From an uncultured Acidobacteriota bacterium (lineage in GTDB: Bacteria > Acidobacteriota > Vicinamibacteria > Fen-336): a stretch of DNA of 64,000 nt. The notes beneath the pieces were generated by a model. It saw only the letters and a list, made by a program, of their open reading frames with translations, was not told the DNA's origin and made no database searches. How positions within the stretch are numbered: position 1 is the stretch's first letter; every line of letters begins with the position of its first letter. The translations under genes were made by a program, and so were the position numbers. Location: contig OY970399.1 in assembly GCA_963720545.1 (NCBI GenBank), forward strand, positions 3,392,001 through 3,456,000. Reading direction: 5' to 3'. Below, piece by piece: positions 1-64,000 of the stretch.

Positions 1-150
1 GAGGGCCGCGAGGTCGCTTACGGGCTGCTGAAGGTCGATGCGCTGCAGGCTGCGGGCCGGCCCGGGGAAGCGCAGGCCGAACTGGACAGGCTCGCGAAGG
101 AGTTCCCGACGAGCGGTCGGATCAAGGCCCGCCTCGGCAGGGGCCGTTAG
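1..150 (+). CDS. 3' end of a hypothetical protein (TPR-like C-terminus), truncated by window edge
   Basis: Frame 1 is open from base 1 (EGREVAYGLLKVDALQAAGRPGEAQAELDRLAKEFPTSGRIKARLGRGR) to TAG at 148-150, with GC3-rich codons. Confidence 0.6.
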   Translation, partial: EGREVAYGLLKVDALQAAGRPGEAQAELDRLAKEFPTSGRIKARLGRGR

Positions 151-461
151 CCGCGAATCTTCTCGATCCTGCTGTCGCGGTCGCTCGCGAAGCGTTCCTT
201 GTCGCGGCGATACTCGTCGTTCAGCGTCTCCAGCTCCTCAGGCGTGCGCGCCCGCACCTGTGCGTCGCGGAACAGGATCTCGCGTTCGGCCATGCGCGCC
301 TCGTAAATGCTGCGCGCTTCCGCGATGTCGTGGCGCTGCGCGTCGCTCAGCGCCTTGCTGACCACACCAGCGTCGGCATCCTGCTTCTTCAGGCGGGCCA
401 TCGCGAGCTCGAGTGCGCTCTTGGGCGCGTCGTCTTCCGGTTCGGCTTCGTCCTTGCTCAT
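147..461 (-). CDS. Hypothetical helical/coiled-coil protein (104 aa)
   Basis: Charged helical sequence (KSALELAMARL...EYRRDKERF), typical codon usage, TACACT -10 hexamer 6 nt upstream of ATG. Confidence 0.75.
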   Translation of the reverse strand: MSKDEAEPEDDAPKSALELAMARLKKQDADAGVVSKALSDAQRHDIAEARSIYEARMAEREILFRDAQVRARTPEELETLNDEYRRDKERFASDRDSRIEKIRG

Positions 462-478
462 GCCGGCAGTGTAGCCCC

Positions 479-1207
479 CTACAGGCGGCTGGCGAAGAAC
501 CGGCGCAGCGGTTCGATGAGCGCCTCGGGGTCGTCGGCCAGGATGTTCTCGGCGTGCAGCCCGCCCGGGATCACGACCAGCTCCTTCGGTTCGGTGGCGA
601 GCGCGTAGAGGTCGTGCGCGTGTTTCACCGGGATCAGCCAGTCGTCGCTGCCGTGGACGATCAGCAGTGGGGCGACGATCTGCGCGATCAGCCGGCGCGG
701 CGAGGTGCCGCGCAGCGGCGGGCGCAGCGACACGCGCGCCGGGCGGCGCTCGCGGCGCAGCATGATGGGCACGCTGCGCGTCAGGCCGCGGATGAAGGGG
801 TTGTGGTCGAGCAGGAACAGGCTCTTCGGCGCGGCCACCAGCGCCACCGCGTCGAAGTTGGCGCCCTGCGCCGCGGCCGCGACGGTGTGATAGCCGCCGT
901 AGGAGAAGCCGAGCGCGCCGACGCGCGCGTAGCGCTCGTGCGCCCAGGCGGCGACCCTTTGCAGGTCGTGCGGCTCCTTGCGGCCCCAGCTGAAACGGCC
1001 CGCCGACTCGCCGTGGCCGCGCACGTCCATGGTGATGACGTCGGCGAGGTCGGCAAGCGCGCGCGCGAGGCGCAGGTGCTCGGGGCTCTCGCGGTGCATG
1101 AAGATGCCCGGTACCACCACGATGGCGGCTTCCCGGCCGCTGCCGCGGACCGTGAGACGCAGGCTGGTGCCGTCGTCGGCTGCGAGCGTTTCAGACCGCG
1201 AGTTCAC
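479..1207 (-). CDS. Alpha/beta-fold hydrolase
   Basis: DVRGHGES, nucleophile elbow GFSYG, HGSDDWLIP, catalytic His in GGLHAE. Confidence 0.9.
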   Translation of the reverse strand: MNSRSETLAADDGTSLRLTVRGSGREAAIVVVPGIFMHRESPEHLRLARALADLADVITMDVRGHGESAGRFSWGRKEPHDLQRVAAWAHERYARVGALGFSYGGYHTVAAAAQGANFDAVALVAAPKSLFLLDHNPFIRGLTRSVPIMLRRERRPARVSLRPPLRGTSPRRLIAQIVAPLLIVHGSDDWLIPVKHAHDLYALATEPKELVVIPGGLHAENILADDPEALIEPLRRFFASRL

Positions 1208-2624
1208 CGCTCACCTCCGCGGCGAGCGGCGGCCGCGCGAAATAGTGCGCGATGGAATTGGCGTAGTAGCGCAGCAGCGGATCCTGGCTGCGATCGATGC
1301 GGTAGCGAACGACGCCGCCCTGCGCCGGAACCGGCTCGGCGATGTGGCGCAGGGTCAGCATCACCAGCGCCCGGTCGAGGAGTTCCGCGGCGGTGCGTTC
1401 GTCCGCGACGATCGGCGCGCCGCGTGAGCGCAGTTCGCCGCGCACCGCGTCGATGCGCGTCTCCCATTCCGCACGCTCGATCTCGGCGGCGGTGCCCGCG
1501 CGCAACAGGGTCTCGGCCACCAGGCACACCGGCGTCACCGGCATCACCTCGCCGATCTGCGCCATCACGTGCGCGGCCAGCTCGCCGACCGGGCCCAGGC
1601 GCTCATGGCGCGGCAGTTCGAGGATGCCGGGACGATCGCGCAGCCAGGCATCCACGTCGATCGGCGCGCCGAAGTTGACGCAGGCGCGCCCATAGCGGCG
1701 CCCGCGACGCGTCATGAAGCGCAGCGACACGCGCACCACGTACGCCACCACTTCGGCGAACTGCTCGAGGCGCGACAGCCGCGTGCGCGTCACGTCCAGC
1801 TCGCGAAGCAGCGAGCGGTCCTCGAGCACGCGGTCATAGTTGATCGCGACCGGGATGATGACGAGCGGCCGGATGACGCGCGGGTCGCGCTTCACGCCGA
1901 GCAGGTAATCGAGCAGGCCGAGCTTTGGCTGGCGGAAACGGCCGTCGCGGGTGAGGCCGCCCTCGAGGAAGATTCCCTGGGTCACGCCGTGGCGGGTGAT
2001 GAGCTGGACGTAGCGCTCGAGCACCTTGTGATAGAGCGGCTCGCGGTACTTGCGGCGTACGAAGTACGCGCCGAAGCTCTTGAACACCGCCTCCAAGGGC
2101 CAGACGCGCGCCCATTCGCCGACTGCGTAGCTGATGGCGACGCGGCCGGAGAGCACGTAGGTCACGACCACGTAGTCGGCGTTGGAGCGGTGGTTCATCA
2201 GGTACAGCACGATGCTGTCCCGCGGGATCGCGTCGAGCGCCGCGCGCGCCTCGTAGCCGACGCTCACCTTGTAGAAGAGCGGCACCAGGAAGCGCGCGAC
2301 ACCGTAGGCGAGGCGATAGTAGGAAATGAGGTTGAACCTGGGGACGATCTCCTCGGCATAACCGCGCGCGCGGCGCTCGGCGTCCTCGACCGAGCCGCCG
2401 GCGCTGTGCGCGTGTTCCGCGATGGCGGCGCGCACCTCGGGATCCTCGAGCAGCGCGTCGCGCACCTCCTGCGGGGTCTCGCGCTTGAACGGCGCGATCC
2501 GCGAACGGTAGCGGCGGCGCAGGCCGCGGGCCTCCGACAAGGCGTAGCGCCGCAGCCAGGCGCGGCCCGCGAACCCCGCGCCCACCAGCAACAATGCGGC
2601 CGCGACCGCGCTCCGTGGGTCCAC
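1191..2624 (-). CDS. Glycerol-3-phosphate acyltransferase, PlsB/GPAT-like
   Basis: HxxxxD motif NHRSNADY, FVRR, FLEGGLTRDG, IPVAINYDR; N-terminal TM helix; GTG start at 2624 chosen, TATATT 6 nt upstream. Confidence 0.85.
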   Translation of the reverse strand: MDPRSAVAAALLLVGAGFAGRAWLRRYALSEARGLRRRYRSRIAPFKRETPQEVRDALLEDPEVRAAIAEHAHSAGGSVEDAERRARGYAEEIVPRFNLISYYRLAYGVARFLVPLFYKVSVGYEARAALDAIPRDSIVLYLMNHRSNADYVVVTYVLSGRVAISYAVGEWARVWPLEAVFKSFGAYFVRRKYREPLYHKVLERYVQLITRHGVTQGIFLEGGLTRDGRFRQPKLGLLDYLLGVKRDPRVIRPLVIIPVAINYDRVLEDRSLLRELDVTRTRLSRLEQFAEVVAYVVRVSLRFMTRRGRRYGRACVNFGAPIDVDAWLRDRPGILELPRHERLGPVGELAAHVMAQIGEVMPVTPVCLVAETLLRAGTAAEIERAEWETRIDAVRGELRSRGAPIVADERTAAELLDRALVMLTLRHIAEPVPAQGGVVRYRIDRSQDPLLRYYANSIAHYFARPPLAAEVSGELAV

Positions 2625-2648
2625 CGCGGGAATATAATCCTTCGCGGG
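2625..2648. promoter_or_regulatory. Overlapping divergent -10 elements for the acyltransferase and xdh operon
   Basis: TATAAT at 2633-2638 (+) and TATATT at 2636-2631 (-) in a 24-bp AT-rich gap. Confidence 0.6.
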
Positions 2649-4889
2649 ATGCGGGCGATCGGCAAGAGCGTGTTGCGCACGGAGGGCCCGGACAAGCTGT
2701 GCGGCGCCACGCGCTACACCGACGACATCGAACCCGAGGGTTGCCTGCACGGCGTCACGCTGCGCGCGACCATCCCCTACGGGCGGATCCTGGCGATCGA
2801 GAAGGACCCGGCCTTCCCCTGGCGCGAGTTCGTGGTGGCGACCGCGAAGGACCTGCCGGGGCCCAACCGCGTGCAGCTCATCGAGGACGACCAGCCGCTC
2901 CTCTGCGAGGAGTGGGTGCGCCATCCGTACGAACCGATCCTGCTGGTGGCGCACGCCAACCGCTCGCGGGCGTACGAAGCCCTCCGGCACATCCGTGTCA
3001 CCTACGAGCCGCACGAGCCGGTGCTCTCGATCGACGACGCGCTGGCGGTGAAGCAGAAGCTGCGCGGCGAGGACAACGTCTTCAAGTCGTTCCACATCGT
3101 GCAGGGCGACATCGACGCGGGCTTCGCGGCGGCCGACCTCGTAGTTTCAGGCGAGTACACGGTGCCGCACCAGGAACAGGCCTACATCGAGAACAACGTG
3201 ATGACCGCGTGGTTCGAGGCGGACGGCACGCTGGTGGCGCACGGCTCGATGCAGTGCCCGTACTACGTGCACAAGGCGCTGCGCGGGTTGTTCAAGCTGA
3301 AGGGCGAGAAGGTGCGGGTCATCCAGGCGCCGACCGGCGGCGGCTTCGGCGGCAAGGAGGAGTACCCGAACATGATCGCTGGTCACGCGGCGCTGCTGGC
3401 GCGCAAGGCGAAGCGGCCGGTGAAGATCGCCTACGACCGCCACGAAGACATGGCGGCCACCACCAAGCGCCATCCGGCGCGCATCCGCCACCGCACCGGC
3501 GTGAAGCGCGACGGCACACTGGTGGCGCAGGACATCGAGGTGGTCATGGACGGCGGCGCCTACATCACGCTGTCGCCCGTGGTGTTGTCGCGCGGCACGC
3601 TGCACGCGACCGGGCCGTATGCCTGCCCCAACGTGCGCATCCGCTCGAGTGTGGTCGCGACCAACACCGTGCCGAACGGCGCCTTCCGTGGTTTCGGGGC
3701 GCCGCAGACGCTGTTCGCCGCCGAGCTGCACATGGCGCGCATCGCCGCCGAGCTGCGCCTCGACCCCGTGGCGCTGCGCGAGAAGAACGCGGTGCGCCGC
3801 GGCTCGGTGATGGCGACCGGCCAGGTGCTGCGCGAGAGCGTCGGCGCGCGCCAGGCGCTGCAGCGCGTGGTCGCCGACTCCGGCTATCGCCGCAAACGGG
3901 TCGAGCACGCCAGGTGGAACGCGCAGCCGGGCACTGCGCACTGGAAGGGCGTGGGCCTGGCGCTCGTCCACCACGGCTCGGGCTTCACCGGCAGCGGCGA
4001 GGAGCACCTCGCGAGCCGCGCCGCGGTGACGCTGACCCGCACCGGCCGCATTCGCGTGCTCGCCGGCTCCACAGAATTCGGCCAGGGGACCAACACGATG
4101 TTCAGCCAGATCGTCGCCGAGACGCTCGGCGTCGCGACAGCTCTCGTCGACGTCGCGACTCCCGACACCCGCTTCGTCCCCGACAGCGGGCCGACGGTGG
4201 CGAGCCGCACCTGCATGGTCGTCGGCCGCCTGGTGCGCGACGCGTGCCGCGACCTGCACGCGGCGGTCAGCGGCCGCAAGCCGTTTCCGCGCTCGGCGCG
4301 CGACCTGCGCGCGGCCGCGAAGCGCGTCTGCGGCACGCGCGACGAGGTGCGCTTCGAGCGCCAATACGAGAAGCCGGCCGCCATCACCTGGGACGACACC
4401 ACCTACCGCGGCGATGCCTACGAAGCGTACGGCTACGCCGCGGCGGTGGTGGACCTCGAGGTGGACAAGCTGACGTTCGAGGTGACGCTGCGCCGCGTCA
4501 CGCTCGCCGCCGACATCGGCCGGGTGGTGAACCCGGTGCTCGCCGCGGGCCAGGTGATCGGCGGCGCGGCGCAGGGCCTCGGCTATGCGCTCCTCGAGAA
4601 CCCAGTGTACAAGGACGGGGCGATGCAGAACGCGCAGCTCACGAACTACATCATCCCGACCGCGAAGGACCTGCCGCAGATCGACGTCGCTTTCACGCCC
4701 GCGCTCTACTCGCTCGGGCCGTATGGCGCCAAGGGTGTGGGCGAGTTGCCGATGGACATTCCCGGGCCGGCGGTGGCCGACGCGGTGCACGACGCCACCG
4801 GCCTCTGGATCACCTCGCTGCCGGTGCTGCCGGAGAAGATCGCTGCGGCGCATGGCGCCCGCCGGCGCGGCACCGCGGTGCCGGCGTGA
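2649..4889 (+). CDS. Xanthine dehydrogenase family molybdopterin-binding subunit
   Basis: GATRYTDD, QEQAYIE, GGGFGGKE, AFRGFGAPQ, EFGQG, SGPTVASR, AKGVGE; purine cluster context. Confidence 0.93.
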   Translation: MRAIGKSVLRTEGPDKLCGATRYTDDIEPEGCLHGVTLRATIPYGRILAIEKDPAFPWREFVVATAKDLPGPNRVQLIEDDQPLLCEEWVRHPYEPILLVAHANRSRAYEALRHIRVTYEPHEPVLSIDDALAVKQKLRGEDNVFKSFHIVQGDIDAGFAAADLVVSGEYTVPHQEQAYIENNVMTAWFEADGTLVAHGSMQCPYYVHKALRGLFKLKGEKVRVIQAPTGGGFGGKEEYPNMIAGHAALLARKAKRPVKIAYDRHEDMAATTKRHPARIRHRTGVKRDGTLVAQDIEVVMDGGAYITLSPVVLSRGTLHATGPYACPNVRIRSSVVATNTVPNGAFRGFGAPQTLFAAELHMARIAAELRLDPVALREKNAVRRGSVMATGQVLRESVGARQALQRVVADSGYRRKRVEHARWNAQPGTAHWKGVGLALVHHGSGFTGSGEEHLASRAAVTLTRTGRIRVLAGSTEFGQGTNTMFSQIVAETLGVATALVDVATPDTRFVPDSGPTVASRTCMVVGRLVRDACRDLHAAVSGRKPFPRSARDLRAAAKRVCGTRDEVRFERQYEKPAAITWDDTTYRGDAYEAYGYAAAVVDLEVDKLTFEVTLRRVTLAADIGRVVNPVLAAGQVIGGAAQGLGYALLENPVYKDGAMQNAQLTNYIIPTAKDLPQIDVAFTPALYSLGPYGAKGVGELPMDIPGPAVADAVHDATGLWITSLPVLPEKIAAAHGARRRGTAVPA

Positions 4890-5602
4890 TCAACCTCTCG
4901 GTCAATGGCCGCCGTCGCGCCTTCTCGGGGCCGCCGTGGAAGCGCCTCCTCGACGTGCTGCGCGAAGACTTCGCGCTGACGGGCACCAAGGAGGGCTGCG
5001 GCGAAGGCGAGTGCGGTGCCTGCACCGTGCTCATAGACGGCGCCCCGGTGAACAGCTGCCTGATCCCCGCCTGCCAGGTCGCCGGCCAGCGCGTCGAGAC
5101 GATCGAAAGCCTTGGCCGCCCCGCGGCGCTGAGCGTCTTGCAAGAACGCTTCCTCGCGATGGGCGGCGCGCAGTGCGGCATCTGCACCCCGGGCATGCTG
5201 ATGGCCGCCTGGGCCCACGTCAAAGCCGGCGGCTCCGCTTCCCCCGACGCTGTTCGCGAGCAACTGGCCGGCAACCTCTGCCGCTGCACCGGCTATCAGG
5301 CGATTGTGGATGCTGTTATTGAGACGATTCGTCTTGAGACGATTCGAAAATCGCTAAAGCGAATCGTCTCAATTCCGGGCCAGAGGTCCGTTGCCGCTCC
5401 CAGGAAGAAGTCCGTCCGTCCTCCCAGGAAGAAATCCGTTCGTTCTCCCAAGAAGAGAGCGGCGCCGCTTTCCAGGAAAAGGACCGTCGCGTCCGCCACA
5501 AAGAAATCAGCAGCGCCTGACAAACGGAAATCTCGTCCTCGGAGGAAGTCCGTTGTCAGGTCAGCTATGTCTCCGAAGACGAGAAGCGTGAAGACGAGAT
5601 AA
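4886..5602 (+). CDS. Xanthine dehydrogenase 2Fe-2S subunit with Lys/Arg-rich C-terminal extension
   Basis: GTKEGCGEGECGACTV, QCGICTPG, GNLCRCTGY; GTG overlaps upstream TGA; ~90-aa basic tail. Confidence 0.92.
   Translation: MINLSVNGRRRAFSGPPWKRLLDVLREDFALTGTKEGCGEGECGACTVLIDGAPVNSCLIPACQVAGQRVETIESLGRPAALSVLQERFLAMGGAQCGICTPGMLMAAWAHVKAGGSASPDAVREQLAGNLCRCTGYQAIVDAVIETIRLETIRKSLKRIVSIPGQRSVAAPRKKSVRPPRKKSVRSPKKRAAPLSRKRTVASATKKSAAPDKRKSRPRRKSVVRSAMSPKTRSVKTR
5319..5372. repeat. 13-bp motif TTGAGACGATTCG: two direct copies plus one inverted copy
   Basis: Copies at 5319-5331 and 5334-5346; reverse complement CGAATCGTCTCAA at 5360-5372. Confidence 0.9.
5396..5539 (+). repeat. Degenerate in-frame 24-bp tandem repeat encoding basic octapeptides
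   Basis: Units encode APRKKSVR, PPRKKSVR, SPKKRAAP, LSRKRTVA, SATKKSAA, PDKRKSRP; first two units nearly identical in DNA. Confidence 0.8.
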
Positions 5603-5603
5603 C

Positions 5604-6470
5604 GTGCGCGGTAATCCTCTTCGCATCACCGTGTCGCGGCCAGCCACAGCGGAGCAGGCGATTGCCGCGTACGCCGCGCGGCCTGACTCGCTGCCGTTTG
5701 CCGGCGGCACCGACCTGATGGTCGCCTGGAACGCCGGCGACTGGCACGACCGCGAAGTCCTCGACCTGTCGGCGCTCGACGAGTGGCGCAGCATCGCTGC
5801 GGCGGCGGGGGAATTGCGCATCGGCGCCCTGGCCACGCACACGAGCCTGCGCCGCCACGAAGCGGTCGCCCGCCACGCGCCGCTGCTGGCGTCGGCCTGC
5901 GCCACCATCGGCGGCATCCAGATCCAGAACCGCGGCACGCTCGGCGGCAACATCGCCAATGCCTCGCCGGCGGGCGACACGTTTCCGCCGCTCGCTATCT
6001 ACGACGCCGTGGTCCACATCGCCGCAGCGCGCGGCGCGCGGCAGGTACCGTTCGCCGCGGTGTTCAGCGGCGTGAAGAAGACCGTGCTCGAACCGGGCGA
6101 GCTGATCGACGCGATCACGATCCCGATCCCGGCGGCGCCGCCCGACCGGGTGATGTTCCGCAAGGTCGGCACGCGCGCCGCGCAGGCGATCTCCAAGGTG
6201 GTCGCGGCCGGCGCCTTGTGGTTCACGGCCGACGGCACCGTGGCCGACGTCCGCTTTGCCCTCGGCAGCGTGGCGCCGACGGTGAAGCGCGCCGCCGCGG
6301 TCGAGAAATTCCTCAAGAACCGCTGGCTCACCAGGAACGTGGTGCGCGAGGCGTGCCTCAAGCTCGAAGCCGACATCAAGCCCATCGACGACATCAGGTC
6401 CACCGCGGAGTATCGAATAAACGTTGCCAGGGCGCTGCTGTCGTCCTTCCTCGGCCAGGACCCCCGTTGA
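5604..6470 (+). CDS. Xanthine dehydrogenase FAD-binding subunit
   Basis: AGGTDL, QIQNRGTLGGNIANASPAGD, PIDDIRSTAEYR. Confidence 0.93.
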   Translation: MRGNPLRITVSRPATAEQAIAAYAARPDSLPFAGGTDLMVAWNAGDWHDREVLDLSALDEWRSIAAAAGELRIGALATHTSLRRHEAVARHAPLLASACATIGGIQIQNRGTLGGNIANASPAGDTFPPLAIYDAVVHIAAARGARQVPFAAVFSGVKKTVLEPGELIDAITIPIPAAPPDRVMFRKVGTRAAQAISKVVAAGALWFTADGTVADVRFALGSVAPTVKRAAAVEKFLKNRWLTRNVVREACLKLEADIKPIDDIRSTAEYRINVARALLSSFLGQDPR

Positions 6471-7792
6471 AAACGAAACGGCCGGAGAAACAAGCGCGGG
6501 CGTCGTTCACCCCGGTGCTGGCCACGCTGCGCCGCGCCAACAGCGTGCTGGCGAAGCGCTATCCGGGCGATCCCGACGGCCGCCAGCCGGTGCACACCGT
6601 CTACGGCGGCGCGCACCTCTTCAAGGCCGATACCGCACCGCGCCTGGGCGCGCTCGCCCTGCGCGCGCTCGACCAGCACGCGCCCGACCCGATCTCGTTC
6701 GCCGGCGCGCTGCAGTTGCAGGTGCCCGACGGCCTCGACCCGTTCCGTCACGCCACCGAGATCTACGAGCGCGTCACGGCCAAGCTGCGACGTGAGCCGG
6801 TGGAAGACTTCCGCATCGACTTCGAGGACGGCTACGGCAACCGCCCCGACGCCGAGGAGGACGGGCACGCCGTGTCCGCGGCCCGCGCCGTGGCGGAGGG
6901 TGCCCGGGCGGGCACGCTGCCGCCGTTCATCGGCATCCGCATCAAGACGCTCTCGAACGAACTCGCCGCGCGCAGCCTGCGCACTCTCGAGGTCTTCGTC
7001 GCCACGCTGGTAGAGGCGACCGGCGGCCGGCTGCCGCCGGGCTTCGTCGTCACCCTGCCGAAGATCATGGTGCCCGGACAGGTGCGGGCGCTGGCGCGGG
7101 CGCTTGCCGCGCTCGAGAAGGCGCACGGCCTCGCCGACCACTCGCTGCGCTTCGAGCTGATGGTGGAGACCACGCCCTCGATCTTCGACCACGAGGGACG
7201 CCTGGCGCTGCCGGCCCTGATCGCGCTCGGCGACTCGCGCATCACCGCGGCGCACTTCGGCACTTACGACTACACCGCGTCGTGCAATATCACCGCCGCA
7301 CACCAGTCGATGACGCATCCGGCCTGCGACTTCGCCAAGCAGGTGATGCAGGTGGCGCTCGCCGGCACCGGCATCACGCTCTCGGACGGCGCCACCAACG
7401 TGATGCCGGTCGGCGAGCGCGAGACCGTGCACCACGCCTGGCACCTGCACTTCCAGCAGGCGCGCCATTCGCTGATGCAGGGCTTCTACCAGGGGTGGGA
7501 CCTGCACCCGGCACAGCTCGCGAGCCGCTATGCCGCGGTCTACTCGTTCTTCCTCGAGGGCCTCGGGCCGGCCTCCGAACGGCTGCGCAACTTCGTGGAC
7601 AAGGCGGCGCAGGCAACGCTCGTCGGCGACATCTTCGACGACGCCGCCACCGGCCAGGGCCTGCTCAACTACTTTCTGCGCGCCCTCAACTGCGGCGCCA
7701 TCGACGAGGCCCAGGCGCTCGCCACCGGCCTCACCCGCGACGAGCTGCGCACCCGCTCGTTCGTGCGGATCATGAAGGCGCGGCGCGCGTAG
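6467..7792 (+). CDS. CitE/HpcH-HpaI aldolase-lyase superfamily protein (DUF6986-like)
   Basis: RQPVHTVYGGAH, DFRIDFEDGYG, VTLPK, ELMVET, HFGTYDY, QGWDLHPAQL; TTG overlaps FAD-subunit stop. Confidence 0.75.
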   Translation: MKTKRPEKQARASFTPVLATLRRANSVLAKRYPGDPDGRQPVHTVYGGAHLFKADTAPRLGALALRALDQHAPDPISFAGALQLQVPDGLDPFRHATEIYERVTAKLRREPVEDFRIDFEDGYGNRPDAEEDGHAVSAARAVAEGARAGTLPPFIGIRIKTLSNELAARSLRTLEVFVATLVEATGGRLPPGFVVTLPKIMVPGQVRALARALAALEKAHGLADHSLRFELMVETTPSIFDHEGRLALPALIALGDSRITAAHFGTYDYTASCNITAAHQSMTHPACDFAKQVMQVALAGTGITLSDGATNVMPVGERETVHHAWHLHFQQARHSLMQGFYQGWDLHPAQLASRYAAVYSFFLEGLGPASERLRNFVDKAAQATLVGDIFDDAATGQGLLNYFLRALNCGAIDEAQALATGLTRDELRTRSFVRIMKARRA

Positions 7793-8593
7793 TCAGCGCC
7801 TGCGGATCCACCAGGCCGCGCCCCAGCCGACCAGGACCATCGCACCGAGCACCGCGAGCGGGTGGCCGCTGCCGTAGGCGATTGTCGGGAAGTGGCTGCC
7901 GACCATGGTGAAGAGCACCGGCAGCACGATAAAGGTGTTGTGCCTGGAGCGGCTCCTGGCGGTGGCCGCGAGCAGCGGATCGGGAGCCTGGCCGGCGCGG
8001 ATGGCGCGCACCATCTGCTTCTGGCCGGGGATGATGCGGTCGGTGACGTTCGTCGCCATGATGGTGCCGAGCAGCGCGCCCACGTGGATGTAGGCGGCGC
8101 GCGGGCTCATCACCTGCAGCAGCCACCACGCGGCCGCCAGCAACAGGAGGTACGAGAGGACGATCGCGGCTGTCTCGAAGCGGCCCATGGCGCGCGCCCA
8201 GAGCTGGTCGTACACCATCCGGCCGACGAACACGGTGAGGATCCCCTGGAACACGGCGCGCCCGACGCTCGCTTCGGGGTCGGCCACCATCAGCCCGCCG
8301 GTCCAGTACACCATCAGCAGCAGCGCGACGCCCGAGGACCAGGTAAAAATCGCCTCCCACTGGAACCAGTGCAGGGTCTTCGGCAGCGGCGCCAGTGTCG
8401 CACGCTTCTCGACCACGTAGAAGCCGCCGCTGTGCACCATGAACACCTGGTTGCCGGGGTTTTCCTCGGCGTCGGCGAACGCGCGCTCGAGGAACGTGAA
8501 GAGCCAGGTCTGGCCGATCCAGAGAATCGCCGCGAACACGTGCGACCAGCGCAGCGCGAGGTGCAGCCATTCGCTCCAGTCGCTCCACTGCAT
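7793..8593 (-). CDS. puuD: Urate hydroxylase PuuD-family membrane domain, no cytochrome c domain
   Basis: LRWSHVFAAILWIG, MVHSGGFY, LHWFQWEA, GTIMATNV, IIPGQ, RSRHNT; no CxxCH; adjacent to uraH. Confidence 0.82.
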   Translation of the reverse strand: MQWSDWSEWLHLALRWSHVFAAILWIGQTWLFTFLERAFADAEENPGNQVFMVHSGGFYVVEKRATLAPLPKTLHWFQWEAIFTWSSGVALLLMVYWTGGLMVADPEASVGRAVFQGILTVFVGRMVYDQLWARAMGRFETAAIVLSYLLLLAAAWWLLQVMSPRAAYIHVGALLGTIMATNVTDRIIPGQKQMVRAIRAGQAPDPLLAATARSRSRHNTFIVLPVLFTMVGSHFPTIAYGSGHPLAVLGAMVLVGWGAAWWIRRR

Positions 8594-8597
8594 GGGC

Positions 8598-8942
8598 TTA
8601 CGTCCCCTTGTAGGTGCTGTAGCCGAACGGGCTCAATAGCAGGGGCACGTGGCTGTGCGCTGTGGCGTCGTCCACGTCGAATACCACGATCGCGTACGGG
8701 AAGAACGAGCGGCTGCCTTTCTCCGACTGGTACACGCCCACCTCGAAGGTGAGCCGGTAGCGGCCGGTGGTGAAGTCGGAGCCGCCCCAAAGGCCGCGCG
8801 CCCGGCCGTCGGCATCGGTGTGGCCGCGGCCGACGACCACCCAGTCGCCGCCGACTTCCTTCTCGAGGAGCACCGGCACGCCGGCCGCCGGCCGGCCGCG
8901 CGCCGTGTCGAGCACATGGGTCGTGATGCCACCACCGTTCAT
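8598..8942 (-). CDS. uraH: 5-hydroxyisourate hydrolase
   Basis: ITTHVLDTARGRPA, TDADGR, HVPLLLSPFGYSTYKGT. Confidence 0.95.
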   Translation of the reverse strand: MNGGGITTHVLDTARGRPAAGVPVLLEKEVGGDWVVVGRGHTDADGRARGLWGGSDFTTGRYRLTFEVGVYQSEKGSRSFFPYAIVVFDVDDATAHSHVPLLLSPFGYSTYKGT

Positions 8943-9452
8943 CTAGGGAACCTCCGCGAGCCACTTGTCGAGCCGCAATGCAGTGATCTTCTCCTGTTCG
9001 CTCGCCGCTTTCCTGAGCTCGGCCGCGGGCGAGGCGCGCAGCCGCTCGCGCAGGTCCTCGAGCATGTCCGCGGCGCTCCGGCCGGTGGCACAGACGATGA
9101 AGATGTGGCCGAACTGCCGCTCGTACTCCAGGTTGCCGGCCATCAGCGCCACGAGCGTCTTTTCGTCAGCGCCAGCCGCGGCGTGCTGCTCGCCCTGCGA
9201 CCAGGTGGCGGCGAAGCGCTCGCGCATCGCCTCGAGGTCGCCGATGCGCGGATGTTGCGCGAACGCCTCGAGCCAGTCCTCGCGGTCGAGCGCGCGCCAT
9301 GCCGTGCGTGCCGCCTCGTGGAGCGCTGCCGCGCTTGCGAACGGCCGGCCCAGGAGCATGGCGTCAACCCAGCGGCTCGAGCCGCAGCAGCGGCTGAAGC
9401 CGGCCGCGGCATCGGCCTCAGGAAGGCCGTTAACGGCGGCGAGTCCGCCCAT
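8943..9452 (-). CDS. uraD: OHCU decarboxylase
   Basis: CCGSSRW, EAFAQHPRIG, SQGEQ, NLEYERQFGHIFIVCATG, EQEKITALRL. Confidence 0.93.
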   Translation of the reverse strand: MGGLAAVNGLPEADAAAGFSRCCGSSRWVDAMLLGRPFASAAALHEAARTAWRALDREDWLEAFAQHPRIGDLEAMRERFAATWSQGEQHAAAGADEKTLVALMAGNLEYERQFGHIFIVCATGRSAADMLEDLRERLRASPAAELRKAASEQEKITALRLDKWLAEVP

Positions 9453-10422
9453 GGATCCGCAACCTGCTGATGCCGCCGTCCGGGAAGATGCGCAGGCGCA
9501 CGTGGGTGAATGGCCCCGCGGCGCGCAGCATCGCCGCGCCGAAATAGTGCCGCGTGTTCGCCTTCAGCGGGCTGCGCTGCAGCACGTCCTGCCACGGCCC
9601 GCCGTCCACATCGGCGGCCACCGCGTCGGCTTCGCCCAGGTGCGCCGCCTGCAGCGACGCGCTCTCCGGGAAGTTGCCCTTGAAGTGGTTGGTGTCGATC
9701 TCGATGCGCTCCAGCACGCCGGCGTTGCCGAGTTTGACGATCACCCAGTCATAGCCCGGCCCGCGGCGCCGCCGCGTCTCCCACCCCTCGCCCATGTTGG
9801 GCGCGCGGCCCGGCAGGATCAGGTTCGACTTGAGGCCGAAGTGTTCGTCGCTCGCGAGCAGCACGCGGCCGCCGTGTTCCAGCGCCGCGAGGTCCACGAG
9901 CTTGCCCGCGAGCGCCGGCCAGTCGACGCTGACCTCGCCGTGGACCCGCAGGCGCGCGACGCCGCCGTCCGGAAAGATGTTGAGCCGCACGTGCGTCACC
10001 GGCGGGCGCAGCGGCACTTCCACGGGGTTCGACGCGCCGGGCGACAGCAGCCACGGATCGACGACCTGCACCCAGGCGGCGTGCGCCAGCTTGTCCTTGG
10101 TGGCCGTGCCCTTCAGGTCGCAGACGTCGATCGAGGCGCGCTCCGGCTGGTTGCCGATGAAGTAGTTGGTGTCCACGTCGATGCCGCGCAGCACGCCGCG
10201 CAGCCCCAGCTCGACGATGCACCAGTCGTGGCCCGGGGTGCGGCGCCGGCGCGTCTCCCAGCCGTCCATCCACTTGCCGCGCTGGGTGAACTTGTCGGCG
10301 ATGAAGACGCCGCGGCCGGGGCGCAGGAGGTTGTGGCGCGAGGCGAAGAACTCGTCGTTCGCCAGCAGGGCGCGCCCGCCGACGCGTGCGGCGGCGAGGT
10401 CCGGATAGTCAGCGAAGTCCAT
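9430..10422 (-). CDS. alc: Allantoicase
   Basis: Two repeats, each with (D/E)GWETRRRR and RLxIFPDGG(V/I)xRLR; ATG at 10422. Confidence 0.95.
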   Translation of the reverse strand: MDFADYPDLAAARVGGRALLANDEFFASRHNLLRPGRGVFIADKFTQRGKWMDGWETRRRRTPGHDWCIVELGLRGVLRGIDVDTNYFIGNQPERASIDVCDLKGTATKDKLAHAAWVQVVDPWLLSPGASNPVEVPLRPPVTHVRLNIFPDGGVARLRVHGEVSVDWPALAGKLVDLAALEHGGRVLLASDEHFGLKSNLILPGRAPNMGEGWETRRRRGPGYDWVIVKLGNAGVLERIEIDTNHFKGNFPESASLQAAHLGEADAVAADVDGGPWQDVLQRSPLKANTRHYFGAAMLRAAGPFTHVRLRIFPDGGISRLRIHGRTRRR

Positions 10423-11770
10423 GTCGTCGTCGCTCCAGCAGCTCACCGCGGGGCGCGACATCTGCGAGGACGCCCTCGCCGAACACGCGCGTGCCCCGCA
10501 CGAACGTCGCCACCACGCGGCCGCGCAAGGTGCGTCCAAGGTAGGGGGTCAGCGCGTGGCGGTGGCGAATCATATCCTGCGCCACGACCACGCTTCCATC
10601 GGGGTCGAAGGCCACCACGTCGGCGTCGAGGCCTGCCGCCAGCCGGCCCTTGCGGTGGTCGAGCCCGGCGAGCCGCGCCGGAGCCGCGGCCATCAGGCGG
10701 CTGAGGTCGGGAAATCCAAGGCCGCGGGCCTCGGCCCCGGTCCAGGTCGCGCTGAGCGCGAACTGCAGCGAGGCGATGCCGCCCCACGCCTGCATGAAGT
10801 CCCCGGCCTCGCGTGCCTTCAGCGCCGGCACGCACGGCGAATGGTCCGAGACGACCATGTCGATGGTGCCGTCGGCGAGCGCCGCCCACAGCCGTTCGCG
10901 GTTCGCGCGCTCGCGGATCGGTGGCGCGCACTTGAACTCGGTGGCGCCGTCTGCGATGCCTTCCGCGTCGAAGGTGAGGTAGTGCGGACAGGTCTCGACG
11001 CTGATCGGCACCGAGCGCGCACGCGCCGCCCGGAGCGGAGCGAGCGCTTCGTCCGACGAGAGGTGCACCACGTGCACCGGCGCGCGCAATTCCTCGGCGA
11101 GACCGATGAGCCTGGCGATCGCCGCGTTTTCCCAGGCCTTGGGGCGGCTCGCGAGAAAGGTCGAGTAGGCCGCGGGGCCCGAGGTTGCGGCATGCGGCGC
11201 ACCCAGGTCTTCCTCGGCGTGGGCGAGCAGGGGAATGCCGCGCGGGCCCAGCACAGCGAGCGCCTGCCGCAGGTCGGCTTCGGCGCTGCACGGGAAGTCG
11301 TCGATCCCCGAGTGCACGAGGAACGCCTTGAAGCCGCACGCGCCGGCATCGATCATCGCCGCGAGTTCAGAGGCGTTGCCGGGAACGATGCCGCCCCAGA
11401 AGGCCGTGTCCACATGGCAGCGGCCGGCCGCCGCGGCGCGCTTCTCGGCGAGCGCGGCGAGGGTGGTGGTCACCGGGATGCTGTTGAGCGGCATGTCCAC
11501 GATGGTGGTGATGCCGCCGGCGGCAGCCGCCGCGGTCGCGGTGGCGAAGCCTTCCCATTCGCTGCGGCCCGGCTCGTTGACGTGCACGTGCGAGTCCACG
11601 ATCCCCGGCATCAGCACCAGCGGATCGAAGTCCTCGACCGCGTAGCCCGCGGGGACCTCGTGAGGCGCCGTCACGGCGTCGATACGGCCGTCGCGGATCA
11701 GGATGGCGCCGGGGTTGCAGCCGGCGCCCGTCAGGACGCGGCCGCTGCGCAGGGCCGTGCCCGCCACCAT
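10409..11770 (-). CDS. allB: Allantoinase
   Basis: DSHVHVNEPGRSEWEGF, DMPLNSIP, ETCPHYL, FKCAPPIR, SDHSP, AWGGI; ATG at 11770 overlaps upstream TGA. Confidence 0.95.
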   Translation of the reverse strand: MVAGTALRSGRVLTGAGCNPGAILIRDGRIDAVTAPHEVPAGYAVEDFDPLVLMPGIVDSHVHVNEPGRSEWEGFATATAAAAAGGITTIVDMPLNSIPVTTTLAALAEKRAAAAGRCHVDTAFWGGIVPGNASELAAMIDAGACGFKAFLVHSGIDDFPCSAEADLRQALAVLGPRGIPLLAHAEEDLGAPHAATSGPAAYSTFLASRPKAWENAAIARLIGLAEELRAPVHVVHLSSDEALAPLRAARARSVPISVETCPHYLTFDAEGIADGATEFKCAPPIRERANRERLWAALADGTIDMVVSDHSPCVPALKAREAGDFMQAWGGIASLQFALSATWTGAEARGLGFPDLSRLMAAAPARLAGLDHRKGRLAAGLDADVVAFDPDGSVVVAQDMIRHRHALTPYLGRTLRGRVVATFVRGTRVFGEGVLADVAPRGELLERRRHGLR

Positions 11771-12255
11771 CAGTACGTCTGCTTGCCGGGCAGCGCCTGC
11801 CAGTCGCTGAGCAGCTTGCGGCAGGCGCCGCGGGCGACGCCCTTCACGATCTTCACCTTGCTGCGTCCGAGCCGCTTCAGCGTGGTGTTGGAAATCGTCA
11901 GCTCGTTGAAGCCGAGGCGCTTGACGTCGGGCACCGAGGTGCCGAAGTAGATCCTGTCCACCTGGGCCCAATGGATCGCGGCGAAGCACATCGGGCAGGG
12001 CTCGGTGGTCGAGTACAGCTCGCAGCCGGCGAGCAGGTGCGTGCCCAACGCCTTCGTGGCAATGCCGATGGCTTCGATCTCGGCGTGCCTCGTGGGGTTG
12101 CCGGTGCGCAGCACGCGGTTGTGCGCCACCGCGACGATGCGGTTGCCCTTGACGATGACAGCGCCGAACGGGCCGCCGTCGCCGCGCTTGATGCCGGCCA
12201 GGGCGTTGTCGACGGCGAGCTGCATCAACCGGTTCCTGGTGAGGGTGTCGGGCAC
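11770..12255 (-). CDS. guaD: Guanine deaminase, CDA/TadA-type nucleoside deaminase
   Basis: GGPFGAVIV, HAE, EPCPMC zinc motif, AIHWA; heads the purine operon; GTG start with TACAAT 5 nt upstream. Confidence 0.8.
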   Translation of the reverse strand: MPDTLTRNRLMQLAVDNALAGIKRGDGGPFGAVIVKGNRIVAVAHNRVLRTGNPTRHAEIEAIGIATKALGTHLLAGCELYSTTEPCPMCFAAIHWAQVDRIYFGTSVPDVKRLGFNELTISNTTLKRLGRSKVKIVKGVARGACRKLLSDWQALPGKQTY

Positions 12256-12278
12256 GAGCCATTGTACGCTTCGTCGCG
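12256..12278. promoter_or_regulatory. Overlapping divergent -10 elements for guaD and the GNAT gene
   Basis: TACAAT on minus strand (12266-12261) and TACGCT on plus strand (12265-12270). Confidence 0.6.
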
Positions 12279-12749
12279 ATGGCCCCTCCCGCGATTCGCG
12301 ACGCGACCGCCGCCGACCAGGAGTTCGTGATCGCGACCGCGGCGCGCCTCGCCGAATTCGGCCCGCCCGAATCGCGCCCGGCAACCGAACTGGTGGCGGG
12401 CGAAGTGCGGACGCTGCGCCAGTGGTTCAAGGCGCCACCTGCGGGCACGCGCGTCATCGTCGCGGAGTCGGCCCAGGGCGAGCGCCTCGGCTTCGCCTAT
12501 CTCGAGCCCGTGGTCGAATACTTCCTCCGCGAGGAACACGGCCACCTTGGCATGATCGCGACCGCCGCCGGCGCCGAAGGCCGGGGCGTCGGCTCGGCGC
12601 TGCTCCGGGCCGCCGAAGACTGGTGCCGCGCGCAGGGCTATCGCCGGCTCACCCTCAACGTGTTCGCGAACAACAGCGCCGCGCGCGCCGTCTACGACCG
12701 CAAGGGCTACGTGCCGGAGACGATCCACTACGTCAAGCTGCTCCGCTAG
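12279..12749 (+). CDS. GNAT family N-acetyltransferase
   Basis: AEGRGVGSALL acetyl-CoA motif, LNVFANNSAARAVYDRKGY. Confidence 0.9.
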   Translation: MAPPAIRDATAADQEFVIATAARLAEFGPPESRPATELVAGEVRTLRQWFKAPPAGTRVIVAESAQGERLGFAYLEPVVEYFLREEHGHLGMIATAAGAEGRGVGSALLRAAEDWCRAQGYRRLTLNVFANNSAARAVYDRKGYVPETIHYVKLLR

Positions 12750-12751
12750 TC

Positions 12752-13023
12752 GTCATCGGCGGATGGGCCGCCTCGCCGACCATCCGCCGATTTCCGTTCG
12801 TCCATTCTTTCGTTCCCAGGCGCTTGCGTCCGGGTCCGTTCCGGTGGCCGTTTCCTGACGGTCACTTGCGGCGCGCAGGACCACTCGCCGGCCGCTATCG
12901 AGCTACGGCGCTCAGACACAGTAGCAGAGATCCGGACGGTACGGCCGATGACGCAAGCGCCTGGGGAACGGACTAACGGAAATCGACGGATTGGACGCGA
13001 ACGATCGCCAATCCGTCGATGAC
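12752..13023. repeat. ~270-bp intergenic fold-back element with imperfect ~80-bp terminal inverted repeats, each carrying a hairpin (MITE/REPIN-like or structured RNA)
   Basis: CCCAGGCGCTTGCGTC 12815-12830 pairs with 12950-12965; TTTCCGTT 12791-12798 pairs with 12975-12982; hairpins at 12755-12791 and 12982-13020. Confidence 0.8.
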
Positions 13024-13037
13024 TGGCGGTGTAGAAC

Positions 13038-13409
13038 ATGGACATGAACCTCGCGCAACACGTCCTGCTGAAGAGCTTCGAGAGCCCCGACGAGGTACGC
13101 CGCTTCGAAAGAGGCCGGTTCGAGACGGTGCGGATCGGCGCGCTCACGATCGGCCGCGCCACCTACGAGCCCGGCTGGAAATGGTCCACGCACGTCGGCG
13201 CCCTCACCGGCCAGACTGCCTGCACCGTCGAGCACGTCGGCCTGGTGGTGAGCGGCGCCGCGGTCGCGGCGTTCGCCGATGGCTCGGTCGCGGAGCTGCG
13301 GCCCGGCGTGGTCTTCCACATCCCCGCGCATCCCCACGACAGCTGGGTGATCGGCGACGCACCCTACGTGTCCCTGCACTTCGTGGGCGCCGACCACTAC
13401 GCCAAGTAG
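13038..13409 (+). CDS. Cupin domain protein
   Basis: YEPGWKWSTHV, CTVEHVG, PHDSWVIGD. Confidence 0.85.
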   Translation: MDMNLAQHVLLKSFESPDEVRRFERGRFETVRIGALTIGRATYEPGWKWSTHVGALTGQTACTVEHVGLVVSGAAVAAFADGSVAELRPGVVFHIPAHPHDSWVIGDAPYVSLHFVGADHYAK

Positions 13410-13457
13410 ACTTCGCCGCGAATCGCGAATGAGGCGACGACGCGAAAGCGAGGCAGC

Positions 13458-14978
13458 GTGATGCGAAGTGTGGCGTGGTGCGCAGGATTCCTGCTGGTGG
13501 CGGGGGCCGCTTCGGCAGCCGACGGCGACATCCGCAGGAAGGTGGACGGCTACGTCGCCGCGCACCAGGGCGAGGTCGTCGCCGAGCTGGTGCAGGCGCT
13601 TTCGATTCCCGACGTCGCTTCAGACACCGCCAACATCCGCAGGAAGGCGGAGCTTTTGGCCGGGATGTTCCGCAAGCGCGGCTTCGCGGCCTCGCTCCTC
13701 GAGACGAGCGGCAACCCGCTGGTCTACGCCGAACTGAAGAATCCGCGCGCCGAGCGCACGCTGCTCCTCTACGCGCATTACGACGGCCAGCCGTTCGACC
13801 AGAAGTTGTGGAAGCAGGAGAGTCCCTTCAAGCCGATCCTGCGCGACGGCCGCATGGAAGACGGTGCCAAGACCCTCGCCGACTTTCGCGACTACCGCAC
13901 GTTCGCGCCCGACTGGCGCGTCTACGCCCGCTCGGCGTCCGACGACACCTCGCCGATCGTCGCGGTGCTGGCAGCGGTGGACGCGCTGCAGGCGACCGGA
14001 CTGGCGCCGGCGTCGAACCTGAAGGTGATCCTCGACGGCGAGGAGGAGGCCGGCTCGGCGAGCCTGCCGGCGGCGATCGCGAAGCACCAGGACCTGCTGA
14101 AGGCAGACCTGCTGCTGATCCTCGACGGCCCGGTGCACCCGTCGGAAAAGCCGACGCTCGTCTATGGCGCGCGCGGCATCCTCACCGTCGAGCTCACCGT
14201 CTACGGCCCGAAGTTCGCGCTGCACAGCGGCCACTACGGCAACTGGGTGCCGAACCCGGCGCTGCGCCTCGCGCAGCTGCTCGCGTCGATGAAGGATGCG
14301 GACGGCCGCACCACGGTCGCCGGCTACTACGACGGCATTTCGTTCACCGCCGAAGATCGCGCCGCGATGGCCGCGGTGCCGGACGACGCCGCGGCGCTGC
14401 GCGCGAAGTTCGGAATCGGCTCGGTGGACAAGGTGGGCGAGAGCCTGCAGGAGGCGCTGCAGTATCCGTCGCTCAACGTGCGCGGCCTGCGCAGCGCCTA
14501 TGTCGGAGAAGAGGCGCGCACGGTGGTTCCCGACCAGGCGATTGCCGCGATCGACATGCGGCTGGTGAAGGAAACCACAGCCGACGCCATCTTCGCGAAG
14601 TTCACCGCGCACGTCCGGGCGCAGGGATGGCATGTCGTCAGCGCCGACCCCGACGACGCGGAACGCGCGCGCCATCCGCGCATCGTCAGGATCGTGCGTG
14701 TCGAAGGCGGCAGCGAGGCGTATCGCACCAGCCTCGACGACCCGCAGGCGCAGCGGCTGTTCCAGGCCTTGAGCCGCGAGATGGGCGAGCCGCCGGTGCG
14801 CCTGCGCACCTCGGGCGGCACCGTGCCGATCGAACCGTTCGTGCGCATCCTCGGCGTGCCTGCGGTCTCGGTGCCGATCGTGAACTACGACAACAACCAG
14901 CACAGCGAGAACGAGAACCTGCGCCTCGGCCACTTCTTCCGCGGCATCGCGATCGTCGCGATCGCGCTGGCGATCTGA
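13458..14978 (+). CDS. Secreted M20/M25/M40 family metallopeptidase
   Basis: Signal peptide; YAHYDGQP, ARSASDD, GEEEAGS, LHSGHYG, NQHSENEN. Confidence 0.9.
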   Translation: MMRSVAWCAGFLLVAGAASAADGDIRRKVDGYVAAHQGEVVAELVQALSIPDVASDTANIRRKAELLAGMFRKRGFAASLLETSGNPLVYAELKNPRAERTLLLYAHYDGQPFDQKLWKQESPFKPILRDGRMEDGAKTLADFRDYRTFAPDWRVYARSASDDTSPIVAVLAAVDALQATGLAPASNLKVILDGEEEAGSASLPAAIAKHQDLLKADLLLILDGPVHPSEKPTLVYGARGILTVELTVYGPKFALHSGHYGNWVPNPALRLAQLLASMKDADGRTTVAGYYDGISFTAEDRAAMAAVPDDAAALRAKFGIGSVDKVGESLQEALQYPSLNVRGLRSAYVGEEARTVVPDQAIAAIDMRLVKETTADAIFAKFTAHVRAQGWHVVSADPDDAERARHPRIVRIVRVEGGSEAYRTSLDDPQAQRLFQALSREMGEPPVRLRTSGGTVPIEPFVRILGVPAVSVPIVNYDNNQHSENENLRLGHFFRGIAIVAIALAI

Positions 14979-16880
14979 TCAGCCAGCCGGCTCGCCGTCG
15001 GGCACCAGCCACAGCACCTCATAAGCGGCGAGCCGCAGCGCCAGCTGGCCGCCGCGCGCCGCGAACACCCGGCCCGAGACGAGGTCGCGCCATTCGGAGC
15101 GCAGCGCTCCCAGCTGCGCGCGCGACAACGCCGCCGGCTGTTCCTCGGCCGTGACGTTGACGAGCGCCACCACCAGGCTCGCGCCGTCGGCGCTGCCGCG
15201 GCGCAGCGCGAAGATCGCGTCGCTGAGCGTGAGGATCTCCTGCGCGGCGTTCGGGTGGAACGCCGGCACCGCGATGCGGCGGCGCACCAGGCGGCGGAAG
15301 CGCGTCGCCACTTCGTGCACCCAGCTGCTGCTGTCGCCGAGCGCCGTGAACAGCGCCTGCTCGTCGATGGTCTTGCGGTTGATGCTGCGCGCCTCGCGGC
15401 CCTCGAGCACCGCGCCGGTGTCGTTCTTCGCGCCGAAGGCGCTCGGGAAATACACGCCGGGCACGCCGCGCAGCGCCAGCGCAATGGCGCGCGAGGCGAT
15501 GAAGCGGTCCACCTGCGTGTCCTGCGATTCTTCGGCGCCCTCGCGGTTGAGCGCGCTGTACCAGGTGACGTTCAGCTCGTAGGGGCTCTGCGAGCCGTCG
15601 CCCATCGTGCGATACGAGACCAGGCCGCCGTGCGCCTGCACGCGCTCGACCAGCGCCGCGATTTCCGCGGGCGTCAGGATGCCCTGCGCGCCGAGCAGCC
15701 CGATGCCGTCGTGCGAGTCGAGGAAGTTGAAGTAGGTGGCGGTGTCCGACACCTTCTGCAGGTTCGCGGCCCACTGCCGCAGCCGCGCGCAGTCGCCGGC
15801 GTGGAACGTGTGCAGCACCAGGGGCGGCAGCGCGAAGTTGTAGACCATCTGCGCCTCGCCGCTGCCGTCGCCGAAATAACTGACGTTGTCGGCGTGCGGC
15901 ACGTTGGTCTCGGTGACCAGCGCCACCTGCGGCGCCACCACGTCGAGCACCGTGCGGAACAGCTGCACCAGGGCGTGGGTCTCCTTGAGGTGCGCGCAGC
16001 GCGTGCCGAGCTCGCGCCAGATGTAGGTGACGGCGTCGAGGCGCACGATGTCGGCGCCGCGGCGCACGTAGTAGAGGAGGATCTCCATCACGCGCAGCAG
16101 CACGCGCTCGTTGCGGAAGTTGAGGTCCACCTGGTCGGGGCTGAAGGTGGTCCAGACGAACTTCGCGCCGTTGATGGAGCGGAACGGCGACAGCAGGTCG
16201 GTGGTGCGCGGCCGCATGATGAGCCGCAGGTGGTCGCGGTCGATGGCGTCGCGGGTGTTGAAGGCGACGAAGAAGTCCTCGTAGCCGGGCGCGCCGTTGA
16301 GGAACGCCTGGAACCACTGGCTCTTGGCCGAGGCGTGGTTGAAGACGCCGTCGAACATCAGCCGGTAGCGCAGGCCGAGGTCCTCGATCTGCGCCCAGCT
16401 GCCGAGGCGCGGGTCCACTTCCTCATAGTCGGTGATGGAGAAGCCGCGGTCGGACGAGTAGGGGAAGAACGGCAGGATGTGCACGATGTTGATGGCGCCG
16501 CGCATGAAGGTGTCGAGGAACGCCGCGAGCGCCTGCAGGGGCAGGCGTCCCGGCGAGGTGAGCAGGTCGCCGTAGGTGATGAGGATGACGTCCTTCTCGG
16601 TGAAGCGCTCGCGCGGGTCGAAGGTGGCGGCCTCGGCCACCATCTCTTCCGTGCGGTGCGCGTGATAGACGCGCATCAGCCGTTCCAGCTCCGGATAGCA
16701 TGCGTTGGCGCGCGCCGCGCCGTAGATCGCGGTGAGACGGCTGCAGATGCGCTCCTTGTGCTCGGCGGAGACGGTGAGGAGCGGCCGCGAATAGTCGGGT
16801 TCGGGCAGGTGCACGCGCTGGTAGCGCTGCGAAAGGAGCTGGTCGCCCGGCGTCGTCGTCATTCGGCGAGATGCCGCCAC
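14979..16880 (-). CDS. GH13_18 sugar phosphorylase, probably glucosylglycerate phosphorylase
   Basis: LITYGD, HILPFFPYSSDRGF, WTTFSPDQVDLN, RLDAV, TETNVPH, SHDGIG, YELN. Confidence 0.85.
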   Translation of the reverse strand: MAASRRMTTTPGDQLLSQRYQRVHLPEPDYSRPLLTVSAEHKERICSRLTAIYGAARANACYPELERLMRVYHAHRTEEMVAEAATFDPRERFTEKDVILITYGDLLTSPGRLPLQALAAFLDTFMRGAINIVHILPFFPYSSDRGFSITDYEEVDPRLGSWAQIEDLGLRYRLMFDGVFNHASAKSQWFQAFLNGAPGYEDFFVAFNTRDAIDRDHLRLIMRPRTTDLLSPFRSINGAKFVWTTFSPDQVDLNFRNERVLLRVMEILLYYVRRGADIVRLDAVTYIWRELGTRCAHLKETHALVQLFRTVLDVVAPQVALVTETNVPHADNVSYFGDGSGEAQMVYNFALPPLVLHTFHAGDCARLRQWAANLQKVSDTATYFNFLDSHDGIGLLGAQGILTPAEIAALVERVQAHGGLVSYRTMGDGSQSPYELNVTWYSALNREGAEESQDTQVDRFIASRAIALALRGVPGVYFPSAFGAKNDTGAVLEGREARSINRKTIDEQALFTALGDSSSWVHEVATRFRRLVRRRIAVPAFHPNAAQEILTLSDAIFALRRGSADGASLVVALVNVTAEEQPAALSRAQLGALRSEWRDLVSGRVFAARGGQLALRLAAYEVLWLVPDGEPAG

Positions 16881-16914
16881 GGAATCAGCGTATCAAACGC
16901 GCGCCCGCAGGCGC

Positions 16915-19029
16915 TCAGTAGGCGAGCAGCCGCTCGAGGGCCTCGTCGACGCGGCCCCTGGGCGAGAACACTTCCTCGAGTGCCTTGCTGAACGGCACCG
17001 GCGTGTCGAGCGCGCCGAGCCGCATCACCGGCGCGTCGAGCCAGGTGAAGGCCTCGCGGCCGATGGTGGCCGCGATCTCGCCGCCGAAGCCGCCGGTGAC
17101 CGGCGCCTCGTGCAGCACCAGGCAGCGGCCGGTGCGCTTCACCGACGCGACCACCATCTCGACGTCCCACGGCAGCAGCGAGCGCAGGTCGATGAGCTCG
17201 ATCTTGCGGTCCTGGGCGGCGAAGCGGTCGACCGCGGCGTCGGCCCACAGGACGCCGGCGCCGTAGGTGACGATGGTCGCATCGCTGCCCACCCGCACCA
17301 TGCGTCCGCGACCGATCGGCACGGTGTAGTAGCCGGCCGGCACCGGGCCCTTCACCTGGCGGTACAGGAACTTGTGTTCGAGATACAGCACCGGGTTGCC
17401 GTCGGCGAACGCGGCGAGCAGCAGCCCCTTGGCGTCGTAGGGTGTCGACGGCTCCACCACCTTGAGCCCGGCGACGCTCGTGAACCACGACTCGACGTTT
17501 TGCGAATGGAACGGGCCGGCGCCCACGCCGCCGCCGATCGGGGCGCGGATCACCACCGGCACGTCGGCGGCCCAGCGATAGCGCGTCTTCGCGAGGTTGT
17601 TGACGATCTGGTTGAACCCGCAGGAGATGAAGTCGCCGAACTGCATTTCGACCATCGGCTTGAAGCCGTCGAGCGCCAGCCCCAGCGCGCAGCCGAGCGC
17701 GCCCGACTCGATGATCGGCGTGTTGCGCACCCGCGCCTTGCCGTACTTTTCGAGGAAGCCCTCGGTGACCTTGAAGACGCCGCCGTAGTCGGCGATGTCC
17801 TGGCCGATGAGCACGGTCTTCTGGTCGCGCTCCATCGCTTCGGCGAGTCCGTCCTGCACCGCGTCCACGAAGCGCATGTCCCTGCCCGCCACGGTCGCCT
17901 CGGGGGTCGGATCCACGGGCGGCGGCGCTGCGGCGTACACGTCGGCCAGCTCGGCGGCAGCGGTCGACTGCGGCTGCGGCGCCGCGAGCGCCTCGTCCAC
18001 CAGCGCGTCCACCTTCGCCTTGATCTCGGCGCGCACCGCGAGGTGCTCGTTCGGCGGCATCACGCCCTGCTCGAGCAGCAGCCGCTCGAGGCGCACCACC
18101 GGGTCCTTCTGGCCCCACTCCGCGATCAGCTGGTCCGGGACGTAGTCGGTGCCCGATGCCTCCTCGTGGCCGCGCATGCGGAAGGTCTTGAACTCGAGGA
18201 GTGTCGGCCCCTCGCCGCGGCGCGCGCGCTCGGCGGCATCGGCCACCGCGTGGTACACCGCGATCACGTTGTTGCCGTCCACCACCGCGCCCTGCATGCC
18301 GTAGCCGGCCGCCTTGTCGGCGAGGTTGCGGCAGGCGAACTGCTCCGACGTCGGCGTCGACAGCGCGTACTGGTTGTTCTCGACCACGAACAGCACCGGC
18401 AGCTTCCACACCGCCGCCAGGTTGACCGCCTCGTGGAAGTCGCCTTCGCTCGTGGCACCTTCGCCGCAGAAGGCCGCGGCCACCTGCTTCGTGCCCTTGA
18501 GGCGCGCGGCCAGCGCCAGGCCGTCGGCCACCGGCAGCATCGCGGCGAGGTGGCTGATCATGCCGACGATGCGCTTTTCCGGCACGGCGAAATGGAAGGT
18601 GCGGTCGCGGCCCTTGGTGAAGCCGCCGTCGCGGCCGAACAGCTGGCGAAAGAGCTGCGCGAGGTCGACCCCGCGGGTGGTGAAGACCCCGAGGTTCCGG
18701 TGCATCGGCAGGATCCAGTCGGAGGGCTCGAGCGCCGACGCCACGCCCACCGCGATCGCCTCCTGGCCCATGCCCGAGAACCACTTCGAGAGGCGGCCCT
18801 GGCGCAGCAGCAGCAGCGCCTTTTCTTCGATGATCCGCGGCAGCAGCAGCGCGCGGTAGATCTGGCGCAGTTTCACCGGGCCGATGCGCGCGGCGAGCGC
18901 CAGGTCTTCCGGGATCGCGCCCTTCATGAGGAACGTGGAAGGCGACGCTGCGATCATGGTGTCCGCGGACCGCTGGATGATGGTTGCCGGCGCCTCGCCC
19001 GGGTCCGTGTCGCGCTTCCACTGGCTCAT
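16915..19029 (-). CDS. 2-oxoacid dehydrogenase E1, fused alpha+beta
   Basis: ThDP motif GEGATSEG...ENN, RMRGHEE, NTPIIES, EMQFGDF, GPFHSQ; start uncertain (19029 or 18957). Confidence 0.9.
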   Translation of the reverse strand: MSQWKRDTDPGEAPATIIQRSADTMIAASPSTFLMKGAIPEDLALAARIGPVKLRQIYRALLLPRIIEEKALLLLRQGRLSKWFSGMGQEAIAVGVASALEPSDWILPMHRNLGVFTTRGVDLAQLFRQLFGRDGGFTKGRDRTFHFAVPEKRIVGMISHLAAMLPVADGLALAARLKGTKQVAAAFCGEGATSEGDFHEAVNLAAVWKLPVLFVVENNQYALSTPTSEQFACRNLADKAAGYGMQGAVVDGNNVIAVYHAVADAAERARRGEGPTLLEFKTFRMRGHEEASGTDYVPDQLIAEWGQKDPVVRLERLLLEQGVMPPNEHLAVRAEIKAKVDALVDEALAAPQPQSTAAAELADVYAAAPPPVDPTPEATVAGRDMRFVDAVQDGLAEAMERDQKTVLIGQDIADYGGVFKVTEGFLEKYGKARVRNTPIIESGALGCALGLALDGFKPMVEMQFGDFISCGFNQIVNNLAKTRYRWAADVPVVIRAPIGGGVGAGPFHSQNVESWFTSVAGLKVVEPSTPYDAKGLLLAAFADGNPVLYLEHKFLYRQVKGPVPAGYYTVPIGRGRMVRVGSDATIVTYGAGVLWADAAVDRFAAQDRKIELIDLRSLLPWDVEMVVASVKRTGRCLVLHEAPVTGGFGGEIAATIGREAFTWLDAPVMRLGALDTPVPFSKALEEVFSPRGRVDEALERLLAY

Positions 19030-19133
19030 AGGAGTAACCCATGCTAGCGCAGCGCCCACCGGGGCCACAGGACGCCTGTGCGCGTGCTCGCTCACATGGC
19101 GCGGAAGCCCAACGGGCGCTAGGATTTGCGCGC

Positions 19134-19760
19134 ATGCCGGCCCTCTTCAGCGATGACGACACCAGGAAGGCTTTTCAGGGAGCCGTCCGCTCGCTCGAGA
19201 TGCGCACCGGGGCCGAGGTGCTGGTGGCGATCCGCGAGCGATCCGGGATCGAACCGCTGGCCGCCACCCGGGCCGCCATCGCCTCTGCGGCCCTGGTGCT
19301 GGCGGTGCTCGTCTTCAGCCCCTGGCACTTTCGGGCGGCCTGGTTCTTCATCGATCCGGTGGTCTTCGGCCTGCTGGGTGCCGGGCTCACCTGGCGGGTG
19401 TCGAAGTTCGAGCGCCTGTTCACGACGCAGAAAGAGCGTCTTGCCGCAGTGGCGCAGGCAGCTGCCCACACCTTCGTGAAGAAGGGTCTGCACCGCACCC
19501 GCGACCGCACCGGCCTGCTCGTCTACCTCGGGGTGCGCGAGCGTGGCGCGGTGGTGATCGCCGACCACGGCATCCTTGCGGTGGTCGACCGTGAGCGCTG
19601 GACGGCGGCGGTGCTCGCCATCATCGACGCGATGGCGGAGGAGGAGACCTCGGCGCGCGAGGTCGCCGGCCGCATCAGCGAACTGGGCCACGTCATGGCC
19701 GCAGTGAGCCGCCGCCAGGACGACGTCGACGAGGTCCCCGAGGAAGTCGTCTTCCTATGA
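19134..19760 (+). CDS. TPM-domain (DUF477-like) membrane protein
   Basis: EMRTGAEVLV, two TM helices, GLHRTRDRTGLLVYL...ER.AVVIADHGI, DDVDEVP. Confidence 0.8.
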   Translation: MPALFSDDDTRKAFQGAVRSLEMRTGAEVLVAIRERSGIEPLAATRAAIASAALVLAVLVFSPWHFRAAWFFIDPVVFGLLGAGLTWRVSKFERLFTTQKERLAAVAQAAAHTFVKKGLHRTRDRTGLLVYLGVRERGAVVIADHGILAVVDRERWTAAVLAIIDAMAEEETSAREVAGRISELGHVMAAVSRRQDDVDEVPEEVVFL

Positions 19761-21400
19761 CCGTTTGTGCTGCGGCAGCGTCCTATGCCGTGCAGGCTGC
19801 GCTCGCCCTGGCCCGTCCCGGCGGCGGCCACACCTACTCACGCGGCGGTGGCGGCGGGGGCGGCGATTTTGCCGGCGGCCAGGATTTCTCCGGTCTCATC
19901 GACTTCGTCTTCTGGCTGGTGCTGGGCCATCCGCTCGTCGGCATCCCGCTGGTGATCGTCGGCTGCTGGATCGCGTACCAGGTGGCGCGGTCCCGCGAGA
20001 GCGGCAACTGGGACGTGCGCGGCGCGCGCTTCGGCCGCAACCAGCCGCCGCTGAGCCTGCCACCGACGAAAGCGCCGTCCGCGAAGACCACGACGACGCC
20101 GGCGCCCGGCACGCAGCCCATCGCCGTGCCGCTGCCGACGCTGCCGCCGAGCCTGCCGCCGCCACCGGTCACTTCGCCGGCGGCCGCGCAGGAACGGCGG
20201 CAGGCGCAGCGCGCCTTCGCCGCCGGCCTCGTGGACGCGGCGGCGCTGGCACGGCAGGATCCCGAGTTCTCGCTGGTGCTGTTCGAGGATTTCGCCAACC
20301 AGCTGTACGCCGCCGCGCAGCTCGCGCGCGCCGATCCAGCGGCGCTCGACAGCCTCTCGCCCTATCTCTCGAGCGCGACCCGCGCGCACCTCACGCAGCG
20401 GCGCCCGGTCGGCGGCCGGGTGCGGGCGGTGGTGGTGGGCTCGCTGCGCGTCCGCGCCATCGCCGCGCTGCCGGCGGCGGGCGAGCGCAAGGCGCACGTG
20501 CGCATCACTGTTGGCTTCGAGTCGAAGCTGCATGTGGACGAGGCGTACCGCACGGCCTCGCAGTACGTCATCGAGTCGTGGCATTTCGTGCGCACCGTCG
20601 GCGTGCCGACGCGGCCATGGAAGGGCGCGCGCACCTTCGGCTGCCCCAGCTGCGGCGCGCCGTTTCGCGCCACCGGCACCAAATGCTCGTCCTGCGGCCA
20701 GATGGTCTCAGGCGGCGCCTTCGACTGGAGTGTCGACCAGATCGACGTCGGCTCGATCGAGAGCGCGCCGCCGTCGCTCGCCGGCAGCGACGAGGAATAC
20801 GGCACCGACCTGCCAACGGTCGCCGACCCCGCCGCCGCCGGTGCCTGGCAGGAACTCGCCGCTTCCGACCCGAAGCTCACCGACGCCGCGCTCGCCGGCC
20901 GGATCGGCCTGATCTTCGGCGAGCTGCAGGTCGCGTGGTCGGCGATGGAGCTGGGCGGCGTGCGGCCGTTCGTCACCGACAGCCTGTTCGGCTACCTGCA
21001 GTTCTGGACCGAGGCGTACCGCGAGCAGGGGCTGCGCAACGTCGTCGAACGCTCCGCCATCGACCGGCTGGAGCGCGTCAAGGTGGTGCGCGACCACAAC
21101 TTCGACGCGCTCACCTTCCGCGTCTTCGCCCACGGCCGCGACTACACCGTGGTGACCGCGACCAGCCAGGTCGCCGGTGGCGACCCGGCGCGCGACCGGC
21201 GCTACTCGGAATACTGGACCCTGGTGCGTTCGGCCGCGGTGCGGCGCGCGCCGGTTGCGCAGAAGGTGTGCCCGGCGTGCGCGGCGCCGCTCAACGTGAA
21301 CATGGCCGGCAATTGCGCCTACTGCGGCAGCCTGGTCACGAGCGGCGACTTCGACTGGGTGCTGTCGAAGATCGAGCAGGATGACGTCTATCGTGGCTAG
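19757..21400 (+). CDS. Membrane protein with tandem Tim44-like domains and two zinc ribbons
   Basis: ARPGGGHTYSRGGGG N-terminus, TM, Pro-rich linker, DPEFS..F, E(S/Y)W(H/T)(F/L)VR twice, CPSC..CSSC and CPAC..CAYC, FDW twice. Confidence 0.75.
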   Translation: MTVCAAAASYAVQAALALARPGGGHTYSRGGGGGGGDFAGGQDFSGLIDFVFWLVLGHPLVGIPLVIVGCWIAYQVARSRESGNWDVRGARFGRNQPPLSLPPTKAPSAKTTTTPAPGTQPIAVPLPTLPPSLPPPPVTSPAAAQERRQAQRAFAAGLVDAAALARQDPEFSLVLFEDFANQLYAAAQLARADPAALDSLSPYLSSATRAHLTQRRPVGGRVRAVVVGSLRVRAIAALPAAGERKAHVRITVGFESKLHVDEAYRTASQYVIESWHFVRTVGVPTRPWKGARTFGCPSCGAPFRATGTKCSSCGQMVSGGAFDWSVDQIDVGSIESAPPSLAGSDEEYGTDLPTVADPAAAGAWQELAASDPKLTDAALAGRIGLIFGELQVAWSAMELGGVRPFVTDSLFGYLQFWTEAYREQGLRNVVERSAIDRLERVKVVRDHNFDALTFRVFAHGRDYTVVTATSQVAGGDPARDRRYSEYWTLVRSAAVRRAPVAQKVCPACAAPLNVNMAGNCAYCGSLVTSGDFDWVLSKIEQDDVYRG

Positions 21401-21415
21401 GCTGCGGATGCTGTC

Positions 21416-24106
<2,691 letters not shown>

Positions 24107-24108
24107 CC

Positions 24109-25332
24109 GTGGGCAAGAGCGAGCTGCAGGCGGCGCCGGCCATCGCAGCCATCGGTCTGCTGGCACTTGGCTGGTGGCCGCCGTTTCCGTGGCTCCACGA
24201 GCACGCCCAGTGGAGCGACGCGCTGTTGCTGTTGTTCCTCCCCGCGTCGCTCGCCGCCGCGGCTGCGTCCGCCGCAATCCGGGAGCGCTGGCGCTCGGCG
24301 CTGCCGGTTGCGATGTCGGCTGTTTTCTATTGCGCGGCCAACGCCGCATCGGTCTTGTTCGGCACCGGCCTGGGCGAGCCGCGGCGCATCGCGGGCGCCG
24401 CGCTCCTCGGCGGGTACCTGCTGGCGGCGCGCGTCGCTATCGACGACGCGGCGTTCGCCCGCCTCGCGCGCGTGGTGGCGGCGGTGTCGATCGCAACCGG
24501 CGTGCTCGCCGTGGGCGGCGAACTCGCGGCACTTCTCGGCCGGCAGACGCCGCTCGCCGGCGGCTTCGGCGACTTGCTGCCCGGCGGCTACGCGCGCATG
24601 CGCGCGACGCTCTTCAGCCCGAACCTGCTGGCGAGCTACGCGATCTTCGCTTCCGGCGTCGTGCGCAGCGAACGCGCGCGCCTGCCGGCGCCATTGCGCC
24701 GGCTCGCGATGCCGTGCCTTGCCGCCGCAGCGCTCCTGAGCTTCGGCCGCGGCGCGCTGGTGTTCGCTGCGGCGTGGCTCGCGCACCGCAAGCCGCGCTG
24801 GCGCGCGGCGCTCGCGGTGGCGAGTGCCGTGGCGCTGCTGGCACTCAACTTCGTGAACCTGCGCGTGCGCCTCGTGCCCTTCGCGGCGTCCGTCTCACCC
24901 TTCGACAGCGACCGCCTGGTGCTGCTGCGCACTTCATGGGCCACATTCACGGCGCACCCTCTCCTCGGCAGCGGGCCGGGAACTTCGCCGGGCCTGCTCG
25001 GCGGCGCCCATCCGTTCGATGCGCATTGCACGCCGCTGCAGGTAGCCGCGACGCTCGGCCTCTTCGGCCTCGCTGCATTCGCGGCGGTGGTGGCGCTCGC
25101 GTGGCGCCGCGGACGCCTGGGCGCGGGTTCGCTCGACGCGAGCATCGCCATCTCGGTCGTGGCGCTCCTCATCGACGGCCTGGCGCAGGATGCCGACGAC
25201 TTCCGCCACTTGTGGGCGGGCCTCGGCTTGCTGCGCTGTTATCGGCCGCGGGGGAACAGCGCCAACAACACGCCGCTCGCGGCGACGATGGCGCAGACGT
25301 ACTTGCCGAGCTCGGCGCGGCCGGCGGTGTAG
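24109..25332 (+). CDS. O-antigen ligase (Wzy_C)-like membrane protein
   Basis: Multiple TM helices, RMRATLFSPN, HPLLGSGPG, DAHCT (variant of HAHN). Confidence 0.6.
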   Translation: MGKSELQAAPAIAAIGLLALGWWPPFPWLHEHAQWSDALLLLFLPASLAAAAASAAIRERWRSALPVAMSAVFYCAANAASVLFGTGLGEPRRIAGAALLGGYLLAARVAIDDAAFARLARVVAAVSIATGVLAVGGELAALLGRQTPLAGGFGDLLPGGYARMRATLFSPNLLASYAIFASGVVRSERARLPAPLRRLAMPCLAAAALLSFGRGALVFAAAWLAHRKPRWRAALAVASAVALLALNFVNLRVRLVPFAASVSPFDSDRLVLLRTSWATFTAHPLLGSGPGTSPGLLGGAHPFDAHCTPLQVAATLGLFGLAAFAAVVALAWRRGRLGAGSLDASIAISVVALLIDGLAQDADDFRHLWAGLGLLRCYRPRGNSANNTPLAATMAQTYLPSSARPAV

Positions 25333-25457
25333 TCGAGCGACTGCATCACCGACAAGCCGTCGGGCATCTCACCGGCGCCCGATCCGACCGACGAGCAATA
25401 CAAGAAGCCAGCGACGCCGAGCAGAATGCAGATCCCACCGAAACTGCGCATGCTCAC
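25239..25457 (-). CDS. Small two-TM hypothetical protein
   Basis: Two hydrophobic segments; start overlaps the enoyl-CoA hydratase stop. Confidence 0.55.
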   Translation of the reverse strand: MSMRSFGGICILLGVAGFLYCSSVGSGAGEMPDGLSVMQSLDYTAGRAELGKYVCAIVAASGVLLALFPRGR

Positions 25458-26242
25458 TCTCCCGAAAAACGCGGCGCCCTCTTTTCCAGGAAGGCCTGGG
25501 TGCCTTCTGCCTTGTCCCGCGACTCGAACGTGATGGCCTGGGCCGTCGATTCATATACCAGACCCGCGCCGAGCGGCATGTGAGATGACGCATTGAGCGC
25601 CATTTTCGCGAGGCGCAGCGCCAAAGGACCCAGTTTCAGCACCTTTTCGGCCAGCGCACGAGCCGCCTCGAGCAGTTCCGCGGCGGGGACCACCTGGCTC
25701 ACGAGGCCGGCGGCGAGCGCCGTCTGCGCATCCCAGCGCGCGCCGGTGAGGATCATTTCCTTCGCCCGGCCCAGGCCGACGATGCGCGGCAGGCGCTGGG
25801 TGCCGCCGGCCCCCGGGATAATGCCGAGCGATGGTTCGGGCAGGCCGAAGACAGCATGCTCCGCGGCGATCCGCAGGTCGCACGCAAGCGCCAGCTCGCA
25901 GCCGCCGCCGAGCGCAACGCCGTTGACCGCGGCGATCACCACCGCGGCGTGACCCTCGACCGCGCTCATCAGCCGCGAGTTGATGGACGCGAACGCGTCG
26001 TTGCGGCGCCGCTGCTGGATCGCGCGGATGTCGGCGCCGGAGACGAACGCCTTGTCGCCGGCGCCGGTGATGATGAGCACCGGCGCGCCCGCGGCGCCGA
26101 CCGCTTCCAGTGCCGCGTGAAACTCCGCCACCGTCTGCGTGTCGAGGGCGTTGCGGACCTGCGGACGGTTGACGGTGAGGAGCGCGATGCGACGATCGTC
26201 GTCGACGGCGAGCCTCAGGTTCTCGTAGGTTCCTGTTGTCAC
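25454..26242 (-). CDS. Enoyl-CoA hydratase/isomerase
   Basis: NRPQVRNAL, FVSGADI, ALGGGCELALACD, PEPSLGIIPGAGGTQRL. Confidence 0.93.
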   Translation of the reverse strand: MTTGTYENLRLAVDDDRRIALLTVNRPQVRNALDTQTVAEFHAALEAVGAAGAPVLIITGAGDKAFVSGADIRAIQQRRRNDAFASINSRLMSAVEGHAAVVIAAVNGVALGGGCELALACDLRIAAEHAVFGLPEPSLGIIPGAGGTQRLPRIVGLGRAKEMILTGARWDAQTALAAGLVSQVVPAAELLEAARALAEKVLKLGPLALRLAKMALNASSHMPLGAGLVYESTAQAITFESRDKAEGTQAFLEKRAPRFSGE

Positions 26243-27108
26243 GGCCGGGGATCCTGGCGGGCGGGCTGCGCGTAGACGCGGGCGGCGTTAGCCCACAGGA
26301 TCTTCTCGAGCACGTCCTCGCCGAGGCCGAGCGAGCGAAAGTCGCGCAGGTTCGCGGCCATGCTCGAGACGCCCGGCGACGGCCAGTCGCTGCCGTAGAT
26401 CGCCTTGTCGGCGATCTCGGCGAGGCGTGGAAAATAGCGCAGCATCGCCTTCGGCGGGATGCCGGAAAGCTCGAGGTGCACGTTCGGGAAACGGCGCACC
26501 AGGAAGAACGCCTGCTCCATCCACAGCGGCCGGCCGCCGTGTGCCAGCACGATGGTGAGGTCGGGAAAGTCCACGGCGACGTCGTCGACCGCGATCGGCT
26601 CGCCGGTGCGGCTGCGCGCGCCGGGAAAGATCGAGGTGCCGGTATGGATGAGCACCGGCAGGCGCAGGCGCTGCGCCTCCTCGTAAATGGCGCGCAACGG
26701 CTCGCACCCGTGCAGGTAGGCGTTGGGCTCGATCTGCATGTGCGGCGGGTGGATCTTGAGTGCGCGCACGCCGAGCTCAGCGGCGCGGCGCACCTCCGCG
26801 GCCGCGTCGTCGGTGAAGCGCGGGTGCACGCCGCCCATGGGAAACAGCCGGTCGGGGGCGGCGTCGCAGTAGCGGGCGACGTATTCGTTCACCCGATGGT
26901 CGAAGCCCATCAGGTCCTGGCTCGGGTAGTTGACCAGCACGGCGCGCTCGATGCCGTCCTGGTCGAGCCGCCGCAGCAGATGTTCGGGCGACTTCATGAT
27001 CTTCTGCAGCTCGTCGAGGTCGGTGCGGCCCTTGACGAACACGTCGAGCATCTCGGCGCGCATGTGCCACCACGGCTGGATGTGGATATGCGCGTCGGTA
27101 ACCTTCAC
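26239..27108 (-). CDS. Amidohydrolase_2 family protein
   Basis: DAHIH, KIHP, IHTG, LAHGG, YGSDWP. Confidence 0.88.
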   Translation of the reverse strand: MKVTDAHIHIQPWWHMRAEMLDVFVKGRTDLDELQKIMKSPEHLLRRLDQDGIERAVLVNYPSQDLMGFDHRVNEYVARYCDAAPDRLFPMGGVHPRFTDDAAAEVRRAAELGVRALKIHPPHMQIEPNAYLHGCEPLRAIYEEAQRLRLPVLIHTGTSIFPGARSRTGEPIAVDDVAVDFPDLTIVLAHGGRPLWMEQAFFLVRRFPNVHLELSGIPPKAMLRYFPRLAEIADKAIYGSDWPSPGVSSMAANLRDFRSLGLGEDVLEKILWANAARVYAQPARQDPRP

Positions 27109-27144
27109 GGCGCCGACGCTAGCACGCCGGCGCTTCGCTCCGGC

Positions 27145-27360
27145 CTAGTACTGATACTCCTGCGGCACGACCTGGTGCGTCCGCAAACCAAGCCGCTTGA
27201 TCTTCTCGTTGAGCGTGGTGGGCAGCACGCCGAGCGAACGGGCCGCGCGACGCTGGTTGCCCACGGAGGCTTGCAGCGCCTCGGCGATGAGGCGCCGCTC
27301 GTAGTCGTCCACCATCTCCTTCAGGCTGCGCTCGGGAGTCGCCACGACGGAATCGAACAT
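27145..27360 (-). CDS. Stand-alone Fis-family helix-turn-helix protein
   Basis: ERRLIAEALQASVGNQRRAARSLGVLPTTLNEKIKRLGL; AGGAG RBS upstream. Confidence 0.85.
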   Translation of the reverse strand: MFDSVVATPERSLKEMVDDYERRLIAEALQASVGNQRRAARSLGVLPTTLNEKIKRLGLRTHQVVPQEYQY

Positions 27361-27467
27361 GCAAGGCTCCTGTGATCTGCGATCAACGGCCGTTATTGGG
27401 GTTGAGACGCAGCAGGCCCGCCTGTGGTTCCGTTGGATTCAAGCGGAGCTGTTAAACCTTGTCGCAG

Positions 27468-28313
27468 TCAGTTGCGGGGCACGCGCTCCCACGACCCGTA
27501 CATGGGGTTGGGAATGAGGATGTAGCGCGAGCCGAAGGCGGCGAGCGCCGCGGGGGCGCCGCGCGACTCCTGCGACAGGCCGGGAAAGTCCTGGATGTTG
27601 TCGCCGATCCACATCACCACTTCCACGGCGCCTTGTCCGGGCACCTTGCCCTGGCCGATGGCGTCGAAGCGCGGCTGCTTCGAGCCGGGCGCGCCTTCCG
27701 GGCGGCACAGGACGGCGGTCACCGCGAAGCCGTCGGCGCGCAGGTTGGCTTCTGTAGCCGGGCAATCGCCCTGGTCGCGGTTCGTGACCACGAAGAACCT
27801 GCCGCCGAGGTCGCGGACGCGCTTGCTGAAGTCGACGGCGCCCGGCAGCGCGGGCGCCTTGCGCTGCGCGACCCAGGCCGACCAGCTCTCGGCGCTGAAC
27901 CCCGCGCCCGCGGCGGCGCGCTCCTTCTGGTACTGCGAATTGCCGAGGAGCGTTTCGTCGGCGTCCGCGACCACCGCCCAGGAGCCGCTGGCGCGGCCGG
28001 CGCGCAGCTTGTCGAGGCGGTCGGTGGCGAGCCGGTAGGCCTGCAGGACCGCCGCCTCGTATTCGGCGGAGTTGCGCACCCAGTGCACCGAGTCGGGCAT
28101 GACCGCGGTTCCCGCGGGTGCCGTGCCGCCCGTCCCCGGCAGCGGCTCGATGACCGGCGGCGGCGCCGGCTGCGATACCGGCGGGCGCTTGCGCGGCGCG
28201 GCAGGGGTGCGGCTGCTGCCGGTCGATTGCGCATGGCAACCTGCCGCAACCAGGGCCGCGGCGAGGCCGCTCGCCCGAACGAAACCGAAGCCGAAACCGC
28301 GCGGTGTGGGCAT
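27468..28313 (-). CDS. Lipoprotein 5'-nucleotidase / class C acid phosphatase, e(P4) family
   Basis: Lipobox-like VAAGC, DADET, VTNR, GDNIQDF, IPNPMYGSWE. Confidence 0.88.
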   Translation of the reverse strand: MPTPRGFGFGFVRASGLAAALVAAGCHAQSTGSSRTPAAPRKRPPVSQPAPPPVIEPLPGTGGTAPAGTAVMPDSVHWVRNSAEYEAAVLQAYRLATDRLDKLRAGRASGSWAVVADADETLLGNSQYQKERAAAGAGFSAESWSAWVAQRKAPALPGAVDFSKRVRDLGGRFFVVTNRDQGDCPATEANLRADGFAVTAVLCRPEGAPGSKQPRFDAIGQGKVPGQGAVEVVMWIGDNIQDFPGLSQESRGAPAALAAFGSRYILIPNPMYGSWERVPRN

Positions 28314-28348
28314 GCCAAAGCTTAGCGCGCCCGACCGGCCGCGCCCCT

Positions 28349-29641
28349 TCATTCGTTCTTGTAGACGACGCCGCCCTTCATCACGAACCGCACCCTGCTC
28401 AGCTCGGCGATGTCGGCGAGCGGGTCGCCAGCAACCGCGACGATATCGGCGAAATGCCCGGGCGCCACAGCGCCCAGTTCCGCCTGCTGGTCGAGGAGCG
28501 CCGCGGCGACGCTGGTGGCGGAAGCGATCGCCTGCGCCGGTGTCATGCCGAACTTCACCATGAGGGACAGCTCCTTCGCCTGGTTCTCGGTCCAGGGATA
28601 GCCGCCCGCGTCGGTGCCGTAGCTGATCTTCACGCCCTTCTTCACTGCCCGCGCGAACACCGCGGGCATGCGGTCGCGCATCGCGATCCAGATCGGCGCG
28701 CCGGCCGCGGCGCGGCCCTCGGCGACCCAGACGCCGACGTACATCGTGGGGCACCAGAAGACGCCCTTTTTGACCATCTCGTCCATCAGCGCGTCGTCCA
28801 GCCCGTAGCCGTGCTCGATGGTGTCGGCGCCGGCGCGCAGCGCCGCGGCGATGCCGTCGCGGCCCATGGCGTGGGCAGCGACCTTGTGGCCCAGGCGATG
28901 CGCCTCGTCCACCAGCGCCTTCGCTTCCTCGTCGGTGAAGTTGACCCACGAGCGCAACTGGTCGTCCTTCACGTAGTAGCGCCGGTCGGAGTAGTACTTG
29001 ATCCAGTCGGCGCCGAAGCGCACCTGCTCGCGCACCGCGCGGCGGATGCTGTCGGCCCCGTCGATGATCTGCACGCCGGTCGGCACCGACAGCTCCCACG
29101 AGTAGCCGAGCGGGCCGTACATGCCGGTGGGGGCAAACGCGCGGGTCGAGACGAACATGCGCGGGCCGGGGATCACACCGCGGTTGATGGCGGTCTTGAC
29201 GTCGACGTCCGCGTACATCGCGCCTTCGGTCTCGAGGTCGCGGATGGTGGTGAAGCCGTTCAGCAGCGCGATGCGCGCGGCAGCGGTCGCGCGAATGGCA
29301 CGATACGGAATCGACTCCTTCAGGATCTGGTCGTCGTATTCCTGCGAGGTGATGTCGCCCTGCAGCAGCACGTGTGTGTGGTTGTCGATGAGGCCGGGGA
29401 GGCACGTGCGCTTCGCGAGGTCGACGAGCGGCGCGCCCGCGGGCGCCGCGGCGCCCACGCTCACGATCTTCTCGCCATCTATGACGATGGTGACGTCGCT
29501 GCGGGTCGTGCCCGACAGCGGGTCGAAGAGCTTGCCGCAGCGCACCGCGCTCACTTCGGCCTGCGCGCCCGAGGCGGCGGCGAACAGGAGGGTGGCGGCG
29601 AAAGCCAGGGGAGCTGGAAAAGCGCTGGTCATGGGTCGCAT
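28349..29641 (-). CDS. Secreted metal-dependent amidohydrolase (Xaa-Pro dipeptidase-like)
   Basis: Signal peptide, PGLIDNHTH, GADWIK, AAHA, TIEHG, YGTDAG. Confidence 0.88.
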   Translation of the reverse strand: MRPMTSAFPAPLAFAATLLFAAASGAQAEVSAVRCGKLFDPLSGTTRSDVTIVIDGEKIVSVGAAAPAGAPLVDLAKRTCLPGLIDNHTHVLLQGDITSQEYDDQILKESIPYRAIRATAAARIALLNGFTTIRDLETEGAMYADVDVKTAINRGVIPGPRMFVSTRAFAPTGMYGPLGYSWELSVPTGVQIIDGADSIRRAVREQVRFGADWIKYYSDRRYYVKDDQLRSWVNFTDEEAKALVDEAHRLGHKVAAHAMGRDGIAAALRAGADTIEHGYGLDDALMDEMVKKGVFWCPTMYVGVWVAEGRAAAGAPIWIAMRDRMPAVFARAVKKGVKISYGTDAGGYPWTENQAKELSLMVKFGMTPAQAIASATSVAAALLDQQAELGAVAPGHFADIVAVAGDPLADIAELSRVRFVMKGGVVYKNE

Positions 29642-29659
29642 GGGCGCGACGCTATCACT

Positions 29660-31705
29660 TCATTCGCGAAACCATTTGAAGATGCGGCGGCGCAGCTTGT
29701 CGAGCGCCGAGACCACGGCGCGCTGCAACTCCTGCTTGAAGGTGCCCTCGTGCAGCTGGCACATCGCGGTGGGACGCTCGTCGCCTTCCTTGAAGTACTC
29801 GACGTAGGTGGGGCAGCCGTTCACGGGCCGCCGATAGGTCACGCTGCACAGTTCGGCCGGCACCAGCCCCGGCGGCGGCGGCGCAAACGCCTTGAACGGG
29901 CGGATGCGCGCCGAGCGCTTCATGAAGTCGGCCCAGATCGGCAGCGCCGCTCGCGCGCCATAGGCGCGCTCGGCGATCGTGGCCGGCTGGTCGTAGCCCA
30001 CCCACACCGCGGCCACCAGGCTCGACGAGAAGCCGACGAACCACGCATCCTTGAAATCGTTGGTGGTGCCGGTCTTGCCGCCCACCGGGCCGAGAGCGAA
30101 GCGCAGCGCGGGCGTGCCGGTGCCGCGCGCCACCGCATCGCGCAGCAGCGACACCATCTGGTAGGCGGTCTCCTCGGAGAGCGCGCGCTCGCGCACCGGT
30201 GCTCGGGCGTACGTCTCGGCGCCGTCGCCGTCCACGATGCGCACGATGCCGCGCGGCCTCACGCTCAGGCCGCCGTTCGCGAACGCGGCGTAGGCGGCGC
30301 TCAGCAGGAGCGGCGAGGTCAGGCCGGTGCCGAGCGCCAGCGACGGTACGTCGGGCTGGTCGCGCACGCCGAGCCGGTCGGCGAGCCGCAGCACCGCGCC
30401 CGTGCCGGCGCGCTGCTGCACCACCACGGCGGCGGCGTTGTTCGACTGGATGAAGCCCTCGCGCGCGGTCAGCTCGGCGGCTTCCGCGTGTTCGCCGCCG
30501 GGCGTCCACTCTTCCTCGCCCGGCTCGCCGGGAATGGCGATGTCGCGCAAGCCGCCCAGCATGCTCACCGGCGTCAGGCCGTGCTCGAGAGCCGCGGCGT
30601 ACACGATCGGCTTGAAGGCGGAGCCCGGCTGGCGCAGCGCCTGCGAGGCGCGGTTGAACGGAAAGCGGTTGACGTCGCGGCCGCCGACGATCGCGAGCAC
30701 ATCGCCCGTCTGCGGATCGAGTGCGACCAGCGCCGCCTGCAGGTCGCGGCGGCCGAGGCGCCGCAGGCCGTCGGCGAGCGCGCGTTCGGCGGCATCCTGG
30801 AGCGCCGGCACGAACGTCGTCTCCACCTGCCAGTCGGGCGGCGCGTCGTCGCCGAACTGGCGGCGAAACTCGGCGCGCAGGAATTCCTTGGCATAGCCGC
30901 CGCGCGGGCTCACCGAGGCCGGTGGCGGCGCGAGGCGCAGGCGCGCCAGGTGCGCAAGCGCCGCGGCGCGCGGGGTGACGTAGCCCTCGGCCTGCAGCCG
31001 GTCCAGCACCACGAAGCTGCGCGCGCGCGCGGCGCTGAAGTTCGACCATGGCGAAAGCGCCGTCGGCGACTTGAGGAGCCCGGCGAGGAGCGCCGCCTCG
31101 GCAAGCGTCACGCTCGCCGCCGGCTTCGCGAACACCGCCTGCGACATGGCCTCGAAGCCGTAGCGCCCCGAGCCAAGATAGGCGCGGTTCATGTACAGCT
31201 CGAGGATCTGGTCCTTGCTGAGTTCGCTCTCGAGCATCAGCGCGAGCACCGCTTCCTTCGCCTTGCGTCCGACGGTGCGGCGGTTGGAGAGGAACAGGCT
31301 GCGCGCCAGCTGCTGGGTGAGGGTGCTGCCGCCCTCCACCATCCGGCCGGCCCTGGCGTTGCGCCAGACGGCGCGCGCGAACGCGATCGGGTCGAGGCCG
31401 GGGTGCCGGCGGAAGCGATGGTCCTCGACGGCCACGACCGCGTCGCGCAGCACCGGCGCCATCTGCGCGAGCGGCACGTCGCGGCGATGGTCGTCGAGCC
31501 GGAACCACGGCTGTCCGTCGGCAGAGAGGAACACGGTGTCGCCGACGCCGCGCGCGAGGCGGTGCACGGCGAGCGCGTAGCGCGCGAACCAGCCGAGCGC
31601 CGTGAGGCCCGCGGCTGCGCACAGAACCACGAGCGCCGCGGCGAAGAGGTCGCGGCGCGAGCGGGAGCGAAGCCGCAGCGACACCGACCGCAAGCGCGCG
31701 AGCAT
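29660..31705 (-). CDS. Class A penicillin-binding protein (PBP1A family)
   Basis: EDHRF, GGSTLTQQL, RKAKE; SAFK, SNN, KTG transpeptidase motifs. Confidence 0.92.
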   Translation of the reverse strand: MLARLRSVSLRLRSRSRRDLFAAALVVLCAAAGLTALGWFARYALAVHRLARGVGDTVFLSADGQPWFRLDDHRRDVPLAQMAPVLRDAVVAVEDHRFRRHPGLDPIAFARAVWRNARAGRMVEGGSTLTQQLARSLFLSNRRTVGRKAKEAVLALMLESELSKDQILELYMNRAYLGSGRYGFEAMSQAVFAKPAASVTLAEAALLAGLLKSPTALSPWSNFSAARARSFVVLDRLQAEGYVTPRAAALAHLARLRLAPPPASVSPRGGYAKEFLRAEFRRQFGDDAPPDWQVETTFVPALQDAAERALADGLRRLGRRDLQAALVALDPQTGDVLAIVGGRDVNRFPFNRASQALRQPGSAFKPIVYAAALEHGLTPVSMLGGLRDIAIPGEPGEEEWTPGGEHAEAAELTAREGFIQSNNAAAVVVQQRAGTGAVLRLADRLGVRDQPDVPSLALGTGLTSPLLLSAAYAAFANGGLSVRPRGIVRIVDGDGAETYARAPVRERALSEETAYQMVSLLRDAVARGTGTPALRFALGPVGGKTGTTNDFKDAWFVGFSSSLVAAVWVGYDQPATIAERAYGARAALPIWADFMKRSARIRPFKAFAPPPPGLVPAELCSVTYRRPVNGCPTYVEYFKEGDERPTAMCQLHEGTFKQELQRAVVSALDKLRRRIFKWFRE

Positions 31706-31785
31706 CCTTGACGACAACTCTAGCCGCGCGTGCCGTGCAGCCAGTAGCAGCGGTGCCGCGGCGATTGCCGTTAGAGTCGAAGTAA

Positions 31786-32778
31786 ATGCCGGCACGGCGC
31801 GCAATCGACCTGGCGATCATCGGCGCGGGGCCGGCCGGCCTCGCGGTCGGGATCGCCGCGCGCAACGCTTGTCTCGAGCACGTGGTGCTCGAGAAGGGCG
31901 TGCTGGTCAACTCGATCTTCAATTTCCCGCGCCACATGACGTTCTTCACGACGCCCGACCTGCTGGAGATCGGCGGCCTGCCGTTCGTGACGCCCTACGA
32001 GAAGCCGACCCAGGCCGAGGCGCTGCGCTACTACCGGCGTGTCACCGACACCTGCGGCGTCAACGTCGAGCTGAGGGTCGCCGTGGGTTCGGTCGAGCCG
32101 GACACGCCGGGCTTCTCATTGGGCGTGCGCCGCAACGGTGAGGAAGAAACGCTCCGCGCCAGGAACGTCGTGGTCGCGACGGGTTACTACGACCATCCGA
32201 ACCGCCTCGACATCGCCGGCGAGGACCTGCCGCACGTGAGCCACTACTACACCGAGCCGCACGGCCACTACCGCCGCGACGTGGTGGTCGTCGGTGGCAA
32301 GAACTCGGCCGCGATCGCGGCGCTCGAGCTGTCGCGCGCCGGCGCGCGTGTCACGCTCGTGCATCGCCGGCCGGCGCTCGCCGCGTCGATCAAGTACTGG
32401 ATCCGCCCCGACATCGAGAACCGCATCAGGGAGGGCGCGATTGCGGCGCGCTTCTCGTCCCGGCTCACCTCGATCGGCGAGCGCAGCGTCCTGGTCGCCG
32501 GCGAATTCGGCAGCGAGACCGAAATTCCGGCCGACGCGGTGCTGCTCATGACCGGCTATCACCCCGACACGAGGCTCCTGACCTGCGCCGGCGCCGCGAT
32601 CGATCCCGACACGCTCAAGCCGCGCCTCGACCCCGCCACCTTCGAGACCGATGTGCCGGGCCTTTTCGTCGCGGGCTCGGCGGTTTCGGGCCGGGAGACC
32701 GGCCGCATCTTCATAGAGAACGGCCGGTTCCACGGCGAGGCGATCGTGAAGCGGATTACTTCTTCCGCGTCATCCTGA
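31786..32778 (+). CDS. ypdA: YpdA-family putative bacillithiol disulfide reductase
   Basis: GAGPAG, MTFFTT, EALRYY, ATGYYD, GGKNSA, KYWIRPDIENRI, FIENGRFH. Confidence 0.88.
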   Translation: MPARRAIDLAIIGAGPAGLAVGIAARNACLEHVVLEKGVLVNSIFNFPRHMTFFTTPDLLEIGGLPFVTPYEKPTQAEALRYYRRVTDTCGVNVELRVAVGSVEPDTPGFSLGVRRNGEEETLRARNVVVATGYYDHPNRLDIAGEDLPHVSHYYTEPHGHYRRDVVVVGGKNSAAIAALELSRAGARVTLVHRRPALAASIKYWIRPDIENRIREGAIAARFSSRLTSIGERSVLVAGEFGSETEIPADAVLLMTGYHPDTRLLTCAGAAIDPDTLKPRLDPATFETDVPGLFVAGSAVSGRETGRIFIENGRFHGEAIVKRITSSASS

Positions 32779-33601
32779 ACATCCGGCTGTCGCCGTCCGG
32801 CTTGCCGCCGGAGAAGCTGGTCCATTCCGCGTCGTAGTGGTCGGCATCCTTCACGGCGATCCAGCCCTGATGGATGTGGCTGGTGGCGGCGCCGATGTTG
32901 CTGCCGCCGGCGTAGCCGAACGTGAGCCTGCCGCCCTTCGTGTCCTCGAGCATCATGCGCGGCTGGTTGCCGCCCGAGCAGTAATGGGTGAGGACCAGGT
33001 TGGCGCCGTCCATGTGGTAGACGCTCATCATTTCGTCGGGCGTGCCGGGAAAGAGCGTCTCGGTGACGGCGCTGCCGCCGCCGGTGGTGCGGACCGAGAC
33101 TGTGACCCCGTCGGGGCTGAGCCAGTCGCCCTGCAGGCTCTTCAGCTGCTCGAACGCCTGCTGCGGCGTCGCGGATGCCTGGTCGTCGGCCGCGTAAACG
33201 GTCGCGCAGGCCGTCAGTGCCAGCAGCGCCCCGAGCGCGCGCACCGCGGACGCGCGGTACCGCTGCGTGGCGAAGCCGACGATCATGCCGACGAGCGCTC
33301 CCGGGATCATGATTTCCCAGAAGTACACCTTGCCAGTCGCGGGGTCGGCCGCGATCGCGATCGGATACGCGAGCGCCGCGCCCACCACCAGCCCGGCGAG
33401 GATGCCGAGCGGCAGCGAATTCACCTTGCGCGCGAACCAGCCGATGATGGCGCCGGCCACCAGCCCCTTGAAGGTTGAACCGACCACGATGGTCAGGATC
33501 TGCGGCTTCACCTCCGGAGCGGAGACGAGCGCGGTGAGACCGTCGAGGGCGCCGAGAACGGCGCCGAGCACCAGGCCGAAGAGCAGCTTGTTCATTCCCA
33601 T
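32756..33601 (-). CDS. Hypothetical protein: 4-TM domain followed by a secreted-type domain
   Basis: Gly-rich TM N-half, internal signal-like stretch, then AFEQLKSLQGDW...LTHYCSGGNQPRM domain. Confidence 0.7.
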   Translation of the reverse strand: MGMNKLLFGLVLGAVLGALDGLTALVSAPEVKPQILTIVVGSTFKGLVAGAIIGWFARKVNSLPLGILAGLVVGAALAYPIAIAADPATGKVYFWEIMIPGALVGMIVGFATQRYRASAVRALGALLALTACATVYAADDQASATPQQAFEQLKSLQGDWLSPDGVTVSVRTTGGGSAVTETLFPGTPDEMMSVYHMDGANLVLTHYCSGGNQPRMMLEDTKGGRLTFGYAGGSNIGAATSHIHQGWIAVKDADHYDAEWTSFSGGKPDGDSRMFRMTRKK

Positions 33602-33644
33602 GTCCCTCTGTTAACCGCAGCGCCCCGGTCCTTTAAAAACCCGC

Positions 33645-34574
33645 CTACGCCGGCCGCATGAACACCAGGAAGAGCAGGCGCACGATCAGGTACGCGGCGA
33701 TGAGCCCGACCGCGAGACGATACCTCGCCAGCCAGCGCAGCGCGCGCTCGGCCGGGTTTTCGCGGTACGCCGAAACCGCCTCGCCGGCGTCGAACAGCGA
33801 CACGTCGCGAAGCAGCGCCGCCGCCGAAGGGTAGCGCTCGGCCGGCGCCTCGGCCGCGGCCTTGCCGGCGATCGCCCGCAGCCGCTTCGGCACCTCGCCG
33901 CCCGCGAGCAGGTGCGCCAGGATGCCGCCCAGCGCATAGACGTCGGCGCGTTCGTCGATGGCGGGCGCGTCGGGCTGCGCCTGCGCCTGTTCGGGCGCCA
34001 TGTACCCGGGCGTGCCGAAGGCGCCCGAGCGCGCCCCGGCCGGCGCGTCGCGCCGGCGCGCCAGGCCCCAGTCCATGACCAGCACTTCGCCGAAAGCGCC
34101 CGTCATCACGTTCTGCGGCTTGAGGTCGAGATGCAGCACGCCGTGGGCATGGCAGAAGGCGACCGCCTCGCAGACGCGCACGAAGATGCGCAGGCGCTCG
34201 GCGAGGGGTGTGGCGGGCTCGAGCTGGTCGAGGCGCCGGCCGCTGACGCGTTGCATCGCGTAGAACACCCGGCCGTCCTGGAGCGTGCCGACGTCGTGCA
34301 CCGGCACGATGCCCGGGTGCTCGAGCGCCGCGATGGTGCGCGCTTCGCGCTGCATGCGGCTGCGCGCCGCGGCCGAGCTGTCCACGGTGTCCACGACCTT
34401 GAGCGCCACCTCGCGGTCGAGCTCGCGGTCGTGCGCAAGGTAGACGGTGGCCATGCCGCCGCGGCCGAGCGTGCCGAGGATCTCGTAGCGCGTGGCGCCG
34501 ACATCGGGCAGGTCGGCAACCTGCCGCAGCCGCGCCACCGCGGCATCGCTGAGCGGCGCCTTTGGCAGCGTCAC
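33645..34574 (-). CDS. Ser/Thr protein kinase with C-terminal membrane anchor
   Basis: GRGGMATV, VALK, HLDLKPQN, DWG, GTPGYMAPE; C-terminal TM. Confidence 0.9.
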   Translation of the reverse strand: MTLPKAPLSDAAVARLRQVADLPDVGATRYEILGTLGRGGMATVYLAHDRELDREVALKVVDTVDSSAAARSRMQREARTIAALEHPGIVPVHDVGTLQDGRVFYAMQRVSGRRLDQLEPATPLAERLRIFVRVCEAVAFCHAHGVLHLDLKPQNVMTGAFGEVLVMDWGLARRRDAPAGARSGAFGTPGYMAPEQAQAQPDAPAIDERADVYALGGILAHLLAGGEVPKRLRAIAGKAAAEAPAERYPSAAALLRDVSLFDAGEAVSAYRENPAERALRWLARYRLAVGLIAAYLIVRLLFLVFMRPA

Positions 34575-34575
34575 T

Positions 34576-35325
34576 TCACGACACCTCGATGCCGAGGATG
34601 GCTCGCGCCTCGGCCCGGTACTCGGCCTCGCTGCCGGTGATGGAAGCGAGCGTCGCGAGCACGGCCTGGCGGAAGCGCGCGCGGCACCACGCGAGGTGGT
34701 TCGTCACCTGGGTCACGGCGATCCCGTGGCGCGCGGCGAGCACGGCGTAGCTGGGGCGCGCGGCGTTGTCCTCGGGTTCGAGGTCGTACGCCTCGAAGAT
34801 CGCGAACTGCACGTCCTTGCCGCGCGCCGCGCACTCGCTGCGCAGGCGACCCACCGCTTCGGCAAACAGGTGGCGCACCCATTCGCGGCGGAACAGCTCC
34901 TCGACGTCCGCGTCGGCCGCTGCCGGCTCGCGGCCGCGCAGTTCGCCCTCCGCGGTCGCGAAGTCGAGCGGCAGCAGCAACGCGCCGCCGCCGCGCTTCA
35001 AGCGCAGCTGTGCCTTGCGCGCGTTCTGCACGAAGCCGTCGATGCAGGTGCGCAGGTAGGTGCGGAAGCGCGCGCGGTCCTGGTCGTAGCGTGCGAAGAA
35101 GCTCTTCTCGAATGCCGCGGCGAAGAAGCCCTGCACCAGATCCTCTGCCTCCTCCTCGGCGGCGTGCCACTGCAGGCGCACGTACTTGTATGCCGGCTTC
35201 CAGTAGGAACCAACGATCGCTTCGAACGCGATGCGGCGCGCGGCGTCGTCGCCGTCGCGGGCCGCGGCGATCATCGAGCCGCGGGTCGCGGGGAATCCGC
35301 CGCCGGCATTGCGAGGCGGGATCAT
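34576..35325 (-). CDS. ECF sigma factor, kinase-associated type
   Basis: FPATRGS, YWKPAY, EAEDLVQGFF, RFRTYL, KRGG, FRREW; adjacent kinase. Confidence 0.85.
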   Translation of the reverse strand: MIPPRNAGGGFPATRGSMIAAARDGDDAARRIAFEAIVGSYWKPAYKYVRLQWHAAEEEAEDLVQGFFAAAFEKSFFARYDQDRARFRTYLRTCIDGFVQNARKAQLRLKRGGGALLLPLDFATAEGELRGREPAAADADVEELFRREWVRHLFAEAVGRLRSECAARGKDVQFAIFEAYDLEPEDNAARPSYAVLAARHGIAVTQVTNHLAWCRARFRQAVLATLASITGSEAEYRAEARAILGIEVS

Positions 35326-35351
35326 GGCGGGGACAAGATAACATTCCGGGC
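35326..35351. promoter_or_regulatory. Overlapping divergent -10 elements for the ECF gene and pgpA
   Basis: TAACAT (+) 35339-35344, 7 nt before GTG; TG-extended TATCTT (-) 35340-35335. Confidence 0.55.
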
Positions 35352-35816
35352 GTGCAGCGCCTGGCGCAACTCATCGGCACCGGCCTCGGCTCCGGGTACT
35401 CGCGGTTCGCCCCCGGCACCGCCGGTTCGGCGCTGGGCGCGCTCATCCTCTGGCTGGGGTTCGCCGGCCGCCCCACCTGGACGCTCGGCCTCGCCTGCGT
35501 GCTGCTCTACCCGGTTGCCGTGTGGTCCGCCGGCGTCGTCGCGCGGCTGAGCGGCCGCAAGGATCCCGGCCTCGTCGTCATCGACGAGGTGCTCGGCATG
35601 TGGATCAGCGTGCTGGCCCTGCCCCTGACCGTGGCCAACATCGTGGCCGCGTTCTTCCTGTTCCGGCTGTTCGACGTGCTGAAGCCGCCGCCGTGCCGCG
35701 CGCTCGAGCACCTGCCGGAGGGCCACGGCATCGTTTGCGACGACGTCATGGCCGGCGTCTACGCCAACCTCGCCCTGCGCGTCGCGCTGCTGGTGCTGGC
35801 GGCCGCGGCGCGATGA
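35352..35816 (+). CDS. pgpA: Phosphatidylglycerophosphatase A
   Basis: APGTAGS, KDPGLVVIDEVLG, FRLFDVLKP, GIVCDDVMAG. Confidence 0.93.
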   Translation: MQRLAQLIGTGLGSGYSRFAPGTAGSALGALILWLGFAGRPTWTLGLACVLLYPVAVWSAGVVARLSGRKDPGLVVIDEVLGMWISVLALPLTVANIVAAFFLFRLFDVLKPPPCRALEHLPEGHGIVCDDVMAGVYANLALRVALLVLAAAAR

Positions 35817-37060
35817 GGGCGGAGATCCTGGCGATTGGCAGCGAGCTGCTGGCGCCGGGGCGCATCGAGACGAATGCCGGCGAGATCACCCAGGCGCTGC
35901 TCGAAATCGGCATCGACGTGGTCGCGCGCAGCGTGGTGGCCGACGACGCCGTGGCGGTCACGGCCGCGTTCGCCACGGCGCTGCGCCGCGCCGAGGTGGT
36001 GATCTCGACCGGAGGCCTGGGCCCGACCGCGGACGACCTCACGCGTGAGGCGGCGGCGGCGGCGCTCGGCCGCAACCTGTACCGGGACCCGCAGGCGCTG
36101 CGCGACCTCGAGGAGCGCTTCGCACGCTTCGGCCGGGTGATGGCAGAGGTCAACGCGCAACAGGCCGACGTCATCGAAGGCGGCCGCCTGCTGCAGAACG
36201 CGAACGGCTCGGCGCCCGGCCAGTGGCTCGAGCACGGCGACCGCATCGTGGTGCTTTTGCCCGGGCCGCCGCAGGAGATGCGGCCGATGGTCCTGGAGCA
36301 GGTGATTCCGCCGCTGCGCGCGCGCGGCGGCTCGCGCGTGCTGCGCCGGCGGATCATGCGTATCGCCTCGATGGGCGAGAGCGACGCCGAGCAGGTGCTG
36401 GCGCCGATCTACAAGACGTACGACAACCCGCGCACCACCATCCTCGGCGGCGCGGGACAGGTCGAGCTGCAGCTGGTGGCCGACGGCGACACGCCCGCGG
36501 CAGCCGAGGAGCGGCTCGAGGCCCTGGCCGGGGCGCTGCGCGCGGCGCTGCCCGACCGCTTCTACAGCGAGGACGGCCAGGAGCTGCCGGAGGTCGTCGG
36601 CGGGCTGCTGCTCGCGAACCAGGCGACGCTGGCGGTGGCCGAGTCGTGCACCGGCGGCCTCATCGCCAAGCGGCTCACCGACGTGCCGGGATCGAGCGCC
36701 TGGTTCGAGCGCGGCTTCGTCACCTACTCGAACGCATCGAAGTCGGAAATGCTCGGCGTCGACGCGGGGCTCATCGCTTCGGCCGGCGCCGTTTCCGAAG
36801 CGGTCGCCGAGGCGATGGCGTCGGGTGCCCGCAAGCGCGCCCGCACCACCTTCGCGCTGTCCGTCACCGGAATCGCCGGGCCCGACGGCGGCAGCGACGA
36901 CAAGCCCGTCGGCCTGACGTTCCTGGCGCTCGCCGGCCCGCGCGCCACACGTACCCGCAAGGTACGCTTCATCGGCGACCGCATCCGCGTGCGCCGGCAG
37001 GCATCGCAGGCGGCGCTCGAGATGCTGCGCCGCACCTTGCTCGGCCTCGCGCCGTGGTGA
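35813..37060 (+). CDS. cinA: Competence/damage-inducible protein A (with PncC domain)
   Basis: IGSELL, GGLGPTADDLT, LPGPPQEM, AESCTGG, TGIAGP. Confidence 0.95.
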   Translation: MRAEILAIGSELLAPGRIETNAGEITQALLEIGIDVVARSVVADDAVAVTAAFATALRRAEVVISTGGLGPTADDLTREAAAAALGRNLYRDPQALRDLEERFARFGRVMAEVNAQQADVIEGGRLLQNANGSAPGQWLEHGDRIVVLLPGPPQEMRPMVLEQVIPPLRARGGSRVLRRRIMRIASMGESDAEQVLAPIYKTYDNPRTTILGGAGQVELQLVADGDTPAAAEERLEALAGALRAALPDRFYSEDGQELPEVVGGLLLANQATLAVAESCTGGLIAKRLTDVPGSSAWFERGFVTYSNASKSEMLGVDAGLIASAGAVSEAVAEAMASGARKRARTTFALSVTGIAGPDGGSDDKPVGLTFLALAGPRATRTRKVRFIGDRIRVRRQASQAALEMLRRTLLGLAPW

Positions 37061-37064
37061 GCGC

Positions 37065-37661
37065 GTGAGTGTGAGCCCGCTGCTGGTGCTCGCCGGCGGC
37101 TACCTGCTCGGGTCGATCCCGTTCAGTTTCCTGGTCGCGCGCCTGTTCGGTGTCGCGGACGTGCGCAAGGTGGGCAGCGGCAACGTCGGCGCCACCAATG
37201 TCGCGCGCACCGCGGGCAAGGGGCCGGGCCTCGTGGCCTTCCTCCTCGACGCGGGCAAGGGCGCCGCGGCGGTCGCACTCGCGGCGCGCTTCGCGGGATC
37301 GCCATGGCCGGTGTTCGCCGGCGCGCTCGCGGTGCTCGGCCACATGTTCCCGCCGTGGCTCGGAGGGAAGGGCGGCAAGGGTGTCGCGACCGGCGCCGGC
37401 GTCTTCCTGCCGATAGCGCCGTGGGCGGTGGCGGCGGCGCTCGCGGTCTTCGCGGCGGCGCTCGCGGTGACGCGCATGGTGTCGCTCGGCTCGGTCGCCG
37501 GCTGCCTGGTGCTGGCCGCGGCGATGTTCCTGCTGCGCGGCCCGGGCGCCGAAAGCTTCACCGCGGCAGCGCTCGCCGCGCTCATCATCTGGAAGCACAG
37601 GGGCAACCTCGGGCGCATCGCCCGCGGCGAGGAGCACAGGCTGGGGAGCGGCGGTTCGTGA
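37065..37661 (+). CDS. plsY: Acyl-phosphate glycerol-3-phosphate acyltransferase
   Basis: YLLGSIPF, GSGNVGATN, DAGKG, GGKGVAT, HRGNLGRI. Confidence 0.95.
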   Translation: MSVSPLLVLAGGYLLGSIPFSFLVARLFGVADVRKVGSGNVGATNVARTAGKGPGLVAFLLDAGKGAAAVALAARFAGSPWPVFAGALAVLGHMFPPWLGGKGGKGVATGAGVFLPIAPWAVAAALAVFAAALAVTRMVSLGSVAGCLVLAAAMFLLRGPGAESFTAAALAALIIWKHRGNLGRIARGEEHRLGSGGS

Positions 37662-38644
37662 AGGCAGCTGTCTTCGGCGGCGGCTCGTGGGGCAGTGCAC
37701 TGGCGATCGAGCTGCACGCGGCGGGCCACGCGGTTTCCCTGTGGATGCGCCGCGGCGACCACGCGCAGGAGGTCGCGAGGACGCGGCGCTGCGACCCGTA
37801 TCTTCCGGGCATCGCGCTGCCGGCCGAGGTACGGATCACCGCCGACCTGGCGGCCGCGGCGCACGGCGCGCAACTCGCCGTGGTCGCGGTGCCGTCCGAA
37901 TACTGCCGCGGCGTTTACCGGCAGCTGGCCCCGCACCTCGGCACCGCCGCCTACGTGCTGTCGGCCACCAAGGGCTTCGAGCTGTCCTCGCTGCTGCGGA
38001 TGAGCGAGGTGGCCGCGCAGGAGCTGCCGGGGCGCAGGATCGCCGCCCTGTCCGGTCCGTCGTTTGCGCTCGAAGTGGCGCGCGGCCTGCCGACCGCGGT
38101 GGTGGTGGCGTCGTCCGCTATCGCGACCAGCGAGGAGCTGCAGCGTGCCCTTGCGACGCGGGTATTCCGCGCCTACGCGAGCGGCGACGTGATCGGCGTC
38201 GAGGTCGCGGGCGCGCTCAAGAACGTCATCGCGATCGCGGCCGGCATCGTCACCGGCCTCGAGCTCGGCGACAACGCGGTCGCCGCCCTGATCACCCGCG
38301 GGCTCGTCGAGATCTCGCGGCTGGCGCGCGCCATGGGCGGGCAGGAAGAGACGCTCTCGGGACTTGCGGGCCTGGGCGACCTGGTGCTCACCTGCACCGG
38401 CAGCCTGTCGCGCAACCGGCGCCTCGGCGAGGAGCTGGGCCGCGGCCGTTCGCTTCCCGAGGCGGTGGCGGCGACGCCGATGGTGGCCGAAGGCGTCCGC
38501 ACCACCCTGGCGGCGTGCCAGCTGGCGGCCGCACACGGCGTCGAGATGCCCATCGCGGAGCAGATGAAGGGAGTTCTCCACGGCGCTCGCAACGTGCGCG
38601 AAGCGGTGGCCGAACTGATGACGCGCCCTTTGAAAAGGGAGTAG
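37658..38644 (+). CDS. gpsA: NAD(P)H-dependent glycerol-3-phosphate dehydrogenase
   Basis: GGGSWG, TKG, LSGPSFA, ALKNVIAI, GLGDLVLTC, SRNR. Confidence 0.95.
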   Translation: MKAAVFGGGSWGSALAIELHAAGHAVSLWMRRGDHAQEVARTRRCDPYLPGIALPAEVRITADLAAAAHGAQLAVVAVPSEYCRGVYRQLAPHLGTAAYVLSATKGFELSSLLRMSEVAAQELPGRRIAALSGPSFALEVARGLPTAVVVASSAIATSEELQRALATRVFRAYASGDVIGVEVAGALKNVIAIAAGIVTGLELGDNAVAALITRGLVEISRLARAMGGQEETLSGLAGLGDLVLTCTGSLSRNRRLGEELGRGRSLPEAVAATPMVAEGVRTTLAACQLAAAHGVEMPIAEQMKGVLHGARNVREAVAELMTRPLKRE

Positions 38645-38712
38645 AGTAAGTCCCTACGCTCCAATGACTAGGCGGTAAAATCCGCGTCCGCGCGGAGGGG
38701 GAAAGCGAAGGC

Positions 38713-40365
38713 TTGGCGGATCGATACCGGCTCATCTACCAAGGCGACCACGGGCCTGCGGAGCACGTTTTCGAGAGCGGCGAAGTGCTGATCGGCCGCT
38801 CGCCGGACTGCCAGGTCGCCCTCAAGGACTACGGCATCTCCCGCCACCACGCCCGCCTCGTGGTGGACGCCGAGGGCGTGCGGGTCATGGACCTCGCCTC
38901 CAAGAACGGCACGCAGATCAACGACGTGCTGGTGGTCGAGGCGCGCCTGCGCGACGGCGACAAGATCCTGCTCGGCAAGTTCCCGATCTTCTTCCGCAAG
39001 AGCCTCGACGGCAAGGTGGTGCTCGACGAGCGCAAGACGTTCCCGCAGGAGTCGGGCACCATCATCCGCAGTCTCGGCGACGTCCGCCGGCTGCTGGCCG
39101 AGCCCGGCAACGAGTCGGGGCGGCTGGTCGAGAAGCCGCTGGTCACCGACATCGGCGAGATCGAGAAGTCGAACCGCATCCTCAAGGTCCTCACCCAGGT
39201 GGCGCGCACCCTGATCGCCGTCGGCCCGGTCGAGGACGTGCTGCAGAAGGTCATGGCGATCCTGTTCGAGCAGTTGCCGGGCGCCGACCGCGGCTTCCTG
39301 ATGCTGCGCGACCGGCACACGAGCAAGCTGGTGCCGATGGTGGTCAAGTACCGCAGCTCCGAGAACGAGGCCGACCACGGGCGCATCACCATCTCGAAAA
39401 CGATCGCCGACCGGGTGCTCGCGGACAAGGTCTCGATCCTCACCTCAGACGCGCAGGTGGACCCGCGCTTCGGCGCCGGCGACTCGATCCGCTTCCACGG
39501 CATCCGCAGCGCCATGTGCGCGCCGCTCACCGCCAAGGACGAGGTCATCGGCATCATCCACGTCGACTCGCCGATGAGCACCAACTGCTTCACGCTCGAC
39601 GACCTCGACCTGCTGTCGGCGCTCGCCACCTACGCCGCCATCGGCATCGACCGCGCCAGCCTCAACGAGCAGGTGCTCGCCGAGGAGAAGAAGAAGGAGC
39701 GCCTCGGCCGCTTCCTCTCGCCGCAGGTCACGAACCGCATCCTCGCCAGCTCCGACACGGTCAACGCGCCGCTCGGCGCGCCGGAGGTGAAGGACGTGAG
39801 CGTGCTGTTCGCCGACATCGTCGGCTTCACCTCGATGTCCGAGAGCATGAGCCCGGCGGCGGTGGCGCTGATGCTGAACGACTACCTGTCGCGCATGACC
39901 GAGGTGATCTTCAAGTACGAGGGCACGCTCGACAAGTACATCGGCGACGCGATCATGGCGGTGTTCGGCGCGCCCATCGACATGCACGACCACGCCGCGC
40001 GCGCCATCCGCACCGCGCTCGAGATGCGCGAGCGCCTCGACGAGTTCAACGCGGAGCGGCACGGCGACCAGCCGCGCATCGCGGTGCGCATCGGCATCAA
40101 CAGCGGCAAGGCGGTTGCGGGCGAGATCGGCTCCATCAACAAGAAGGAGTACACGGTGCTCGGCGACACCGTCAACATCGCGAGCCGCCTCGAAAGCTCG
40201 GTGGCGCAGCCCGGCATGATCGTGGTGGGCGAGAACACCTACCACGCGGTCGGCGCCGAGTTCGACTTCGGCGCGCTCGGCGCGATGGCGCTGAAGGGCC
40301 GCACCCAGGCGATCTCGGCCTTCGAGGTGCGCGGCGTGCGCCGCGCGGCCGCCGCCGGAGCCTGA
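38713..40365 (+). CDS. FHA-GAF-class III adenylate/guanylate cyclase
   Basis: FHA GR..SRHHA..NGT; GAF SAMCAPL; FADIVGFT, DKYIGD, GDTVNIASR. Confidence 0.92.
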   Translation: MADRYRLIYQGDHGPAEHVFESGEVLIGRSPDCQVALKDYGISRHHARLVVDAEGVRVMDLASKNGTQINDVLVVEARLRDGDKILLGKFPIFFRKSLDGKVVLDERKTFPQESGTIIRSLGDVRRLLAEPGNESGRLVEKPLVTDIGEIEKSNRILKVLTQVARTLIAVGPVEDVLQKVMAILFEQLPGADRGFLMLRDRHTSKLVPMVVKYRSSENEADHGRITISKTIADRVLADKVSILTSDAQVDPRFGAGDSIRFHGIRSAMCAPLTAKDEVIGIIHVDSPMSTNCFTLDDLDLLSALATYAAIGIDRASLNEQVLAEEKKKERLGRFLSPQVTNRILASSDTVNAPLGAPEVKDVSVLFADIVGFTSMSESMSPAAVALMLNDYLSRMTEVIFKYEGTLDKYIGDAIMAVFGAPIDMHDHAARAIRTALEMRERLDEFNAERHGDQPRIAVRIGINSGKAVAGEIGSINKKEYTVLGDTVNIASRLESSVAQPGMIVVGENTYHAVGAEFDFGALGAMALKGRTQAISAFEVRGVRRAAAAGA

Positions 40366-40374
40366 GGCAAGCCC

Positions 40375-42141
40375 TTGGCCGCGCCCCTGCCGCGCCCGCG
40401 CGGCCGCATCCTCGTCACGCTGCTGCTGATGATGGGGGTGATCAGCGTCGCGCCGCTGCTCTGGACCTCGTGGAGCCTGTTCCGGCGCAGCCGCGACATC
40501 CTCGAGCTCGACCAGAAGTCGAGCCAGCTCGACAAGGCGCGCGGCCTCTCCGAGCAGATCGCCCTGTACGTCGGCGGCATTCGCGAGGACGCCGCCGGCA
40601 TGGCGCGTTCGTTCGGCCCGGAGGCCGCCGCGTCGGGCATGGCCGCGGTCACCGCGCGCCTCGAGAAGCAGGGCAGCCTCAATGCCTACATGAGCGCCTC
40701 ATCGCACTTCTACGTCATCGGTGTGCGCCACGCCGACTGCACGGGCGCCGAATGGGGCATGCGCTTCCCCGACCAGCAGGTGCGCGCCATGATGGACCAG
40801 GGCTGCCAGGTCGCGCTGCAAGGCGCGGCCGAGGCCAGCCCGCCGATCCTCGCCGCTTCCGTGAAGGAGCCGGTGATGATCATCGCCGAGCCCATTCGCG
40901 ACGGCAACGGGCCGGTGCTGGGCGCGGTGGTCGCGGTTGCCGGTCTCGGCCCGGTGTGGCGCATGACCCAGGAGATGGCGGGGGGCACTGCCGACGTCTA
41001 CGTGGTGGACCGTCGCGGCCGGCTGATCGCCCATTCCGATCCGGGCGCCGCACAGGCGGGGCCGCAGGACGTGTCGGACGTCGAGATCGTCAAGCGTTTC
41101 ATCGCCAGCCAGCAGGCCGCCTCGCGCACCTCGCAGACGATGCCGTTCACGCTCGCCGGGCCCGGCGGCCCGCAGCGCATGCTCGGCACTTTCACGCCGG
41201 TGCCGAACGACTCGGGATGGGGTGTGGTCGCGCAGGTCAGCGAGAGCAAGGCGTACCACGACGCCGACGAGATGTGGCGCTTCTCGCGCTGGCTGGTGGC
41301 GTCGGTGGCGCTGCTCGCCGCGGCTGCCGCCGCCGCGTTCGCACAGGGCATCAGCCGCCCCATCCAGGACCTCGCGAAAGGCGCGCAGCAGCTGGCCGCG
41401 GGCCAGTACCACACGCGCGTCGCCGTGAAGTCGCGCAACGAGATCGGCATCCTCGCCGGCGCCTTCAACCACATGGGCGACCAGATCGAGAGCCATATCG
41501 ACGAGATCCGGCGCGCCGCGGCCACCAACAAGGAGCTGTTCTTCGGCGCCATCAAGATGCTGGCGAACGCCATCGACGAGAAAGACGTGTACACGCGCGG
41601 CCATTCCGAGCGCGTCGGCCACTACTCGCAGGAGCTGGCGCGGTTCATGGGCATGGACGCCGCGGAGGTCGAGCGCGCCTACCTCGCCGGCATCCTCCAC
41701 GACGTCGGCAAGATCGGCATCGACGACCGCATCCTGCGCAAGCCGGCGGCGCTCACCGACGACGAGTACGAGATCATGAAGGAGCACCCGCGCCGCGGCG
41801 AGAACATCCTGAAGGCGGTGCCGCGGCTCATGGAGCTGGCGGGTGACGGCCTGCTGCACCACGAGAACCTCGACGGCAGCGGCTATCCGGACGGCCTCAG
41901 CGCCGAGCAGATCCCGCTGCTCGGCCGCATCGTGAGCGTGGCCGACGCCTTCGACGCGATGACCACCGACCGGCCGTACTCGGCGGCCTGGCCCGATGCG
42001 AAGGCGGTCGAGCGGCTGCAGGCGCTGGTGGGCAAGAAATTCGACGAACGCTGCGTCGCGGCGCTTGCCAAGGCGATCGCAGATGGCGCATTGTCATCGG
42101 CGAAGGCGCGGGTGGCCGCGGTCGTGGCCCGGCGCACGTAA
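40375..42141 (+). CDS. Cache/HAMP/HD-GYP membrane phosphodiesterase
   Basis: Two TM helices, Cache-like YVVD..GRLIAH, HAMP, GHSERV, HDVGK, HHE, GYP. Confidence 0.9.
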   Translation: MAAPLPRPRGRILVTLLLMMGVISVAPLLWTSWSLFRRSRDILELDQKSSQLDKARGLSEQIALYVGGIREDAAGMARSFGPEAAASGMAAVTARLEKQGSLNAYMSASSHFYVIGVRHADCTGAEWGMRFPDQQVRAMMDQGCQVALQGAAEASPPILAASVKEPVMIIAEPIRDGNGPVLGAVVAVAGLGPVWRMTQEMAGGTADVYVVDRRGRLIAHSDPGAAQAGPQDVSDVEIVKRFIASQQAASRTSQTMPFTLAGPGGPQRMLGTFTPVPNDSGWGVVAQVSESKAYHDADEMWRFSRWLVASVALLAAAAAAAFAQGISRPIQDLAKGAQQLAAGQYHTRVAVKSRNEIGILAGAFNHMGDQIESHIDEIRRAAATNKELFFGAIKMLANAIDEKDVYTRGHSERVGHYSQELARFMGMDAAEVERAYLAGILHDVGKIGIDDRILRKPAALTDDEYEIMKEHPRRGENILKAVPRLMELAGDGLLHHENLDGSGYPDGLSAEQIPLLGRIVSVADAFDAMTTDRPYSAAWPDAKAVERLQALVGKKFDERCVAALAKAIADGALSSAKARVAAVVARRT

Positions 42142-42169
42142 GGCGTAAAGAAGGAAGGAAGCGAACGTT

Positions 42170-42943
42170 ATGGCGGAACGGCTGATACGTAAGGGCGCAT
42201 TGCTCGCGACACTGGCGCTGGCGCTGGCTGCCGCCGCGCCGGCGGCGGCGCAGGAAAAGGGCCCGGGCCAGTCGCAGGGCGAGGCGAACTTCAACACCGG
42301 CATCGCGCACCTCTCTGGCGGGCGCGTGGACCTCGCGGTCGAAGAGTTTCGCCGCGCCGTCAAGGCCGACCAGAAGAATCCCTATTTCCGCAAGGCGCTC
42401 GGCCTGTCGCTGGCGCGCCAGCAGAACTACACCGAGGCGGTCGCCGAGCTGCGCAAGGCGCTCGAGCTGAGCCCTTACTACGTGGACGTGCGCAACGACC
42501 TCGGCACGGTCCTGATCGTCTCGGGCAAGCGCGAGGAGGGCCGCGGCGAACTGGTGCGCGTCTTCACCGACCCGATGAACCCGACTCCGGAGATCACCGC
42601 GCGCAATATCGCGCAGTCGTACGTGGACGAGAAGGACTACGCGAACGCGCTCATCTGGTATCGCAGCGCCATCGAGAAGAACGACGGCTACGCCGACGGC
42701 CAGCTGGGGCTGGCCGAGGCGCTGCTGGCGCTGAAGCGCAACGGCGAGGCGCTGGTGGTGCTGGAAGCGGCGCTGCGGCCCACCGGCGACAGCGCCGAGG
42801 TATTGGTGGCGCTCGCCGAGATCTACCAGCGCAACGGCAAGCTCGCCGAGGCGCGCGCCGCGCTCGAAAAGGCGGTGCGCCAGGATCCGGGCGGACCCGC
42901 GGGCCAGCGCGCGAGCGAACTGCTGAAGACCCTCGGTCAGTAG
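42170..42943 (+). CDS. Exported TPR protein (PilW/PilF-like)
   Basis: Signal peptide, several TPR helices (NDLGTV, TPEITARN). Confidence 0.75.
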   Translation: MAERLIRKGALLATLALALAAAAPAAAQEKGPGQSQGEANFNTGIAHLSGGRVDLAVEEFRRAVKADQKNPYFRKALGLSLARQQNYTEAVAELRKALELSPYYVDVRNDLGTVLIVSGKREEGRGELVRVFTDPMNPTPEITARNIAQSYVDEKDYANALIWYRSAIEKNDGYADGQLGLAEALLALKRNGEALVVLEAALRPTGDSAEVLVALAEIYQRNGKLAEARAALEKAVRQDPGGPAGQRASELLKTLGQ

Positions 42944-42948
42944 ACGCC

Positions 42949-43890
42949 GTGACGACCGGCGCACCCGTCAAGCCGCGGTTCTTCGAGCGGCTGAAGCAGT
43001 CTCTCTCGCGCACCCGTGCGCTCCTCGAGATGCCGGTCGAGGACCTGGTGCGCGGCGAGCGGCCGCTCGAAGCCGCCGACCTCGAGGCGATCGAGGAGGC
43101 GCTGCTCGCGGCCGACATGGGACCAGCCGCGGTTGCGGACGCGATTGAAGTCCTGCGCGAGCGCAGCCGCGACATCGCGCATGCGGGCAAGGACGGCATG
43201 CGCGGCGTGCTGCACTCGGAGATCGCGCGCGCCCTGACGACACCGGCGGCGCCGGCGCTCTTCACCGCCACGCCGTGGGTGGTTTTCGTGGTCGGCGTCA
43301 ACGGCGCAGGCAAGACCACGACCATCGGCAAGCTGGCCAAGACCCTGCAAGGGGAAGGACGGCGCTCGCTCATCTGCGCCGCGGACACCTTTCGCGCCGC
43401 TGCCGCGGAGCAGCTGGAGGTCTGGGCGCAGCGCAGCGGCGCTGCCTTCCATCGCGGCGCCGAAGGCGCCGACCCGGCGGCGGTGGTGACCGATGCGATC
43501 CGCATGGCGCGGGCGCGCGGACTCGACGCGGTGCTCGTGGACACCGCGGGGCGCCTGCACACCAAGGGCAACCTGATGGCGGAACTGGCGAAGATGGCGC
43601 GCGTCGCCGGGCGCGAAGCCGCGGGCGCGCCGCACGAGACGCTGCTGGTGCTCGACGCCACCACCGGGGCCAACGGCCTCGCCCAGGGACGCGAGTTCGC
43701 GAAGGCCGCGGCCGTGACCGGCATCGTCCTCACCAAGCTCGACGGCACCGCGAAGGGCGGCGTCGCGGTGGCGGTGGTGCGCGACCTGCAGGTGCCGATC
43801 CGCTACGTGGGCGTCGGCGAACAGGTCGACGACCTGCTGCCGTTCGACGCCGCGGCGTTCGCCTCGGGACTTCTCGGGATGTCGTCTTGA
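42949..43890 (+). CDS. ftsY: SRP receptor FtsY (NG domain only)
   Basis: [32 protein letters not shown]. Confidence 0.96.
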
Positions 43891-44987
43891 GCGGGGACGA
43901 CGACGCGGCCTTCATGGCGCGCGCGCTGGCGCTTGCGCGGAAGGGCAAGGGCGAAACGAACCCCAACCCGCTGGTCGGCTGCGTGGTCGTGAAGGACGGG
44001 CGGATCGTCGGCGAGGGCTTTCATGCCCGCGCCGGTGGAGCGCACGCCGAAACGGCGGCGCTGGCGCGTGCCGGAGGCGAAGCGCGCGGCGCGACGCTCT
44101 ACGTGAACCTCGAGCCGTGCGCGCACCAGGGCCGCACGCCGCCGTGCGCGCCGGCCGTTGCGGCAGCGGGTATTGCGCGGGTGGTGGCCGCGGTGCGCGA
44201 TGCCAACCCCGCGGTCGCCGGCAAGGGGCTCACGCAGCTGCGCAAGGCCGGGGTGGCGGTGACCCTCGGCGTGCTCGCGAGCGAGGCCCGCCGCCTCAAT
44301 AACCGGTTTCTGCAAGGTGTCGTGGGCAAGCGGCCGTACGTCACGCTCAAGGCTGCGATGACACTCGACGGCCGCATCGCCACCGCCAGCGGCCAATCGA
44401 AATGGCTGACCTCCGCGGCGCAGAGGCGCTCGGCACGCGCGCTGCGGCGCGTGCACGACGGCATCCTCGTGGGCATCGGCACGGTGCTCGCCGACGATCC
44501 GCTGCTGCTGCCGGCGCCGCGGGTGCGCCGGCCGTTCCCGCGCGTGGTCGTCGACAGCAACCTGCGGATTCCGCTGGAGTCGCAGCTGGTGCGAACCGCG
44601 GCCGACCAGCCGCTCGTGGTGCTTTGCAGCCGCGATGCCGACGCCGATCGCCGCCACCTCCTCGAACGCCGCGCGGTGCAGGTCTGGCCGATCCCCGCGA
44701 AGGACGGCCGCCTCGACCTTGCCGCCGGCCTGCGCCGCCTGCGCAGCGCCGGCCTCATGGTGCTGATGGTGGAGGGCGGCAGCGAGATCCTCGGCGCCTT
44801 CCTCGCCGCGCGGCTCTTCGACGAGGCCGTCTTCTATCGCGCCGCGCTGCTGCTTGGCGGCCGCAACAGCCGCCCCGCCTTCGGCGGACCAGAGCCGCGC
44901 TCGCTCAAGTCGGCGCTCGCGATGCGGCGCGCCCGGCCGCCCCTGGACGACGAGCCGCCGCTCGCCGAACGCTGGTTCGTCGGCTGA
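43887..44987 (+). CDS. ribD: Riboflavin biosynthesis deaminase/reductase
   Basis: [36 protein letters not shown] overlaps ftsY stop. Confidence 0.95.
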
Positions 44988-44988
44988 C

Positions 44989-45597
44989 ATGTTCACCGGC
45001 ATCGTGGAGGGTCTCGGCACGGTCAGGAGCGCGCGGCGCGATGCCGAAGTGCTGCGCGTTGCGATCGACGCCGCGGCCCTCGCCGCCGGCCTGCGGCCCG
45101 GCTCGTCCATTGCCGTCAACGGCTGCTGCCTGACGGTGGAGACGCTCGCGGGCAGCGTCTTCACCTGCGCGCTCAGCGAAGAGACCGTGCTGCGCACGCG
45201 TTTCAACACGCGGCTGGTGCCGGGCACCGCGGTCAACCTCGAGCGCGCGCTGCGCGCGGACGGCCGGCTCGAGGGCCACATCGTCCAGGGCCACGTGGAC
45301 GGCGTCGGCACGATTGCCGCGCTCGAACGCTCCGCCGCCGGCTCCGCGCTGCTCGCCGTGGACGCGCCTGCGGAGCTCCAGCGTTACCTCGCCCTCAAGG
45401 GTTCGGTCGCGGTGGACGGCATCTCGCTGACGGTCGCGAGCCTCGATCGGGGCCGCTTCGGCGCCGCCCTCATCCCCTATACACTGGACCATACGAACCT
45501 CGCCTCGGCGCGGCCCGGCGATCCCGTCAACCTCGAGACCGACATCCTCGCGCGTTACGTCGAGCGCCTCGGCGGGCGAAGTTCGCAGGAGCGATAG
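44989..45597 (+). CDS. ribE: Riboflavin synthase
   Basis: [30 protein letters not shown]. Confidence 0.96.
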
Positions 45598-45604
45598 ACC
45601 GCAC

Positions 45605-46813
45605 ATGCCCTTCGCACGCATCGAGGACGCGATCGACGACATTCGCCTCGGGCGGATGGTGATCGTCATTGACGACGAGGAGCGCGAGAACGAGGGCGAC
45701 CTGACGCTCGCGGCCGAGAAGGTCACGCCCGAGATCATCAATTTCATGGCGCGCCACGGCCGCGGCCTCATCTGCATGCCGATGACGGCGCAGCGCCTCG
45801 ACGAGCTGCGCATCCCGCTGATGGTGCGCGACGAGCAGAACGACGCCAAGTTCGGCACCGCCTTCTGCGTGCCGATCGAGGCCAAGAAGGGCACCACCAC
45901 CGGCATCTCGGCGAGCGACCGCGCCCGCACCATCCTCACCGCGGTCGACCCGGCCTCGCAGCCGGGCGACCTGGCGCGTCCCGGCCACATGTTCCCGCTG
46001 CGCGCCGAGACCGGCGGGGTGCTGGTGCGGGCCGGCCAGACCGAGGCGGCGGTGGACCTCGCGCGCCTCGCCGGCCTCAACCCGGCCGGCGTCATCTGCG
46101 AAATCATGAACGAGGACGGCACCATGGCTCGCGTGCCGCAGCTCGAGGCGTTCTGCGCCGAGCACGGCCTGCGCATGATCACGATCAAGGACCTGATCCA
46201 GTACCGCATGCGCAACGAGCGGCTGGTGCGCAAGATCGCCGAGGCCAGCCTGCCGACCGACTACGGCGACTTCCGCATCCACGCGTTCGAGAGCCTGATC
46301 GACAAGGAACACCACGTGGCGCTGGTGATGGGCAAGATCGAGCCGGGCGACGAGGTGCTGGTGCGCGTGCACTCGCAGTGCCTCACCGGCGACATCTTCG
46401 CGTCGTCGCGCTGCGACTGCGGCGCGCAGCTGCACACGGCGCTCGAAGCGATCGGCAAGCGCGGCCAGGGCGTGCTCCTGTACCTGCGCCAGGAAGGCCG
46501 CGGCATCGGCCTGCTGCACAAGATCATGGCGTACCAGCTGCAGGACCAGGGCCGCGACACGGTGCAGGCGAACGAAGACCTCGGCTTCAAGGCCGACCAG
46601 CGCGATTACGGCATCGGCGCGCAGATCCTCGCCGAGCTCGGCCTGCGCGACATCCGGCTGATGACCAACAACCCGCGCAAGTTCGTCGGCCTCGAGGGCT
46701 ACGGCCTGCGCATCGCCGGCCGGGTGCCCATCGAGGTCGCGCCGTCCGCCGCCAACGTCGTCTACCTCAAGACCAAGAAGGAAAAGCTCGGCCACCTGCT
46801 GCGCAAGGTGTAG
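45605..46813 (+). CDS. ribBA: DHBP synthase / GTP cyclohydrolase II
   Basis: [44 protein letters not shown]. Confidence 0.96.
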
Positions 46814-46822
46814 CCCTCGCCC

Positions 46823-48223
46823 ATGTCCCGCGCCCGCGGCCTGGCAGCGCTGCTCCTGCTGTTCGCGGTCATCGCATACCTCGTTCCACACCCCGATTCG
46901 GTCAGCGCGCAAGGCTGGCGGCAGCTCGCGATCTTCGTCACCACCATTGCCGGGATGATTCTCGAGCCGCTGCCCGCGGCGGCACTGGTGCTGATGGGAC
47001 TCGTCGCCATGGTGGCCAACGGCGCGCCGCTGCGCGAGGCGTTCGCAGGCTTCGCCGAGTCCGCGGTGTGGCTGGTGCTGGTGGCGATGCTGGTGGCGCG
47101 CGCCATGCTGAAGGCGGGCCTCGGGCGGCGCATCGCGCTGCTCTTCCTGCGCGCCTTCGGCCGCAGCTCGCTCGGCATCTCGTACTCGCTGGTCGCGACC
47201 GACGTGGTGCTCGCCGGCGGCGTGCCCTCGATCGCCGCGCGCAGCGGCTGCATGGTGCTGCCGGTTCCGGTGAGTATCGCGGAGCTGTTCGACTCGCGCC
47301 CCGGCCCCACCGCCAGGCGCCTCGGCACGTTCCTGATCGCCGCGATGTACCAGGCCTCGGCGGTCGCGTGCGCCATGTTCCTCACCGGCCAGGCGAGCAA
47401 CGTCCTCGGCGCGGCGCTGGCCCTGAAGCTCGCCGGCGTCTCGATCTCGTGGTTAGACTGGCTGGTCGCTGCCAGCGTGCCGGGGCTCGTCGGCTGCGCG
47501 GTGGTGCCGTGGGTCGTCTACCGGCTGCTGACGCCTGAGATTCGCAGCACCCCGGAAGCCGCGTCGTTCGCGCGCAGCGAGCTGGCCGCCATGGGGCCGC
47601 TGACCCGCGCGCAGGGAATAACGCTCGCCGTGTTCACGGGCGTCGGCAGCTTGTGGTTCACGTCCGCATGGCATGGGCTCGATGTCGCGTTCGTCGCGCT
47701 CCTCGGCCTCTGCGTGCTGCTCGCCACCGGCACCATGACCTGGCAGGAGTGCGTCTCGGAAGCGCCAGCGTGGAACATGTTCATCTGGTACGGCGGCCTG
47801 CTGCGCATGGGCGAGATGCTGAACTCGACCGGCGTCACCCAGGCGTTCGCCACCGCGATCGGCTCGGCCTTCACCGGCATTCCGTGGTTCGCGGTGCTCA
47901 TCGCGATCCTGCTCGTCTACTACTACTCGCACTATTTCTTCGCCAGCATCACCGCGCACCTGCTCGCGATGTTCCCGCCGTTCGTGATCCTGCTGGTCAG
48001 CATCGGCGCGCCGCCGAAGCTCGCGGCCTTCAGCTTGCTTTGCCTTGCGAACCTCACCGCCGGCCTGACCCACTACGGAACCACCAGCGCCCCGATGCTG
48101 TTCGGCCTCGGCTACGTGTCCCTGCGCGACTGGTGGCGCACCGGCTTCATCGTGTCGCTCGCGAACCTCGCCATCTGGCTGACGGTCGGGCTCGCCTGGT
48201 GGAAGGCGCTCGGGTTCTGGTGA
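46823..48223 (+). CDS. DASS-family di/tricarboxylate transporter (CitT/2-oxoglutarate-malate translocator type)
   Basis: PSIAARSG, AMFLTG, HYFFASITAH, LTHYGT, WWKALGFW. Confidence 0.9.
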   Translation: MSRARGLAALLLLFAVIAYLVPHPDSVSAQGWRQLAIFVTTIAGMILEPLPAAALVLMGLVAMVANGAPLREAFAGFAESAVWLVLVAMLVARAMLKAGLGRRIALLFLRAFGRSSLGISYSLVATDVVLAGGVPSIAARSGCMVLPVPVSIAELFDSRPGPTARRLGTFLIAAMYQASAVACAMFLTGQASNVLGAALALKLAGVSISWLDWLVAASVPGLVGCAVVPWVVYRLLTPEIRSTPEAASFARSELAAMGPLTRAQGITLAVFTGVGSLWFTSAWHGLDVAFVALLGLCVLLATGTMTWQECVSEAPAWNMFIWYGGLLRMGEMLNSTGVTQAFATAIGSAFTGIPWFAVLIAILLVYYYSHYFFASITAHLLAMFPPFVILLVSIGAPPKLAAFSLLCLANLTAGLTHYGTTSAPMLFGLGYVSLRDWWRTGFIVSLANLAIWLTVGLAWWKALGFW

Positions 48224-48261
48224 AGCGCACCTAACTCTTGGCCGCACCATGGGTTACGGTT

Positions 48262-48291
48262 TTGACAGAGGGGTGCCCGGTCCCTTAAGAT
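48262..48291 (+). promoter_or_regulatory. Sigma70-type promoter for the ffh operon
   Basis: TTGACA 48262-48267, 18-nt spacer, TAAGAT 48286-48291. Confidence 0.7.
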
Positions 48292-48310
48292 CACGTGTTT
48301 CGCACCTGCC

Positions 48311-49660
48311 ATGTTCGACACCCTTACCGACAAGCTCCAAGGCGCATTCCGCTCGCTTCGCGGGGGGACCTTGTCCGAAGAGTCGGTGGACAAGGCGCTG
48401 CGCGAAATTCGCATGGCGCTGCTCGAGGCCGACGTCAACTTCAAGGTGGCCAAGGACTTCGTCGAACGGGTGCGGACGAAGGCGATCGGCGCCGAGGTGC
48501 TGCGCAGCCTGACTCCCGACCAGGCCGTCATCCGCATCGTGCGCGACGAGATGCTCGAACTCCTCGGCGGCGACGCGCCGGCGCGGCTCGAGTTCGGGTC
48601 GAAGGTGCCGGCCGTGGTGCTGATGACCGGGCTGCAAGGCTCGGGCAAGACCACCACGTCCGCCAAGCTCGCGAAGTGGCTGGTCAAGGGCGGACACCAT
48701 CCGCTGCTGGTCTCGACCGACGTGTACCGGCCGGCGGCGCGCGAGCAGCTGCGCACGCTGGCGCAGGCTCACGGCCTGCCCATCCACCATCCCGAGGGAG
48801 CGGCGGCGCCGCTCGAGCTGTTGCGCGGCGCGCTGGCGGCGGCGCGCAGCACCGGCCACGACGTGGTGCTCGTGGACACCGCCGGCCGCCTGCACATCGA
48901 CGACGAGATGATGAGCGAGCTCGAGGCGCTGCGCGACGCCGCGGCGCCGGCCGAGATCCTGTACGTCGCCGACGCCATGACCGGGCAGGACGCGGTCAGG
49001 AGCGCCGCCGAGTTCCAGCGGCGCATCGGCATCACCGGACTGGTACTGAGCAAGCTCGACGGCGACGCGCGCGGCGGCGCCGCGCTTTCGGCGGCCAGCG
49101 TCACCGGCAAGCCGGTCAAGTTCGCCGGCGTCGGCGAAAAGGTGGACGAGTTCGAGCTGTTCGCGGCCGAGCGCATGGTGGGCCGCATCCTCGGCATGGG
49201 CGACGTGCTCGGCCTGATCGAGCGCGCCGAGCAGGTGGTCGACCGCGAGTCGGCCGAGAAGATGATGGAGCGCCTGCGGCGCAGCGAGTTCACGCTCGAG
49301 GACTTCCGCGACCAGATGGCGCAGATAAAAAAGATGGGGCCGCTCGAGCAGATCCTCGGCATGCTGCCGGGCATGTCGGGACACATGAAGGACGTGGACA
49401 TCGCCGCCGGCGAGCGCGAGATGAAACGCACCGCCGCCATCATCGATTCGATGACGCCGCGCGAGCGCCGCGAGCCTTCGGTGTTGAACGGCAGTCGCAA
49501 GAAGCGCGTCGCCAAAGGCGCCGGCGCCGGCGTCGAGGACGTGAACCGCCTGCTCAAGCAGTTCGTGCAGGCGCGCAAGATGATGAAGTCGATGGGCGGC
49601 GGCGCCAAGGCCATGCGCCGCATGGCGGCGCAGATGGGCCAGTTCGGCAGACCGCAGTAG
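48311..49660 (+). CDS. ffh: Signal recognition particle protein
   Basis: ALLEADV, GLQGSGKTT, DTAGR, SKLDGDARGG, RILGMGD, Met-rich M domain. Confidence 0.97.
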   Translation: MFDTLTDKLQGAFRSLRGGTLSEESVDKALREIRMALLEADVNFKVAKDFVERVRTKAIGAEVLRSLTPDQAVIRIVRDEMLELLGGDAPARLEFGSKVPAVVLMTGLQGSGKTTTSAKLAKWLVKGGHHPLLVSTDVYRPAAREQLRTLAQAHGLPIHHPEGAAAPLELLRGALAAARSTGHDVVLVDTAGRLHIDDEMMSELEALRDAAAPAEILYVADAMTGQDAVRSAAEFQRRIGITGLVLSKLDGDARGGAALSAASVTGKPVKFAGVGEKVDEFELFAAERMVGRILGMGDVLGLIERAEQVVDRESAEKMMERLRRSEFTLEDFRDQMAQIKKMGPLEQILGMLPGMSGHMKDVDIAAGEREMKRTAAIIDSMTPRERREPSVLNGSRKKRVAKGAGAGVEDVNRLLKQFVQARKMMKSMGGGAKAMRRMAAQMGQFGRPQ

Positions 49661-49698
49661 AGCGCAAACAAGCAAACGAAAAGGAAACAAGGAACGCA

Positions 49699-49956
49699 AT
49701 GCTGTCCATAAGATTGAGGCGCACCGGGTCGACGAAGCGGCCCTATTACCGCGTGGTCGTCGCCGATTCGCGCTCGTGGCGCGACGGTGCCTTCGTCGAG
49801 ATCCTCGGCCATTACGATCCGCGCAAGAACCCCGCGATCGTGAAGATCGACACCGAGAAGGCGCAGCAGTGGATCGCGAAGGGCGCGCGCCCCTCCGACA
49901 CCGTCAGGAGCCTGCTGAAGACGACGGCCGAAGCCGCCGCCCCGGCGGCTTCCTAG
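49699..49956 (+). CDS. rpsP: 30S ribosomal protein S16
   Basis: MLSIRLRRTG..KRPYYRVVVADSR..RDG..E.LG.YDP. Confidence 0.97.
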   Translation: MLSIRLRRTGSTKRPYYRVVVADSRSWRDGAFVEILGHYDPRKNPAIVKIDTEKAQQWIAKGARPSDTVRSLLKTTAEAAAPAAS

Positions 49957-49976
49957 GACGAGCGAGGCGCACCGCC

Positions 49977-50207
49977 GTGAAGGAACTGCTCGAAGTGCTG
50001 GCCCGCCAGCTGGTCGAACGCCCCGACTCCGTCTCGGTCGCGGAAGTCGACGAGGGCGATGCCACGGTGCTCGAGCTCGATGTCGCCCCGGAGGACCGCG
50101 GCCTGGTCATCGGCCGCCGCGGCCGCACCGTGGACGCGCTGCGCGTGCTGGTCGACGCGGTGGCGCGCCGCAAGGGGCTCAGCTACGACGTTCGCGTGGT
50201 GGAGTGA
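49977..50207 (+). CDS. khpA: KH-domain RNA-binding protein
   Basis: DRGLVIGRRGRT; lies between rpsP and rimM. Confidence 0.9.
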   Translation: MKELLEVLARQLVERPDSVSVAEVDEGDATVLELDVAPEDRGLVIGRRGRTVDALRVLVDAVARRKGLSYDVRVVE

Positions 50208-50737
50208 AGGACGTCGTGTACGCCGACCTCGTCACCATCGCGCACGTGCTGCGGCCGCAAGGGCGCAAGGGCGAGCTGCTGGCGGTGCCCCTCAGCGACC
50301 GGCCCGACCGCTTCGACACGCTCACCCGCGTGTTCGTCCCGGGCCCGGCCGGCAAGGCGCGCGAGATCGCCGTCACCTCCACCTGGCCGCACAAGGGGCA
50401 GGTGGTGGTGAAGCTCGAGGGCGTCGACTCGATCGAGGCCGCCGAGGGATTTCGCGGCGTCGACCTGCGGCTGCCCGAAGCGGAGCTCGGCGCGCTGCCG
50501 GAGGGCAGCTATTACCTGCACCAGCTCGAAGGACTGCTGGTGGTGGACGAGGCCGGCAGCGAGCACGGGCGCATCGCCCGCATCATCGAAACCGGCGGCA
50601 CCGACGTGGCCTCGGTGGCAACGCCGCAGGGCGAGGTGCTGGTGCCGCTTGCCGCCCAGTTCCTGCTGAGCGTCGACCTCGAGGCGGGCCGCGCGGTGAT
50701 GCGCTTTCCCCGGATGGCGGACGATGCTGCGCGTTGA
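50204..50737 (+). CDS. rimM: Ribosome maturation factor RimM
   Basis: PQGRKGEL, LPEGSYYLHQLEG, conserved synteny. Confidence 0.93.
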   Translation: MKDVVYADLVTIAHVLRPQGRKGELLAVPLSDRPDRFDTLTRVFVPGPAGKAREIAVTSTWPHKGQVVVKLEGVDSIEAAEGFRGVDLRLPEAELGALPEGSYYLHQLEGLLVVDEAGSEHGRIARIIETGGTDVASVATPQGEVLVPLAAQFLLSVDLEAGRAVMRFPRMADDAAR

Positions 50738-51500
50738 CGTCCTCACCATCTTCCCGCGGCTGATCGAGGCGCCGCTCGGCGAGGGCATCGTGCACCGCGC
50801 CATCGAACGCGGCCTGGCGTCGGTCACCGCACACGACCTGAGGCAGTTCGCAAGCGACCGCCACCGCACCGTGGACGACGCGCCGTTTGGCGGCGGCCCC
50901 GGCATGGTGATGAAGGCGGAGCCCTTCTATGCGGCGATGAAGTCGCTCGGCACGCTTCTGCCCGCCACGCCCGTCGTCATGCTTTCGCCGCGCGGACGGC
51001 GCTTCGACCAGCGCACCGCGGAACGCTGGAGCCTCGCGCCGCAGCTCGTGTTCCTGTGCGGGCGCTACGAAGGCATCGACGAGCGCGTCGCCGCGGGCCT
51101 GTGCAGCGAAGAAGCGAGCCTCGGCGACTTCGTGCTGACCGGCGGGGAGGTGGCGGCGCTGGCGATGATCGAGGCGGTGGTGCGCCTGCTGCCGGGGGCA
51201 CTCGGCGATTCCGAATCGGCGGTTGCCGACAGCTTCGCCGACGGCTTGCTCGACCACCCGCACTACACGCGTCCCGCCGACTTCGAGGGCCGCACGGTGC
51301 CGGACGCGCTGATGTCGGGCAACCACGAAACGGTGCGCCGCTGGCGCCGCAAGGAGGCGCTGCGCGCCACCATCGAGCGCCGCCCCGACCTGCTGCAGGG
51401 CACGGCACTGTCGGATGCCGACCGCAAGCTGGCCGAGGAAATCGCAGAAGAAGCTTCGAAGAACGGATCGGCCGGGGTAGAAAAGGCCCTGGCCCACTAA
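50724..51500 (+). CDS. trmD: tRNA (guanine-N1)-methyltransferase
   Basis: [41 protein letters not shown]. Confidence 0.97.
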
Positions 51501-51520
51501 GCAGCGAGAGAAAGAGAGCC

Positions 51521-51910
51521 ATGAACGCCATCGCAAAGATCGAGGGGAACCACCTGAAGGCCGGCCTGCCGCAGATCGAGGCAGGCGACACCGTCAGGGT
51601 GCACGTCAAGGTCAAGGAAACGTCGGTGTCCGAGGAAAAGGGCAAGAAGGCCAAGGAGACCGAGCGCGAACGCGTGCAGGTGTTCGAGGGCATCGTCATC
51701 GGCATCCGCGGCGACGGCACCCGCGCCACCGTCACGGTGCGCAAGGTCTCGTTCGGCACCGGCGTCGAGCGCATCTTTCCGTTGCACTCGAAGAGCGTCG
51801 ACCGCATCGAGGTGGTGAAGCGCCACCGCGTGCGCCGCGCCAAGCTCTACTACCTGCGCGAGCGCAAGGGCCGCGCCAGCCGCATGAAGGAAAAGCGCAA
51901 CGAGGCGTAG
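51521..51910 (+). CDS. rplS: 50S ribosomal protein L19
   Basis: [35 protein letters not shown]. Confidence 0.97.
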
Positions 51911-52555
51911 GTGCGACGGCGCCCTTCCGCCGGCGAACCGGAAGCCTTGTGCTGCGGCACGCGCTTCGAGGAGGAAGCGCGGGCCGAAGGCTACCTGGTG
52001 GTTGCCGGCGTCGACGAGGTCGGCCGCGGGGCGCTGTGCGGGCCCGTGGTCGCGGGCGCAGTGATTCTCGGCGACGGCTTCGACACCGAGGGGCTCGACG
52101 ATTCCAAGAAGCTGAGCCGCGCGCAGCGCGAGTCGCTGGCGGCGCGGGTGCGCGAGCGCGCGGCCGCCTGGGCGGTGGGCAGCGCTTCGGTCGCGGAAAT
52201 CGACCGCTACAACATCCTGCAGGCCACTTTCCTGGCCATGCGGCGCGCTCTGGAGCAGCTCGCGGCGCCTCCGGAACTGATCCTGATCGACGCGCTGACC
52301 ATTCCGCGCATCACCGCGCGGCAGCGGCCGATCGTGCGCGGCGACGCCCAGTCGGTGTCGATCGCCGCGGCCTCGATAGTGGCGAAGGTCACGCGCGACG
52401 CCATGATGACGGAAATCGACGGAGAATATCCCGGCTATGGCCTGGCCAGGAACATGGGCTATGGCAGCCGGGACCATCGGGAGGCCCTGCGCAGGATGGG
52501 TCCGTCCGACGTGCACCGGCGCACGTTCCACGGCACGCAGCGTTGGCTATTCTGA
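51911..52555 (+). CDS. rnhB: Ribonuclease HII
   Basis: GVDEVGRG, DSKKL, IAAASIVAKVTRD, HRRTF. Confidence 0.96.
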   Translation: MRRRPSAGEPEALCCGTRFEEEARAEGYLVVAGVDEVGRGALCGPVVAGAVILGDGFDTEGLDDSKKLSRAQRESLAARVRERAAAWAVGSASVAEIDRYNILQATFLAMRRALEQLAAPPELILIDALTIPRITARQRPIVRGDAQSVSIAAASIVAKVTRDAMMTEIDGEYPGYGLARNMGYGSRDHREALRRMGPSDVHRRTFHGTQRWLF

Positions 52556-52583
52556 ATACGTTTCCTCGCGGAGCAAACCTGGA

Positions 52584-54935
52584 TTGGCAAACATCAACCC
52601 CGTCAAGCTGAGGCAGGACGCTGAGAAGGCCGAGCGCGCGGGCAAGTTCGAGCCGGCGATCGCCGCCTACACGCGCCTGGCCGAGGAAAACCGTTCCGAC
52701 TGGAGCATCACCAACAAGATTGGCGACCTGCACGCCCGCCTTGGCAACACCAAGGAAGCGGCCGTCTGCTGGAGCCGCGTGGCCGAGCACCTCGCCGCCG
52801 AGGGCTTTCACCTCAAGGCGATCGCGATCTGGAAGAAGATCAACAAGATCGATCCCGCGGCGCTCGAGCCGTACCAGCACCTCGCGGCCCTGTATGTGAA
52901 ACAGGGCTTGCTGGTGGACGCGCGCAACAACTACCTGCACGTCATCGAGGACCGCATCCAGAAGAAGCGGATGAAGGAGGCGGTCGAGGTCCTGCGCAAG
53001 CTGGTCGCGATCAACCCCGTGGACCTCGAGGTGCGCAACCGCCTGGTGAAGTTGCTGCGCAGCGAGGGCCGGCCCGAGGAAGCGGTGGACGAGGCGCTGG
53101 CGCTCGGCCAGGATCTGCGCAGCCGCGGCCGCGCCACCGAGGCGGCGGACGTGATCGAGCGCGCGCTCACCGACGAGCCGCAGAGCCCGCGCCTGCGCCT
53201 GCTGCTCGGCCAGATCCGGATGGACCTCGGCGAGAGCGCGGCCGCCGGCAAGATCTTCGACGCCGCCGCCGAGTCGTCCGCGGGCGACGCCGAGATCCTG
53301 AAGGGGCTCGCTGACGGCTACATGCGTCTCGAGCGCTTCGCCGAAGCGGAAGACGCGCTGCGCAAGCTGCAGCTGCTGCAGCCCGACGACCTCGACAACC
53401 ATGCGCAACTCGCCAGGGTGGTGGCAGCCGCGGGGCGCGCCGACGATGCCTGCGCCCTGGCGCTGCCAGTGGTCGAGCACCTCCTCGAGCAGCGCACCGG
53501 CGGCCTGGCTGCAGCCCTCCTCGAGAACCTGGCCGCACGCAGCAAGTCGCACATCGCAACGCTCGAGCGCCTGGTGGAGGTCTACCGCCAGACGCACCGC
53601 GCAGCCGAGCTGACCTCGGCGTGCGACCGGCTGGCGCACGCCTACGAGGCGGCCGGCGAAAAGGACAAGGCGATCGAAGTGCTGGACGCGCTGGTGGGCC
53701 GCGAGCCGGCGATCGAGGAGTTTCGCGAGCGCCTGACCGGCCTGCGGCGGGCGGCAGGCCACGGCAAGGCCTCTACGGGGCGCCTCACGCCCGCGACCGG
53801 CGCCATCACCCCGGAGGCGCGTCCCGCCATCCGTCAGAGCCGCGGCCTCAGCGACGCCGACAAGGAGTTCATCGAGGAGCACCTGGGCGAGGGCCGCGTG
53901 TTCCGCAAGTACGGCCTGCTCGAAAAGGCGATCGGCCAGCTGCAGGAGATCGTGACGCGTTTTCCCGACAACGTCGCGGCGCGCGTGGAGCTGCGCGACA
54001 TCTACTCGCAGCAGGGCGACCGCGACCGCGCCGCCGACCAGAGCCTGGCGCTCGCGGAGATCTCGCGCCTCAGCGGCGATTCCGCGGCGGCCGCGGCGCA
54101 CGAGGCCGAGGGCCGCGCCGTGGCGCTGCCAGGCGCCGTCGCCGTCGTCATCGACGACACGGCGCTCGGTGAGTCGCCGGTGCTGCAAGTCGAGCCGCCG
54201 GCAATCGCCGTCGACGCCGACCAGCCCTTCAGCTTCGGCGACACCGACTCCGCGCTTGCTTCGCTCCTGACCCCGGTGCCGCTGGCACTGCCCGGCAGCG
54301 TCGCCAACAGCCCGGTGAGCGCGCGTGAGCTCGACGACCTCGAGATCGAATACAGCGCCGCCCTGCTCGAGCCAGCCGTGGTTGCGACGCCGGCGCCGCC
54401 CGAAACCGAAACGCCGGCCGCCGCTGCGGCAGCGCCGCAGCTGACGGTCGAAGACGACATGAGCCAGGTCTTCGGCGGCCGCGCCGCGGCGCCGGAGATC
54501 GGCGACGCGGGGCTCGCCGACATGTTCCGTGAGTTCCGCAAGGGCGTCGACGAACAGCTGGGCAGCGAGGATCACGATACCCGCTACAACCTCGGCATCG
54601 CCTACAAGGAAATGGGGCTGCTCGACGAAGCCATCGGCGAGTTCACGCTCGCGGCCGAGGACCCGCAGCGCGCCCTCGAGTGCATGAGCATGATCGGCCT
54701 GTGCTTCATGGAAAAGGGCGCGCCCGCGGAAGCGGCGCGCTGGTTCGAGAACGGGCTGGCGCAGAAGGGCCGGACGCCCGAGGAGTATCGCGGCCTCGAA
54801 TACGACCTCGCGGTCGCGTACGAGGCGAGCGGCGAGAAGCAGAAGGCGTTCGAGCAGTTCTCGCGCCTCGCCGCCAAGGGCGCCTTCCGCGACGTCGCCG
54901 CGAGGCTGCGCAAGCTCAAGGCCGAAGTCTCGTAG
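52584..54935 (+). CDS. Large multi-TPR protein with acidic linker and FimV/SgmX-like C-terminal TPR domain
   Basis: N-terminal TPRs, EGRVFRKYGL, Pro/Ala/Glu linker, DHDTRYNLGIAYKEMGLLDEAIGEF; TTG start. Confidence 0.8.
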   Translation: MANINPVKLRQDAEKAERAGKFEPAIAAYTRLAEENRSDWSITNKIGDLHARLGNTKEAAVCWSRVAEHLAAEGFHLKAIAIWKKINKIDPAALEPYQHLAALYVKQGLLVDARNNYLHVIEDRIQKKRMKEAVEVLRKLVAINPVDLEVRNRLVKLLRSEGRPEEAVDEALALGQDLRSRGRATEAADVIERALTDEPQSPRLRLLLGQIRMDLGESAAAGKIFDAAAESSAGDAEILKGLADGYMRLERFAEAEDALRKLQLLQPDDLDNHAQLARVVAAAGRADDACALALPVVEHLLEQRTGGLAAALLENLAARSKSHIATLERLVEVYRQTHRAAELTSACDRLAHAYEAAGEKDKAIEVLDALVGREPAIEEFRERLTGLRRAAGHGKASTGRLTPATGAITPEARPAIRQSRGLSDADKEFIEEHLGEGRVFRKYGLLEKAIGQLQEIVTRFPDNVAARVELRDIYSQQGDRDRAADQSLALAEISRLSGDSAAAAAHEAEGRAVALPGAVAVVIDDTALGESPVLQVEPPAIAVDADQPFSFGDTDSALASLLTPVPLALPGSVANSPVSARELDDLEIEYSAALLEPAVVATPAPPETETPAAAAAAPQLTVEDDMSQVFGGRAAAPEIGDAGLADMFREFRKGVDEQLGSEDHDTRYNLGIAYKEMGLLDEAIGEFTLAAEDPQRALECMSMIGLCFMEKGAPAEAARWFENGLAQKGRTPEEYRGLEYDLAVAYEASGEKQKAFEQFSRLAAKGAFRDVAARLRKLKAEVS

Positions 54936-54941
54936 GCGCGT

Positions 54942-55172
54942 TTGGCGACGTTCATCTCCGTGCTCAGCTCGCTGCTCGTGGGCATCGTTCTGGTCATTGC
55001 TCCCTGGACCGACCTGTGGAGCACGAACGCGCTGGTCGCGTACGACTCGGCGCTGCGCAGCGTGCTGCTGTCGGCGTTCACGCGCGGTGCCGTCAGTGGG
55101 CTCGGCCTCGTCAACCTGGTGCTCGCCGCCAATGAGCTCCGCGGAAACCGGCAAGACCCCGGCCGCTCGTAA
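54942..55172 (+). CDS. Small two-TM hypothetical protein
   Basis: Two hydrophobic helices, PW...W..N and RGAVSGLG motifs; operonic spacing. Confidence 0.6.
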   Translation: MATFISVLSSLLVGIVLVIAPWTDLWSTNALVAYDSALRSVLLSAFTRGAVSGLGLVNLVLAANELRGNRQDPGRS

Positions 55173-55719
55173 CCTCGCCGAGCTCGCGGAGCGGGCCAGG
55201 GAGCTGGCGCGGCGCCCCGACGACCTGCAGAGATGGCTGCTCGCGCTGCGCTGGGGCGAGCTGGCGCCGCTCAGCGTCAGCCCGGTGGTGCCGGTTGCGG
55301 TGCGCACGCGCGCCGATGGCCAGCTGCGCGACCGCCTGCCCGGCATGCGCCTCGGCGACCGCATCACGCTCGCGAAGCTCGCTTCGCGGCGGCTGCTGCC
55401 GGTGATCCTCCGGGAGAAGGACGCGCGCGTGCTGAGCGCCGCCATGTCGAACCCGCGCCTTGGCGCCGGCGAACTCGTGGCCGCGATCGGCTCGGAGCAG
55501 GCGCCGGAGAAACTGTTCGACGTGATCGATTGCTCGCGCTGGCGCGAGGACTACCGGGTGCGCGCGGCGCTCGTCCGCCAGCCGCGCACCCCGATCGCGA
55601 CCTCCCTCTCGCACATGACCGCGCTCAACGACTCCGATCTGCGCAGCCTCGCCGAGTCGCCGCCGCGGCCGCTGCTGGGGTTGGTGGCGAGGCGCATCCT
55701 GGTGACCCGAGGTCATTGA
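55132..55719 (+). CDS. Hypothetical helical-repeat protein, paralogue of the 56671 C-terminal domain
   Basis: MRLGDRITLA, NPRL, W...Y.V...LV..PRTP motifs. Confidence 0.7.
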   Translation: MSSAETGKTPAARNLAELAERARELARRPDDLQRWLLALRWGELAPLSVSPVVPVAVRTRADGQLRDRLPGMRLGDRITLAKLASRRLLPVILREKDARVLSAAMSNPRLGAGELVAAIGSEQAPEKLFDVIDCSRWREDYRVRAALVRQPRTPIATSLSHMTALNDSDLRSLAESPPRPLLGLVARRILVTRGH

Positions 55720-55730
55720 GCCACAAAGAG

Positions 55731-55760
55731 TTGACAGGTTCGGACACAGTTCGGTAATCT
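55731..55760 (+). promoter_or_regulatory. Sigma70 promoter with GTTC-N7-GTTC direct repeat (putative LexA box) in the spacer
   Basis: TTGACA 55731-55736, 18-nt spacer, TAATCT 55755-55760; GTTC at 55738-55741 and 55749-55752. Confidence 0.6.
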
Positions 55761-55853
55761 TCCGCACGTTTTTATTGCATCAGCCGTTGCACAATCGCAC
55801 TCGCGCAATCATGGCCGTGCCGATTCAGGGACGATCGAGGAAGGACTAGAGCG

Positions 55854-56654
55854 TTGTCAGTCGAAGAAAGTCGCGATGCCCGGGCGTTTGGAGAGTGGCT
55901 GCGCCGGGAGCGCGAAGTCCGCGGCATCGAGCTGCGCGTGATCGCGGACGAGACCAAGATCTCGAAGCGCTTCCTCGACGCTCTCGAACAGGGGCGGCTG
56001 CACATCCTGCCGGGCGGCGTCTTCCCGCGTTCGTTCCTGCGCCAGTACAGCGAGTATCTCGGCCTCGACACCGCGCGGCTGCTCGAGCAATTCGGCGGCC
56101 TCTGCGCCGAGCCGGAAGCGCCGCTGGTGCGCGGCTTCTCGGCGGGGCGCTTCGTGCGCGAGCATCGCGCCAACCTCACCGTGGCGGTGATCGTGCTGCT
56201 GGTCGGCGCCATGACATTCCTGAAGGTGCGCGCGGAACGCGGCGCCGCCGATGCGTTCCCGGTGGTGAAGACCGCGCCGAGCGCGCGGCCCATCACGCGC
56301 ACCGCACCGCGCGAACGCGTCTACGCGGAGTCGCCCGCTTCGCCCGCCGCCACCAGCGGCCTGCGCCTGGCGCTCACCGCGCGCGCCACCAGCTGGGTCG
56401 CGGTGACGGTCGACGGCCAGAGCGTCGTCGATCGCATCTTCGCCGCCGGCGAGGCGCAGGCCTTCGAGGGGCGGGCCGAGATCCTGCTGTCGGTGGGCAA
56501 TGCCGGCGGGGTGTCGCTCACGCTCAACGAACAACCGGGAAAATCGCTCGGCCGGACCGGAGAAGTGCGGCGCAACATCCAGATCACGCAGCAAAGCGCC
56601 AGCGCCTTCGTCCAGGACCAGTCCGGGGCGCTGCGGCTCGCCCAGCGGGACTAG
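55854..56654 (+). CDS. RodZ-like protein (HTH-TM-DUF4115)
   Basis: GEWLRRERE..GI.L..IADETKI, ALEQG, FLRQYSEYLGLD, TM, GNAGGV. Confidence 0.88.
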   Translation: MSVEESRDARAFGEWLRREREVRGIELRVIADETKISKRFLDALEQGRLHILPGGVFPRSFLRQYSEYLGLDTARLLEQFGGLCAEPEAPLVRGFSAGRFVREHRANLTVAVIVLLVGAMTFLKVRAERGAADAFPVVKTAPSARPITRTAPRERVYAESPASPAATSGLRLALTARATSWVAVTVDGQSVVDRIFAAGEAQAFEGRAEILLSVGNAGGVSLTLNEQPGKSLGRTGEVRRNIQITQQSASAFVQDQSGALRLAQRD

Positions 56655-56670
56655 GCCGCTCGTCTCGCGC

Positions 56671-57753
56671 ATGAGCGAGGCCGTCCGCGCCACCAACCCA
56701 CTCGTCGAACAGTTCCTGAAGGGGCAGGTGCCCCGCGACCTGCGCCTGCTCGCGGCACAGGGGGCCCTGCCGCTCAAGGTCGCCGACCTGCTCGAACTGC
56801 TCGAGCACCTGAGCCACGATCCCGACGCCGCGATCTCCGGCCCCGCCGGGGAAACGATGCGCAAGATCCCGCTGGCCGAAGCGCTGCCGGTGTTGCGCGA
56901 CCGCGACACGCAGCCGGCGATCCTCTCCTGGGCGCTGGCGCTGCGCGCCGAACCGGAACTGCTCGCCGGCCTGCTGCAGAACATGGCGACGCCGGACGAC
57001 GCCATCCGCGCGGTGGCGGGGGGCCTCTCCGAGGCGCTCGTCGAACTGGTGGTCATCAACCAGGTGCGGCTGCTGCGCGCGACCACGCTGCTAGAAGCCA
57101 CCGAGTCGAACCCGAACCTCAGCAACGACCAGAAGCGCCGCCTGCGCGAGCTGCGCGAGAGCTTCCGCATCGGCCAGACGCCGACCCAGCCGCCTGCGGC
57201 GCCCGTGCAGGCGCCCGCGCCACCGCTGCAGCTGCCGCCCGAGCCGGAGCCGCCCCCGATCCTCGACGCGGACGAGGCCGTCGCCCATTACCTCACCGAT
57301 GAAGAGCGCGGCGAGACCGACAAGATCAGCACCGTCCAGCGGATTTACCGCATGACCGTGGCGGAAAAGGTGATCCTGGCCTTGAAAGGAACGCGCGAGG
57401 AGCGGAACATCCTCATTCGTGACCCCAATCGACTGGTGGCTTCGGCCGTCCTCGGCAGCCCGCGCCTCACCGACGCCGAGATCGAGGCGTTCGCCGCGAT
57501 GAAGAACGTCTCGGAGGACGTGCTGCGCCGCGTCGGCAGCAACCGCGAGTGGATGAAGCGCTATCCGGTGCTCGTGAACGTGGTCAAGAACCCGCGCACC
57601 CCGGCCGGCATCGGCCTCGGCCTGGTGGCGCGCCTCAACCCGCGCGACATGAAGTCGCTGTCCACCGACCGCAACGTCGCCGACGTCATCCGCAAGGGCG
57701 CGATGCGCTTCATCAAGCAGACCGACACTTCCGGCGGCGCCAAGAAACACTGA
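56671..57753 (+). CDS. Conserved hypothetical helical-repeat protein
   Basis: LLAAQGALPL, NQVRLLR, Pro-rich linker, MTVAEKVILALKG..EERNILIRDPN, KNPRTP. Confidence 0.8.
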   Translation: MSEAVRATNPLVEQFLKGQVPRDLRLLAAQGALPLKVADLLELLEHLSHDPDAAISGPAGETMRKIPLAEALPVLRDRDTQPAILSWALALRAEPELLAGLLQNMATPDDAIRAVAGGLSEALVELVVINQVRLLRATTLLEATESNPNLSNDQKRRLRELRESFRIGQTPTQPPAAPVQAPAPPLQLPPEPEPPPILDADEAVAHYLTDEERGETDKISTVQRIYRMTVAEKVILALKGTREERNILIRDPNRLVASAVLGSPRLTDAEIEAFAAMKNVSEDVLRRVGSNREWMKRYPVLVNVVKNPRTPAGIGLGLVARLNPRDMKSLSTDRNVADVIRKGAMRFIKQTDTSGGAKKH

Positions 57754-57754
57754 C

Positions 57755-58417
57755 TTGACCAACTACTACGCGATCCTCGGCGTCGAGCCGTCGGCCACAC
57801 ACGACGAGATCCGCTCGGCGTACGCGCGGATCGCGCGCGAGCAGCATCCCGACCGCTTCCCCGATCCCGAGGAAAAGGAGAAGGCCTCGATCGCCTTCAC
57901 CGAAGCGACCTCCGCCTTCAACACGCTCAGCAACGACCGCGCCCGCGCCCTCTACGACGAGGGCCTCGATCGCGCCGAGGAGGGCGGCGCGCCCGCCGAC
58001 CTCGCGCGCCTGGCCTACGGCGAGGGGCTCGTCAAGTTCGAGCACCGCGACTTCCACGAGGCGGTCGAGCACTTCCGCCTGGCGGTGGCGCAGGACCCGC
58101 AGCAATCGCGCTATCACGTCGCCCTGGCGCGCGCGCTCGCCAAGAACCCGCGCTGGATCCGCCGCTCGGTCGAGGCCTACGAAGTGGCGCTCAAGCTGCG
58201 CCCGGACGACACGCTCGCGACCGCCGAGCTCGCCGACCTGCTGGAGCGCCAGGGGCTGCACCTGCGCGCCGAGCGGCTGCGCGAGATCGTGCGCAAGCGC
58301 CTGCCGAGCAGCAACTCCCCCGGGACGCGGCGCCCCACGGGCGGCGCCAGCTCGGGCAGCACCGCGGCGCCCAAGGGGCTCGGCGGCCTGTTCGGAAGGT
58401 TCAAGGGGAAGAAGTGA
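57755..58417 (+). CDS. J-domain plus TPR protein
   Basis: NYYAILGV, HPD motif, R..YD, followed by TPR helices. Confidence 0.88.
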   Translation: MTNYYAILGVEPSATHDEIRSAYARIAREQHPDRFPDPEEKEKASIAFTEATSAFNTLSNDRARALYDEGLDRAEEGGAPADLARLAYGEGLVKFEHRDFHEAVEHFRLAVAQDPQQSRYHVALARALAKNPRWIRRSVEAYEVALKLRPDDTLATAELADLLERQGLHLRAERLREIVRKRLPSSNSPGTRRPTGGASSGSTAAPKGLGGLFGRFKGKK

Positions 58418-58421
58418 CAAC

Positions 58422-59186
58422 ATGAGGATCAGCTACCAGGCCATCAGCGACGTTGGCCGGAAACGCAAGGGCAACGAGGACCATTTCCTGGTGAACCCGG
58501 ACCAGCGGCTGTTCGTGGTCGCCGACGGCATGGGCGGCCATGCCGCGGGCGAAGTGGCCTCGCGCATCGCGGTGGACGCGATCGACGAGTTCGTCGCCAA
58601 CACCCGCGACGGCGAGCCGCTGGCCCTGACGTCCGGCGTCGAGGCGCGGGTCGCTTCCGAGCCCGACCGCATCCGCAAGGCCATCGTCTATTCGAACGGC
58701 ATGGTGTTCGACGCCACCCGCGAGCGCAGCGAGTACGAAGGCATGGCGACGACGGTCGCGGCGGTGCTGGTGGAAGGCGCCACCGCGCACCTCGCGCACG
58801 TCGGCGACAGCCGCGTCTACCTGCTGCGCGGCGCGAGCATGAAGCAGATGACCCGCGACCATTCCTGGGTCAACGAGCAGGTCGAGAGCGGCATCCTCAC
58901 CAACGAGCAGGCGCGCATCCATCCGCTGCGCAACGTGGTGACGCGCGCGCTGGGCGGCCACGCCGACCTGGCGGTCGACGTCAGCTCGCTCGAGGTGCGC
59001 GCCGGCGACATCCTGCTGCTGTGCTCGGATGGGCTCACCACCATGGTCACCGACGACGAGATCGCCTCGATCCTCCAGGTCGAGGCCGGCGATCTCGCCG
59101 AGACCGCGCGCCGCCTGGTCGATGCCGCCAACGAGTCGGGCGGCGAAGACAACGTCACCGTGGTGCTGGTGCAGTTCCAGTCGTGA
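58422..59186 (+). CDS. PP2C-type Ser/Thr phosphatase (Stp1/PrpC family)
   Basis: GRKRKGNED, VADGMGGH, HVGDSR, DHS, CSDGL, GGEDNVT. Confidence 0.95.
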   Translation: MRISYQAISDVGRKRKGNEDHFLVNPDQRLFVVADGMGGHAAGEVASRIAVDAIDEFVANTRDGEPLALTSGVEARVASEPDRIRKAIVYSNGMVFDATRERSEYEGMATTVAAVLVEGATAHLAHVGDSRVYLLRGASMKQMTRDHSWVNEQVESGILTNEQARIHPLRNVVTRALGGHADLAVDVSSLEVRAGDILLLCSDGLTTMVTDDEIASILQVEAGDLAETARRLVDAANESGGEDNVTVVLVQFQS

Positions 59187-59491
59187 GCGGCGCACCGGAA
59201 CCGCCAGGCCCGCGCCTCATCTGGACGAGGCCCGACGGCGCCGAGGCGACCTTCCCGATCGGCAGCGGCGGCGCCACCGTCGGCCGCGACCAGATGGCCG
59301 AGGTGTTCCTCGACGAGGTGCTGGTGTCGCGCGGCCATGCGCGCATCGAGCTGGCTGGTGCCGAGTGGGTGGTGAAAGACCTTGGCTCCACCAACGGCAC
59401 CCGTGTCAACGGCAAGCTCGTGAAGGAGCAGCGGCTCCGCGACGGCGACGAACTGCGCTTCGCGCGCGCGCGCTGCGTCTTCCGCAGCTAG
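59183..59491 (+). CDS. Stand-alone FHA domain protein
   Basis: VGR, VSRGHA, DLGSTNGT, LRDGD. Confidence 0.92.
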   Translation: MSGAPEPPGPRLIWTRPDGAEATFPIGSGGATVGRDQMAEVFLDEVLVSRGHARIELAGAEWVVKDLGSTNGTRVNGKLVKEQRLRDGDELRFARARCVFRS

Positions 59492-59510
59492 CGCCGGCGA
59501 ACGGCGCGCC

Positions 59511-60947
59511 TCAGGCGCCTGCGAACACCCGCCGGAAGAGGTCGGTGCGCAGCAGGCCCTCGGGATCGAGCGCGCGCTTCAGCTCGAGGAAGCGTGCGGT
59601 GCGCGGCTCGGCGGCGAGCGCGGTGCGCGCCGCGGGCGACAACAGGCTGTCCTTGGCGAAGTAGAAGCGGCCGCCGGCGGCGAGCACTTCGCGATCGAGC
59701 TCCGCGCAAAGCGCCAGGAGCCGCGCGGCGCGCTCCGGCTGCCACTTGAAGTCGAGCGCGAGCGAGTAGCCGTCGAGCCCGTGTGTCATCAGGAACGGGT
59801 CGGCGCGGTGCTGCTTGAAGACCGCGAGATAGGGCGGCAGCCCGTGGCGGCGGCAGGTCTCGAGCTGGCGGCGCAGCACCTGCGGCGCCGTCGCGGCGGG
59901 GATGAAGCTCTGGTACTGGATGAGGCCGCCGGGACCGTACGCTCGCTTCCACCCCGGCACGAAGTCGAGCAGGAACGAGAACGCCGCGAGCGACTGGCGG
60001 TACTTGCCCGAACCCGCGGCCCGCCCCTGCAGGTACTTGACGAGATTCACGAGCTGCCAGCCGGGATCGTTCGCGAACGGCGCCATCAGCCGCCAGACCT
60101 GGTCCATCGGCAGCACGCCGAAGAGCCGTGCCGGCAGCGCCTGGCTCTGCGGTTCGCTGGTTTGCTGCGGCTGCGGATCCTCGCCGTCCCGCAGGTAGCG
60201 CGCGGCGTGCACCAGCCCGCGGCCGCAGCCCTTGCCGGTGGCGAAGCCGTCCACCCAGCCGACGAGGTAGTCGGCGCTCGCCGCGCGCGCCGCGAACGCC
60301 GCGAACATCTCGTCGAGGTCGCGGGTGGGCACCGGCTCCACTTCCAGCAAGCCCGAGTGCACGCGCTTGAGGCGCAGCGTCACTTCGGTGATCACCGCCA
60401 GCACGCCGAAGCCGCCGATGACTGCATGGAACAGCGAGCTGTCCTCGCCGCGGCTGAGGCGCCGGCTTTCGCCGTTCGGCAGCGCCACGCGCAGCGCGTC
60501 GATCTGGTCGCCGATCGTGCCGACGCCGAAATTGTTCTTGCCGTGGATGTTCATCGCGGCGCAGCCGCCGATGGTCGGGAACATGGTGCCGGGGACGACA
60601 GCGGGCCAGTAGCCGAGCGGCAGGCAGTGCTTCCACAACTTCTCGATCGTGACTCCCGGTTCCACGCGCGCGATGCCGGTGTGCCGGTCGAAGTCGAGGA
60701 TGCGGTCGAGATGCGTGGTGTCGAGCGCGATGCCCTCGGCGTTCATCGCGGCATCGCCGTAGCTGCAGCCGGTGCCGCGCAGGCCGACGCTGACGCCGGC
60801 ATCGCGAGCGGCGGCGAATACCGCGCCGATCTCGTCGACCGACGCGGGCCGGTAGACGTAGCTCATGGCGCGGGCGGAACCGCCCCAGGACGACACCGGC
60901 TCGAGGCGGCGCGCCTCGAGAGCGGCGCGCGCAGTCACCGCCAACAC
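59511..60947 (-). CDS. DprE1-like FAD-linked oxidase
   Basis: SYGDAA, PGT..TIGG, IHGKN, QYQ, VFK, ALDF, GGRFYFAKDS; start 60947 or 60938. Confidence 0.85.
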   Translation of the reverse strand: MLAVTARAALEARRLEPVSSWGGSARAMSYVYRPASVDEIGAVFAAARDAGVSVGLRGTGCSYGDAAMNAEGIALDTTHLDRILDFDRHTGIARVEPGVTIEKLWKHCLPLGYWPAVVPGTMFPTIGGCAAMNIHGKNNFGVGTIGDQIDALRVALPNGESRRLSRGEDSSLFHAVIGGFGVLAVITEVTLRLKRVHSGLLEVEPVPTRDLDEMFAAFAARAASADYLVGWVDGFATGKGCGRGLVHAARYLRDGEDPQPQQTSEPQSQALPARLFGVLPMDQVWRLMAPFANDPGWQLVNLVKYLQGRAAGSGKYRQSLAAFSFLLDFVPGWKRAYGPGGLIQYQSFIPAATAPQVLRRQLETCRRHGLPPYLAVFKQHRADPFLMTHGLDGYSLALDFKWQPERAARLLALCAELDREVLAAGGRFYFAKDSLLSPAARTALAAEPRTARFLELKRALDPEGLLRTDLFRRVFAGA

Positions 60948-61681
60948 TAGATCTCGAGCCGGGAAAAGATGCTCGACGGGATGGCGCGCAGGATCGCCAT
61001 GACCAGCCGCCAGCGCTCCGGCACGTAGGCCGTCTGCCGCCGGCCGCGCGCCGCCTTCAGGATGAGCGCCGCGGCGCGCTCGGCCGAAATCACCATCGGC
61101 AGCCTCGCGAGGCCGGCGGTCATCGGTGTCGCCACCGGGCCCGGCTTCACCGTCAGCACGCGCACCCCGCGCTGGCGCAAGCGGTTGCGCAGCGCTTCGA
61201 GATAGTGCGCGAGCGCCGCCTTGGACGCCCCGTAGACCGGCTGGCCGCGCCGGCCGCGGTCGCCGGCGACCGAACCGATGCCGATGATGGTGCCGGCCCC
61301 GGCCGCCGCGAAGCGCTGCGCGGCCTCGTTGAGCCAGGCGACGGCGCCGCTCACGTTGACCGCGATGATCTCGCTGTCTTTCACGAACTCGTAGTCGGTC
61401 GAGCCGATGCGCGGCATCACCCCGGCGGCATACACCACGGTATCGAGCCCGCCCAGGTCGCGGCAGATCGCCTGGAAGAGCGCCGGCACCGCCGCGGTGT
61501 CCGCGACGTCGTGGCTGTAGGCGCGCACCCGGCCCGCGCCCGCGGCGGCCTCCTGCAGCGCCGCCAGCCGCTCTGCGCTGCGGCCCACGGCGGCCACGTC
61601 GCAGCCACTGGCGGCGAGCCGGCGGCAAAGCGCTTCCCCGATGCCCGAAGAGCCGCCGATGACGATGGTGCGCTGGAACAC
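60947..61681 (-). CDS. SDR oxidoreductase, DprE2-like
   Basis: GGSSGIG, SVAGDRGR, YGASK, KPGPVATPMT. Confidence 0.85.
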   Translation of the reverse strand: MFQRTIVIGGSSGIGEALCRRLAASGCDVAAVGRSAERLAALQEAAAGAGRVRAYSHDVADTAAVPALFQAICRDLGGLDTVVYAAGVMPRIGSTDYEFVKDSEIIAVNVSGAVAWLNEAAQRFAAAGAGTIIGIGSVAGDRGRRGQPVYGASKAALAHYLEALRNRLRQRGVRVLTVKPGPVATPMTAGLARLPMVISAERAAALILKAARGRRQTAYVPERWRLVMAILRAIPSSIFSRLEI

Positions 61682-62913
61682 TACTCGCGCGGCATCTCGG
61701 GCCGGCCGAGAAGGAAGCCCTGGCCGTGCTCGACGTTCAAGGCGGTGAGTGCCTGGAGCTCGTCCTCACTGGTGATGCCCTCGGCGATGATGCGTGCGCC
61801 GATGCCTTCGCCCATGGCGATGATGGCCTTCACCATCTCACGGTTGACGGCGGTCGAATGGATGTCGCGCACCAGCGAGATGTCGATCTTGAGGAACGAC
61901 GGCTTGAGGCGCGAGATCGACTCGAGGCCGGAGTAGCCGGCGCCGACGTCGTCGACCGCGAACGACATGCCGAGGTCGGAGTAGTAGTCCATCGCCTCGC
62001 GGAACAGGCTGTAGTTCTCGATCACCAGCTTCTCCGTGATCTCGATCACGATGCGGTCGGGAGCCACCTGCGCCTTCTCCAGGAAGTCGATCAGCGGCTT
62101 GCCGCGGAAGTCCGGCTCGCGAATGGTCGACGGCAGCGCGTTGATGAAGATCTTGCAGTTGGAGGGAATGCGCGAGGAGGAGAGCAGCGCCTGCTTGCGG
62201 CAAAGCCGGTCGAGCTCGGACGACAGGCTGAAGCGCCCCGCCGTGCCGAACAGCGTGTCGGCCGACTCGAGGCCGGTGCCGCGGCTGCCGCGCGACAGCG
62301 CCTCATAGCCGAGCAGGGAGCGGTCGGCAAGCCTGTAGATCGGCTGGTAGGCGGTGACGATGCGCTCGCGCGCCAGCAGGTCGTAGACCTTTTCCTGCGC
62401 CAGCAGGTCGTCGGCAGTGCGCAGGTGCGTGGCGGTGTGCAGCGCCTGGCGAAAGGCGCGGCTCACGATGTGCTCGATGTGCACCAGCGGGTTGTACATC
62501 GCGACCGCGTAGCCGGTGTTCACGTGTCGCGAGGAGTGCAGGTAGGGGAACGCGGCGCGCTCGATGGTTGCGATCAGGCCGGTGGCGAAGCGGGTGCGCG
62601 CGGCGCGCGCATCGGCCGGCGTCAGCGCCAGCGCCTTGCGGCGCTTCGGCCCCATGAAGATCATCAGGCGCAGGCCGCGCGGCTGGTCGAGACAGACGAT
62701 GTCGTCGAGCCGGTAGTCCTTGCCGTTCTGCTCCTTGAGGATCGTGAACATGCGCTGGCGCACTTCGTCGTAGGCCTGGGTGCCGTATTCGTCCTGGATG
62801 GCGGCGAACGGCGAGAAGTCGGTGACCACCAGGCCGATGCTGCCACGCTCCGCGAAATCCGCCGCGATCTGCGGCAGAACCTCGTGAAACGGCGGGAAGG
62901 GCTCGCGTGTCAT
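61681..62913 (-). CDS. EAL-domain c-di-GMP phosphodiesterase with divergent N-terminal domain
   Basis: YEALSR, IN, EITE, DDVGAGYS, KID, AEGI, QG. Confidence 0.9.
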   Translation of the reverse strand: MTREPFPPFHEVLPQIAADFAERGSIGLVVTDFSPFAAIQDEYGTQAYDEVRQRMFTILKEQNGKDYRLDDIVCLDQPRGLRLMIFMGPKRRKALALTPADARAARTRFATGLIATIERAAFPYLHSSRHVNTGYAVAMYNPLVHIEHIVSRAFRQALHTATHLRTADDLLAQEKVYDLLARERIVTAYQPIYRLADRSLLGYEALSRGSRGTGLESADTLFGTAGRFSLSSELDRLCRKQALLSSSRIPSNCKIFINALPSTIREPDFRGKPLIDFLEKAQVAPDRIVIEITEKLVIENYSLFREAMDYYSDLGMSFAVDDVGAGYSGLESISRLKPSFLKIDISLVRDIHSTAVNREMVKAIIAMGEGIGARIIAEGITSEDELQALTALNVEHGQGFLLGRPEMPRE

Positions 62914-63023
62914 GGTGTTGGCGGCGTCGTGGGCTTTGGCGGTGCGATAATACCGACCTCGCCGAGCCCCGCCAAACCCGGCGGCGGCAGAGGTTGCGAG
63001 AGATCACCAAACAGCGAGAGGCC

Positions 63024-63140
63024 ATGAGCCAGAGAATGCAAGAGATCCGCCGCCGCCGCCAGCGCCGCGAGAAGGCCCTGAAGGCCAGGCGCCGGGAGGC
63101 CCGGGCCGCCGCCGCCAAGAAGCCAGCAGCCAAGCGCTAG
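63024..63140 (+). CDS. Small highly basic protein (38 aa, DUF6800-like)
   Basis: MSQRMQEIRRRRQRREKALKARR...; GAGG upstream. Confidence 0.6.
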   Translation: MSQRMQEIRRRRQRREKALKARRREARAAAAKKPAAKR

Positions 63141-63163
63141 CCGTCAAAGGCCCAGGAAGCCGC

Positions 63164-64000
63164 TTGCAACTGCCCGCGTTCGCGGCCGCCTTCCGCGCCC
63201 CGGGCTTCAGGCGCCTGTGGATCGGGGCGTTCCTCAGCAGCGTCGGCACCTGGACCCAGGACGTGGCGCTCGCCTGGCTCGTCCACCAGCGCTTCGGCGA
63301 CCCGCGCTACCTCGGGTACCGCTCGTTCGCCGCCGAGGCGCCGCTGCTCGCCTTCATGCTGCTGGGCGGCGCGCGCGCCGATCGCGGCGACCGCAAGAAG
63401 ATACTGCTGGGCTCGCAGGTGGCGCAGATGGCATGCGCTGTGGCGCTCGCGGCGATGTACGCGACCGACACCCTGAGCATCGCCGCCATCCTGGTGCTCG
63501 CTGTGCTCGCCGGGCTGGCGCAGTCGCAGTCGGCGCCGACCTACCAGGCGACGCTCACGAGCCTGGTGCCGCGCGCGCACATCCAGAGCGCCGTCGGACT
63601 GAACTCGCTGCAGTTCAACCTGTCGCGCGCGCTCGGTCCGGCGGTCGCCGCGGTGCTGCTGGCCTCGGCCGGCGCGGGCGTTTGCTTCGGCGTGAATGCG
63701 CTGTCGTTCGTCGCGGTCATCATCGCCATCGCCGGCCTCGACCTGCCGAAGGCGCCGGTCGCGCCGGCCGAGAGCGTGCTGAAGAGCCTCTCGCTCGCCT
63801 GGGACCAGGTGGCGCTCTCGCCGCAGCTGCGGGTGCTGGTGCTGCTCGGCGCTGCCGGCAGCCTGCTCGGTTTCCCATTCATCACCTACCTGCCGGTCGT
63901 CGCCACCCGCCTCGGCGAGGGCGCCGCCGGGTTCGGCCTGCTGATGGCGAGCTTCGGCGCCGGCGCCATCGTTGGCGCCGTCGTGACCGCGCAGCAGGGC
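63164..64000 (+). CDS. MFS transporter, truncated by window edge
   Basis: FRRLWIGAFLSSVGTWTQDVA, GGARADRGDRKK, NSLQFNLSRALGPA; open to the end of the window and absent from the ORF track. Confidence 0.88.
   Translation, partial: MQLPAFAAAFRAPGFRRLWIGAFLSSVGTWTQDVALAWLVHQRFGDPRYLGYRSFAAEAPLLAFMLLGGARADRGDRKKILLGSQVAQMACAVALAAMYATDTLSIAAILVLAVLAGLAQSQSAPTYQATLTSLVPRAHIQSAVGLNSLQFNLSRALGPAVAAVLLASAGAGVCFGVNALSFVAVIIAIAGLDLPKAPVAPAESVLKSLSLAWDQVALSPQLRVLVLLGAAGSLLGFPFITYLPVVATRLGEGAAGFGLLMASFGAGAIVGAVVTAQQG

Follow-up and report, generated by a model that had tools for sequence, protein, structure and literature searches.

The window, a stretch of 64,000 nucleotides from an uncultured Acidobacteriota bacterium, contains ten ORFs at 2649..12255, all of which translate cleanly at the coordinates assigned to them beforehand (Table 1). 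They form two convergent operons with four genes on the plus strand (2649-7792) and six on the minus strand (7793-12255), and the TAG of the candidate lyase gene (7790-7792) abuts the TGA of puuD (7793-7795). This layout, with stop codons meeting at 7792/7793, had been claimed in an earlier sequence-only reading and is borne out by the translations. The same reading called the cluster an island. Its GC content, 0.66-0.72, is however the same as that of the flanks, so the term is not supported by composition and a compositional island is ruled out. A promoter scan that requires a -35 box gave no site for the TATAAT upstream of xdh.

Table 1. Features of the purine gene cluster, with positions in the window.
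Feature	Position	Strand	Basis or remark
TATAAT, possible -10 box, ending 10 nt upstream of the xdh ATG	2633..2638	+	sequence inspection
XDH Mo subunit, 746 aa	2649..4889	+	Pfam MoCoBD_1/2
XDH 2Fe-2S (FeS) subunit, 238 aa	4886..5602	+	Fer2, Fer2_2
Low-complexity tail of the FeS subunit, rich in Lys/Arg, the 101 aa that follow CRCTGY	5300..5602	+	GC 0.55
XDH FAD subunit, 288 aa	5604..6470	+	FAD_binding_5, CO_deh_flav_C
DUF6986, CitE/malyl-CoA-lyase/malate-synthase fold, candidate ureidoglycolate lyase	6467..7792	+	DUF6986 E 3e-186
Cytochrome-free PuuD, 266 aa, 7 helices, putative urate oxidiser	7793..8593	-	PF06181
uraH, HIU hydrolase	8598..8942	-	TIGR02962 above cut-off
uraD, OHCU decarboxylase	8943..9452	-	TIGR03180 above cut-off
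alc, allantoicase (forms ureidoglycolate + urea)	9430..10422	-	TIGR02961 above cut-off
allB, allantoinase	10409..11770	-	TIGR03178 above cut-off
guaD, guanine (or guanosine) deaminase, cytidine-deaminase type	11770..12255	-	dCMP_cyt_deam_1
TACAAT, possible leaderless promoter, ending 5 nt upstream of the guaD GTG	12261..12266	-	sequence inspection

Ordinary purine enzymes and the rest of the genome

Eight of the ten genes encode ordinary purine-catabolic enzymes. AllB, Alc, UraD, and UraH scored above their NCBIfam cut-offs in the profile search, and the allantoinase, allantoicase, OHCU decarboxylase, and HIU hydrolase are assigned by family membership. All three XDH subunits fall below every NCBIfam equivalog cut-off; the best NCBIfam match of the Mo subunit is PucD, at 485 bits vs a cut-off of 784. 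When aligned to 1jro_B, the Mo subunit retains the residues corresponding to Q197, E232, R310, and the catalytic Glu of R. capsulatus XdhB, which we take to have substrate and catalytic roles. XDH is accordingly named from homology and residues, as is guanine deaminase, with a plant guanosine deaminase (E 3e-29) and the guanine deaminase 1wkq (E 4e-26) as its best PDB matches. Of the enzymes for purine catabolism by the allantoicase route, XDH, HIU hydrolase, OHCU decarboxylase, allantoinase, and allantoicase are all present, and the claim that the enzymes cover the way from guanine to ureidoglycolate agrees with the family matches and the homology of XDH and GuaD.

The sequence-only reading had further proposed a variant pathway using the basic tail of XDH as one of its components. 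Among the FeS-subunit homologues 50 of 52 end 10-30 aa past the CRCTGY motif, the basic tails of close relatives (20-72 aa) are unrelated in sequence, and no second copy of the tail was found elsewhere in the genome. As neither length nor sequence is conserved, the tail is ruled out as a functional component. The rest of the proposal has fared better; no uricase, HpxO, or AllA was found in the 94.8% complete source genome, and a neighbourhood survey shows both odd genes, for DUF6986 and the short PuuD, to be strongly conserved with purine genes.

Several genes missing from the window are encoded elsewhere: XdhC, a malate synthase A adjoining isocitrate lyase (aceBA), MobA/MocA-family NTP transferases, and an NCS1 permease. 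Because a malate synthase is thus present, the orphan DUF6986 protein is not needed as one here. A search covering Uox, HpxO, and cytochrome-fused PuuD found none of these recognised urate oxidases in the genome. Neither an AllA-type ureidoglycolate lyase (PF04115) nor a plant-type ureidoglycolate amidohydrolase was found there. The M20 protein C1:1202019 was rejected as amidohydrolase, having 32% identity vs 58-75% for orthologues and lying outside the purine genes. No urease or urea carboxylase could be found there either, and glyoxylate carboligase was below the cut-off in the profile search. The genome also contains one FAH-family gene, and CXXCH occurs in 101 open frames, many probably by chance.

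PuuD proteins without cytochrome c

The PuuD (COG3748) of the window has a DUF989/Urate_ox_N domain in which the loop I-II motif is conserved, and matches Urate_ox_N positions 4-261 of 295. It contains no CXXCH, and the eighth helix is also missing, leaving seven in the structural model. The earlier description of it as heme-less therefore applies to heme c only, and a non-covalent cofactor may be present. In a comparison with HemJ-like heme b membrane oxidases, which it may resemble, profile and fold searches returned generic four-helix bundles only.

Proteins of this type are common. Among the best 120 homologues 119 are 250-282 aa long, and one is fused to UraD. The named short-PuuD loci, 80 in all, without exception encode 249-282 aa and lack CXXCH; other purine genes are found in the flank of 69 of them and in none of the other 11. 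Short PuuD and uricase never occur together, neither in the 19 PuuD genomes nor in the 10 uricase genomes, and the 23 genomes encoding allantoicase divide into 18 with short PuuD, four with uricase, and one with neither. In genome G071 uricase occupies the slot adjoining uraH. A PF06181 gene is also present in Caulobacter vibrioides. Cytochrome-free seven-helix PuuD is thus a widespread protein with ties to purine genes, and it and uricase exclude each other. In the tree the short proteins cluster together as a separate group (support 89). H54 is common to all 16 cytochrome-fused PuuD proteins and E80 to 14 of them, the remaining two having Q, and both residues are absent from all seven non-purine paralogues. 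No cytochrome, transporter, or regulator recurs as a conserved partner among 5548 unassigned ORFs at 120 loci, where the recurring neighbours are lineage-specific.

The founding paper stated that full-length PuuD members carry a cytochrome c, which was held to be essential, and argued that urate is oxidised without the formation of hydrogen peroxide (PMC4562309). The existence of complete cytochrome-free PuuD proteins runs against the former statement. Agrobacterium fabrum Atu2314 (PMC4562309) and the short PuuD have in common the DUF989 membrane domain, the loop I-II motif, the linkage to uraH/uraD, and the alternation with uricase, but neither helix VIII nor a cytochrome c domain is present in the short form. 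A short DUF989 variant of four helices that is not connected to purines has also been described (Doniselli 2015, PMC4562309); the seven helices and the purine context rule out that the present protein belongs to it.

The short PuuD is likely to be a urate-oxidising membrane enzyme. It is improbable, but consistent with the essential role ascribed to cytochrome c (PMC4562309), that it is not self-sufficient and instead serves as a subunit or scaffold needing an unlinked redox partner, for which the CXXCH frames of the genome would offer candidates, or as a urate carrier in a cluster that has no transporter, the oxidation being left to for instance HpyO. Mutual exclusion with uricase would not be expected of a carrier, however, and in G071 it is uricase that stands next to uraH. 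The retention of the PuuD-specific H54 and E80 and the homologue fused to UraD also argue for a role in the oxidation itself, and HpxO, as another possible oxidase, was not found in the genome. If the short PuuD is indeed the oxidiser, urate oxidation can do without a cytochrome c domain in cis, and the protein offers a minimal system for finding the mechanism of urate oxidation by DUF989.

DUF6986 as a candidate ureidoglycolate lyase

DUF6986 proteins, of which there are at least 8000 at 90% clustering, are predicted to form a TIM barrel with a lid, the fold of the CitE/malyl-CoA lyase/malate synthase superfamily. A search of the openly accessible literature, covering titles and the openings of abstracts, found no description of either DUF6986 or the cytochrome-free PuuD. 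The protein of the window has no match to PF01274 or TIGR01344, but its Mg/glyoxylate residues are intact. In an alignment of 106 sequences R158 and E234 are invariant, D268 is found in 105, and position 392 is occupied by D (94 sequences) or E (12 sequences). Malyl-CoA lyase/CitE and the malate synthases A, G, and H (PMC3832036) share the barrel and the lid with DUF6986, and their conserved acidic motif, their Arg, the Mg ligands, and the Asp of the lid, with roles as described in that paper, align with D118/E120/D121, R158, E234, D268, and D392. DUF6986 differs from them by its low identity (16-22%), extra helices after strand 1, the invariant E131, D345, and R354, and its purine gene context.

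The distribution points to the ureidoglycolate step. In a phylum sample of 201 Acidobacteriota genomes 23 encode allantoicase, and DUF6986 is present in 22 of these vs 7 of the 178 others; most of the genomes surveyed are incomplete assemblies. In the seven genomes having DUF6986 without allantoicase the neighbourhoods were non-purine in all six that were scanned. AllA is found in 10 of the 201 genomes, and among those with allantoicase only as weak, unlinked matches (E ~1e-8) in five genomes of one genus. Six genomes that have allC-allE together with a ureidoglycolate amidohydrolase of the plant type (its match to 4pxe has E 4e-139, vs 8e-78 for the next family) all lack DUF6986, although five of them belong to one family and the contrasts are therefore not independent. 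Among 121 Myxococcota genomes eight allantoicase clusters contain AllA, 13 contain DUF6986, and none contains both; in genome G321 there is one AllA cluster as well as one DUF6986 cluster. The slot directly after uraH in allB-alc-uraD-uraH operons holds AllA at locus L274 and DUF6986 at L268. In none of 282 loci is DUF6986 co-located with AllA or the amidohydrolase. Its linkage to purine clusters extends over Acidobacteriota, Myxococcota, Bacteroidota, Dormibacterota, and Actinomycetota, in many gene orders and on both strands. It is found upstream of alc in Nocardia, upstream of urease in Gordonia, and overlapping allE, the other source of ureidoglycolate, in Tsukamurella, while the copies of Streptomyces and Nonomuraea have no purine linkage.

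A precedent exists in zebrafish (Danio rerio), where the malate-synthase-like protein MSL/UGL is a ureidoglycolate lyase (PMC10120013). DUF6986 resembles it in superfamily fold, in the kept glyoxylate site, and in the association with allantoicase, and both have a non-basic residue (T/A/V/P in DUF6986) where malate synthase A has the Arg of its GRWDY motif. The Danio group, as described, is restricted to eukaryotes, belongs to the malate synthase orthogroup, and has a size of about 62 kDa (PMC10120013). DUF6986, in contrast, is bacterial, 430-480 aa long, and structurally closer to malyl-CoA lyase/CitE, and would thus have an origin independent of the zebrafish lyase. The same position in the pathway is held by AllA/DAL3 (PF04115) and the 4pxe-type amidohydrolase. 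AllA has a cupin fold and ureidoglycolate amidohydrolase an M20 peptidase fold, and both are unrelated to DUF6986.

Based on the distribution and the zebrafish precedent, DUF6986 is likely a bacterial ureidoglycolate lyase (EC 4.3.2.3), which would release glyoxylate and urea from (S)-ureidoglycolate. A clearly less probable reading is that it is a malate synthase dedicated to purine catabolism, or that a single active site both cleaves ureidoglycolate and joins the resulting glyoxylate to acetyl-CoA, making the enzyme bifunctional. The full catalytic set is present in DUF6986, including the lid motif FDDAAT that aligns with MEDAAT of malate synthase, and malate synthase A is its top Foldseek match. 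The Trp aligned with the GTW motif is retained, whereas the zebrafish lyase has altered a conserved Trp. On the other hand, the Lys after strand 1 that all 11 malate synthase A sequences share has no constant basic counterpart in DUF6986, but position 59 is K/R in 77% of the DUF6986 sequences, and CoA binding may be retained. Of the 22 genomes with allantoicase and DUF6986, nine have neither another malate synthase nor urease that could be found, but 13, including the source genome, have a separate malate synthase. Two Myxococcota clusters without AllA and DUF6986 have a divergent malate-synthase-family gene instead, and AllA and DUF6986 are both encoded by 11 of the 33 Myxococcota genomes with allantoicase, as a malate synthase role would allow. 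Glyoxylate is a product of the AllA and amidohydrolase clusters too, but these lack DUF6986, and in three of the six amidohydrolase genomes no malate synthase was found either.

It is quite improbable that DUF6986 is a general C-C/C-N lyase acting on some other glyoxylate-related substrate and carried as a passenger in purine modules, ureidoglycolate decaying spontaneously. Such decay is on record, some copies lie outside purine clusters, and five allantoicase-bearing Myxococcota genomes have neither AllA nor DUF6986, although three of the contigs end at the expected slot. A passenger would, however, hardly keep to the purine cluster across five phyla in varied orders and strands, and be missing from the eight AllA clusters and the six amidohydrolase genomes. 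As a ureidoglycolate lyase, DUF6986 is a testable candidate for this step in allantoicase bacteria without AllA. If the prediction is true, a large unstudied family would gain a function, and ureidoglycolate lyase would have a second origin within the malate-synthase superfamily.

Proposed pathway and fate of urea

On balance it seems probable that the two operons convert guanine to ureidoglycolate, with the cytochrome-free PuuD oxidising urate, and that DUF6986 splits ureidoglycolate to glyoxylate and urea. The binding site for urate in PuuD would be formed by E80 and by the loop I-II motif on the cytoplasmic side, with H54, and the electrons might pass by way of the membrane domain to a separate acceptor, a quinone or a free cytochrome. 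In DUF6986, the Mg2+ held by E234 and D268 would bind the carboxylate and hydroxyl groups of ureidoglycolate, R158 would stabilise the alkoxide, and the lid residue D392 may protonate the leaving urea in the same way as malyl-CoA lyase does with acetyl-CoA. The glyoxylate could then be taken by the separate malate synthase of aceBA, while the urea would go unused and be released.

Searches of 36 genomes found neither urease nor a full-length urea carboxylase in any of them, so what the cell gains from the route is probably carbon and electrons, not ring nitrogen. With the urea unused, the route likely serves to supply carbon and reducing equivalents and to dispose of purines. Since neither enzyme was found, the bacterium is predicted not to grow when urate or allantoin is its only source of nitrogen. 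More tentatively, soil-type bacteria of several phyla may share a carbon- and electron-harvesting purine route that ends in unusable urea, in which a cytochrome-free urate dehydrogenase passes electrons to the quinone pool via a cofactor located within the DUF989 bundle, and a new ureidoglycolate lyase of malyl-CoA-lyase fold and independent origin possibly still converts glyoxylate to malate. That neither urease nor urea carboxylase was found in the 36 genomes also suggests that these bacteria pass purine nitrogen as urea to their neighbours.

The purine cluster and its genomic setting

The ten genes predicted at 2649-7792 (+) and 12255-7793 (-) are present and all translate cleanly, and the two operons are convergent with abutting stop codons, the stop-to-stop junction being seen at 7792/7793. 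Neighbouring genes within each operon overlap or are at most four bases apart. Near-consensus -10 hexamers are found at 2633-2638 (+), 10 nt 5' of the start codon, and at 12261-12266 (-), 5 nt 5' of it, suggesting that both operons would have very short leaders or none. The cluster had been described as an island, which is not borne out by its GC content, this being the same as that of the flanks. The nearest named homologous loci are from Acidobacteriota.

Four of the enzymes score above curated profile cut-offs: allantoinase, allantoicase, OHCU decarboxylase, and HIU hydrolase. None of the XDH subunits does. An alignment with R. capsulatus XdhB revealed that the Mo subunit retains the residues corresponding to Q197, E232, R310, and the catalytic Glu, and because of this the window XDH is likely to oxidize xanthine. 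The closest relatives of the deaminase are plant guanosine deaminase and one solved guanine deaminase. A different type of XDH, with a fused FeS-FAD subunit and about 30% identity to the window Mo subunit, is found in the same cluster in several Thermoanaerobaculia and related loci (L015, L044, L052, L055, L075, L084, L109). Frame-split purine genes or DUF6986 genes in loci L229 (genome G015), L035 and L028 (G157), and L029 (G121) may reflect sequencing errors or decay.

The FeS subunit has a basic tail of 101 residues past CRCTGY (GC 0.55 versus 0.71). The sequence-only reading counted it among the non-canonical components; the tail is real but private to the window. Fifty of 52 homologues end at most 30 residues past the motif, and both exceptions are long read-through frames; close relatives carry basic tails of 20-72 residues that are unrelated in sequence. 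The tail is best read as a low-complexity expansion.

The whole genome is a single contig with a completeness of 94.8%. Searches across it turned up malate synthase A adjoining isocitrate lyase, as well as MobA/MocA-family proteins, an NCS1 permease, and XdhC, the absence of which had been noted for the window. No AllA, uricase, HpxO, glyoxylate carboligase, urease, or urea carboxylase was found on the contig. The proposed variant pathway without uricase, AllA, and malate synthase thus stands for the first two enzymes but not for the third.

Distribution and probable function of DUF6986

Among 201 genomes of the phylum, counting the unpublished G023 and leaving out one distant DUF6986 match (G049), 23 encode allantoicase, and 22 of these also encode DUF6986 (21 of 22 without G023). 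DUF6986 was found in 7 of the 178 genomes without allantoicase; in two such genomes phage portal and capsid genes directly adjoin it (L022:5189-7885, L023:10994-14830). AllA occurs in 10 of the 201, and its matches in the five that also have allantoicase are weak, unlinked, and from a single genus. Six genomes, five of them from one family, encode allantoate amidohydrolase and ureidoglycine aminohydrolase together with another M20 enzyme, clearly orthologous to the ureidoglycolate amidohydrolase of plants (one was compared with solved structures); none of the six has DUF6986, and in three of them no malate synthase was seen. Plant-like allC-allE-ureidoglycolate amidohydrolase triplets in Acidobacteriota (L032, L118, L244, L245, L247, L248) are paired with either uricase or short PuuD.

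In Myxococcota, 33 of 121 genomes encode allantoicase once a spurious match (G303) is removed: 12 with DUF6986 only, five with AllA only, 11 with both, and five with neither. At the cluster level DUF6986 is found in 13 and AllA in eight, never together. Each of them can take the slot directly after uraH in allB-alc-uraD-uraH operons, and genome G321 has two allantoicase clusters, of which one ends with DUF6986 and one with AllA (contigs C312 and C354; L268, L269). DUF6986 was not found together with AllA or the amidohydrolase in any of 282 loci, some of which are duplicates.

Both AllA and the amidohydrolase consume ureidoglycolate and yield glyoxylate, and since DUF6986 is missing from the loci where they occur, the simplest explanation is that it performs their step rather than the following one. 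We therefore somewhat favor DUF6986 being a ureidoglycolate lyase. Chemically, ureidoglycolate would be a nitrogen analogue of the malyl group. A malate-synthase-like protein of zebrafish is a demonstrated ureidoglycolate lyase and its group is reported to be eukaryote-only (PMC10120013), whereas DUF6986 is bacterial. That DUF6986 is instead a malate synthase or a bifunctional enzyme appears rather unlikely. Several observations nevertheless speak against a lyase: the 11 Myxococcota genomes with both AllA and DUF6986, copies without purine linkage, and the lack of any other malate synthase in 9 of the 22 phylum genomes with allantoicase and DUF6986. In addition, two Myxococcota purine clusters have neither AllA nor DUF6986 and instead a divergent malate-synthase-family gene, possibly a further ureidoglycolate lyase candidate.

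Linkage varies in the actinobacterial examples, six plasmid-collection records. DUF6986 overlaps allE in Tsukamurella and lies 5' of alc in Nocardia and 5' of urease in Gordonia. In Paenarthrobacter it is flanked on one side by a puuE-like gene and on the other by an NCS1 permease; no purine linkage was seen in Streptomyces and Nonomuraea. Of the metagenome loci of at least 8 kb, 15 of 29 contain core purine genes.

Features located outside the window cluster
Feature	Location	Remarks
Divergent malate-synthase-family gene	L264:2-1660	Weak PF01274 match
Divergent malate-synthase-family gene	L265:3872-6322	Weak PF01274 match
Second DUF989 paralogue, seven-helix	G000:C1:2768162-2768911 (L042:9160-9933); also L036-L041	Without MVHSGGFY loop and E80; non-purine contexts

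The short PuuD

The window PuuD is complete, not broken. Among its best 120 homologues, 119 are of 250-282 aa with PF06181 alone, and the remaining one, P0078, is a 452-aa fusion with OHCU decarboxylase. The best 80 named loci of at least 595 matches, a set biased to close relatives, all encode proteins of 249-282 residues (aligned start to stop) without CXXCH; other purine genes are present in 69 and DUF6986 in 54. The hosts are Acidobacteriota, Myxococcota, Bacteroidota/Ignavibacteria, Dormibacterota, and one deltaproteobacterium. Short PuuD is found in 19 of the 201 phylum genomes and uricase in 10 (nine without G023), with no genome having both, and the two did not share any of the 282 loci.

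The accessible text of the founding paper describes full-length DUF989 proteins as carrying a cytochrome c as well, and short forms as having four helices and another context (PMC4562309). The window protein differs in being purine-linked and in having seven helices in its structure model. In a quick tree of 46 rows, sampling 21 of 103 short forms, the cytochrome-fused proteins, the short purine-linked ones, and a non-purine paralogue with seven helices fall into three separate groups. The paralogue is also present in the window genome and apparently is distinct from the published four-helix variant. The loop histidine H54 and E80 are common to the first two groups and missing in 7/7 paralogues, while all three groups have R15-W16-H18, M179, N182, M230, and H234. 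No redox partner recurs in the short-PuuD loci, and fold searches retrieved generic helical bundles only. A 549-aa PuuD without CXXCH adjoins a SCO1/SenC gene at L254:6280-7923.

Likely role of the pathway

The overall pathway is already known; for two of its likely enzymes, DUF6986 and the short PuuD, no description was found in the searchable literature, covered mostly at listing level. Allantoicase and a lyase would release the ring nitrogen as urea. Searches of 36 genomes, among them all but one of the 23 with allantoicase, found urease in none, nor full-length urea carboxylase at a strict threshold that split forms would escape. As the cluster also contains no transporter or regulator, its likely role is purine disposal with recovery of electrons and glyoxylate. 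With the ring nitrogen lost as urea, growth on purines as nitrogen source would be a poor test of the pathway. Elsewhere in the window, at 16915-19095 (-), a 726-aa ORF resembles, judged from its translation, the E1 subunit of a 2-oxo-acid dehydrogenase with alpha and beta fused.
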